Shown: positions 1-42,344 of the stretch, one piece after another | Position numbering within the stretch: position 1 is the stretch's first letter | Layout of the letters: each line of letters opens with the position of its first letter | Origin: Gemmatimonadales bacterium | GTDB lineage: Bacteria > Gemmatimonadota > Gemmatimonadetes > Gemmatimonadales > GWC2-71-9 | DNA: 42,344 nucleotides | Direction of reading: 5' to 3' | Assembly: GCA_036375015.1 (NCBI GenBank) | Contig: DASUSR010000091.1 | Span: 1 to 42,344, forward strand | Made by a program: the position numbers and the translations under genes | The notes under the pieces: generated by a model | Databases searched by the model: none | Told to the model about the DNA's origin: nothing | What the model saw: only the letters and a program-made list of their open reading frames with translations

Positions 1-1004
1 GCGGCGCCGAGGCGGTGGAGAACGCGGTCAAGGTGGCGCGGGCATTCACCGGACGACAGGCGGTGGTGTGCTTCGAGCACGGTTTCCACGGCCGCACCAA
101 CCTCGCGATGGCCCTCACCTCCAAGGTGATGCCCTACAAGAAGGGGTTCGGTCCGTTCGCGCCCGAGGTCTACCGGATCCCGTTCCCCTACTGCTACCGG
201 TGCGAGGCGGGACCGCGGGGCGCGCGGAGCCAAGACAGTTGCTGCATGGCCGACGCCGGCTACCTGGAGCGCCTGTTCGCGGCAACCGTAGACCCGGCGT
301 CGGTGGCGGCCGTGGTGATGGAGCTGGAGCTGGGAGAAGGGGGCTTCGTGCCCGCCCCGGTCGAGTTCGTCCGGGCCCTCGCGGCGTTCGCCCGGCAGCA
401 CGGGATCCTCTTCATCGCGGACGAGATCCAGACCGGCTTCGGGCGCACCGGCCGGCTTTTCGCCTGCGAGCACTTCGGACTGGTGCCGGACCTCATCACC
501 ACCGCCAAGTCCCTCGCCGGAGGGCTCCCCCTGGCCGCGGTGACCGGCCGGGCCGAGGTGATGGAGGCTGCGCAGGTCGGCGGCCTGGGCGGCACCTATG
601 GCGGCAACCCTCTCGCCTGCGCGGCCGCCATCGCGGTGCTGGACGCCATGGACTCGGAGGGACTGCCCGAGCGGGCCCGCCGCATCGGCGACCGGATCCG
701 CGCGCGCTTCTGTGAGTGGGCCGCGCTCTGGCCCTGTATCGGCGACGTGCGCGGGCTCGGCGCCATGATCGGCATGGAGCTGGTGACGGACCGGGTTACC
801 CGCGCGCCCGACAGCGCCTCGACCGGACGACTGCTCGCCGCGGCGCTCGACCGCGGCGTGGTGCTGCTCAGCGCCGGCACCTACGGCAACGTCGTCCGGG
901 TGCTGGCGCCGCTCACCATCGAGGATGCCGTGCTGGACGAGGGGCTGGACGCGATGGTGGGCGCGCTCGAGGCGGTCGCGGGCGACGCCCGGCAGCGGCG
1001 CTAG
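1..1004 (+). CDS. gabT: Class-III PLP aminotransferase, 4-aminobutyrate (GABA) aminotransferase-like; 5' end lies upstream of the window (frame of ORF 15..1004)
   Basis: The reading frame is open to the window edge. It carries DEIQTGFGRTG and TTAKSLAGGLPLAAVTGRAEVM...GGLGGTYGGNPLACAAA, which closely follow the PLP-lysine and C-terminal region of E. coli GabT as I remember it. Confidence 0.85.
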   Translation, partial: GAEAVENAVKVARAFTGRQAVVCFEHGFHGRTNLAMALTSKVMPYKKGFGPFAPEVYRIPFPYCYRCEAGPRGARSQDSCCMADAGYLERLFAATVDPASVAAVVMELELGEGGFVPAPVEFVRALAAFARQHGILFIADEIQTGFGRTGRLFACEHFGLVPDLITTAKSLAGGLPLAAVTGRAEVMEAAQVGGLGGTYGGNPLACAAAIAVLDAMDSEGLPERARRIGDRIRARFCEWAALWPCIGDVRGLGAMIGMELVTDRVTRAPDSASTGRLLAAALDRGVVLLSAGTYGNVVRVLAPLTIEDAVLDEGLDAMVGALEAVAGDARQRR

Positions 1005-1017
1005 GAGAGCCGCCTTC

Positions 1018-2142
1018 GTGCCCGCGCCCGATTCCGCCGGCAGCCCCCCCGCCGTCCAGCTGGTTCGCGTTTCCAAGACGTTCGGCGGCGTGAAGGCGGT
1101 CCACGCCGTCTCCATCGAGATCCGGCGGGGGGAGTTCTTCTCGCTCCTCGGGCCCTCGGGCTGCGGGAAGACCACGACGCTGCGGCTCCTGGCGGGGTTC
1201 GAGGAGCCGGATGACGACGGCGGCGAGGTCCGGCTCATGGGGCAGGTGGTCAACGGCCGGCGGCCCTACGAGCGCCGGGTGGCCATGGTCTTCCAGAACT
1301 ATGCGCTGTTCCCCCACCTCTCCGTGGAGCGGAACGTGGCGTTCGGCCTGGAGCAGCGGAAGACTCCCGCGGCGGAGAAGGCCGAGCGCGTGCGTCGGGC
1401 GCTCGTGATGGTCCGGCTCGAGCCCGACGTCTTCGCCCGGCGCATGCCGGCACAGCTCTCCGGGGGCCAGCGGCAGCGGGTGGCCCTGGCTCGGGCCCTC
1501 GTGCTGGAGCCCGACATCCTGCTCCTGGACGAGCCGCTGGGCGCGATCGACCTCAAACTCCGCAAGGAGATGCAGCTCGAGCTCAAGGCGCTCAACCAGC
1601 AGCTCGGCACCACCTTCGTCTACGTCACCCACGACCAGGAGGAAGCGCTGACCATGTCCGACCGCATCGCGGTCATGGACAACGCTCGGGTGGCGCAGCT
1701 GGGGACGCCTGCCGAGATCTACGAGAACCCCCGGACCGCGTTCGTGGCCAAGTTCATCGGAGAATCGAACTTCTTCGAGGGCGAGACGGGCCGAGCGGCA
1801 GGACACTGGGTGGTGAGCCGCAACGGCGGCAGCTTTCGGGTGCCGGACCACCCGGGACTGGCCGAGGGGAAGCGGGTCCGCATCGCGGTCCGTCCCGAGT
1901 GGATGGACGTGTGCCGGCCCGACGCCGTGCCCGCCGGCGAGAACGCCGTCTGCGGAGCCATCCGCGACGTCATCTACCTGGGCGAGACCATGCACGTCAT
2001 CGTGGCCGTGCCCGGCCTGGCCGACATCACCGTCGCGGTGCGGAACGAGGGGCAGCTCATCAAGCCGCTGCCCTGGAAGCGGGGCGACCCGGCGGCGGTG
2101 GCCTGGCTGCCGGAGGACTGCCAGGTCCTGGAGGACGAGTAG
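1018..2142 (+). CDS. potA: Spermidine/putrescine ABC transporter ATP-binding protein
   Basis: Walker A GPSGCGKTT, ABC signature LSGGQRQR, Walker B LLLDEP, and a C-terminal regulatory tail. GTG 1018 lies 8 nt after GGAGAG (1004-1009). The ORF-track start at 925 would overlap gabT and was trimmed. Confidence 0.88.
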   Translation: MPAPDSAGSPPAVQLVRVSKTFGGVKAVHAVSIEIRRGEFFSLLGPSGCGKTTTLRLLAGFEEPDDDGGEVRLMGQVVNGRRPYERRVAMVFQNYALFPHLSVERNVAFGLEQRKTPAAEKAERVRRALVMVRLEPDVFARRMPAQLSGGQRQRVALARALVLEPDILLLDEPLGAIDLKLRKEMQLELKALNQQLGTTFVYVTHDQEEALTMSDRIAVMDNARVAQLGTPAEIYENPRTAFVAKFIGESNFFEGETGRAAGHWVVSRNGGSFRVPDHPGLAEGKRVRIAVRPEWMDVCRPDAVPAGENAVCGAIRDVIYLGETMHVIVAVPGLADITVAVRNEGQLIKPLPWKRGDPAAVAWLPEDCQVLEDE

Positions 2143-3032
2143 TGGGCGGGCTCCGGGAGCGGCTGCTGGCCTGGCTGTACCAGCGGCCGCAGGCACGGGC
2201 CTGGGCGCTGCTCGCGCCCGGCACCCTCTGGCTGATCGGCTTCTTCCTGATCCCGATCCTCATCATGCTGGCCTACAGCATGATGCCCCGGGGGATCTAC
2301 GGCGGGGTGGAGCAGGGCTTCACGTCGGAGCACTACCGTCGCTTCTTCGATCCGCTCTACCTGGACATCCTCCGGCGCACCTTCGTCTGGTCGCTCGCCT
2401 GCACCGCGATCTGCCTGCTGCTGGGCTACCCGGTGGCGTTCACCATCGCTCGCGCCGGCCGCTGGAAGAACCTGCTGCTCCTCCTGGTCGTGCTGCCGTT
2501 CTGGACCAGCTTCCTGGTGCGCACCTTCGCCATGATTTTCCTGATGCGCGACTCCGGGCTGATCAACAGCTGGCTGGCCGGACTGGGCCTCGTGGCCGAG
2601 CCGATCACGATGCTGTACACCCCGTTCGCGGTGATGGTCGGGCTGGTCTACGGCTTTCTTCCGTTCATGATCCTGCCGATCTACGCGTCGCTCGAGAAGC
2701 TCGACCTCTCCCTGCTGGAGGCGGCCGAGGTGCTGGGGGCCCGGCCGCTGCAGCGGTTCCGGCGGGTCACCCTGCCGCTCTCGATGCCCGGCGTGGTGGC
2801 GGGGTGCCTCCTCGTGTTCATCCCCGCCCTCGGGTCCTTCCTCACCGCCGACCTGCTGGGCGGGGCCAAGCAGATGATGATCGGCAACCTGGTGCAGAAC
2901 CAGTTCTCCGCGGCCCGCAACTGGCCGTTCGGGTCGGCGGCGTCCTTCATCGTGATGGCGCTGGTGCTGGTGGCGGTGCTGCTCTACCTGCGGGTGCGGG
3001 ACCGCTCGCCGGCCGGCGGGGTGCTCCGATGA
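2142..3032 (+). CDS. potB: Polyamine ABC transporter permease
   Basis: Multi-TM protein with the EAA-loop region LLEAAEVLGARPLQRFRRVTLP. GTG 2142 shares a base with the potA TAG stop. The upstream part of ORF 1899.. is out-of-context overlap with potA. Confidence 0.85.
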   Translation: MGGLRERLLAWLYQRPQARAWALLAPGTLWLIGFFLIPILIMLAYSMMPRGIYGGVEQGFTSEHYRRFFDPLYLDILRRTFVWSLACTAICLLLGYPVAFTIARAGRWKNLLLLLVVLPFWTSFLVRTFAMIFLMRDSGLINSWLAGLGLVAEPITMLYTPFAVMVGLVYGFLPFMILPIYASLEKLDLSLLEAAEVLGARPLQRFRRVTLPLSMPGVVAGCLLVFIPALGSFLTADLLGGAKQMMIGNLVQNQFSAARNWPFGSAASFIVMALVLVAVLLYLRVRDRSPAGGVLR

Positions 3033-3844
3033 CCTTCCGGACTCCGCGTGCGGTGGTGGCGCTCACGGTCGGAGTGTTTCTCTTCCTCCACCTGCCCATT
3101 CTGGTTCTGGTGGCGTTCTCCTTCAACGATTCCAAGTTCTCCGTGGAGTGGCAGGGGTTCACCCTGGGCTGGTACCAGCGGCTGCTGGAGCGGCCCGACA
3201 TCCTCCGCGGGCTGCGCGCCAGCCTCATCGTCGGCGTGTTCTCCACCCTGATCTCGGCGGCCCTCGGAACCCTGCTCGCCCTCGGGCTCGCGCGGCACCG
3301 GTTCCGCGGCCGCAGGGCGCTCGAGGGATTTCTCTACGTGCCGGTCGTGACCCCGGAGATCGTGGTCGGGATCTCGCTCCTCATCCTGTTCGCGCTGTTC
3401 AAGATCCCGCTCGGGCTCACCACCATCACCATCGCGCACGTCGCGTTCAGCGTCTCGTTCGTGGTGATCGTCGTGCTCGCCCGGCTGGAGGGGATGGACG
3501 CCACGCTCGAGGAGGCGGCCATGATCCTCGGCGCCGACGAGATCACCACCTTCTGGAAGGTGACGGTGCCGCAGCTGTGGCCCGGCATCCTGTCCGGCGC
3601 CCTGCTCGCCTTCACGATGTCGTTCGACGACTTCGTCATCACCTCGTTCGTGTCGGGATCGGGGTCCTCTACCCTGCCGATCGTGGTCTACGGCATGGTG
3701 CGCCGCAACGTCGAGCCGAGCATCAATGCGATCAGCACCATCATCCTGCTGGTGACCACGATCCTGATCTATCTGGCCGACCGCGTCGGCCGCGAGCGGC
3801 CGAACCGCCTCGAACCGAGGGGAGACTCACGTGGACAAGCGTAG
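3029..3844 (+). CDS. potC: Polyamine ABC transporter permease
   Basis: Six-TM-like hydrophobic profile with EAA loop LEEAAMILGADEITTFWKVTVPQ. ATG 3029 overlaps the potB stop (ATGA). Confidence 0.85.
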   Translation: MTFRTPRAVVALTVGVFLFLHLPILVLVAFSFNDSKFSVEWQGFTLGWYQRLLERPDILRGLRASLIVGVFSTLISAALGTLLALGLARHRFRGRRALEGFLYVPVVTPEIVVGISLLILFALFKIPLGLTTITIAHVAFSVSFVVIVVLARLEGMDATLEEAAMILGADEITTFWKVTVPQLWPGILSGALLAFTMSFDDFVITSFVSGSGSSTLPIVVYGMVRRNVEPSINAISTIILLVTTILIYLADRVGRERPNRLEPRGDSRGQA

Positions 3845-4991
3845 GGAGCTCGAACAGCTCGTCGCCCGGCTTGAGCGGGGCGCGATCTCGCGGCGGGATT
3901 TCGTCCGGGGGGCGATGGGTCTCGGACTCGGCCTCGGCTCGGTGGGGCTCCTCCTCGCGGCCTGCGGCGGCGGGCGGGAAGGCGGGGCCCCCGCCGGCAC
4001 GGACAGCGCCGGCCGGCCGGTGGCGACGGAGCTGGGGCCGCTGGAAAAGGAGCTGCACATCTACAACTGGTCGGACTACATCGCGGACGACACGGTGCCG
4101 AACTTCGAGAGGGAGTTCGGGGTCAAGGTGACCTACGACACCTACGAGAGCAACGAGGAGATGGTGGCCAAGCTCCAGGCCGGGGCCACGGGGTACGACA
4201 TCATCGTCCCGTCGGGCTACATCCTTCCCGTGCTCACGGCCACCGAGCTGATCGAGCCGATCAGCCGCAGGTATCTCACCAACTGGGGCAACCTGTCGTC
4301 CATCTTCCAGGACACGCCCCAGGATCCCGGCAGCGTTCACAGCGTTCCCTGGCAGTGGGGCACCTCCGGGATCGCCTACCGGAGCGACCGCATCGCGACC
4401 CCGGTGGACAGCTGGGGGGTGTTCCACGACCGTCGGTTCCGCGGCAAGATGACGATGATGGACGACGGCCGCGAGGTGATCGGGGCCTTCCTCCGCTATC
4501 GGGGTCACTCGCTCAACTCCACCGACCCCGAGGAGCTGGCCGCCGCCAAGACCGACGCGATCGCGGCCAAGCAGCACCTCAAGGCCTACATCTCGGCGCC
4601 GGTCAAGGCGCAGCTCATCTCGGGCGATGTCTGGCTGGCTCAGCTCTGGAACGGCGACACCGCGCAGGCCAGGGCCGAGCAGCCCAATCTGGCCTACGTC
4701 ATTCCCAAGGAGGGGTGCACCATCTGGGGTGACTCGATGGCGGTGCCCAGGAGCGCGCGCAACAAACGGGCGGCGCACGAGTGGATGAACTACATCCTCC
4801 GGCCGGAGGTCGGCGCCGCCCTGTCCGAGGCGACCGGATACGGTACGCCGAACGCGGCTTCGGCCAAGCTGATGAAGGACCCCGCCCCCTACCCGACCGA
4901 GGACGAGCTCAGACGGCTCGAGTACCAGGTGGACCTGGGCAGGGACACGGCGGTCTGGGACCAGCTCTGGACCGAGATCAAGTCCGCCTAG
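3831..4991 (+). CDS. potD: Polyamine (spermidine/putrescine) periplasmic binding protein, PotD/PotF family, with Tat-like signal and lipobox
   Basis: PotD/F-like blocks are present (LHIYNWSDYI, IIVPSGY, WQWGTSGIAYR, WGDSMAVP). The N-terminus has SRRDFV followed by a hydrophobic stretch and LLAAC. The start overlaps the potC stop. Confidence 0.82.
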   Translation: MDKRRELEQLVARLERGAISRRDFVRGAMGLGLGLGSVGLLLAACGGGREGGAPAGTDSAGRPVATELGPLEKELHIYNWSDYIADDTVPNFEREFGVKVTYDTYESNEEMVAKLQAGATGYDIIVPSGYILPVLTATELIEPISRRYLTNWGNLSSIFQDTPQDPGSVHSVPWQWGTSGIAYRSDRIATPVDSWGVFHDRRFRGKMTMMDDGREVIGAFLRYRGHSLNSTDPEELAAAKTDAIAAKQHLKAYISAPVKAQLISGDVWLAQLWNGDTAQARAEQPNLAYVIPKEGCTIWGDSMAVPRSARNKRAAHEWMNYILRPEVGAALSEATGYGTPNAASAKLMKDPAPYPTEDELRRLEYQVDLGRDTAVWDQLWTEIKSA

Positions 4992-5013
4992 CGCCGAAAG
5001 GAGCGCCGCCCCG

Positions 5014-6366
5014 TTGCGCGCGACGAACGAACGGATCCTGGAGCACACCCGCCGGTATCTCGACCTCATCGGCGGCCGCGAGATGTCGCTGGAGGAGCAG
5101 CAGGCCTTCATCGGCGAGACCGTGGACGCCTACGAGCGCCACGTGAATCGCGGCTTCATCGGCTACCGGAAGTCGGTCACCGAGGCGGGGCAGTTCGCCG
5201 CCGTGGAGTGGTCCGGCTGCGGCTCCATCCTGCAGGATCTCCTCGGCCGCCAGTACATCGACTGTCTGGGCGGCTACGGGATCTTCAGCGCCGGCGTGAA
5301 CCACCCCAAGATCGTGAAAGCGGTGACCGACCAGATGCGCCGGATGGCGCTCAACAGCCAGGAGCTGCTCGAGCCCTGGCGCGCCGCGCTCGCCAAGCTG
5401 CTCGCGATGGTGACGCCCGGCGAGCTGCAGAACGCGTTCTTCATCAACAACGGCACCGACGCGATCGAGGGCGCCATCAAGCTGGCGCGGCTCTACACCC
5501 GCCGGAACACGTTCATCTCGACCCTCGGCGGGTTTCACGGCAAATCGATGGGGTCGCTCTCGCTCATGGGCAAGGCGTCGTTTCGCGAGCCGTTCATGGG
5601 CGGGCTCCAGGACGTCCGCTTCGTCCCGTACGGCGATGCCGACGCGCTTCGGGCCGAGCTGGAGAAGGCCGAGCAGGTGGGAACGCCGATCGCCGGCTTC
5701 GTCGTGGAGCCGGTGCAGGGCGAGGCCGGCGGGGTGGTGCCGCCGGACGAGTATCTGCCGCGGGCCCGCGAGCTCTGCACCCGTCACGGCGCCCTGCTGA
5801 TCGCCGACGAGATCCAGACCGGAATGGGGCGTACCGGCCGGCTCTGGGGCGTGGACCACAGCGGGGTGGTGCCCGACATCATGTGCCTGGGGAAGTCGCT
5901 CGGCGGCGGGGTCATGCCCCTCTCCGCCTTCATCGCACCCGCCGAGATCTGGGAGGTGATGATCCCCAATCCCATCATCCATTCCACCACGTTCGGCGGC
6001 AACCCGATGGCCTGCGCCGCCGGCATCGCCGCCATCGAGGTGACGCTGGAGGAGGACCTGCCGGGCCAGGCGGCGGCCAAGGGCGAGTTCCTGCTGCGGG
6101 AGCTCGCCGCCCTGCGGGAACGCTACCCCCAGGTGCTGGTGGACGCCCACGGCCGGGGCCTGCTGCTGGGCATGGAGTTCCCCACCGACCGGATCGGCTT
6201 CGCCTGCGCGGCGGGGCTCTTCAAGCGCGGCGTGCTGGTGGCCGGTACCTACTCCAGGGCGCGCACCATCCGGATCGAGCCGGCCCTGGGCATCCCGATG
6301 GCGCTGCTGGAGGAGATGCTGAATCGGCTGGAGGACACCTTCAAGGAGGTGGCGGTCGCCGGCTGA
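5014..6366 (+). CDS. patA: Putrescine--2-oxoglutarate aminotransferase (class-III PLP enzyme)
   Basis: Collinear by eye with E. coli PatA/YgjG: HVNRGFIGYRKSV..AVEW, YIDCLGGYGIF, DEIQTGMGRTG, CLGKSLGGGVMP (PLP lysine), TTFGGNPMACAAG, RVLVAGT..TIRIEP. TTG start at 5014. Confidence 0.85.
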   Translation: MRATNERILEHTRRYLDLIGGREMSLEEQQAFIGETVDAYERHVNRGFIGYRKSVTEAGQFAAVEWSGCGSILQDLLGRQYIDCLGGYGIFSAGVNHPKIVKAVTDQMRRMALNSQELLEPWRAALAKLLAMVTPGELQNAFFINNGTDAIEGAIKLARLYTRRNTFISTLGGFHGKSMGSLSLMGKASFREPFMGGLQDVRFVPYGDADALRAELEKAEQVGTPIAGFVVEPVQGEAGGVVPPDEYLPRARELCTRHGALLIADEIQTGMGRTGRLWGVDHSGVVPDIMCLGKSLGGGVMPLSAFIAPAEIWEVMIPNPIIHSTTFGGNPMACAAGIAAIEVTLEEDLPGQAAAKGEFLLRELAALRERYPQVLVDAHGRGLLLGMEFPTDRIGFACAAGLFKRGVLVAGTYSRARTIRIEPALGIPMALLEEMLNRLEDTFKEVAVAG

Positions 6367-6458
6367 CCGACCGGTGACCACCATCACCGAGCCGGCCCGC
6401 CCTCCCCGCGGACATTGCCGGGAACGCCCACACGGGGCGTCAACGCGAGGAGGAACCC

Positions 6459-6725
6459 ATGACGCGAGCGATCGATCCCGTGTGTGGGATGGCGGTGGAC
6501 CCGGGCACGTCGGCCCAGGTGACCCATCAGTCCCGCACCTATCATTTCTGCTCCGAGCAGTGTCACCGCGCCTTCCGCGAGGACCCCGACCGCTACCTCG
6601 GTGGATTCGAGCGCCACGAGCCGCCCTATACGGCGGGCGAGAAGTCGGCGGCGCCGAAGTTCGGCTCCGCCGGCAGCGGCGGTCTGGAGCACGAGCCGGG
6701 GCCGGAGATCCACGACAAGCCATGA
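6459..6725 (+). CDS. YHS/TRASH-domain metal-binding protein
   Basis: DPVCGMAV...YHFCSEQCHRAF is the YHS-domain cysteine pattern. High GC3. Confidence 0.75.
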   Translation: MTRAIDPVCGMAVDPGTSAQVTHQSRTYHFCSEQCHRAFREDPDRYLGGFERHEPPYTAGEKSAAPKFGSAGSGGLEHEPGPEIHDKP

Positions 6726-7387
6726 GCCCCGCCCGACGGTCCGCCCGGGCCGCCGGGCCGGTGACGGGGTCCGCGGCCGATTTCCTTCCGCCCCGGCCGA
6801 CGCTGCCCAGGCTCCGAGCGGCGGCCCAAGGCTGCCGCGGCTGCGACCTCTGGCTCAACGCCACGCAAACCGTGTTCGGCGAGGGACCGGTCTCGGCCGA
6901 CGTGATGTTCGTCGGCGAGCAGCCGGGGGACCAGGAGGATCGCGCCGGTCACCCGTTCGTGGGCCCCTCCGGCCGCCTGCTCGATGCCGCGCTGGAGGAG
7001 GCGGGGATCGACCGCGGACGGGTCTACGTCACCAACGCCGTCAAGCACTTCAAGTTCGTCCAGAAGGAGCTGACCCGGCGGCGCCTCCACAAGAAGCCCA
7101 ACGCGGCGGAGGTGCGCGCCTGCCACCCCTGGCTGGAGGAGGAGATCCGGGTGGTCAAGCCACGGGTGATCGTGGCGCTCGGGAGCACCGCCGCGCAGGC
7201 GCTCCTCGGCACGGCCTTCCGCGTCACCGAGCAGCGCGGCCGCGCGGTCGATTCGGAGTGGGGCCAGGTGCTGGCGACGGTACACCCTTCCGCCGTGCTC
7301 CGGGCCCCCGATGCTGCGCGGGAAACCGCCCGCCGGGAGTTCTTCAGCGACATCCGGCTCGTCGCGAAGCACCTGGCCCGGCGATAG
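6722..7387 (+). CDS. udgX: Family-4 uracil-DNA glycosylase of the UdgX (covalent crosslinking) type
   Basis: CRGC Fe-S cysteines, GEQPGDQED (motif A), NAVKHFKF-x7-RRRLHKKP (equivalent of the UdgX KRRIH loop) and VHPSAVLR (motif B). Near-collinear with M. smegmatis UdgX as I recall it. ATG 6722 overlaps the YHS gene stop (ATGA). The N-terminal 116 codons of ORF 6374.. were rejected. Confidence 0.8.
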   Translation: MSPARRSARAAGPVTGSAADFLPPRPTLPRLRAAAQGCRGCDLWLNATQTVFGEGPVSADVMFVGEQPGDQEDRAGHPFVGPSGRLLDAALEEAGIDRGRVYVTNAVKHFKFVQKELTRRRLHKKPNAAEVRACHPWLEEEIRVVKPRVIVALGSTAAQALLGTAFRVTEQRGRAVDSEWGQVLATVHPSAVLRAPDAARETARREFFSDIRLVAKHLARR

Positions 7388-7388
7388 G

Positions 7389-8225
7389 CTACTCCCCGGC
7401 CGGCGCCCCCCCGACGGCCCTCGCCCAGCCGATCGATACCCCGCCCCAGAGTTTCAGGTCGCTATCCGGGTCGGTGGGTGAGGTGACCTTGGTGAAATCG
7501 TCCGAGTTGATCTGGACATGCAGGCTCGGGGTGATCGAGAACAGCCCCGCCGTGAGGGGGAGCCCCGCCGACAGATCCAGATGGGTAAGCCCGTTGTCCA
7601 GGAAGTTGGCCGTGTCGTCGGAATCCACGTCGAACGCCTGTCCCGCACTGAACGCCACGAGTCCGCCGAGCTCCAGGGAGAGCGTCTCGCTGAGCGGCAG
7701 CGCGTGGCCGACGGTGCCCTCGATGTACGCGCCGTTCACCTTGTCCACGTCGTAGTAGACGGCGATCTCGGGGGCGAGCGGCACGGCGAGGCCCACTTTC
7801 CCGTACACTTCCCAGGTGTTGAAGTCCTCGGTCAGCCCCGCGTCGTTGGGGAAGACGTAGCCGATGACGCCCGCCGAGAGAGTCGCCTTTCCCGCGGGCA
7901 CACTCACCTCGGCATAGGGGTTGAACTCGGCGAGGTCGAAGGCCGACAGCCCGCCGCTCTCGCTGAGATCGTCGTTGGGATCGTCGTACTCCCCGATGTC
8001 GACGTTGGCCCAGCCGCCTGCGGTGAAGGAGACGCCGCCCGCCGGGAAGCTCAGGTACAGATTGGGCTGCGCCACGGGCTTGTTGGTCAGCGTCAGGCCG
8101 CGCCACACGTACGAGCTGTACAGAGCCAGATCCGCGCCCACCGTGGCCTGGGCTCGCACCGGCGCCGCATGCGCCACGAGTGCGCCCAGGACCAGGGCGC
8201 CCGGCAGGGCCTTCCCTCGCTTCAT
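7389..8225 (-). CDS. Beta-barrel outer membrane protein (TIGR02001/Gcw_chp-like)
   Basis: Signal peptide MKRGKALPGALVLGALVAHAAPVRAQA followed by YSSYVWRGLTLTN and alternating beta-strand patterns. GGAGAG RBS precedes ATG (rc of 8223-8225). Confidence 0.75.
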   Translation of the reverse strand: MKRGKALPGALVLGALVAHAAPVRAQATVGADLALYSSYVWRGLTLTNKPVAQPNLYLSFPAGGVSFTAGGWANVDIGEYDDPNDDLSESGGLSAFDLAEFNPYAEVSVPAGKATLSAGVIGYVFPNDAGLTEDFNTWEVYGKVGLAVPLAPEIAVYYDVDKVNGAYIEGTVGHALPLSETLSLELGGLVAFSAGQAFDVDSDDTANFLDNGLTHLDLSAGLPLTAGLFSITPSLHVQINSDDFTKVTSPTDPDSDLKLWGGVSIGWARAVGGAPAGE

Positions 8226-8258
8226 GGTCTCTCCAGTGTTGAGGTGTACCAGCATGCG

Positions 8259-8292
8259 CAAACAAAGAACCCGCCTCGAACGTCGAGCGGGT
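8259..8292 (-). terminator. Intrinsic terminator downstream of the kinase gene
   Basis: On the minus strand: CCCGCUCGA-CGU-UCGAGGCGGG stem (8270-8291) followed by UUCUUUGUUUG. Confidence 0.6.
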
Positions 8293-8417
8293 CGGGGAAC
8301 GACTATGCCTGATATGAGCGCGGTGGCCCGACGGCCCTACGTGAAGGCTGGGTGGATGGTGTTGCGGTTGGGATTTCGCGCAGACGAGTGGGCCATGCGC
8401 CAATATGTATCAGCCGG

Positions 8418-11129
<2,712 letters not shown>

Positions 11130-11265
11130 GCGAGTGCGGAATCTACGGTGCGGCGCCGCCCTGCGACACCGTGGCGACAGCGACGCGCCAGGCGTCTCCC
11201 CTGCAGTTGCGCGCTCGGCCACCCGCGTGCAGCTTGCCTAGCATCCCCCCTCGCACAGAGGCCGC

Positions 11266-12774
11266 GTGGACGCCAAGTCCACCTTCGTCAAGCGCTTCGG
11301 CGACCTGGTGACGTTGTTCCGGGTGGACCCCGGGAACGACGCCGCGCAGGAGCTCGCGCTCGCCGCCGCGGCGGCGGCGGTCGAGGAGCGCGCGCTCGAG
11401 GTCGAGGCCGGCGTGGAATGGGCCTCCATCCCCGCGGACATGGGGCTCAAGGCCCGGATGCTCGCCCGACAGGTGGACCGCCTCCGGATTTCGGCCGGAG
11501 CGCACCCGGCGGAGCTGCAAGCACTGGCGCGTGCGCTGGCGCACGACCTGACACCTGTCCGCTCCTCCCCCAGCATCCAGGTCGAGTTCGTCCGGCTGCT
11601 CGCGCCGCCGGGTCCGCCGGGAGACGGGGAACCCGACGGCGGGCCTGGCGGCGGCACCCCGGCGCGGCCGGTCCGTGGTGCCGGAGCTCCCCCCAACCGC
11701 CGCCGGGGCGTGGAGCGCCGCCACGGAGACGACCGCCGGCAGGCGCGCCAGCTTCGCTGGTCCGAATTGGAGCGCCGGCGGGGAGTGGAGCGCAGAGCCA
11801 CCGGCGAGCGCCGGCTGTATCTGGTCAAGGACCTTCGGTCGGAAGCCACTCGGCTGCTCGACGCGCTGGTACAGGCCTGCCGTGCGCGGGCGTGGGACGA
11901 GGTGCTGCACGCGAGCTTCGGCCTCATCCACCTGGCACCGCGGATGCCGCAGGCGGAACGGCGGACCTACGCCATCCAGGTGCGGCGCGCGCTCCCTCGA
12001 TCGGCCGTCGAGGCGCTGGCCGACCTGGCGGAGCGCGACTACGTGTCGCGCGACCGAGCCGCGGACGTGCTCGGCTGGATCGGGCTGGACGCGGTCGAGG
12101 TCGCGCTCGAGCGTCTGAGGCGGGGCGAGGCCCTCGGCGTGCGGGTCTTCTACTACGCGGTGGTCGCGGCGGTACCGGGCGCGTTCGCGCAGGTGCGGCC
12201 GATGCTGCGAAGCCACCTGCTCCACGAGGTCCGCCATGGCGCGACGCTGATGGCGCGGCTGCGGTCGCCGGGTGCCCTGGAGGAGTTGGAGCCGCTGCTG
12301 GACCATCCGGACGAGCTGGTCCGAACCGCGGTGGTGCATGCCCTCGGCGAGCTGCACGACGCGCCGGTCGCCGACGCGATTCGCCGGGCCCTGCGGCATC
12401 CCTCTGCCCACACCCGCGCCGCCGCGGCGGAGGCCATCGCCACCTGGCGCGGGGGCGCCCTCGCGCTCCTCATCGCGGCGGCGCTGCAGGATGAGACCGA
12501 TCGGGATGCCTGGCAGGCGATGGTGGGCGCACTCGGCCGGATCGGCTCGGCCGACGCCTGCAACGCCCTGGCGTCGGTGGCGCTGACCCGGCGGAGCATT
12601 CTCCGGCGGAACGGCTATACCACCGGTCAGCGCCTCGCGGCGGTCGCCGCCCTCGGACTCGCCGATACCGCGCACAGCCACTGGACGCTGGAGCGCCTGG
12701 CGCGGGAGAACGAGGGCGTGGTGAGCTACGCGGCCGACCGGGTCCTGCGCGCGGAGGGACTGCGCGCAGGCTAG
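11266..12774 (+). CDS. HEAT-repeat protein with Arg-rich linker
   Basis: The C-terminal half has PBS-lyase/HEAT-like repeats (DELVRTAVVHALGEL..DAIRRALRHPSAHTRAAAAEAI). High GC3. Divergent from the kinase. Confidence 0.7.
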   Translation: MDAKSTFVKRFGDLVTLFRVDPGNDAAQELALAAAAAAVEERALEVEAGVEWASIPADMGLKARMLARQVDRLRISAGAHPAELQALARALAHDLTPVRSSPSIQVEFVRLLAPPGPPGDGEPDGGPGGGTPARPVRGAGAPPNRRRGVERRHGDDRRQARQLRWSELERRRGVERRATGERRLYLVKDLRSEATRLLDALVQACRARAWDEVLHASFGLIHLAPRMPQAERRTYAIQVRRALPRSAVEALADLAERDYVSRDRAADVLGWIGLDAVEVALERLRRGEALGVRVFYYAVVAAVPGAFAQVRPMLRSHLLHEVRHGATLMARLRSPGALEELEPLLDHPDELVRTAVVHALGELHDAPVADAIRRALRHPSAHTRAAAAEAIATWRGGALALLIAAALQDETDRDAWQAMVGALGRIGSADACNALASVALTRRSILRRNGYTTGQRLAAVAALGLADTAHSHWTLERLARENEGVVSYAADRVLRAEGLRAG

Positions 12775-12777
12775 CGG

Positions 12778-13446
12778 TCAGCGGTGAACGTCGAAACCTT
12801 CGATGTGCAGGTCCAGGTTGTGGTTGGCACGGATCCCCACGACGCCGTCGAGCTCCAGGCCGGCGGAGTCCATGCTGTGGACGTCCTGTCCGTTCACCTT
12901 GAACGTGAGCTTGGACGGATCCACCTTGTTGTCCACCTCCAGCAGATTGGTGGCGCCTCCCTTGGCATCGGGCCGCTTCACCGCGGAGTGCGTCACCCAG
13001 CCCTTCGAGATGTCGCTGGTCTTGGCCCCGTCGCGCCGCTTGATCAGGTACGCCCCGTCCTGACGCACCAGGAAGTAGATGTACTTCTGCCCCGCGTCCT
13101 CCAGCCCCTGACCGCCGAAGAACAGCCCGTAGCCTTCGGGATGCGCCGACGGCTTGGTCTGGGTGAACGTGGCCAGCGTGTGGAAGGGACCGGTGCCCCG
13201 GGTGTCGGGTCGGTAGAGGATGAGGGCGGGGCCGGTCGTGACATGGATGCCACCGCCCATGGCCGCGATCCTGGCCTCCGCCGCGTCGGCCTTGCCGTCG
13301 GCCCGAACGGTCCAGCCGGCGGGGATGCCCCCGGCCCCCGACGCGGCCTGCGCCTGCGGCTCGGGCTGGGTGTGGTCGCGGCTCTGCGCCGCCAGCGGCA
13401 GCGCGGCGGCGAGCGTGGCGAGGGCGAGCGGCTGAAAGACGCGCAT
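12778..13446 (-). CDS. Secreted hypothetical protein, possibly DUF1080/LamG-like beta-sandwich
   Basis: Signal peptide MRVFQPLALATLAAALPLAAQ. Beta-rich sequence ending GVVGIRANHNLDLHIEGFDV, reminiscent of DUF1080. The fold assignment is tentative. Confidence 0.65.
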   Translation of the reverse strand: MRVFQPLALATLAAALPLAAQSRDHTQPEPQAQAASGAGGIPAGWTVRADGKADAAEARIAAMGGGIHVTTGPALILYRPDTRGTGPFHTLATFTQTKPSAHPEGYGLFFGGQGLEDAGQKYIYFLVRQDGAYLIKRRDGAKTSDISKGWVTHSAVKRPDAKGGATNLLEVDNKVDPSKLTFKVNGQDVHSMDSAGLELDGVVGIRANHNLDLHIEGFDVHR

Positions 13447-13582
13447 GCTGGATTCCTCGATGGTTGGTGTCGGTCGGTATGGCCCCGGCGCGGACCGGGT
13501 GGCCGCGTGGGTTGCGGCGACCCGGGCCCCACGGCTAACCTACGGCCCGTCCAGCGCCGTAGTTCTGCTCCGGAGACGCACT

Positions 13583-13759
13583 ATGCTCTACTGGCTCGGG
13601 GTCCTGCTCGCCGGCATCGGCGCCACCCTCATCCTCTCGGCCCTGGCCTTCGTCTCGGCCCTGATCGGCGTCCTGGTGAACGGGATGATCGTCCTGATGT
13701 GCGGCCCCATCATCGACCGGTTCGCCGCCCGGCGCGCTGGGAGTCCGGCGCGCAGCTAA
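13583..13759 (+). CDS. Small (58 aa) two-TM membrane protein
   Basis: MLYWLGVLLAGIGATLILSALAFVSALIGVLVNGMIVLMCGPII. Almost every third position is G/C. Confidence 0.55.
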   Translation: MLYWLGVLLAGIGATLILSALAFVSALIGVLVNGMIVLMCGPIIDRFAARRAGSPARS

Positions 13760-14100
13760 CCCGGCGTTTCCGGAGTGGTCGCCGAGCGCATCGCGGCCTC
13801 GAAGTTGATCTTGAGGCTCCCCAGCAGCTCTCGCAGGCCCCGCACCTTCATCTGCAGCCCGCCACCGCGGCGGGTCATCGTCGCCATCAGTCCGGCGGTG
13901 TCCGCAAGGCCGGTGAGGCTGAGGGCGGCCGAGTTGCCCTTGATCTCGTCGAGCAGCCGCGCCAGCCCCCGCACGACGACGTCGTCGGCCCGCAGCGAGG
14001 CCATCTCCTCGATCACGGCGTGGATCCGCTGGAACTTGGGAGGCAGCGTCTGGAGGTAGGTCAGCTGCGCCTGCTGTCGCGAGGAGAGCTTGACGGCCAT
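13756..14100 (-). CDS. Hpt-like four-helix protein lacking the phospho-acceptor His
   Basis: LARLLDEIKGNSAALSLTGLAD parallels the HPt signature (YPD1 LGHFLKGSSAALGL), with Asp where His is expected. High GC3. ATG at 14100 (MAVKLS). Confidence 0.55.
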   Translation of the reverse strand: MAVKLSSRQQAQLTYLQTLPPKFQRIHAVIEEMASLRADDVVVRGLARLLDEIKGNSAALSLTGLADTAGLMATMTRRGGGLQMKVRGLRELLGSLKINFEAAMRSATTPETPG

Positions 14101-14160
14101 GGGGTTCCGCGCCGATGGAGACACCGCAAAGTAATGCCGGGCGCTGAATCTCTCGCCCCC

Positions 14161-14179
14161 GCGTTGCGTAGGGCAACGC
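14161..14179. promoter_or_regulatory. Perfect inverted repeat GCGTTGC-N5-GCAACGC in the divergent region upstream of the RND operon
   Basis: Read directly from the sequence: 14161-14167 and 14173-14179 are reverse complements. Confidence 0.35.
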
Positions 14180-14243
14180 ACGCTCGCGGCGCGACGTGCG
14201 GCGCGGGCGGCGTAGGACCCGCTACTACCTGCAGGGTAACCTT

Positions 14244-17200
14244 ATGAAACTCGCTGACATCTCCATTCGGCGGCCGGTGCTGGCCAGCATGGTCAGTATC
14301 GCGCTCGTGCTGTTCGGGGTGATCGGGTACGTCAATCTGTCCGTCCGCGAGTTTCCCGACGTGGACCCGCCGATCATTTCGGTCCAGACCGCCCTGCCCG
14401 GCGCTAACCCGCAGGTGGTCGAGTCGGCCGTCACCGACATTCTCGAGGAGGAGCTGAGCACGGTGCAGGGGATTCGGACCCTGACCAGCTCGAGCGCCGA
14501 GCAGTTCAGCAACATCACCCTCGAGTTCACCCTCGACCGGCCGGTGGAGGACGCGGCGCAGGATGTCCGGGACAAGGTGTCGCGGGTGCGCGGGCGGCTG
14601 CCGGACGACGTCGAGGAGCCGGTGGTAGCCAAGCAGGAGGCCGATGCCCAGCCCTTCATGTGGCTGGCGCTCTCCGGGGAGAATTACGACCTGCTCCAGC
14701 TCTCGGACGTGGCCGACCGGGTCGTGAAGACCCGGCTGCAGAGCGTGCCCGGCGTGGGGCGGATCTTCATCGGGGGCGAGCGCCGCTTCTCCATGCGGGT
14801 CTGGCTGGACGCCTCGGAGCTGGCCGCACGGTCGCTCACCGTCCAGGACGTCGAGAACGCCATTCGCAGCCGCAACGTGGAGATTCCGGCGGGGCGGATC
14901 GAATCGGATCGGCGGGAGTTCACCGTCCGCTCGCTGGGCGAGCTCAAGACCCCGGACGAGTTCAGCCAGCTCGTGGTCTCCAACGTCGACGGCCAGATGG
15001 TGACGCTGGACGACCTCGGCCGGGTCGAGCTGGGCCCGGAGGACGAGCGCAGCGCCCTCCGCTACCGCGGCACGCCCTCGGTCGGCGTCGGGGTGGTCCG
15101 CCAGTCCAAGTCCAACCTGGTGGAAGTGGCCGACGCGGTCCACGCCGCCCTGCCGGCCATCCAGGCGGTGCTGCCTCCCGGGGTGCGGATCATTGCGACG
15201 TTCGACCAGTCGATCTTCGTGAAGCGCTCCATCCAGGAGGCCGAGGAGACGCTGCTGATCGCGGCGCTGCTCGTGGTGCTCATCATCTTCGTCTTCCTGC
15301 GGAACCTGCGCGCCACGATCATCCCGGCGTTCGCCATTCCGACGTCGATCATCTCGACGTTCGCCCTCATGTACTTCCTCGGGTTCTCCATCAACAACCT
15401 GACGCTGCTGGCGCTCACGCTGGCGATCGGGATCGTGGTGGACGACGCCATCATCGTGCTGGAGAACGCCTACCGGCACCAGGAGGAGCTGCACGAGGAC
15501 CCCGAGACCGCCGCCATGAAGGGCACCGGGGAGATCGGGTTCGCGGTGGTCGCGACCACCATCGCGCTGGTGGCGGTGTTCACCCCGCTCGCCTTTCTCC
15601 AGGGCAACACCGGCCGGCTCTTCAATGAGTTCGGCATCGCCGTCGCGGGCTCGGTGCTGATCTCGGGCTTCGTGGCGCTCACACTCACGCCGATGCTCTG
15701 CGCCAAGATCCTGCGGGTGCCGCCCCGGCACGGGGCTGTCTACCAGGTGCTGGAGCGCGGCTTCAACGGGATCGCGAGCGGCTACGCCCGCACCCTCCGC
15801 TGGGCCCTGCACCACCGCATGCTCATGGTGGGGCTGGCGCTGCTGACGGCCCTGGGGGCGGTCGTCACCTTCCGCTCGCTCAAGCGCGAGTTCGTGCCGC
15901 CCGAGGACCGTGGGTTCTTCTTCACCATGGTCATCGCGCCGGAGGGGTCCACGCTGAACTACACCGACGGCTACATCCGCCGGCTCGAGAAGATCTTCGC
16001 CAGCGTGCCCGAGATCGAGCACTACTTCAGCATCACCGGCGCGTTCTTCGGCACGCCCAGCCGCGGGGGCGTCTTCGCCAGGCTCACCGACTGGAGCGAC
16101 CGGGATCGGACCGTCCAGGACATCATGGGCGAGGTGCAGCCGCAGCTCTTCGGGGTGCCGGGGGTGATGGCGTTCGCGATCAATCCCCCCGCCTTCGGCG
16201 GGTTCGGCAACCCGGTGCAGTTCGTGGTGCAGCATTCGGACTTCGAGCAGCTGCAGTACGCCGTGGACACGATGATGAAGCGGATCGCCAAGGTGCCCGG
16301 CCTGGTCAACGTGGACAGCGACCTGCGGGTGAACAAGCCGGAGCTGACCGTGTCCTTCGAGCGCGACCGCGCGGAGGACCTCGGGGTGCCGGTGGGCGAC
16401 GTGGCGTCGGCGCTCCAGACCCTGCTCGGCGGGCGGGAGGTGAGCACCTTCACCCGGAACAACCGGCTCTACGACGTCATCGTCCAGCTCACGCCCGAGA
16501 CCCGGGCCACCCCCAGCGACATGAGCGGCATCTTTCTCCGCGGCCGGGACGGCGGCCTGGTGCAGCTCGACGCGCTCGCCACGATCGAGGAGGGCGTGGG
16601 CCCGCGGCAGCTGGCCCACTTCAACCGGGTGCGGTCGGCGACCATCTCGGCCGGCCTGGCTCCCGGATTCGCCCTGGGCGAGGCCCTCGACTCGATGTAC
16701 GCCATCGCGAACGAGGTGCTGCCCCGCGGCTCCACCACCGCGCTCGCGGGCGAGTCGCGCGAGCTGGAGGAGAGCGGGTCCGCGCTGTACTTCGCCTTCG
16801 GCCTGGCCCTGATCGTGGTGTTCATGGTGCTCGCGTCCCAGTTCGAGTCGCTGGTGCACCCCTTCACCGTGTTGCTCTCCGTGCCGCTGGCGGTCACGGG
16901 CGCGCTCCTCACACTCAAGCTCGCCGACAGCACGCTCAACCTGTACAGCCAGATCGGCATGATCCTGCTGATCGGGCTGGTGACCAAGAACTCGATCCTG
17001 CTCGTGGACTACACCAACCAGCTCAAGGAGCGCGGGCTCGGGACCCTGGACGCCGCGCTCGAGGCCGGGCGGATCCGCCTGCGGCCGATCCTGATGACCT
17101 CGGTCGCGACCGTGATGGGCGCCATGCCCATCGCGCTGGGCCTCGGCGCCGGCTCGCTCAGCCGCCGGCCGCTGGGCTATGCCATCGTGGGCGGACTCGT

Positions 17201-17327
17201 GTTCTCCACGCTGCTCACCCTCTACATCGTCCCCTCGGTGTACGTCATCTTCGACGGCCTTCTGGCCCGGGTGCGGGGGCACGCGCCGGCGGCGCACGCC
17301 GGGTACGCCCCGGCGGAGGCGGAGTGA
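14244..17327 (+). CDS. RND family efflux pump inner-membrane transporter (AcrB/HAE1-like)
   Basis: About 1027 aa with a 12-TM RND layout: N-terminal MKLADISIRRPVLASMV, the AIGIVVDDAIIVLENA motif, and large periplasmic loops. Confidence 0.92.
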   Translation: MKLADISIRRPVLASMVSIALVLFGVIGYVNLSVREFPDVDPPIISVQTALPGANPQVVESAVTDILEEELSTVQGIRTLTSSSAEQFSNITLEFTLDRPVEDAAQDVRDKVSRVRGRLPDDVEEPVVAKQEADAQPFMWLALSGENYDLLQLSDVADRVVKTRLQSVPGVGRIFIGGERRFSMRVWLDASELAARSLTVQDVENAIRSRNVEIPAGRIESDRREFTVRSLGELKTPDEFSQLVVSNVDGQMVTLDDLGRVELGPEDERSALRYRGTPSVGVGVVRQSKSNLVEVADAVHAALPAIQAVLPPGVRIIATFDQSIFVKRSIQEAEETLLIAALLVVLIIFVFLRNLRATIIPAFAIPTSIISTFALMYFLGFSINNLTLLALTLAIGIVVDDAIIVLENAYRHQEELHEDPETAAMKGTGEIGFAVVATTIALVAVFTPLAFLQGNTGRLFNEFGIAVAGSVLISGFVALTLTPMLCAKILRVPPRHGAVYQVLERGFNGIASGYARTLRWALHHRMLMVGLALLTALGAVVTFRSLKREFVPPEDRGFFFTMVIAPEGSTLNYTDGYIRRLEKIFASVPEIEHYFSITGAFFGTPSRGGVFARLTDWSDRDRTVQDIMGEVQPQLFGVPGVMAFAINPPAFGGFGNPVQFVVQHSDFEQLQYAVDTMMKRIAKVPGLVNVDSDLRVNKPELTVSFERDRAEDLGVPVGDVASALQTLLGGREVSTFTRNNRLYDVIVQLTPETRATPSDMSGIFLRGRDGGLVQLDALATIEEGVGPRQLAHFNRVRSATISAGLAPGFALGEALDSMYAIANEVLPRGSTTALAGESRELEESGSALYFAFGLALIVVFMVLASQFESLVHPFTVLLSVPLAVTGALLTLKLADSTLNLYSQIGMILLIGLVTKNSILLVDYTNQLKERGLGTLDAALEAGRIRLRPILMTSVATVMGAMPIALGLGAGSLSRRPLGYAIVGGLVFSTLLTLYIVPSVYVIFDGLLARVRGHAPAAHAGYAPAEAE

Positions 17328-18631
17328 TGCTCGCCCTGCTGCTCGCGCTCCAGGCCACGGCCGCCGTGCCGCCGGCCGATTCGGGCTCGGCCGACAGCCT
17401 GCCGCGCATCACGCTCCAGGAGGCGATCCGCCGCTCGGCGCAGCTCGACCCCGACTACGTGACCGCGCTGGGCCGGATCGAGGACGCCGAATGGGGACGC
17501 CGCGCCGCCCGGCTCGCGTTCTTCCTGCCGTCGGTGCAGCTGGGGCTCGACGAGACGAAGTACTCGAGGGCCTTCTTCAACCCCGCCGATCCGACCAGCC
17601 CGACCAGCACGCTCGTCGTGGGCCGGGCCAGCGCCGACTACGAGGTCTTCAGCCTCCGCAAGATCGCCGAGCTCTCCCGCACCCGGGCCGAGCTGGAGAC
17701 CGCCGAGGCCGGGGAGCTGGAGCAGCGCTTCCTGGCCGCGCTGGAGACCGAGTCGAGCTACTACGATGTCCTGGTGAACGCGGAGCTGGGCCGGGTGGCG
17801 CAGGAGCGGGCCAATCGGGCCCGCGAGGGGCTCGGCATCGCCCGCGCCCGGGTCGTGTCCGGGGCCGCCGTCCAGACCGATTCGCTCCAGCTGGTGCTGG
17901 AGGTGACCCGGGCCGATGTGGAGGTCCTGCGGCAGCGAAACGCGCTGCGGACCGCCCGGCTGGAGCTGGGGCGCCGGGTGGGGGCCGACGGCCCCGTGGA
18001 CGCCGAGCCCCTGGACACCAACCCCGCGCCGGATCTGCCCATCCCGCTGGCCGAGGCGCTGCGCGCCGCGCTGGATCAGGGCCCGCAGTACCGCGCCGCC
18101 CGGGCCCGGGAGCGCTCCGCGGAGGCCGCGGTGCGGTCCCAGCGGAGCGACTACCTGCCCACGCTGTCGATCGGTGGGCTGCACCAGCGTTACGACACGG
18201 AGATCTTCCCCGGCGCGTCCAATGTCAGCTCGGTCACCTTTAGCCTCTCCTTCCCCATCTGGAACAACGGGCAGCGGGAGATCGAGGTGACCCGCGCGCG
18301 GGTGAACCGCGACGTGGCGCGCGCCATCCGCTCGGATCTGGAGCGGGCCATCCGGCGGGACGTCACCGCCGCCTACGACACCTATCAGACCAGCAGGGCC
18401 GCCGTGGAGCTCGCGGTGGTGGGGGTGGCCGTGGCGCGGGAGAACTACCGGATGCAGGAGATGCGGTATCGGGCCGGCGCCGGAACGATTCTCGACCTGT
18501 TGGATGCGCAGGTGAACGTCGCTCAGGCCGAGGCAGACCTGGTGCAGGCCCGGTACGAGACCCGCCTCGCCCTCGCCGGACTCGAGGCGATTCTGGGCCG
18601 CAGACTTTTTGCCGACAAGGGTGCCCCGTGA
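17324..18631 (+). CDS. TolC-like outer membrane efflux factor
   Basis: Signal peptide and two OEP repeats (ARLELGRRVG..., RYRAGAGTILDLLDAQVNVAQAEADLVQARYE). The start overlaps the pump stop. Confidence 0.85.
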   Translation: MMLALLLALQATAAVPPADSGSADSLPRITLQEAIRRSAQLDPDYVTALGRIEDAEWGRRAARLAFFLPSVQLGLDETKYSRAFFNPADPTSPTSTLVVGRASADYEVFSLRKIAELSRTRAELETAEAGELEQRFLAALETESSYYDVLVNAELGRVAQERANRAREGLGIARARVVSGAAVQTDSLQLVLEVTRADVEVLRQRNALRTARLELGRRVGADGPVDAEPLDTNPAPDLPIPLAEALRAALDQGPQYRAARARERSAEAAVRSQRSDYLPTLSIGGLHQRYDTEIFPGASNVSSVTFSLSFPIWNNGQREIEVTRARVNRDVARAIRSDLERAIRRDVTAAYDTYQTSRAAVELAVVGVAVARENYRMQEMRYRAGAGTILDLLDAQVNVAQAEADLVQARYETRLALAGLEAILGRRLFADKGAP

Positions 18632-19797
18632 GACCGATCGTGGGAGTCAAGCCGTCCCTGCTCCTCGCCGCGCTGCTGCTCGGAGTCACCGGGTGCAACA
18701 GCGCCGGCGGCCAGCCCAAGGGAGAAGATGGTGGCGGAGGCGGCGGGCCTCCACCGATGCCGGTGGAGGTCGTGGTGGCTCGCGCCGACACCGTGGTGGA
18801 CGCGATTCTGGCGACCGGCCAGGTCGAGGCGATGCAATCCGTCGAGCTTCGCCCGGTGATCGAAGGACGCATTGCGGCGATTCTGGTGCGGGAAGGGCGG
18901 GAAGTCGCCCGGGGCACGCCCCTCTTCAAGGTGGACGACGAGGAGCTGCAGGCCGAGGTGGCGCGCGCCGAAGCCGAACGGGACCTGGCGCGCCAGTCGC
19001 TGGCGCGCACCCGAGACCTCCTGGCCCAGAAGGCGTCCAGCCAGGCCGAGCTCGAGCGTGCCGAAGCCACCGCGCGCAGCACCGAGGCACAGCTGCAGCT
19101 CCTCCGGGTGCGGCTGGACCGGACCACGGTGCGTGCCCCGTTCGGCGGCGTGGTGGGGCAGCGGTTCGTCAGCCTGGGCGACTACGTGACGACCAGCACT
19201 CCCCTGGCCACGCTCCAGAGCGTCTCGCCCCAGCGCGCGGTGTTCCAGGTGCCCGAGCGCTACGCGGAGCGGCTCAAGGTGGGTCAGGAGGTGACGTTCC
19301 GGGTGGCCGCCATCCCCGGCAAGGAGTTCGTCGGCCGGGTGGACTTCGTCGATCCGGTGGTGCAGCTGCCGGGCCGCACCATCATGGTGAAAGCCGAGGT
19401 CCCCAACCGGCGCCGGGAGCTCCAGACCGGCATGTTCATCGAGGCCCGGCTCGCCACGGCCGTGCGGCCCGACGCCGTGGTCATCGCGGAGGACGCGGTG
19501 CTGCCGCTCCAGGGCGCCAACTTCGTCTGGGTGGTGACGCCCGACGGGAAGGCCACCCGGCGGCAGGTGGACATCGGCGTGCGGACACCGGGATTCGTGG
19601 AGGCCCGGACCGGCGTCGAGGCGGGGGAGCAGGTCGTGGTGGCGGGGCAGGAGCGCCTGTCGGAGGGTGCACCCGCGGCTCCCACGGTCGTGGACCGCAC
19701 CCCGCAGCGCGGGACCGAAGAGCCGGCGACCGCCGCCGATACCGCCAGCGCGGGGGACACCGTCGCCCAGGACGCCGGGCGCCCCGCCGCGCCGTAG
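18628..19797 (+). CDS. RND membrane fusion (periplasmic adaptor) protein, lipoprotein
   Basis: Lipobox LLGVTGC, a coiled-coil segment and a beta-barrel region (RAPFGGVVGQRFVSLGDYV). GTG overlaps the OMF stop. Confidence 0.88.
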   Translation: MRPIVGVKPSLLLAALLLGVTGCNSAGGQPKGEDGGGGGGPPPMPVEVVVARADTVVDAILATGQVEAMQSVELRPVIEGRIAAILVREGREVARGTPLFKVDDEELQAEVARAEAERDLARQSLARTRDLLAQKASSQAELERAEATARSTEAQLQLLRVRLDRTTVRAPFGGVVGQRFVSLGDYVTTSTPLATLQSVSPQRAVFQVPERYAERLKVGQEVTFRVAAIPGKEFVGRVDFVDPVVQLPGRTIMVKAEVPNRRRELQTGMFIEARLATAVRPDAVVIAEDAVLPLQGANFVWVVTPDGKATRRQVDIGVRTPGFVEARTGVEAGEQVVVAGQERLSEGAPAAPTVVDRTPQRGTEEPATAADTASAGDTVAQDAGRPAAP

Positions 19798-21398
19798 TGC
19801 GGGCCGGTCTCGCACTCGCCGGACTGCTGCTGGTGCTGGGCGCGGACGGCGCGGCGCAGACCACCCGCGCGGAGCGCACCGGCTACCGGGAGACCTCCTC
19901 CCACGCGGACGTGCTCGGCTTCCTCGACTCGCTCGGCGCGCTCGGCGCCCCCATCTCGGTGGACACGCTGGCGATCACGCCGGGCGGACGCGTGGTGCCG
20001 TACGTGGTCGCATCGCGCCCGCTCGTCGGCCGCCCCACGGAGGCACGGCGGAGCGGCAGGCCCGTCGTCTACCTCCAGGCCAACATCCACGGGGGCGAGG
20101 TCGAGGGGAAGGAAGCGGCGCTGATGCTGCTCCGCGACCTCACCCTCGGTCCCCTGCGGCCCCTGCTCGACAGCCTGATTCTTCTGGTGGTTCCGATCTA
20201 CAACGCCGACGGGAATGAGGCGCTCGCGCCGGCCGCGGAGAACCGGCCGGGGCAGAACGGCCCCGCGCGGGTCGGCCGCCGGGCCAACGGCAGCGGGCTC
20301 GACCTCAACCGGGACTACGTCAAAATGGAGGCGCCCGAGACCCGGGGGGCCGCGCGACTCGTTCAGGCGTGGGATCCGGACCTGTTCGTGGACCTGCATA
20401 CCACGAACGGCAGCTACCATGGATACACCCTGACTTTCGCCGCAGGCCTGAATCCCAATCGGACCCCTGCCGACGATTATGCGCGGGACCGCTTCCTGCC
20501 CGAGGTGCGCCGGCGCGTGGCCCGGCGCCACGGCCGGGCGACCTTCTGGTACGGCAATTTCCGGAGTCAGCATCCGGACTCGCTGGCCCAGGGATGGGAG
20601 ACCTACGATCCGCGCCCGCGGTTCGGCACCAACTGGGCGGGTATGCGCGGCCGGGTCGCGGTGCTGAGCGAAGCCTACAGCAACGATGATTTCAGGACCC
20701 GCGTCGCCAGCACCTACGCGTTCGTGCGCGAGGTGCTGGGCCTCGCCGCGGAGGAAGGGAGCGCCATTCGCGACGCGGTCGAGTCATCGGCCCGGCAGAC
20801 GACCGACTCGGTGACCGTGCGCTCCCGGCTCGGACCACCCGCCGCGGAGGAGATCATCGCCGAGATCACCGGCCCCGCGGGCGATGGAGCCGGGGGATAT
20901 GCGCGCCGCCGGCGCAGCGGGGTGTACCGCACGCTCCGCATGCCGGCCTACCTCCACTTCGTGGCCGCCAGGCGGGAGGCGCTTCCCGCCGCCTATCTCG
21001 TCCCCAACTCGTTCGCGGGCGTCGTCACGCTGCTGCGGCGCCAGGGCGTCACCGTACGCCGACTGGCGGCGCCGTGGACCGGTCCGGTGGAGCGCTTCAG
21101 GATCGACAGCGTCTCGGCGGGACAGCTCTTCGAGGGCCACCGCCCCGTGCGAGTGGAGGGACGGTGGAGCGCCGAGTCGCCGGCGACGGCACCGGCCGGC
21201 TGGTTCCTGGTGGAAACCGCCCAGCCGGCCGGGCGCTTCGCCGGCTACCTGCTCGAACCGGCGTCCGAGGACGGGGTGGCGACCTGGAACCTGGTGGAGC
21301 CGCTCGTGCCGGGCGGCGTGTATCCCATTCTGCGCTCGCGGTCGCCGGTGCGCGCGGCCGCCGATACCTGCCCCGATCCGAGGGAAGACCGATGCTGA
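19797..21398 (+). CDS. Secreted M14-family zinc carboxypeptidase
   Basis: Signal peptide, then ANIHGGEVEG (HxxE zinc site), NADGNE, LDLNRDY and DLHTTNGSYHGY, which are M14 hallmarks. GTG 19797 overlaps the MFP stop. The upstream 396 codons of ORF 18609.. are an out-of-frame artifact. Confidence 0.82.
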   Translation: MRAGLALAGLLLVLGADGAAQTTRAERTGYRETSSHADVLGFLDSLGALGAPISVDTLAITPGGRVVPYVVASRPLVGRPTEARRSGRPVVYLQANIHGGEVEGKEAALMLLRDLTLGPLRPLLDSLILLVVPIYNADGNEALAPAAENRPGQNGPARVGRRANGSGLDLNRDYVKMEAPETRGAARLVQAWDPDLFVDLHTTNGSYHGYTLTFAAGLNPNRTPADDYARDRFLPEVRRRVARRHGRATFWYGNFRSQHPDSLAQGWETYDPRPRFGTNWAGMRGRVAVLSEAYSNDDFRTRVASTYAFVREVLGLAAEEGSAIRDAVESSARQTTDSVTVRSRLGPPAAEEIIAEITGPAGDGAGGYARRRRSGVYRTLRMPAYLHFVAARREALPAAYLVPNSFAGVVTLLRRQGVTVRRLAAPWTGPVERFRIDSVSAGQLFEGHRPVRVEGRWSAESPATAPAGWFLVETAQPAGRFAGYLLEPASEDGVATWNLVEPLVPGGVYPILRSRSPVRAAADTCPDPREDRC

Positions 21399-21859
21399 GC
21401 CCCGGCGATCCCGCGCCGCCCTTCACCCTGCCTGACAGCGACGGCCTGCCGGTATCGCTGGCCGACTACGCGGGACGGCACGTGGTGGTCTATTTCTACC
21501 CCGCCGACGACACGCCCGGGTGCACCAAGGAGGCCTGCGGCTTTCGGGATGCCTGGGACGAGTTGCGCGAGCTCGGGGCCGTGGTGCTCGGCGTCTCGGG
21601 CGACGACGCGGAGTCGCACCGGCGCTTCACGGCCAAGTATCGGCTGCCCTTCACCCTGCTCTCCGATCCGGACCACGAGGTGATGCGTGCCTACGGCGCC
21701 TACGGCGAGAAGACCCTCTACGGCAGGAAGGTGGTGGGCGTCATCCGCTCCACCGTGTGGATCGGCCCGGACGGGCGGGTGCGCCGGCACTGGCCCCGGG
21801 TGAGCAACGCGGGGGAGCATCCGGGCAAGGTGGTGGCCGCTCTCAGGGAAGCGGCCTGA
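21392..21859 (+). CDS. bcp: Peroxiredoxin Bcp (thiol peroxidase)
   Basis: GDPAPPFTLPDSDG...VVVYFYPADDTPGCTKEACGFRD is the Bcp/PrxQ active-site motif. The start overlaps the M14 gene stop by 7 nt. Confidence 0.9.
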   Translation: MLSPGDPAPPFTLPDSDGLPVSLADYAGRHVVVYFYPADDTPGCTKEACGFRDAWDELRELGAVVLGVSGDDAESHRRFTAKYRLPFTLLSDPDHEVMRAYGAYGEKTLYGRKVVGVIRSTVWIGPDGRVRRHWPRVSNAGEHPGKVVAALREAA

Positions 21860-21875
21860 GGGCCCGCCGGGCCGC

Positions 21876-21884
21876 TATATTTCA
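21876..21884 (+). promoter_or_regulatory. -10-like TATATTTCA element upstream of lepB
   Basis: An A/T 9-mer in GC-rich DNA. The identical 9-mer recurs at 31753-31761. Confidence 0.35.
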
Positions 21885-21920
21885 GCCTTTCCGGCTCACG
21901 ACACTCACCGGGACTCCGGC

Positions 21921-22643
21921 ATGACCGCACGCACCGCAGCACAGACCCGATCGTTCGTCGCCTGGGTGTGGGAATGGACCAAGTCGATCGTCGTCGCGCT
22001 CGTCGTCTGGTTCTTCCTGCGCACCTTCCTCGTGGAGGCCTTCCGGATTCCATCCGGGAGCATGGAGAACACCCTTCTCATCGGTGATTTCCTGTTCGTG
22101 AACAAGGCACTCTACGGCGCGGAAGTGCCGATCATCAGGGCCCGCCTGCCCGCGGTGCGCGAGCCCGAGCGCAGCGACATTCTGGTGTTCGACTCGGTCG
22201 AGGAGGAAGGGCTCAAGGTCGTCAAGCGTCTCATCGGCATGCCCGGGGATACCTTGTACATGGAGGCGGGCCAGCTCTATCGCAACGGCACGCGGGTGGA
22301 CGAGCCCTATGCGGTCCATTCGGATCCGGGCCGGTCGGAGGACCCGATCCAGCGTGCCAAGATGCGGGAATGGCAGCTGCCCCACCTGGCCCGGCGCGAC
22401 AGCGGCGACTACCAGCCCGACCTCCAGGACTGGGGCCCGATCGTGGTGCCGACGGACTCGTTTTTCATGATGGGGGACAACCGGGACAGCTCGTACGATG
22501 GCCGCTACTGGGGCTTTCTCCCGCGCCAGAACGTGCGGGGACGGCCGCTGGTGGTCTACTTCAGCTACGACCCGAACAGCTGGCGCTCGATCCCGTTCCT
22601 GACCGCGGTCCGGTGGGGCCGCCTGTTCACGGCGCCCGAGTAG
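21921..22643 (+). CDS. lepB: Signal peptidase I
   Basis: IPSGSMENTL (catalytic Ser), VVKRLIGMPGD (catalytic Lys), FFMMGDNRDSSYDGRYWGF. Confidence 0.92.
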   Translation: MTARTAAQTRSFVAWVWEWTKSIVVALVVWFFLRTFLVEAFRIPSGSMENTLLIGDFLFVNKALYGAEVPIIRARLPAVREPERSDILVFDSVEEEGLKVVKRLIGMPGDTLYMEAGQLYRNGTRVDEPYAVHSDPGRSEDPIQRAKMREWQLPHLARRDSGDYQPDLQDWGPIVVPTDSFFMMGDNRDSSYDGRYWGFLPRQNVRGRPLVVYFSYDPNSWRSIPFLTAVRWGRLFTAPE

Positions 22644-22655
22644 AGCGCCGTGGCG

Positions 22656-22916
22656 TCATCGCTGCTGGGTTCGGGGGGCCTCGGGGAGGGCCGCTCGGCT
22701 GACGGTGCGAGGGATGTAGGCGGCGGTGCGGCTGCAGGCGTTGCAGTGCAGGGTGACCCGGCCGCCCTGCAAATCCTCGCCGGAAGCCCGTTCCGGGGTC
22801 CGCTGGACATCGGCGGCGCCGCAGGAGGGGCAAACCAACGGTTTCTGGTCTCGGTCTGCCGCGATCAGTATCAGCGCTTCCGGTGCGCGGTACTCTTTGA
22901 TGCCCCTGCGTCCCAC
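22656..22916 (-). CDS. Small zinc-ribbon protein (86 aa)
   Basis: CPSC-x26-CNAC cysteine pairs. GTG start preceded by GGAAGGG. GC3 is roughly 80% by my count. Confidence 0.5.
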   Translation of the reverse strand: MGRRGIKEYRAPEALILIAADRDQKPLVCPSCGAADVQRTPERASGEDLQGGRVTLHCNACSRTAAYIPRTVSRAALPEAPRTQQR

Positions 22917-23039
22917 AGACTGCCCTTCCGGCGGGGCTTCCTGGCATGGAACTCGCCTGCCCCAACCCAGTGCAATTTATGGGATAGCTCCCGGGATGCA
23001 AAGGTGCGCCAGGAGAGCCCGTCAGGCAGAAAGGGACGA

Positions 23040-23456
23040 ATGCGTCACCCGATGAGGACGGCTGTAGTGACCCTTGCCGCGCTAGCCGGAGCGGCCGGTA
23101 CCACCGCCGCCCAGCAGCAGCACGAGATCCGGATGGAGGAGGACCAGAAGCGCGGCGAGTATCGCTTCCAGCCCGCCACGATCAAGGCGCGACCGGGAGA
23201 CCTGCTCGTGTTCCAGGCGGTGAGCGGCGCCCCCCACAGCGTGGTGTTCGAGGCCCGCGGGATGAGCCGGCAGGCCCACGAGGCGCTCAACGCCGCCATG
23301 CCGAGGCGGTCCGGTGACCTGAGCAGCCCATTGCTGACTCGAAACGGGGCGGAATACCGGATCACCGTTCCGGCGCTCCCGGCCGGCAGTTACGCATTTT
23401 TCTGTCTGCCGCACCGGGCCTACGATTCGCGCGGGGAGCTGGTGATCGCGAGGTAA
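23040..23456 (+). CDS. Secreted cupredoxin (plastocyanin/pseudoazurin-like) protein
   Basis: Signal peptide, then GAPHSVVF and YAFFCLPH (His...Cys-x2-His copper ligands). AAGGGA RBS precedes ATG 23040. Confidence 0.72.
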   Translation: MRHPMRTAVVTLAALAGAAGTTAAQQQHEIRMEEDQKRGEYRFQPATIKARPGDLLVFQAVSGAPHSVVFEARGMSRQAHEALNAAMPRRSGDLSSPLLTRNGAEYRITVPALPAGSYAFFCLPHRAYDSRGELVIAR

Positions 23457-23536
23457 GCTGTTCCCTGCTCAAGATTTGGATGCCGACAACGGTCCCGGGT
23501 GGGAACCTCCGGGGCCGTTTTCCGTGACCGCGAGAG

Positions 23537-23560
23537 TAGTAGTCTGCGATAATACTACTA
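23537..23560. promoter_or_regulatory. A/T-rich inverted repeat TAGTAGT-N10-ACTACTA overlapping a GATAAT -10-like hexamer
   Basis: Read directly from the sequence. It lies about 90 nt upstream of the lysine-rich gene. Confidence 0.4.
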
Positions 23561-23649
23561 GCATTGGGCGGACGGGCGTGCGAAGATTCGACCCAGTGGG
23601 GACCGCCGCTCGCTTGGCGTCCCGTGAGACCTGGAGGCAAGGAGGTAAC

Positions 23650-24033
23650 GTGGTGTCGGAGCTTGGCGGTTCACAGATCTCGACTTTGCTGGAAACCTTG
23701 CCCGGGATCGCGAACGTCCTGCGGAGTCCGGTGGCCGACGCGCTCGGCAACGTCATTCGGGCCGCGGCCCGGCTCACCGAGTTCAACGTGGCCGACGCCG
23801 ACGAGCTGGTGAAGTACGCCACCCGCCGCGGGTTGCTGGGCCAGGACGAAGGTGACCGGATTCTCGCCGAGGTGCATGCGGCCGAGCAGAAGCGGGTCGA
23901 GCGGGCCGCCGACCGGGAAAAGGCCCAGCGGGCCAAAGCCAAGAGCAAGGGGCGGACGGTGAAGCCGGTCAAGGCGGTGAAGAAGGCGAAGCTCAAGGCG
24001 GTCAAGAAGGCGGCCAAGACGAAGCGGCGTTGA
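23650..24033 (+). CDS. Protein with histone-H1-like lysine/alanine-rich C-terminal tail
   Basis: AGGAGG RBS 4-5 nt before GTG 23650. The C-terminus is KAKSKGRTVKPVKAVKKAKLKAVKKAAKTKRR. Confidence 0.65.
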   Translation: MVSELGGSQISTLLETLPGIANVLRSPVADALGNVIRAAARLTEFNVADADELVKYATRRGLLGQDEGDRILAEVHAAEQKRVERAADREKAQRAKAKSKGRTVKPVKAVKKAKLKAVKKAAKTKRR

Positions 24034-24054
24034 GCCGCACGAGACGGCGGAGCG

Positions 24055-24091
24055 AACGAGCCCAACCACCCCGGTTGGGCTCGTTGCTTTT
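24055..24091 (+). terminator. Intrinsic terminator
   Basis: Perfect 13-bp stem AACGAGCCCAACC / GGTTGGGCTCGTT with a 5-nt loop, followed by GCTTTTCC. Confidence 0.75.
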
Positions 24092-24141
24092 CCCGGGCCC
24101 GGCTGACAGATACCAGGGACGACTTGGCCGCCGGGGGCCCC

Positions 24142-24522
24142 ATGCACCTGCCCGCAACACGAGTCTGGCTGGCGTTGATCGTCGGATGCGGCGACGGTGG
24201 CACTGCACCGGCCGGACCCCCTACGTCCCTCCCGTCCAGACTGGGTGACCTGGAGATCATCACGACCGGGAGCGGGCCGGGTGCGGACCCCGACGGCTAC
24301 GACCTGATCGTGAACGGCGTGGTTCAGGGTACGATGGACCCGGAGGACACGCTGCGGATCGTGTCGGTGCCCACGGCCGACTACCTCATCGGCCTGAGCG
24401 GGGTCGCGCCGCACTGCAAGGTCGGGGGCGGTAACCCGCGGGGCATCAGGGTGGAGCCGGGGGTCAGCACCCGGGTCATCTTCGTGACCAAATGCGACCC
24501 GCCCGAGGCCCCTACGTCTTGA
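24142..24522 (+). CDS. Small lipoprotein
   Basis: Lipobox LIVGC, beta-rich sequence and high GC3. The 3' end overlaps the convergent MCP gene by 11 nt. Confidence 0.65.
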
Positions 24523-26206
24523 ACTCCTGCATCAGCGCCGTCAGCCGCGTGGCGCCCTGAAGCAGGTCGCCCGCTGCCGAGGCCATCTCGCCGGTGCTGG
24601 CGCTCTGCTCCTCGGCCGCCGCGGTCACCTCCTCGCTGGCCGAGGCGTGCTCCGTGGCGGCCTGGCTGACGTCGCGGGTGCGCTCGCCGAGCTGCTCCAC
24701 GATCTGCCGGTTCGCTCCGGCCTCGCGCTCGACCTCCTCCGCCGCATTGTGCACCTCCTCGACCGCCGTGCTGATCTCCTCCAGCGCGCGAGCCGCCGCG
24801 ACCGCCACCGACTCGATCCCCTGCACCTTGGCCGAGCCGACCTCCATGGTCTGGGACACGCCGCGTACCTGGGTGCGGATGTGCTGAACGGTCTTGGCCA
24901 CGTCCTCGGCCGCGGTGGCGCTCGAGTCGGCCAGCCGGCGGACCTCTTCCGCCACGACGGCGAACCCCCGGCCGTGCTCGCCCGCGCGCGCCGCCTCGAT
25001 GGCGGCGTTCAGGGCCAGGAGGTTGGTCTGGCTGGAGATCTGCTTGATCAGGTCGATGAACGCGGTGATCGGCTCGGAGAGCCGGGCGAGCTCCTGCACC
25101 TGCTGTGCGGAGGTGCGGACCACCTCCCGGACGTCGAGCAGGGCCTGGCCGGCCGCGGCCACATCGGCCCGGTGGTGCGCGGCGAGCTCCCGGATCCGGT
25201 CGCCCAGGTGCGCCACCCGGGCCGCCGCCTGCGCGTTGGCCTCGGCGATCTGGCGCAGGCTCAGGAGCAGCGCGTCGGCCTTCTCCATCCCCTGCACCTG
25301 CTGCTCCGCGCTGGAGGCGATCTTCACCATGGCCGTGGAGATCTCGCCGCTGCTCGCCGCGAGCTGCTCGCTCATGGCGGAGAAATCGCTCGCGCTGTTG
25401 CCGATCTGGCTCGCCTCGCCGACCACGGCCACCACCACCTTGCGGAGCCGGCCGCCCATGTCGTCCATCGCGCGGGAGAGGCGCTCCAGCTCGGTCGGCA
25501 TGCGGCCGAGCCGCACCGGCCGCAAGTCGCCGGCGCCGAACCGCTCCGCCGCGCCGACCAGCATGGTGAGGGGCCGGTCCACCATCCGCACGGTGAAGAA
25601 CGCGATCCACACGCCGATCACGAACGAGGCGAAGAAGAGGATCCACAGCGTCTGCCGCCGCTGCTCCGCCTGGCGCCGGAGATCCGAGGCCCGCGCCATC
25701 GAGCGCGTGGTCTGCGCGAGCGAGAGCGCCCGCACGTCGCCCAGGAGGGTGTCCGACGGCGCGCGGGCCAGATCCGCCTGGCGGCGGGCGTCGTCGGTGC
25801 GGCCGAGGTCGGCGAGGGCGTGGGCCCGCGCGTAGGCCACCTCGATCTGCGCCTGGTTGTCGGCGATCTTGTTGACGATGTAGCGGTCCGCCGTGGTGAG
25901 CGAGGCGAGGGTGCGGTAGCGGCGCTGGATGGCGTAGGCGGAGTCGCCCTCCTCCAGCGCGAGCAGCCGCAGCTGGGCCGAGGGACGTACCAGGTACTGC
26001 TCGGCGGAGCGGATCTCGGAGGCGACGGCGGAGACCAGCCCGTTGCCCAGGTCGGTGCTCTCCAGCAGCAGGGCCAGCTCGGAGTCCACCGAGCGCCCCA
26101 GCGACCGGATGGAGTTCACCCCGAGCAGGGCGATCACGAACACCAGCGCGATCAGCAGCACCATGCCCGCGATCACGCGGCTGCGGAGACTGCGCATGAC
26201 CGTCAT
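24512..26206 (-). CDS. Methyl-accepting chemotaxis protein (4-helix-bundle sensor, HAMP, MA domain)
   Basis: Two TM segments flank a periplasmic helical domain. The highly conserved signalling hairpin is [34 protein letters not shown]. Confidence 0.92.
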
Positions 26207-27372
26207 GGCACCCGCGCGACGGTCTCGGTCGCGTCCTCCATCACCGTCACATGGCCGTTGCGCACCAAACCGATGTAGACGTTCTGGTGGGGCACGTCGC
26301 CCGCCGCGTCGAACGACACCGTCCCGGTGATGCCCTCGAACGGCGGCGTGGCGGAGCCGACCCCGGCGAGCTCCCGCCGGATCGCCGCGCGGTCGGTTCC
26401 CGCCCGCGCGATGACGTCGCGCAGCAGGTAGACCGCGTCGTAGGTGGCCGCCGCCGGCTGATTGGGGGCGCCCGCCCGGGGGTACTTCCGGCGGTATGCC
26501 TCGACGAATCGCCGGTTGGCACTGGTCGGGAGATTGGGGAAGTACGCGGACGAGAGATAGACGCCCTCGGCCAGGGTGCCGGCCTCGTGGATCCCCTCGA
26601 GACCGTCGCCGCCGAGCACCGGGATCCCGAGGCCCCGGCGGCGCGCCTGACGGATGATCTCTTCGGCCTCGACCCGGTTTCCGGCCACGACCAGGAACTC
26701 CGCGCCGCGGGACCGGACCAGCCGGTCGAGATAGGGACCCACGTCGGGCGTGTCGCCGAGATAGGGATCGATCGACTCCAACCGGCCGCCGAGACGCAGG
26801 AACTCTCGGACGAACGTCTGGCGGATCCCGCGGCCGTACTGATCGTTGAGGTAGAGCACGGCCCCCCGGCGGAGCCCCAACCGCTCGAAGGCCCAGTGGG
26901 CCAGGGTGGCGCCGTGGGCCAGATCGCTGGGGCAGACGCGGAAGGTGTAGTCGCCGGCGGTGCTGAGCTCGGGCGAGGAGGACGAGGGCGAGATGGCGGC
27001 GACGGGGTCCGCGCCGCCGTTGTACACCGGCGAGGCGGCGAGCGTCATCCCGGAGAAGAGATGCCCGATCACCGCCGAGACGCCCGACTCGTACAGGTCG
27101 GTGGCGATGAACACCGCGGAGTCGGGGTCGGCATAGTCGTCGCGGAGGACCAGCTCGAGCCGCCGGCCGTTGATCCCGCCCTCAGCGTTGATCTCCTCGG
27201 CGGCGAGCTCGGCGGCCAGCTGCATCGGGGTGCCGATCGGGTCGCTGAACGACCCGGCCACCCCGATGAGTACCGCGTCGGTGTCCCCTCCGCCGCACGC
27301 GGCTGCCAACGCGACCAACGCGCCGCCGCACGCCCTCGGCGCAATAAGCAGCAGACGGTCGAACAATGCCAC
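26203..27372 (-). CDS. LivK/Peripla_BP_6-type periplasmic ligand-binding lipoprotein
   Basis: Lipobox LAAAC and type-1 PBP blocks ([29 protein letters not shown]). The stop overlaps the MCP ATG (ATGA on the minus strand). Confidence 0.82.
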
Positions 27373-27478
27373 TCGCGGGCTCCGTGCCTAAGTTGCTGGA
27401 AGTCGGTAACTTGGTGCTGCTTGACGAGGCCGACGAGAGTGAAAGTGCAAGTTGCGTACTCGGGTCTGGAGGTGCCGG

Positions 27479-27760
27479 ATGCTGGACTGGGCCGAGCGGG
27501 GGGCGGACCTCACCTACGATCTGCACGGGCAGAGCGTGGCGGAGGCGGTCACCAACGCCGAGCGCTTCCTGCGGGCCCAGGGGCGGGCGCGCCGGGGCGG
27601 AGTCGTGCGGCTGGTGACCGGGCGGGGCAGGGCGGGCGGAGGGGCGCCGATCCGCACTCGGGTGCGCACCCTGCTCCGGCGGATGCGGGAGCAGGGCGAG
27701 GTGGTGTGCGACTACGTGCTGGAGGAGGGGGAGGGAAGCTTTCTGGTCCGGCTCCGCTGA
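27479..27760 (+). CDS. Smr (small MutS-related) domain protein
   Basis: LTYDLHGQSVAEA...VRLVTGRGRAG is the Smr LDLHG/TGxG pattern. Confidence 0.8.
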   Translation: MLDWAERGADLTYDLHGQSVAEAVTNAERFLRAQGRARRGGVVRLVTGRGRAGGGAPIRTRVRTLLRRMREQGEVVCDYVLEEGEGSFLVRLR

Positions 27761-27778
27761 GCGGCGCTGAACGCGCGG

Positions 27779-28405
27779 TCAGGGACGAGTCCCGGCGGGT
27801 CCTGCCGGCCGACCGGCGAGTGTATCCACCCGCTGACCGCCGGCGTGGGGCTGGCTGTCGCGCTTGACGAGCGAGGCCCGCGCGCGGTCGCGGCCCCAGG
27901 CGTCGAGCACCCGGCCGTCCACCAGGCTCACCGAGGCGACCTTCTCCCCCCGGTCCTGCCGCCAGGTCAGGCGGAGCATCCGGCCGCGGCGAACCCACTG
28001 CATCATCCACTGCGTGCCCTGGGCGCGGGCGCCGACGCGGCCGTAGCGCGCCACGATCCCGCTGCGCCACTGATCGAGCCGGTCGCTGTCGAGGTCGGAT
28101 CGCAGGGTGATGATGCCGGCGACGCTGTCGATCGCGGAGATCCACAGGGCCACCGGGCCACCGAGCGCGGCGTCGGTGAACCGGCCGCGACACTCGGTGA
28201 CCCTGCGGTCGGCCTTGGCGCCCTCGCAGCGGAGCCGCCCGCCCTCGAGGCGGCGCACCACGGCGTCGATCTCATCCAGCCGGGCACCGGCCCGGAAGCC
28301 GTGGAACTGGAGCGTGGTGGTATCGGTGGGAGCCGGGGCGGCGGCCGCGGCGGAAGGCGCTGCGAGGGCCGCGAGGAGCGCGAGGGTGCGAAGCGGGCCG
28401 GTCAT
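27779..28405 (-). CDS. Secreted hypothetical protein
   Basis: Signal peptide MTGPLRTLALLAALAAPSAAAAA and high GC3. No motif recognised. Confidence 0.6.
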   Translation of the reverse strand: MTGPLRTLALLAALAAPSAAAAAPAPTDTTTLQFHGFRAGARLDEIDAVVRRLEGGRLRCEGAKADRRVTECRGRFTDAALGGPVALWISAIDSVAGIITLRSDLDSDRLDQWRSGIVARYGRVGARAQGTQWMMQWVRRGRMLRLTWRQDRGEKVASVSLVDGRVLDAWGRDRARASLVKRDSQPHAGGQRVDTLAGRPAGPAGTRP

Positions 28406-28525
28406 CGTCGGGGCTCCTCGGCTCGGGCGAAGAAGGCAAACACCGAGATCCCCCGCCTGAGCGGCAGGGGACCGGGATGCTGCTGGCTCTGCGTCGAAAT
28501 GGGAAAGGCGCGGAGCGCCGGGGTG

Positions 28526-28726
28526 TCAGACCTTGCGGACGTTCGACGCCTGGAGCCCCTTCGGCCCCTCGACGACTTCGAACTCCACATTGTCCCCTTC
28601 AGCCAAGGAGCGGAAGCCTTCCGCCACGATGGCGGTGTGGTGCACGAACACGTCCTTGCCGCCGTCCTGCGCGATGAAGCCGAACCCCTTCGCATCGTTG
28701 AACCACTTGACCGTGCCCTTCGCCAT
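28526..28726 (-). CDS. cspA: Cold-shock protein (CSD)
   Basis: [18 protein letters not shown] (RNP1) and VFVHH (RNP2). 66 aa. Confidence 0.95.
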
Positions 28727-28802
28727 TGCTGCAACCTCTTGAAAAGGGAGCCCGCGGGCTCCGGGGAAAACCCCGGCCCTCGTGGCCGGGAATTGCACCC
28801 TC

Positions 28803-28837
28803 AATAAAAAACGCCGCCCGGACATCGTCCGGCCGGC
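28803..28837 (-). terminator. Terminator-like hairpin plus U6 between ogt and csp
   Basis: On the minus strand: an 11-bp stem with one mismatch (28813-28823 / 28827-28837) and a 3-nt loop, followed by UUUUUUAUU (28803-28812). Confidence 0.6.
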
Positions 28838-29051
28838 ACGCGAAGACTCTTGATCAAGGGTTGAACCCGCGAGGCATGGCCTAAAGTCATGCGCGGAAAC
28901 GGAATTGTCAATATGGAGTGGCCGGCGGGCGAGGAGGCCGGGGGCCGGACTCCGTACATGTAACCTGTTGTCTGGTCGAAACATTCGCCGCCGAACCAAC
29001 CCCGGCTCTGGAGCATCCACTCCCCCTCACCCCGCTGCCCGCGCCGCCGAG

Positions 29052-29573
29052 CTATCTCAGCACTACCCCCGCCGAGCGCAGCTCGTGGTCGAGCAACCAC
29101 CGCTTGCGGCTGAGTCCGCCGCCGTAACCGACGAGTCCGCCGTCCTTGCCGACCACCCGGTGGCAGGGAATCAGAATGGCGAGATGATTGGCGGCGACGA
29201 GCCAGCCGATCTGTCGGGGATGCAGTCCGGTGGCGCGGGCCACGTCCTCGTAGCTCCGGGTCTCGCCCACGGGGATCTTGCGCAGGGTCTTGAAGACGGC
29301 CACCTGCGCCGGGGAGAGATCGAACCACCGCTTGAGATGCTCGGGGTAGGGAAAGGGGCGGGCGGAGCCGGCGAAGTAGTCGTCCAGCCAGGTGGTGGTG
29401 ACCCGGCAGGGGCCCTGGCCCAGATGCAGCTCCGGGACGGCCGAGCGAAGCCGCACCGCCCACTTGATGGTGGTGGCGCGGTGGGGAAACTCGACCACCA
29501 GCGGCCCGGCCTCGCACTCGACGACCGTGAGCGCGCCGATGGGCGAACTGTACGACGTCCATTCCACGCGCAT
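29052..29573 (-). CDS. ogt: Methylated-DNA--protein-cysteine methyltransferase
   Basis: Active site ILIPCHRVVGKDGGLVGYGGG. ATG at 29573 (MRVEWTS). The upstream part of ORF ..30056 was rejected. Confidence 0.9.
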   Translation of the reverse strand: MRVEWTSYSSPIGALTVVECEAGPLVVEFPHRATTIKWAVRLRSAVPELHLGQGPCRVTTTWLDDYFAGSARPFPYPEHLKRWFDLSPAQVAVFKTLRKIPVGETRSYEDVARATGLHPRQIGWLVAANHLAILIPCHRVVGKDGGLVGYGGGLSRKRWLLDHELRSAGVVLR

Positions 29574-29709
29574 GGTCGCTCCACCGGGGAATCCCGGGGA
29601 AAGGTAGCCCGGCAGCGGCCCGGCTGGGCAGGGGGCGGCGGACGGGTCCCCCCGTGGGGGGTCGGCGCTACATTCCATCCTCCCGTCGGACCTTCCACTC
29701 GAGGATGCC

Positions 29710-31680
29710 ATGCTCCATGCGTTGTTGCTGCTCGCCGCGCTCCAGCAGACCGGCCGGGCCGAGATCTCCAAGGTGACCATCCAGCCGGCCGACGTGGCGG
29801 TCGAGGTCGGTGATTCGGTGAAGCTCACCGCCAGCGCGGTGGACGCCGCGGGGCGTCCGGTGCGGGACGTGACGGTGCGCTGGTTCCAGGCCGGCGGGCA
29901 GTTCGAGGGCGTGGTGGACTCGAGCGGTCTGGTGCGGGCGGGGTCGGTCGGCACCCTGGCGGTGAGCGCCCTCGTGGCGCCCCGGCGGGGCGGCAGCCCG
30001 GTGACCGCGTTCGCGCGCGTCATCGTTCTCCCCCGACCGGCCAGCCGGATCGCCATCGAGCCTTCCCTGACCCGGCTGTACCAGGGCCAGACCGCGACGG
30101 TCGCCGCGGTGCCCTATTCGCCTGACGGCGACCGGCGGCAGGACGAGGTGGTCTGGTCCTCCGACGCGCCTGAAGTCGTGGCGGTGAGCGCCGGAGGTCG
30201 CCTCCTGGCCGGCCGACCGGGCCGTGCGACGGTCACGGCGAAGGCCGGGCGCGCCAGCGAGACCATGACGATCACGGTCGCTCCCAACCCCGCGGCCAGG
30301 GTGGCGCTCGAGCCCGCCCGGGCCTCGGTACGCACCGGGGACGTAGTCCGCTTCAGCTTTCTGGCCCGCACCGGGTCGGGGGAGGCGGTCAGGGACGCCG
30401 TGCCGGACTGGAGCCTCGCGCCGGGCCGCGGCCGGGTGGACCACGATGGGGCGTTCGTGGCCGACGCACCCGGCACCTATCGCGTGCTGGCCCACTTCGC
30501 CGGGAAGACGGCGGAAGCGGTCGTCGAGGTGCGCCCGCGGGATGTCCGGCGCCCGACCACGCTCGTCGGGCGGCTGCCGCTGCCGTTCCCGGCGGCGGAG
30601 TTCTGGCTCCACCCCGACGGGAAGCACGGCTACATCACCACCATGGGCGACCGCGCCTACGCGCTCGACCTGAGCGAGCCGGGGCGGCCGGTCATCACCG
30701 ACTCGGTGGTGGTGGATGCCCGTCACATCAACGATCTCATGACCACCGAGGACGGCAAGTACGGCGTGCTCACCCGGGAGAACGCCTCGACCCGCCGCAA
30801 CGGCATCGTGATCCTCTCCTTCGAGGACCCGGCCCACCCCAAGCCGATCGCCGAGTTCACGGAGACCGTCACCGGCGGCGTGCACAGCACCTTCATCTAC
30901 CGCGGGTACGTCTATCTCACCGACGATGCCACCGGCTCGCTCCGGGTGGTCGACATCCGCGATCCCTACCGGCCGCGCCAGGTGGCACGGTGGGAGACGC
31001 CGTCCAGCCGCGCGGGCAACTACGTCCACGATGTGGACGTCAAGGACGGACTGGCGTATCTGAGCTACTGGAACGACGGGCTGGTGATCCTCGACGTGGG
31101 CAACGGCATCAAGGGCGGCAGCCCGGAGGCCCCGAAGCTGGTCTCGCAGTTCAAATACGACCTCGACGCGCTCTACCGGGACGTCGAGGCGGTGGGCGGG
31201 CCGGGGTTCATCCGCGGCACCCACACGGCTTGGCGGCACGGCAAGTACGTGTTCGTCGGCGACGAGGTCTTCTCCGCCGCGCCGCGCCCGACGGAGGGAT
31301 CCGGCGTGAACGCGCTGGGACGTGCGTACGGACGGCTGCACGTCATCGATGTCTCGGACCTGACCCGTCCGAGGGCGGTGGCCCATTACGAGCCCAGAGA
31401 CGGGGGCGCCCACAACGTGTGGGTCGCCGGGGACACGCTCTATCTCGGCGATTACCAGGGCGGGCTCCGGGTGGTGGACATCTCCGGCGAGCTCCGCGGC
31501 GACCTGTTGAGCCAGGGCCGCGAGATCGCCCACGTGGTCACGGCCGACGGCAACGGCGTGCGGCCCTTCGCACCGAACACCTGGGGGGCGGTCTACCGCG
31601 ACGGGCTGATCTACGCCCCCGACATCAATACCGGGCTGTGGATCGTGCGGGTGGATTCGAGGTCGGAGCTGACACCGTAG
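29710..31680 (+). CDS. Secreted protein with Big_2 Ig-like domains and an LVIVD-repeat beta-propeller
   Basis: Three Big_2-like segments (VKLTASAVDAAG.., TATVAAVPYSPDG.., VRFSFLARTGSG..). These are followed by repeated LRVVDIRDP, GLVILDVG, LHVIDVSD, GLRVVDISG and GLWIVRVD motifs. Confidence 0.8.
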   Translation: MLHALLLLAALQQTGRAEISKVTIQPADVAVEVGDSVKLTASAVDAAGRPVRDVTVRWFQAGGQFEGVVDSSGLVRAGSVGTLAVSALVAPRRGGSPVTAFARVIVLPRPASRIAIEPSLTRLYQGQTATVAAVPYSPDGDRRQDEVVWSSDAPEVVAVSAGGRLLAGRPGRATVTAKAGRASETMTITVAPNPAARVALEPARASVRTGDVVRFSFLARTGSGEAVRDAVPDWSLAPGRGRVDHDGAFVADAPGTYRVLAHFAGKTAEAVVEVRPRDVRRPTTLVGRLPLPFPAAEFWLHPDGKHGYITTMGDRAYALDLSEPGRPVITDSVVVDARHINDLMTTEDGKYGVLTRENASTRRNGIVILSFEDPAHPKPIAEFTETVTGGVHSTFIYRGYVYLTDDATGSLRVVDIRDPYRPRQVARWETPSSRAGNYVHDVDVKDGLAYLSYWNDGLVILDVGNGIKGGSPEAPKLVSQFKYDLDALYRDVEAVGGPGFIRGTHTAWRHGKYVFVGDEVFSAAPRPTEGSGVNALGRAYGRLHVIDVSDLTRPRAVAHYEPRDGGAHNVWVAGDTLYLGDYQGGLRVVDISGELRGDLLSQGREIAHVVTADGNGVRPFAPNTWGAVYRDGLIYAPDINTGLWIVRVDSRSELTP

Positions 31681-31752
31681 GACGGCGGGGCAGCGGGGCG
31701 GTGGGATGGTCGCGGGCCGGGCGGTGCCGGTCCGCGGGGCGACCGGTTCGCG

Positions 31753-31761
31753 TATATTTCA
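31753..31761 (+). promoter_or_regulatory. -10-like TATATTTCA element ending 4 nt before ATG 31766 (possible leaderless mRNA)
   Basis: The same 9-mer occurs at 21876-21884. The TATATT hexamer ends 7 nt before the A of the ATG. Confidence 0.35.
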
Positions 31762-31765
31762 CCGG

Positions 31766-32377
31766 ATGACAAGCCCCAACACGCTGGTTGTGCGCACCTT
31801 CACCGACCGGGCCGAGGGCCTCTCGCACTTCGTCCTGCGGGCCGGCGAGGCACCTCGGCTACTGGCGTTCGACGATGCGCTCGGTTGCCCGGTGGAGACC
31901 GCGCTGGCGGCGCTGGAGTGGACCGGCGCGGTCGGCATCCTGCTGGATGACGACCTGCTTCACGCCGCCCGGCTCACCAGCGAGACGGCCGCCGCGGTGA
32001 TCGAGCGGAAGGGGCCGGACGGCCGGCGCTACGTCTATCTCGGGCCCCGTCTCGACGCCCCGCCCATGGACGTGTTCGAGGGCGCCATCCTCTTCGATGA
32101 GCCCGGCGTCAAGGCGGTCGAGTTCACCCAGCGGGCGCACGCGCTGGCCCACTTCCTCCGCGCCACCGCCGGGGCGGGCGCGCTCCTGGCCCTGCTGGGC
32201 CGGCGGGCGCCCGAGCTTCGCCACCTGCGCCGCTGGCTGGGCCCCATCATCCAGGAGCTCGACGGCCCCCGGCCGCTGGTGGCGGGATGGTTCGCCGCGA
32301 GCGCCGCGGGGTGCCTCTTCTGCTCCGCGGACCGGGAGCCGACCTACCGATACATCGAGGTAGGACTCGAGTCCTGA
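31766..32377 (+). CDS. Hypothetical protein
   Basis: High GC3 throughout. No recognisable motif. Confidence 0.6.
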   Translation: MTSPNTLVVRTFTDRAEGLSHFVLRAGEAPRLLAFDDALGCPVETALAALEWTGAVGILLDDDLLHAARLTSETAAAVIERKGPDGRRYVYLGPRLDAPPMDVFEGAILFDEPGVKAVEFTQRAHALAHFLRATAGAGALLALLGRRAPELRHLRRWLGPIIQELDGPRPLVAGWFAASAAGCLFCSADREPTYRYIEVGLES

Positions 32378-32387
32378 GTTGGTGCAA

Positions 32388-32483
32388 TTGTGGATAAACA
32401 TCTCCACAAAGCTGTGGACGGACCCGGTAGGATGTACCGGCGGTAGGGGTTAGGAATCCACAATTTTCAACCCCGATCCACCA
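32388..32483. promoter_or_regulatory. Cluster of DnaA-box-like motifs (core TCCACA)
   Basis: TGTGGATAA 32389-97 (rc TTATCCACA, a perfect box), ATCTCCACA 32400-08, TGTGGACGG 32413-21, GAATCCACA 32454-62, and the weaker GATCCACCA 32475-83. Confidence 0.5.
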
Positions 32484-32501
32484 CGTAACCCGAATAAAAT
32501 C

Positions 32502-32530
32502 AGGCACTTGCGCGATCGGCGCAGGTGCCT
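32502..32530 (+). terminator. 12-bp hairpin (AGGCACUUGCGC-GAUCG-GCGCAGGUGCCU) flanked by A-rich and U-rich tracts
   Basis: Read directly from the sequence. One pair is a U-G wobble on the + strand only. It is followed by AUCUUAUUCU. Possibly the terminator of 31766..32377. Confidence 0.45.
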
Positions 32531-32564
32531 ATCTTATTCTCCACGCGCCGGCAGGACACGCGCT

Positions 32565-32968
32565 GAGACCCCGAGTCACAGTAGCGGCCAGCAGGCGGGT
32601 TCGAGCGGGATATCAGGGGAGAGAGCCGACGCAACCAAGGGCTCAGGTTCTCGTTGATCCTGGTGATCACCCCGGCTCGAACAGGTGAAGCCAGTCGCGT
32701 GCTTCACCCGCTCCGATCTAGCGCCTCGGAGCGCAGTGCGAAGGGTCGGTCCGCGACCCGATCCGACTCGCAGCGCTCGAATGGACGAACCAGGTGGGAT
32801 GGCCATCCGGCCTGGGGATGGAAGCCAAGGCTCCACCGCGCCCTCCCGAGCGGCGTATCAGCCAACCGGTGGCAGGTGGGAGAAGAACGGCGGCGGAAAC
32901 GCCACGACCTTGGTTAGTCCAATCGGGGAACGGCCGTCTAGCCACGACTAGGCGGCCGTTCTTTTTTT
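32565..32968 (+). ncRNA. Candidate structured ncRNA of unknown class (~400 nt; 5' end uncertain)
   Basis: A non-coding gap with lower GC and poor GC3 in its ORFs. It folds into multiple nested helices closed by CCCCGA 32569-74 / UCGGGG 32923-28, with a GNRA hairpin at 32892-32903, and ends in a strong terminator. Confidence 0.55.
32928..32968 (+). terminator. Strong intrinsic terminator
   Basis: A 14-bp stem (32928-32941 / 32948-32961, one U-G wobble) with a 6-nt loop, followed by T7 (32962-32968). Confidence 0.85.
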
Positions 32969-33996
32969 GCGGCACCCCAGTCGCTCGCCCCCCGGTAGGC
33001 CCTCCGTCGGTCCAACTGCCACACGCCGCGCGTGGTGAGCAATGCGTTACCGGTGTACTGCTCCGGGTCGGCCATGACCTGGGCCATGCTCGCGGTTTTG
33101 GCGCTCGCATCGTCGGCGTAGTGCAGCACCTCCGCCTCGAGCGTCATGGGCGGCGCCGCGGCCCCGAACTCGAGCCGGCCATGGTGGCTGGCCACCAGAT
33201 GCAGCAGCAGGAGCAACTCCGCCTCGGAACAGGGCGGAGGAGTTTGACCGCGGACCCGCCGGCTCAGCATGAGCAGCCCGAGTGCCACGTGGCCCAGAAG
33301 GGCGCCGGCGTCGGTGGCCTCGAAGCCGGTGGCCCAGCGATAGGCCTCGACCTTGCCGATGTCGTGGAGCAGGGCGCCGGCCAGGACCAGGTCGGCGTCG
33401 GCACCGCAGGCCTCGGCCACCGTCTGCCCGATGGCGGCGACCTCGCAGGTGTGCTGGAGCAGCCCGCCGATGGCCGCGTGGTGTCCCATGGTGCTCGCCG
33501 GGCACTGTCCGTAACGGCGACGGAATTCCGCATCGTCGTAGAAGAGCGACACGACCGCCGCGAGACGCGGGCCGCGGATGCGGGCCCGCCAGCCATCGAT
33601 GAGCGCCCAGCGTGGGGCTGCCTCCCCCGCGGAGGGAAGCAGCTCGGCGGCCTCCACCGACGACGGTGCATGCGTGATATGGGAGATCTCGATCTGCCGA
33701 CGCCCGCGATAGGACCGGACCTGGCCCGCGAGGTCCACGACCGCGCCCGGACCGATGCCCTGCAGCAGGTTCCGGCGGCCGCCCCAGAAGGGAGCGGAGT
33801 CGATGGCACCGGCGGCGTTGCGCAGGGTGAGCACCAGGCACTCCTTGCCCTCGCCGTAGTCCCGTGGCTCGACCGCGGTGACGAGGAAGCGGCCCGTGAG
33901 TCTGGCGCCCGGCGGCAGCCGTCCCGGCGGCGCCGCGGCGCATCCGTGGGCCGGCGCAACGCCCGCGGTTAAGCTTGAGGGATGACCCCCCGTCAT
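32938..33996 (-). CDS. yhaM: YhaM-like 3'-5' exoribonuclease (OB-fold + HD domain)
   Basis: HD-domain blocks LLHDIGKVEAY, LLGHVALG, HLVASHHGRLEFGAAAPPMTLEAEVLHYADDASAK are collinear with B. subtilis YhaM. There is an N-terminal OB-like region. The start is uncertain. Confidence 0.78.
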   Translation of the reverse strand: MTGGHPSSLTAGVAPAHGCAAAPPGRLPPGARLTGRFLVTAVEPRDYGEGKECLVLTLRNAAGAIDSAPFWGGRRNLLQGIGPGAVVDLAGQVRSYRGRRQIEISHITHAPSSVEAAELLPSAGEAAPRWALIDGWRARIRGPRLAAVVSLFYDDAEFRRRYGQCPASTMGHHAAIGGLLQHTCEVAAIGQTVAEACGADADLVLAGALLHDIGKVEAYRWATGFEATDAGALLGHVALGLLMLSRRVRGQTPPPCSEAELLLLLHLVASHHGRLEFGAAAPPMTLEAEVLHYADDASAKTASMAQVMADPEQYTGNALLTTRGVWQLDRRRAYRGASDWGAAKKERPPSRG

Positions 33997-34359
33997 GTGC
34001 TGGTTCTCGAGCGCGATCCGGACCGGAGAGCCCGGTTGCTGGAGCAGTTCCGCTCGACGGGCGACCACGCGGTGGCCGCACCCGACGGGGCCGCGGCCGC
34101 GGCAGCGATCGCGCTGCCGGGCTTCGACGCGCTGATGCTGGACCTCGGCACGGCGGATCTCGACCTGGGGCGGTTACGGGAGGCGCTGGCGCCGGCACGG
34201 CCGGCCGAGCCGGAGTCGCTGGAGCAGGCGGAGCGTCGGCACATCGCGCTGGTGCTGGCGCATACGGGAGGCAACAAGCGGCAGGCGGCGCGCCTGCTCG
34301 GGATCTCGCGGTCCACCCTGCTGCACAAGGTACGGAAGTACCGTCTGGAAGGCCGTTGA
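33982..34359 (+). CDS. Small regulator: truncated receiver-like domain fused to a Fis-type HTH (NtrC-like without the AAA+ domain)
   Basis: VLVLERDPDRR...DALMLDL is receiver-like. The C-terminal GNKRQAARLLGISRSTLLHKVRKY is a Fis/NtrC HTH. An alternative GTG start lies at 33997. Confidence 0.7.
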   Translation: MTPRHVLVLERDPDRRARLLEQFRSTGDHAVAAPDGAAAAAAIALPGFDALMLDLGTADLDLGRLREALAPARPAEPESLEQAERRHIALVLAHTGGNKRQAARLLGISRSTLLHKVRKYRLEGR

Positions 34360-34364
34360 ACCGG

Positions 34365-34964
34365 ATGCCGGCGCCGATCCGTGCTCCCCTGCTGCTGACG
34401 CTTGCCTGCCTGACGACCCCTCCGGCCGCCGCACAGCTGGGCGGACCGCTCCCGCCCGCCCGGGTGATCGCCGGCACCCTGAGCTTCGACGGGCACGCCA
34501 CCGTCGGGGACTTCACCGGGACGACTGACGAGGTGAGCGGGGAGATGACCGGGGCCGGCGGTCTGGAGGAGGTGCGTGGCTGGGTGGAGGCACCGGTGCG
34601 CAGCCTCCGGACCGGCGACGGCAGGCGCGACCGGGACCTCAACAAGTCGATGGAGTCGGACGAATACCCGACCATCCGGTTCGAGCTGACCGGGGTGACG
34701 CCGGCCGGCGGCACTGCGGACAGCGCCGCCGTCGCGCTGCTGGGGCGGCTCGTGATTCACGGGGTGACCCGGGAGGCGAGCATGTCCGGCGTGATCCGCG
34801 CCATCAGCGAAGGGATCCGGGTGCGGAGCGATTTCCCGCTCAATCTCAAGGACTACGAGATCGGCGGCCTGAGCAAGATGCTCGGCATGCTGAGGATGGA
34901 CGAGCATATCGAGGTACACGTAGACCTGGTCTTTGCCCCCGAAGAGCGCCGCCCGGAGCCGTAG
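34365..34964 (+). CDS. YceI-like periplasmic (polyisoprenoid-binding) protein
   Basis: Signal peptide, then RSLRTGDGRRDRDLNKSMESDEYPTIRFE and LVIHGVTRE, a YceI-family pattern. Confidence 0.78.
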   Translation: MPAPIRAPLLLTLACLTTPPAAAQLGGPLPPARVIAGTLSFDGHATVGDFTGTTDEVSGEMTGAGGLEEVRGWVEAPVRSLRTGDGRRDRDLNKSMESDEYPTIRFELTGVTPAGGTADSAAVALLGRLVIHGVTREASMSGVIRAISEGIRVRSDFPLNLKDYEIGGLSKMLGMLRMDEHIEVHVDLVFAPEERRPEP

Positions 34965-35042
34965 GGGCCTCCGGGCGGGCCGGCCGCTCGAAGGTGCCGT
35001 CACCCTCCGCTCGACCGACGAGGCATGATTCATGGGCTGCTG

Positions 35043-35471
35043 TCAGGGTCGAGTGATCCGCACCCTGCCCAGTCGGGAGATCACGACCGTCCGGCTGGCG
35101 GAGCCGCGCGTGAAGCGGTAGCTGGCGTTGGCCAGCCCCACCGTGAGCCCGACCGGTGAGAAGGTGATCTGACGGACAGGGCCCGCCATCTGGACGCCGG
35201 TGCCGGCCGGCCCCGGGCGTTTCCACAGACGCCCCGTCCCGCCGGCGATGCGGCAGGCCAGGGAATCGGGGCTGATGGCGAGGACGACCGGCCGGCCGCG
35301 CAGGATGGCGGCGATTCGCGCGCGGCGGTGGGCGGTGACCAGCTCGCGGGCGGCCCGCTCCACTTCGAGGGTGTCATGGAGCGCGGAGAGCCGAGGCAGC
35401 GCGATGCCCAGCGTGAGCCCGGCGACCGCCAGGACCAGCGCCAGCTCGAGCAGGGTGTATCCGTGTCGCAT
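35043..35471 (-). CDS. GspH/FimT-like minor (pseudo)pilin with prepilin N-terminal methylation motif
   Basis: MRHGYTLLELALVLAVAGL: G|YTLLE cleavage/methylation motif followed by a hydrophobic helix. Confidence 0.75.
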   Translation of the reverse strand: MRHGYTLLELALVLAVAGLTLGIALPRLSALHDTLEVERAARELVTAHRRARIAAILRGRPVVLAISPDSLACRIAGGTGRLWKRPGPAGTGVQMAGPVRQITFSPVGLTVGLANASYRFTRGSASRTVVISRLGRVRITRP

Positions 35472-35526
35472 GGCGCCAGGATACGCGTCCGGGATGCGAC
35501 TTCGGACACCCTCTTTGCGCCGAGCG

Positions 35527-36903
35527 ATGCAGAATGATGCGCCCTTGCCTGCCGGGGGACGGCGGGCGATACTAGCATTACCCCCGTCGCCCCATTCCAA
35601 AGGACGCACGACACTGTTCACGCCTCAGCAGCTCTTCGGCGAGTTCGGGACGTCGGCGGATGTCCTCCTCCACGCGGCGTTTCTCGAGCGTGCCCGGCGC
35701 GAGCGCGAACAGGACCGGGAGTTCTCCGCGCGGCTCGCGCTCGCCGCCTACGTGGTGGCCCGGCTGGTGAGCCGGATGCTCACCCTGCCGGAGAAAGATT
35801 CCGAGGCGCGAGAGGGGTTCGTCTGGCAGCTCGAGGCGGTCCGGCGACACGTCCGCGAGCTGCCCGGAGACGTTCCCGAGTCCGCCCACCTCGGCGGGAT
35901 CGCGGAGTCGGTCACCGCCACTGCCAGGCCGACCCCCGGGCTGCGGCTGTCTCTCACGGCCTACGCGTACTTTCTGGAGCACGACGGCCGGCTGGAGGAG
36001 GCGCTCGATGCGCTCTCGCTCGCGGGCCACGCGCACGGCCCGGCCATGGCGCCGGCGGAGTTCGCGGCCACCGGCCTCTTCGCCGGCCGGCTCAACCGGT
36101 TGCTGGCCCGCTGGGAAGCCGCGAGCAACTGCTACGCCTCGGCGGAATCAGCGGCCCAGCTGACGGGTGATACCGTCACCGTTCTGCGCTCCCGCCTGGG
36201 CCGGCACGCGGTCCTGCGGGGGCAGGGCAATCTCCCCCTGGCCAAGGCCGGGGTCGAGGATGTCATCCGGGAGTCCGAGGCGCTCAACCTGCGGGATGTG
36301 CTGACCATCGCGTACGCCGATCTGGGCGCGCTGTGCGAGCTGCAGGGGCACTTCGTCGAGGCGGCGTACGCCAACTACCGCGCGTTCCTCGTGAGCGAGG
36401 ATGCCCCGGCGCGGATGCGCGTCCTGGGCGATCTGGGCATCGATCTCCTCCGGATCGGCGCCTTCGATTCCGCGCGGCTCGCGTTCGAGATCGTGATCGA
36501 GTCGAAGGCCAGCTTCCTGGTGCGCACCAACGCGCTCCTGGAGCTGATGGACCTGGAGTCGGTGGTGGGGAACGAAGTGGCCTTCCGGCGCCGTCGGGCG
36601 CAGGCCGAGGATCTGCGGGAGCGCATGCCGCCCAGCATGTCGTGCGACTTCCACTTCAAGACCGGCACCGGACTTGCCCGGTTCGGGCGGATCATCCGTG
36701 CGCGCGAACTGCTCCTGGCCGGCCAGGCACTGGCCGAAAAGGGGCGACTGCACTCGTGGTACTTCCGATTCGAGCAGGCGATCGCCGGCCTGGCGGCGGG
36801 CGCACCCACCCCGGCCGAGCCGACCACCCGGACCGTCAGCGACTCGCCGGCGATCCAGGAGGTGGCGGTCGGCCTGCGCGAATACGCGCTGCAGGCGACT
36901 TAG
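35527..36903 (+). CDS. Helical-repeat (TPR-like) hypothetical protein; start uncertain
   Basis: Long high-GC3 ORF with predicted helical-repeat character. The first ~30 codons after ATG 35527 have low GC3, so the true start may be near 35614. Confidence 0.6.
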   Translation: MQNDAPLPAGGRRAILALPPSPHSKGRTTLFTPQQLFGEFGTSADVLLHAAFLERARREREQDREFSARLALAAYVVARLVSRMLTLPEKDSEAREGFVWQLEAVRRHVRELPGDVPESAHLGGIAESVTATARPTPGLRLSLTAYAYFLEHDGRLEEALDALSLAGHAHGPAMAPAEFAATGLFAGRLNRLLARWEAASNCYASAESAAQLTGDTVTVLRSRLGRHAVLRGQGNLPLAKAGVEDVIRESEALNLRDVLTIAYADLGALCELQGHFVEAAYANYRAFLVSEDAPARMRVLGDLGIDLLRIGAFDSARLAFEIVIESKASFLVRTNALLELMDLESVVGNEVAFRRRRAQAEDLRERMPPSMSCDFHFKTGTGLARFGRIIRARELLLAGQALAEKGRLHSWYFRFEQAIAGLAAGAPTPAEPTTRTVSDSPAIQEVAVGLREYALQAT

Positions 36904-37040
36904 TTGTTCCCGCCCTGGCTCTCGAACGAGGGCGCGGGAGCCTCGGACGGACCGGTAGTGTCCACCCGGTCGCAGGCGGTGGTGAGCGCAGCCAGGGCGA
37001 AGCAGGCGATCGCGAGCCACTTGGAAGTGCGGCGGGACAT
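36900..37040 (-). CDS. Mini-lipoprotein (46 aa)
   Basis: MSRRTSKWLAIACFALAALTTAC lipobox and high GC3. The stop overlaps the convergent gene's stop. Confidence 0.5.
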   Translation of the reverse strand: MSRRTSKWLAIACFALAALTTACDRVDTTGPSEAPAPSFESQGGNN

Positions 37041-37120
37041 TGAGGTTACCCTCTCGAGCGTGCGGTGAAGACCAGGGGTCTGGTCAATCTCGGGGTCGGG
37101 TATTCGGCTCATAAGGACTT

Positions 37121-37152
37121 TTTTGCGACATTTAGGGGCCGTTTTGCGACAT
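37121..37152 (+). repeat. Direct repeat TTTTGCGACAT x2 with 21-bp periodicity
   Basis: Copies at 37121-37131 and 37142-37152 are identical. Each contains a candidate TTG start for the downstream gene. Confidence 0.6.
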
Positions 37153-37944
37153 CTGCTCCTCGCTGCCGTCCCCACTGAACGCCTGTTCCGCCTGCGGACC
37201 CTGGATCCCGACCGGTTCCAGTGGACGGCGGTGGGCAGTTGGCACGAGGCGGTGGAGACGATTCGGGCCAAGCCGGTCGAGATGGCCGTCGTGGATCCGC
37301 TCCTGGGCTGCGGCGATCCCCGGTCGCACGGGATCGAGCGGCTCCGGCAGTTCTTTCCGTCCCTGCCGCTCGTGGTGTACACCGACCTCACCCCCGCGAA
37401 TGCCGGCGTCCTCCTCCAGCTGGGCAGAATGGGAATCCGGCGGGTGGTGGTGCATCGGTTCGAGGACGCCCCCAGCTCGCTGCGGCTGGCGCTCCTGACC
37501 GAGCTGGAGCAGAGTGCCTCGCAGCAGGTCATGCAGACGCTGGAGCCGCTGTTCCGGGAGCTGCCCCGCGAGCTGCAAGTCGCGCTCGAGGCCATGCTCC
37601 ACGCGCCGGGCGACGGGCCCACGGTCACCACCCTGGCGGACCGGGCGCGGCTCACCCGGCGCACCTGCGAGCGCTGGTTCACCAAGGTCGGCTTGCCCTC
37701 GCCACGGACCGTCATGGTGCTGATCCGCCTGCTGTACGCCCACCGACTGCTCCTCGACCCCGGCTACACCGTGGAGGACGTGGCGCTCAAGCTGGGGTAC
37801 AGCAAGGCCAAGACGCTTCAGATGCACCTCCGCGCCGTCTTCGGTGTCACCGCGGGCGAGCTCCGGGTGGCGCTCTCGATGGAGGACGCACTCGCCCTCG
37901 TGACCAACCGCTACTTCCAGCCCATCCGTCAGGCCGCCTCGTGA
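37123..37944 (+). CDS. AraC-family transcriptional regulator with N-terminal receiver-like domain
   Basis: C-terminal HTH_18-like LADRARLTRRTCERWF...VEDVALKLGYSKAKTLQMHLRAVFG. N-terminal CheY-like beta/alpha pattern (VEMAVVDPLL, LPLVVYTD). The start is TTG 37123 or 37144. Confidence 0.75.
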   Translation: MRHLGAVLRHLLLAAVPTERLFRLRTLDPDRFQWTAVGSWHEAVETIRAKPVEMAVVDPLLGCGDPRSHGIERLRQFFPSLPLVVYTDLTPANAGVLLQLGRMGIRRVVVHRFEDAPSSLRLALLTELEQSASQQVMQTLEPLFRELPRELQVALEAMLHAPGDGPTVTTLADRARLTRRTCERWFTKVGLPSPRTVMVLIRLLYAHRLLLDPGYTVEDVALKLGYSKAKTLQMHLRAVFGVTAGELRVALSMEDALALVTNRYFQPIRQAAS

Positions 37945-38348
37945 CCCGCCGCATTCTGGTCGTGGACGACGAGCCGGCGCTGCGCCGGAGCCTGGAACGG
38001 GCGCTCCGCGCCATGGGCTACGACGTGGTCACCGTGGGCGACCCGCTGCTCGCCTACGAGCTGCTCGAGGCCGGCGGTTTCGACCTCATCCTGCTGGACA
38101 TCAATCTGCCCCAGATGTCGGGTGACGCCCTGTACCTGGCGCTGGTGCGCCGGGCCCCCGGCCTGACCAGGCGGGTAATCCTGATGAGCGGCGACCCCTG
38201 GGCGGTAAAGGTCGACTGGCCCGCCGAGCTGCGGGAGTGCCCGGTGCTCACCAAGCCGTTCACCCTCGATGGGCTGGGCCGGTGCGTGGCCGGGGTGCTG
38301 GCCGACGCGGACATGGCCCCCGGCCGACGGAAGCAGAACGGCGGATGA
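37941..38348 (+). CDS. Stand-alone response-regulator receiver (CheY-like)
   Basis: RILVVDDEPALR, DLILLDINLP, VILMSGD, LTKPF are canonical receiver motifs. GTG overlaps the upstream stop (GTGA). Confidence 0.88.
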   Translation: MTRRILVVDDEPALRRSLERALRAMGYDVVTVGDPLLAYELLEAGGFDLILLDINLPQMSGDALYLALVRRAPGLTRRVILMSGDPWAVKVDWPAELRECPVLTKPFTLDGLGRCVAGVLADADMAPGRRKQNGG

Positions 38349-38983
38349 CCGCGGGCCTCACCCTCTCGGCACCGCCCGACCCTCTCACCACGCTGCGGGA
38401 ATATCGCGGGCTCGCTCCCTGGGGGCTGCGGGATCTCGCGGCGCTTTCGGCGGGCATCCTGGACGCCTCGGGGGTGGTCCCGCTCAACGCCGCCGCCCGA
38501 GCCCGGCCCAGCGAGCGGACCATCCGGTTCTACGTGGCGCGCGGGCTGGTGAGCCCGCCGGACGGCCGGGGCACCGCGGCGGTGTACTCGTACCGCCATC
38601 TGCTCCAGGTGCTCGCCATCAAGCTGCGGCAGATGGAAGGCGCCACGCTGGAGACGATGACCCGGGAGTTTCCCGGCCTCACCGGCGACCTCATCGAGCG
38701 CCGGGTGGCGGGCGCCCTGGGCCCGGGGCTGCCGCGGCCCGACCGGCTACCGCTGCTCCGGGGGCCCGGCACCGGCCGGGGCCGGGTGGGCCGGGCGGTG
38801 CTGGGCTGGCTGGCGCCGGTCGAAGGCGCGGCCGCCATGGGCACCGCCTGCCGCCGCATCCCGGTCTCGCCCGGCGTGGAGGTCCTCATCGACGAGGAGC
38901 ACCCCGCCATCCGACTGAACGGCGACCCCGCCGCCATCGCCGAAGCGATCCGCCAGGCCTTGGCGGGGCTGGTCGCTCCCTGA
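38345..38983 (+). CDS. MerR-like HTH protein with uncharacterised C-terminal domain
   Basis: SERTIRFYVARGLVSPP....YSYRHLLQVLAIKLRQ resembles the MerR HTH and wing. ATG overlaps the upstream stop (ATGA). Confidence 0.6.
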   Translation: MTAGLTLSAPPDPLTTLREYRGLAPWGLRDLAALSAGILDASGVVPLNAAARARPSERTIRFYVARGLVSPPDGRGTAAVYSYRHLLQVLAIKLRQMEGATLETMTREFPGLTGDLIERRVAGALGPGLPRPDRLPLLRGPGTGRGRVGRAVLGWLAPVEGAAAMGTACRRIPVSPGVEVLIDEEHPAIRLNGDPAAIAEAIRQALAGLVAP

Positions 38984-39011
38984 CCCTCCCCCATCGCCGG
39001 AAGGTGGTATC

Positions 39012-39584
39012 ATGGCCACGGTCGTGCTGCTGGTCGTGCTCGCCGCAATCGTCCTCTGGGTCATCAGCGCCTACAACGGTCTCATCGCCCTCAAGAACCA
39101 GGTGGCGAACGCCTGGAAACAGATCGACGTGCAACTCAAGCGGCGGCACGATCTGATCCCCAATCTGGTCAACACCGTGAAGGGGGCGATGGAGTTCGAG
39201 CGCGGCACGCTCGAAGCGGTGATCAGCGCGCGCAACAAGGCGGTGACCGCCGCGGGCGTGCGGCAGACCGCGCAGGCGGAGGGCGAGCTGACCCAGGCGC
39301 TCGGACGGCTCTTCGCGCTCACCGAGGCGTATCCCGAGCTCAAGACCAACCAGAACGTGCTCCAGCTCCAGGAGGAGCTCACCAGCACGGAGAACAAGGT
39401 GGGGTTCGCGCGGCAGCTGTACAACGACGTGGCCACCCAGTACAACACCCGGCAGGCCACCTTCCCGACCCTCCTCGTGGCGGGGCTCGCCAAGGCGTCG
39501 CCGGCGGAGCTGTGGGAGATCGAGAACCCGGCGGAGCGGGCGGTGCCGACGGTGGATCTCTCGTCCAACAAACCGGCCACGTGA
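39012..39584 (+). CDS. lemA: LemA family membrane protein
   Basis: N-terminal TM segment followed by YNGLIALKNQVANAWKQIDVQLKRRHDLIPNLV...AYPELK, the LemA signature. Confidence 0.9.
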   Translation: MATVVLLVVLAAIVLWVISAYNGLIALKNQVANAWKQIDVQLKRRHDLIPNLVNTVKGAMEFERGTLEAVISARNKAVTAAGVRQTAQAEGELTQALGRLFALTEAYPELKTNQNVLQLQEELTSTENKVGFARQLYNDVATQYNTRQATFPTLLVAGLAKASPAELWEIENPAERAVPTVDLSSNKPAT

Positions 39585-40621
39585 GCGAGGAGGCCGACCT
39601 CTTCGCCCAGCAGGAGGCCAACCGTCGGCGCTCCACCTGGCTGGCGGTCGGCTTCGTCCTCTTCTTCGCCTGGGTCGGCTTCGGCGGCGATCTTGCGTTC
39701 GGTCTGCTGACCGCCGACGCCCCGCCCGACGCCTACCACCACACCATTCCCCTCATCGGCATAGGCACCACCCTCGCCGCCGGCATCCTCTGCTGGTTCT
39801 CCTGGCGTCACGGCCCCGAGCGGGTGCTGTGGTCCACCGGGGCGTGGGAGCTCATCGAGCCGGCCACGCCGGCGCAGAAACAGCTGGTCAACGTCGTCGA
39901 GGAGATGGCGATCGCCTCCGGCCTGCCCCGGCCGCGCGTGTTCGTCGTCCCCGACCCCGACCCGAATGCGTTCGCCACCGGGCGGGACCCGGAGACCGCC
40001 AGCATCGCCGTCACCGAGGGCCTCCTGGCCGCGCTCAGCCGCGACGAGCTCCAGGCAGTCGTGGCGCATGAGATGGCGCACATCCGAAATCTCGACGTCC
40101 GTCTGATGACGCTGCTCGCGGCCATGGTGGGCGCCATCGCGCTCATGTCGGACGGCATGGGCCGGATGCTGCGGACGGGACGCGATGTGGGTGGCGGATC
40201 CGGGGGCCGCCGCAGCAGCAAGGGGGGCGGGGGCGGCAACCCGCTCGGCCTCATCGTGCTGGTGCTCTGGCTCCTCACCCTCGTGGTGGCGCCGATCGTC
40301 TCCCGCATCCTGGCGATGTCGGTGAGCCGCAAGCGGGAATTCCTGGCCGACGCGGCCGGCGCCCAGTTCACCCGCAACCCGCTCGCGCTCGCCTCCGCCC
40401 TCGAGAAGCTCGCCGCGGCGACCTCCCCCACCCGGGCGATCAAACAGGGGGCCGCCCACCTCTGCATCGTGGATCCCTCGCCGGGCCTGCTCTCGGCGCG
40501 GGAAGGATGGCTGGCCGGCGTGCTCACCTCGCACCCCCCGATCGCGCAGCGCATCATCCGGCTCCGCGGCATGGGGTATCAGCAGAGCAAGCGCGAAGCG
40601 TCCGGCGCCGCGCTGGCCTGA
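39581..40621 (+). CDS. M48-family (HtpX-like) zinc metalloprotease
   Basis: HEMAHIRNLD (HExxH), four TM segments, and a downstream EFLAD third-ligand region. GTG overlaps the lemA stop. Confidence 0.85.
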   Translation: MSEEADLFAQQEANRRRSTWLAVGFVLFFAWVGFGGDLAFGLLTADAPPDAYHHTIPLIGIGTTLAAGILCWFSWRHGPERVLWSTGAWELIEPATPAQKQLVNVVEEMAIASGLPRPRVFVVPDPDPNAFATGRDPETASIAVTEGLLAALSRDELQAVVAHEMAHIRNLDVRLMTLLAAMVGAIALMSDGMGRMLRTGRDVGGGSGGRRSSKGGGGGNPLGLIVLVLWLLTLVVAPIVSRILAMSVSRKREFLADAAGAQFTRNPLALASALEKLAAATSPTRAIKQGAAHLCIVDPSPGLLSAREGWLAGVLTSHPPIAQRIIRLRGMGYQQSKREASGAALA

Positions 40622-40623
40622 CC

Positions 40624-41481
40624 GTGCGCTATCGCGAGTACCCGCCGAGCGAGGCACTGCGCGGGGTGGTGCACCGGTTCTGGACCCTGCGCGGCGACGC
40701 GCCCGGCCCGGGCTCCGACTTCCAGCGCGCCATGCCCGACGGCCGTCCCGAGCTGGTCTTCAATCTGGCCGACCGATTCGAGTCCCGCCGCCACGGAACG
40801 ACCGAGCGCCAGCCCGCCGCCCTCGTGGTGGGTCCGACCACGACTGCGCTCGCGCTGCGGCCGACCGGGCGGATCGACATCGTCGGCGTGCGGCTGGTTC
40901 CCGGGCCCTGGCCCGGCCTGCTCGGCATGCGTGCGGACGAGCTTCTCGACCGTGCGCTGGCGTTGTCCGACCTGTCCCCGCGCTGGCGCGAGGACCTGCT
41001 CGAGCCGCTGGCCGATGCCGCCGGCGATCGCGCCCGGATCGCCGTCCTCGAGCGCCGGCTGGTCCGGCTGGCGGCCCGATCCGGCCCGGGCGACCCGCGG
41101 CTCCGCCGCGCGGTGGACCTCACCCTCCGGGGCACGGTGCGGCGGGTGGGACGGCTGGCCGAGCTCTCCGGGGTGAGCGAGCGGCAACTGATCCGGCTCT
41201 TCCGGGAGGGCACGGGGATGACGCCGGGCCTGCTGGGCCGGGTGGCGCGCTTCCAGGGGGTGCTGGGCGCCGTGGAGCGGCCGGGGCCGGTGCGCTGGAG
41301 CCGGCTCGCACACCAGCAGGGCTACTGTGACCAGGCTCATCTCTGCCGGGATTTCCGCCGCTTTGCCGGACTGGCTCCGCGGCGTTACCTGGCGGCCTAC
41401 CGCGAGGTGACCCGACACTTCGTGGAGGCATCCTCCGGGCATGGCGGATTCGTCCAAGACGGACCGGCCCCGCCGCTCTAG
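40624..41481 (+). CDS. AraC-family transcriptional regulator (DUF6597-like N-domain)
   Basis: N-terminal YREYPPSEALRGVVHRFW. C-terminal HTH LAELSGVSERQLIRLFREGTGMTP ... GYCDQAHLCRDFRRFAG. Confidence 0.8.
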   Translation: MRYREYPPSEALRGVVHRFWTLRGDAPGPGSDFQRAMPDGRPELVFNLADRFESRRHGTTERQPAALVVGPTTTALALRPTGRIDIVGVRLVPGPWPGLLGMRADELLDRALALSDLSPRWREDLLEPLADAAGDRARIAVLERRLVRLAARSGPGDPRLRRAVDLTLRGTVRRVGRLAELSGVSERQLIRLFREGTGMTPGLLGRVARFQGVLGAVERPGPVRWSRLAHQQGYCDQAHLCRDFRRFAGLAPRRYLAAYREVTRHFVEASSGHGGFVQDGPAPPL

Positions 41482-41508
41482 ATTCGCGCAAACGTCCGGA
41501 GCACCCCG

Positions 41509-41982
41509 ATGCCGCGCCTTGACTGGTCTGTCGCCCTGGTCCTCACCCTGCCGCTTGCCCCTGCCCCCGTGCTCGCCCCCGGGCCGCTGGAGCCGCTCCG
41601 CTTCATGGCCGGCTGCTGGCGCGGGCCCGCGGGCCGGGGGCGGATGATCGAGGAGCACTACACCGCACCGAGCCGGAACCTGATCCTGGGTATGACGCGA
41701 TACACTCGGGACGGGGTGGCAACAGGCTACGAGTTCTCCACCATCGCCTGGGAGGACTCGACCATCGTCCTGACCCCGCGGCCGGAGGGGCAGCAGCCGG
41801 TCCCGTTCCGCCTGGCGCTGCTCCAGCCGCGGAGCGCCGTCTGGGAGAACCCCGACCACGATTTCCCCACGAGAATCGCCTACCGCCGGCTGGCGGGAGA
41901 CACGCTCGTGGCCCGCATCGAAGGCCCTGAGGGCAGGAATGCCTCGGAGTGGCGCATGGCGCGGGTGCGCTGCGAGGGCTAG
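41509..41982 (+). CDS. Secreted DUF6265-like protein
   Basis: Signal peptide, then FMAGCWRG, EEHYT, VWENPDHDFPTRIAY, a pattern I associate with DUF6265. Confidence 0.6.
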   Translation: MPRLDWSVALVLTLPLAPAPVLAPGPLEPLRFMAGCWRGPAGRGRMIEEHYTAPSRNLILGMTRYTRDGVATGYEFSTIAWEDSTIVLTPRPEGQQPVPFRLALLQPRSAVWENPDHDFPTRIAYRRLAGDTLVARIEGPEGRNASEWRMARVRCEG

Positions 41983-42344
41983 CGCCGGTCCGCGGCCTCG
42001 ATGATATCCGTGGTGAAGGTGCCGGGATCGAAGGGGAGCTGGACGACGTGGTCCGCGCCGGCCGCTCGCGCGGCCGCCGGGTCGCCGCTCACGAGCGCCA
42101 CCACCCGATAGCCGCGCTGCTCCGGGGGGCAGAAGCCGCCCAGCGGGTGCGCGCCAGCGGCCCCGCTGCCGCCCGCGAGCACGACGAGCGAGACGTCCGG
42201 GCGGGATGCGGCGGCGCCGAGCGCGGCGGTCCCGCCCCGTCGCTCCACGGCGAAGCCGGCGTGCCGAAGCAGCAGCCCCACCACCCGGGCCAGGTCCCCG
42301 TCGGCCAGACCGAGCCACGCCGTCCCGCGGTGTACGGCCGGGCC
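41979..42344 (-). CDS. Receiver-domain-like protein; 5' end beyond the window
   Basis: The frame stays open to the window edge (..LGLADGDLARVVGLLLRHAGFAV..SLVVLAG..VVQLPFDP). The long ORF 40579..42318 in another frame was rejected. Confidence 0.5.
   Translation of the reverse strand, partial: GPAVHRGTAWLGLADGDLARVVGLLLRHAGFAVERRGGTAALGAAASRPDVSLVVLAGGSGAAGAHPLGGFCPPEQRGYRVVALVSGDPAAARAAGADHVVQLPFDPGTFTTDIIEAADRR

What the first reader, a model, noticed from the sequence alone, without database searches (positions are those of the whole stretch)
32565..32968. Unassigned ~400-nt multi-helix RNA candidate between convergent genes
The gap 32378-32937 is the longest non-coding stretch in the window and is visibly less GC-rich than its surroundings. 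The ORF-track ORFs inside it (32654..32917, 32685..32951, 32576..32836) have only about two-thirds G/C at third positions by my count. Neighbouring genes have roughly 90%, so I treat these ORFs as non-coding.

The + strand folds into a closed architecture:
- Closing helix CCCCGA 32569-74 / UCGGGG 32923-28.
- 8-bp GUUCGAGC 32599-606 / GCUCGAAC 32675-82, enclosing an interrupted stem capped by GAGCC 32623-27 / GGCUC 32640-44.
- Hairpin GUGAAGC 32685-91 / GCUUCAC 32701-07.
- Helix 32726-41 / 32768-80, capped by GGGUCG-GUCCG-CGACCC 32743-59.
- Hairpin CCAGG..GGAU-GGCC-AUCC..CCUGG 32790-32815.
- GNRA hairpin GGCG-GAAA-CGCC 32892-32903.
- A 14-bp stem plus U7 terminator, 32928-68.

Several of these pairs are G-U wobbles on the + strand only, which supports a + strand transcript. 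I find no RNase P strings (GGAAAGUCCGG, ACAGAACCCGGCUUA). I find no tmRNA T-arm/CCA end or Ala-Ala-ending tag ORF, and no SRP helix-8 motif. There is also no downstream + strand gene that a riboswitch could control. The convergent YhaM-like exoribonuclease gene ends inside the terminator hairpin.
Basis: partly seen in the sequence, partly recalled or inferred. Interest (0 to 1): 0.72.

Follow-up and report, generated by a model that had tools for sequence, protein, structure and literature searches.

The report
New large structured RNA of Gemmatimonadota
The gap holds a real, roughly 425-base non-coding RNA gene with its own promoter and terminator, conserved across soil Gemmatimonadota, with a covariation-supported fold; it matches no Rfam 15 family and its function is unknown.

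Summary
Window 32542-32968 (+) is a structured RNA gene. Rfam 15 and ARAGORN find nothing. The element is 86% identical to a Gemmatimonadales MAG whose flanking HD protein is only 63% identical. More than 120 metagenomic copies were recovered. On 70 non-redundant copies, 125 base pairs are 93% paired and 95 show compensatory double changes (937 cells, against 284±18 in shuffles). G-U pairs outnumber A-C 763 to 135, which fixes the + strand. No ORF is conserved.

Its 5'/3' closing helix and two inner helices fail. An about 140-nt invariant core carries two perfectly complementary invariant loops, and the peripheral domains are dispensable.

Upstream lies about 150 bp of conserved DNA: 3-4 TGTGGA/TCCACA boxes, an A-rich element, and TTGCGN-N16/17-TAtcTT in 60 of 60 copies. 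A U-tract terminator ends the unit. The whole unit is inverted in one genome, so it is autonomous.

An orphan 203-aa protein is the upstream neighbour in 65 of 69 loci.

Function is not shown. My best guess is an abundant RNP scaffold RNA. It is a new RNA family, lineage-specific, and comparable in kind to OLE, raiA or Ms1.

The parts
32389..32462 (.). Cluster of four TGTGGA/TCCACA boxes, read as factor-binding DNA upstream of the promoter. The boxes are TGTGGATAA at 32389-97 (reverse complement TTATCCACA), ATCTCCACA at 32400-08, TGTGGA at 32413-18 and GAATCCACA at 32454-62.
   Evidence: The boxes are conserved as sequence in 92 homologues. Copies carry 2-4 boxes. Clusters of at least 3 boxes within 110 nt occur upstream of the RNA in 89 loci plus L008, and nowhere else in 775 kb. 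No covarying helix is found here. The resemblance to DnaA boxes comes from my own knowledge and is not tested.
32485..32507 (+). Conserved upstream element GTAACCCGAATAAAATCAGGCAC. It is A-rich and lies about -35 to -57 from the predicted start, where an UP element or activator site would sit.
   Evidence: The consensus is cgTAAcCCGAA.AaA..caGGCaC, with more than 90% conservation at the capital letters. GGCACTTGCG occurs at the RNA promoter in 82 loci. Elsewhere it occurs 5 times: one is the shifted promoter of L008 and two or three lie in the p223 coding sequence.
32508..32535 (+). Core promoter: -35 TTGCGC (32508-13), 16-nt spacer, -10 TATCTT (32530-35).
   Evidence: All 60 of 60 sequences with the GGC[AG]CTTGCG motif have an xAxxxT hexamer 16 nt (51) or 17 nt (9) downstream. 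The commonest hexamer is TATCTT. The spacer sequence varies, so the window's hairpin 32502-30 is not conserved. The simple consensus scan missed this promoter. The transcription start is inferred, not mapped.
32542..32968 (+). The RNA itself, about 425 nt. The 5' end is predicted (±3 nt) from the -10 hexamer; the 3' end is the U7 tract.
   Evidence: Conservation. Covariation: 125 pairs, 93% paired, 95 pairs with double changes, 0 of 500 shuffles reaching the observed values. Strand: 763 G-U against 135 A-C. No conserved ORF.
32547..32597 (+). Stem-loop I. It consists of an outer interrupted helix, a middle helix, and the terminal hairpin GAGAC-CCCGA-GUCAC (32565-79).
   Evidence: The terminal hairpin shows compensatory changes, but only about 80% of cells are paired (helices 1-2). 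In 54 of 63 homologues this segment folds as one closed hairpin. The outer helices were read by eye. This is the weakest part of the model.
32599..32682 (+). Stem-loop II, a long irregular hairpin. Its helices are 32599-606 / 32675-82, 32614-17 / 32659-62 and 32621-26 / 32647-52, with a variable cap. Its internal loops are conserved and include the palindrome GGUGAUCACC (32662-71).
   Evidence: helices 3-7: all 11 pairs of the basal helix and all 6 pairs of helix 5 have compensatory changes. Searches agree. The whole stem-loop is absent from L008.
32684..32708 (+). Core hairpin P-a: GGUGAAGC / GCUUCACC with the invariant loop CAGUCGCGU.
   Evidence: 8 of 9 pairs have compensatory changes and 97.9% of cells are paired (helix 8). 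The loop is invariant in all 12 pattern-independent copies.
32709..32733 (+). Core hairpin P-b: CGCUCCGA / UCGGAGCG with the conserved loop UCUAGCGCC.
   Evidence: helix 9: 96.9% paired, with 4 pairs showing double changes. A candidate pseudoknot joins AGCGC 32720-24 to GCGCU 32773-77. Four of its pairs are invariant and the fifth is AU 27, GU 23, GC 6, UU 7. This is suggestive only.
32734..32777 (+). Core element P-c. UGCGA 32737-41 pairs with UCGCA 32768-72 and encloses GGGUCGG 32743-49 / CCGAUCC 32758-64, with the invariant loop UCCGCGAC (32750-57).
   Evidence: helices 10-11. The loop segment CGCGAC (32752-57) is the exact complement of GUCGCG (32694-99) in the P-a loop, in 67 of 67 copies and in 12 of 12 pattern-independent copies. 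Because both are invariant, the loop-loop pairing is inferred and has no covariation support.
32779..32924 (+). 3' domain, closed by 32779-86 / 32917-24. It contains the core hairpin P-d (32790-32815, loop GGCC) and the conserved GGGGAUCGAA. It also contains a dispensable arm, 32825-32913, which carries 32832-35 / 32877-80 and the GNRA hairpin 32892-903.
   Evidence: helices 12-20. The arm 32824-32917 is missing in L008, L013, L019, L025, L044, L052, L056, L084 and L095.
32927..32968 (+). Intrinsic terminator: a 15-bp stem (32927-41 / 32948-62) followed by U7. It overlaps the last roughly 30 nt of the convergent HD gene.
   Evidence: 12 of 15 pairs have compensatory changes and 95.3% of cells are paired (helix 21). 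A T-rich tract follows the stem in most aligned homologues.
31766..32377 (+). p223, a 203-aa orphan protein that is the usual upstream neighbour (the ORF can be read from 31706). It is a possible partner of the RNA, but the link is not shown.
   Evidence: It lies upstream in 65 of 69 loci. It is directly adjacent in 36, and a secreted protein gene of about 190 aa sits between in 29. It is 55-95% identical across loci, more conserved than the HD protein. It has no hit in Pfam, NCBIfam, PHROGs, PADLOC or PDB sequences. The AF2 model has pLDDT 78.8 and no Foldseek match at E<=0.001. The family is narrow: 128 representatives in 1.84 billion.
32938..34068 (-). Convergent HD-domain protein of the YhaM family of 3'-5' exoribonucleases. 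The likely true length is about 335 aa. It is a neighbour, not necessarily part of the system.
   Evidence: PF01966, and NF010007 below its cut-off. It lies downstream in only 47 of 90 loci.

Best explanation
The locus is an autonomous gene for a stable, highly structured non-coding RNA of about 425 nt. The RNA belongs to a previously undescribed family found in Gemmatimonadota.

**What the sequence comparisons show**
- A conserved sigma-70-type promoter: TTGCGN, a 16-nt spacer, then TAtcTT.
- An A-rich upstream element and a specific cluster of TGTGGA/TCCACA boxes precede the promoter.
- A U-tract terminator ends the unit.
- The RNA folds as a row of stem-loops around an invariant core of about 140 nt (P-a, P-b, P-c, P-d).
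- The peripheral domains can be lost.

**What I infer**
- The core is compacted by a 6-bp loop-loop interaction (GUCGCG with CGCGAC) and possibly by a pseudoknot.
- The promoter layout resembles that of stable-RNA promoters, so the RNA is probably abundant and regulated by a box-binding factor.

**Best guess at the mechanism (not shown)**
The RNA acts in trans as the scaffold of a ribonucleoprotein. The invariant loops would be the recognition surface. The lineage-specific 203-aa protein p223, encoded next to it, is the leading candidate partner.

**How sure**
The confidence given (0.85) is for the claim that this is a real, autonomous structured-RNA gene of a new family. The RNP-scaffold mechanism I put at about 0.45, and p223 as the specific partner at about 0.3.
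For: **Conservation**
- The element is 86% identical over 587 nt where the neighbouring HD protein is only 63-64% identical.
- More than 120 copies were found in soil and sediment metagenomes, and none in viral contigs.

**Structure**
- 125 pairs are 93.0% paired, against 82.5% in shuffles and 33-44% when the partners are slid.
- 95 pairs have double changes, giving 937 compensatory cells against 284±18 in shuffles. One search agrees.
- G-U outnumbers A-C 763 to 135 in paired cells, which fixes the + strand.
- The region is non-coding.

**Family membership of the window copy**
- A covariance model built without the window finds it once, at 171.8 bits and E=3e-35.
- The same model finds one copy in each of 33 of the 35 tested loci. 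The two without a hit are the chance pattern matches.

**Promoter and boxes**
- The promoter is present in 60 of 60 copies, with a variable spacer.
- The box clusters occur only upstream of the RNA.

**Autonomy**
- In L131 the whole unit, from the boxes to the terminator, is inverted relative to p223.
- The minimal form in L008 starts at P-a.

**Link to p223**
- p223 is the upstream neighbour in 65 of 69 loci.
- All 4 of 4 loci seeded from p223 carry the RNA.
- Both the protein and the RNA are confined to Gemmatimonadota as far as sampled.
Against: - There are no expression data, so the transcript, its ends and its abundance are all inferred.
- The partner role of p223 rests on synteny within one phylum. 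Insertion of another gene between the two is tolerated (29 of 65), and so is inversion (L131). Four loci lack p223.
- The fold of p223 gives no hint of RNA binding.
- The loop-loop pairing involves invariant bases, so covariation cannot support it.
- The metagenome sample was drawn with a pattern that fixes 19 core bases. This understates the diversity of the family and inflates the conservation seen at those positions in L011-L130.
Confidence: 0.85

Rival explanations
1. It is a catalytic or ligand-binding RNA, such as a new ribozyme or a trans-acting sensor, and not a protein scaffold. The invariant core would form an active site or a binding pocket.
For: - Unpaired core nucleotides are conserved to an extreme degree, while the helices covary freely.
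- The predicted tertiary contacts would compact a core of about 140 nt.
- The peripheral domains are dispensable.
- From my own knowledge, large complex-folded bacterial RNAs have often turned out to be ribozymes.
Against: - No match to any ribozyme or riboswitch family in Rfam 15, even at E<=10.
- No substrate, cleavage site or regulated downstream gene is evident, because the RNA ends at a terminator facing a convergent gene.
- Nothing here tests catalysis or ligand binding.
Confidence: 0.15
2. It is a processed 3' untranslated region or operon-internal RNA of the p223 operon. In this reading it acts in cis on that operon's stability or expression.
For: - It lies directly downstream of p223, or of p223 plus the secreted-protein gene, in the same orientation in most loci.
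- No convincing terminator lies between the upstream stop codon (32377) and the RNA, so read-through transcription is likely.
Against: - A promoter with fixed spacing is conserved in 60 of 60 copies.
- In L131 the whole unit is inverted and follows the HD gene instead.
- Four loci have no p223 upstream.
- The boxes and promoter always travel with the RNA.
Confidence: 0.07
3. It is an RNA polymerase-binding regulator analogous to 6S RNA or Ms1. In this reading it accumulates in slow growth and sequesters RNA polymerase.
For: - It is a lineage-specific, single-copy, probably abundant RNA with a strong regulated promoter and a terminator, as described for Ms1 in Actinobacteria (PMC9130861, PMC4191392).
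- No 6S match was seen in the window or the loci scanned. That covers only about 70 kb in all.
Against: - The covariation-supported fold is a row of hairpins. It is not the long rod with a central open-promoter-like bubble described for 6S, to which Ms1 is said to be structurally related (PMC9130861).
- The Ms1 synteny (HAD-IB hydrolase and oxidoreductase, PMC9130861) is absent.
- Whether these genomes carry a normal 6S gene was not tested.
Confidence: 0.07
4. The conservation is at the DNA level. In this reading the region is a replication origin or another DnaA-binding or regulatory DNA region, and the RNA structure is incidental.
For: - Four boxes resemble DnaA boxes, and one is a perfect TTATCCACA.
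- The upstream part is the most A+T-rich stretch, at 52% G+C.
Against: - Compensatory base changes with a G-U/A-C asymmetry are a signature of RNA, not DNA.
- There is no GC-skew switch at the locus.
- The flanking genes converge on it.
- This reading could at most apply to the 150-bp upstream part, which I already interpret as regulatory DNA.
Confidence: 0.03

Closest known systems
OLE RNA (Rfam RF01071) and its Oap protein partners
   Same: Both are large, ornate, lineage-restricted bacterial non-coding RNAs with highly conserved unpaired nucleotides. In both, a gene for a lineage-specific protein of unknown fold sits next to the RNA. From my own knowledge, OLE works as an RNP.
   Different: There is no sequence or structure match. 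The phylum differs: Gemmatimonadota here, anaerobic and extremophilic Firmicutes for OLE. The size differs: about 425 nt, or about 190 nt in the minimal form, against about 610 nt. p223 has no similarity to any known family, and no partner has been demonstrated.
raiA motif / ModT RNA (PMC11706538)
   Same: Both are structured non-coding RNAs with complex tertiary structure and their own transcription unit. Both are conserved across whole phyla. The function of raiA stayed unknown for long after its discovery.
   Different: There is no Rfam match. raiA occurs in different phyla (Bacillota and Actinomycetota). The architecture differs, and this RNA is about twice the size.
Ms1 RNA and 6S RNA (PMC4191392, PMC9130861)
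   Same: Both are phylum-specific, single-copy stable RNAs with a strong promoter and a terminator. Ms1 was also invisible to standard homology searches.
   Different: The fold is not a rod with a central bubble. The Ms1 synteny is absent. No evidence of RNA polymerase binding exists.
Stable-RNA promoters of the rrn P1 type (from my own knowledge)
   Same: The layout matches: upstream factor-binding sites, an A-rich element just upstream of -35, and a 16-nt spacer. A Fis-family (HTH_8) protein is encoded about 1 kb away.
   Different: The boxes do not resemble the E. coli Fis consensus and look more like DnaA boxes. No binding or regulation data exist.
RNase P RNA, tmRNA, SRP RNA
   Same: The size class matches, and these too are housekeeping RNAs with their own promoter and terminator.
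   Different: There is no Rfam or ARAGORN match. The conserved RNase P strings are absent. No tRNA-like end and no tag reading frame were seen when I read the sequence.

Membership tests
Any Rfam 15 family (4227 covariance models) | Score at or above the family's gathering threshold, or at least a consistent sub-threshold match in several homologues | tested here: not met
   There are 0 hits at gathering thresholds on the whole window. The only hit on 32300-33050 is a microRNA model at E=8. In 12 homologous loci scanned at E<=10, no match was identified over the RNA itself and no bacterial family recurs; the recurring matches are microRNA models on long hairpins outside the RNA (checked for L018).
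tmRNA | tRNA-like acceptor and T-arm with a CCA end, plus a short tag reading frame ending in Ala-Ala | tested here: not met
   ARAGORN, which covers both standard and permuted tmRNA forms, finds none. The Rfam tmRNA models do not match. Reading from the GCG after CCAGUC gives the unconserved 88-codon ORF, not a tag.
Bacterial RNase P RNA | Conserved P4 strands (GGAAAGUCCGG and ACAGAACCCGGCUUA) and the type A or type B architecture | tested here: not met
   Both strings are absent from the window on both strands. There is no match to the RNaseP_bact_a or RNaseP_bact_b models at E<=10.
6S RNA / Ms1 RNA | A long, largely double-stranded rod with a central bubble; binding to RNA polymerase; for Ms1, flanking HAD-IB hydrolase and oxidoreductase genes | tested here: not met
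   The covariation-supported fold is a series of separate hairpins. There is no 6S match. The flanking genes are p223 and an HD-domain protein, whereas the Ms1 synteny is as described in PMC9130861. RNA polymerase binding cannot be tested with these tools.
Riboswitch or cis-regulatory leader | Location in the 5' UTR of a co-oriented regulated gene | tested here: not met
   The RNA ends in a terminator. The next gene is convergent in the window, and it varies between loci.
RNAs tied to mobile elements or phages (GOLLD, ROOL, HEARO/omega RNA, bridge RNA, retron RNA) | Association with a prophage, transposase, IscB/TnpB or reverse transcriptase; often several copies | tested here: not met
   There are 0 matches in 2.9 million viral contigs. 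The copy is single in every source searched with the model (the window and 43 loci). The neighbours are ordinary chromosomal genes. There is no Rfam match.
The new family defined here (model R1 for the core) | The core P-a/P-b/P-c/P-d with the invariant loops CAGUCGCGU and UCCGCGAC, preceded by the GGCACTTGCG promoter and followed by a terminator | tested here: met
   The window scores 171.8 bits (E=3e-35) against a model built from 23 homologues no more than 75% identical to it, with the window itself excluded. The promoter and the terminator are present.

The most novel reading that the evidence does not exclude
This is a previously unknown housekeeping ribonucleoprotein, or a ribozyme, specific to the phylum Gemmatimonadota. 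A core RNA of about 140 nt, locked by kissing loops, would work together with an orphan 203-aa protein of unassigned fold. It would be expressed from a promoter laid out like those of ribosomal RNA operons and controlled by a factor that binds DnaA-box-like sites. That would couple an unknown RNA-based function to growth or to the replication state.
Probability: 0.25. Interest if true: 0.85.

Novelty: categorically new. Interest (0 to 1): 0.74.

Why it matters
Large, intricately folded bacterial RNAs are rare. Nearly every one whose function was solved revealed basic biology: RNase P, tmRNA, 6S, SRP, and more recently OLE, the omega RNAs, and the GOLLD and ROOL assemblies.

This one has covariation support comparable to curated families. 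It has a small invariant core suited to structural work, and natural minimal variants that mark what is essential. It also has a specific promoter with its own operator-like boxes, and a candidate protein partner of unknown fold.

It belongs to Gemmatimonadota, an abundant but poorly studied soil phylum that has cultured representatives. Transcript mapping, pull-downs and knock-outs would be feasible there if a cultured strain carries the locus, which was not checked.

Even if the function proves modest, the family fills an annotation gap. It should also stop its internal ORFs from being mis-called as genes.

Tried and rejected
**Ms1 RNA.** I first took the window for an actinobacterium. I rejected this because the organism is Gemmatimonadales, the Ms1 synteny is absent, and the fold differs.

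**tmRNA, including permuted forms, and RNase P.** Some short strings look similar by eye: UUCGAGCGGGAU, CCAGUCGCG and GCUCCACC. They lie in helices or in variable positions, and the models do not match.

**Protein-coding.** Rejected.

**Replication origin.** Rejected because there is no GC-skew switch and the genes converge.

**The hairpin 32502-30 as terminator of p223.** Rejected because its 3' arm is not conserved. It lies across the -35 hexamer and the spacer.

**CsrA-type sponge.** My own hand count, not a tool result, gives about 11 GGA motifs. That is near the chance expectation of about 9.

**Searches that led nowhere**
Genome-wide co-occurrence, and presence in cultured Gemmatimonas, could therefore not be checked.
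- The first AF2 model of p223 was unusable, at pLDDT 54.
- The second model was usable, at pLDDT 78.8, but has no significant Foldseek match in the PDB.
- p223 and the inserted secreted protein have no significant hit in any profile library searched or in PDB sequences.
- Eight literature searches found no description of this RNA.
Full report
**1. What is in the sequence**

The window comes from a Gemmatimonadales-like genome with about 71% G+C. The closest relatives of its proteins are named Gemmatimonadales or Gemmatimonadota.

The gap 32378-32937 lies between two genes:
- a 203/223-aa ORF with no known domain, here called p223 (31706/31766-32377, + strand);
- a convergent HD-domain protein of the YhaM exoribonuclease family (32938-34068, - strand).

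The gap is less G+C-rich than its surroundings (62% against 71%). Its internal ORFs have GC3 of 0.61-0.69, against 0.85-0.92 in the neighbours.

Rfam 15 gives no hit on the window at gathering thresholds, and only a chance microRNA hit (E=8) in sensitive mode on the gap. ARAGORN finds no tRNA or tmRNA.

The single sequence folds better than shuffles on both strands (z = -3.6 on +, -3.0 on -). That is suggestive but does not decide anything.

**2. Conservation**

The decisive evidence comes from relatives.
- In a Gemmatimonadales MAG (L001) the HD protein is only 63-64% identical, yet the intergenic DNA is 85.7% identical over 587 nt.
- Loci fetched through other HD-protein homologues show the same pattern, at 67-98% identity.
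These come mainly from soils and sediments. The same pattern has no match in 2.9 million viral contigs.
- Two of the 120 (L091, L115) are chance matches; the rest are homologues.
- Ninety-two copies are full length, and 70 are less than 93% identical to one another.
- Conservation runs from about 32389 to 32967 and drops on both sides.

One caveat applies. The pattern fixes 19 bases of the core. Invariance at those positions among L011-L130 is therefore by construction, and the diversity of the family is understated. Where it matters I used the 12 copies found through proteins instead.

**3. It is an RNA, on the + strand, and not coding**

- On the 70-sequence alignment A3, RNAalifold predicts 75 pairs, and 61 of them have compensatory double changes.
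- A fuller model, folded domain by domain, has 125 pairs in 21 helices.
- In that model 93.0% of cells form standard pairs. The figure is 82.5±0.2% after shuffling partners and 33-44% when partners are slid by 1-3 columns.
- Ninety-five pairs have changes on both sides (63.8±3.2 in shuffles).
- There are 937 compensatory cells, against 284±18 in shuffles and 131-218 when slid. None of 500 shuffles reaches any observed measure.
- Within paired cells there are 763 G-U/U-G against 135 A-C/C-A. This is the asymmetry expected only if the + strand is the RNA.
- The internal ORFs are intact in 10 of 59 and 12 of 61 homologues. Length differences are not multiples of three. Substitutions show no codon periodicity.
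- A covariance model of the core, built from 23 homologues no more than 75% identical to the window and excluding it, finds the window once, on the + strand, at 171.8 bits (E=3e-35). It also finds one copy in each true homologous locus and none in the two chance loci.

**4. Anatomy**

The proposed closing helix 32569-74 / 32923-28 is paired in only 65% of cells and shows no covariation.

The RNA is instead a row of elements:
- **Stem-loop I** (32547-97). Its terminal hairpin is GAGAC-CCCGA-GUCAC. This is the weakest part of the model.
- **Stem-loop II** (32599-32682). It has strongly covarying inner helices, a variable cap and conserved internal loops.
- **Three adjacent core hairpins.** P-a is 32684-708, with loop CAGUCGCGU. 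P-b is 32709-33, with loop UCUAGCGCC. P-c is 32734-77, with loop UCCGCGAC.
- **A 3' domain** closed by 32779-86 / 32917-24. It holds the core hairpin P-d (32790-815), the conserved GGGGAUCGAA, and a long arm with the GNRA hairpin (32892-903).
- **The terminator**.

- The cap GGGUCG/CGACCC has only breaking changes. The register GGGUCGG/CCGAUCC has compensatory ones.
- The '32726-41 / 32768-80' helix is really the 3' arm of P-b plus the short helix 32737-41 / 32768-72.

Natural deletion variants define the essentials. L008 lacks stem-loops I and II and the 3' arm, so it is about 190 nt of RNA. Eight other copies lack the 3' arm. The core is always present.

The P-a loop segment GUCGCG (32694-99) and the P-c loop segment CGCGAC (32752-57) are exact complements. 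Both are invariant in all 67 true homologues kept from A3 and in all 12 pattern-independent copies. A 6-bp loop-loop contact is therefore a reasonable inference, but covariation cannot test it.

A second candidate contact joins AGCGC 32720-24 to GCGCU 32773-77. It has one variable pair, which is AU 27, GU 23, GC 6 and UU 7. This is suggestive only.

**5. The upstream 150 bp is regulatory DNA**

No covarying helix is found between 32385 and 32545. Several sequence blocks there are conserved.

In all 60 copies that carry GGC[AG]CTTGCG, an xAxxxT hexamer lies 16 nt (51 copies) or 17 nt (9 copies) after TTGCGN. The commonest hexamer is TATCTT. The spacer sequence varies freely. So the terminator-like hairpin that the scan reported at 32502-30 in the window is not conserved.

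I read this as a promoter:
- -35 TTGCGC at 32508-13;
- -10 TATCTT at 32530-35;
- predicted start near 32542.

It is preceded by an A-rich conserved element (32485-507). Further upstream are 2-4 TGTGGA/TCCACA boxes (32389-462). Clusters of these boxes occur upstream of the RNA in 89 loci plus L008, and nowhere else in 775 kb of fetched DNA. The -35 motif is similarly specific.

From my own knowledge, the boxes resemble DnaA boxes, and the first is a perfect TTATCCACA. The overall layout resembles stable-RNA promoters of the rrn P1 type. Neither point was tested. The region is not a replication origin: there is no GC-skew switch and the genes converge.

**6. Context**

- p223 is the upstream neighbour in 65 of 69 loci with enough sequence. 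It is directly adjacent in 36.
- In the other 29, a gene for a secreted protein of about 190 aa lies between. In L131-L133 that gene overlaps p223 by 4 nt.
- The HD gene follows in only 47 of 90 loci.
- All 4 of 4 loci seeded from p223 homologues carry the RNA core.
- In one of them (L131) the whole unit, from the boxes to the terminator, is inverted relative to p223 and follows the HD gene. The unit is therefore autonomous and is not a 3' UTR.

p223 itself remains unassigned.
- It is more conserved than its neighbours, at 55-95% identity.
- It has no hit in Pfam, NCBIfam, PHROGs, PADLOC or PDB sequences.
- It belongs to a narrow family: 128 representatives, mostly fragments, among 1.84 billion.
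- Its AF2 model (pLDDT 78.8, pTM 0.73) has no Foldseek match in the PDB at E<=0.001. The best match is CYTH-like at E=0.018 with TM about 0.2.

The rest of the neighbourhood is ordinary chromosomal DNA.

**7. Interpretation**

The comparisons show an autonomous, single-copy gene for a structured RNA of about 425 nt. It has a conserved promoter region, a covariation-supported fold and a terminator, and it is present across sampled Gemmatimonadota.

I infer the transcription start, the high and regulated expression, and the kissing-loop compaction of the core.

My best guess at function is a trans-acting scaffold of a ribonucleoprotein. The invariant loops would be the recognition surface, and p223 is the leading candidate partner. 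I put about 0.3 on p223 specifically. I put about 0.85 on the statement that this is a real RNA gene of a new family.

The rivals are:
- a ribozyme or ligand-binding RNA (0.15);
- a 6S/Ms1-like binder of RNA polymerase (0.07);
- a cis-acting part of the p223 operon (0.07);
- a purely DNA-level element (0.03).

**8. Novelty**

No Rfam 15 family matches. Eight full-text literature searches found no description of this RNA.

In kind it belongs with the orphan large structured bacterial RNAs such as OLE, raiA/ModT and Ms1, but it is not a member of any of them. I rate it categorically new as a family, with the caveat that its function, and therefore its true kind, is unknown.

Noticed in passing
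window 32389-32462: There are four TGTGGA/TCCACA boxes in alternating orientation, and the first is a perfect DnaA-box 9-mer (TTATCCACA on the - strand). Such clusters occur only upstream of this RNA in 775 kb of related DNA. The binding factor is unknown; DnaA, or the nearby Fis-family protein, are candidates.
   Followed up: partly
window 33982-34359 (+): A 125-aa Fis-family (PF02954, HTH_8) protein is encoded divergently from the HD gene. The pair is conserved in many related loci. The ORF overlaps the over-long N-terminal extension of the mechanically called 376-aa HD ORF, so the true HD start is probably near 33945 (homologues are about 335 aa).
   Followed up: partly
window 31766-32377; L131 3501-4720, L132 3501-4660, L133 3501-4672: p223 is an orphan protein that is very highly conserved (up to 95% identity where neighbours are about 65%). 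It has a confident AF2 model and no structural match. In many genomes it overlaps by 4 nt a gene for a secreted helical protein of 180-200 aa, which is also without known domains.
   Followed up: partly
L131 4760-5330 (- strand): In this 2.4-Mb contig the whole RNA unit is inverted relative to p223. Its core also differs at the pattern positions (GATCCGCAGCGC instead of GACTCGCAGCGC). The 19-base search pattern therefore missed part of the family.
   Followed up: yes
window 32662-32671 and 32800-32803: Conserved palindromes sit in apparently unpaired positions: GGUGAUCACC in an internal loop of stem-loop II, and GGCC as the loop of P-d. They could mediate RNA-RNA dimerisation, or be protein sites.
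   Followed up: no
L018 639-726 and L117 1101-1198: Long, near-perfect hairpins attract many spurious microRNA model hits. In L018 the hairpin lies just downstream of the RNA's terminator; the position of the L117 hairpin relative to the RNA was not worked out. Their nature is unknown.
   Followed up: no
window 29710-31680 (+): A 656-aa protein with Big_2 and LVIVD-repeat domains precedes p223. It is syntenic in many related loci, at 60-90% identity.
   Followed up: no
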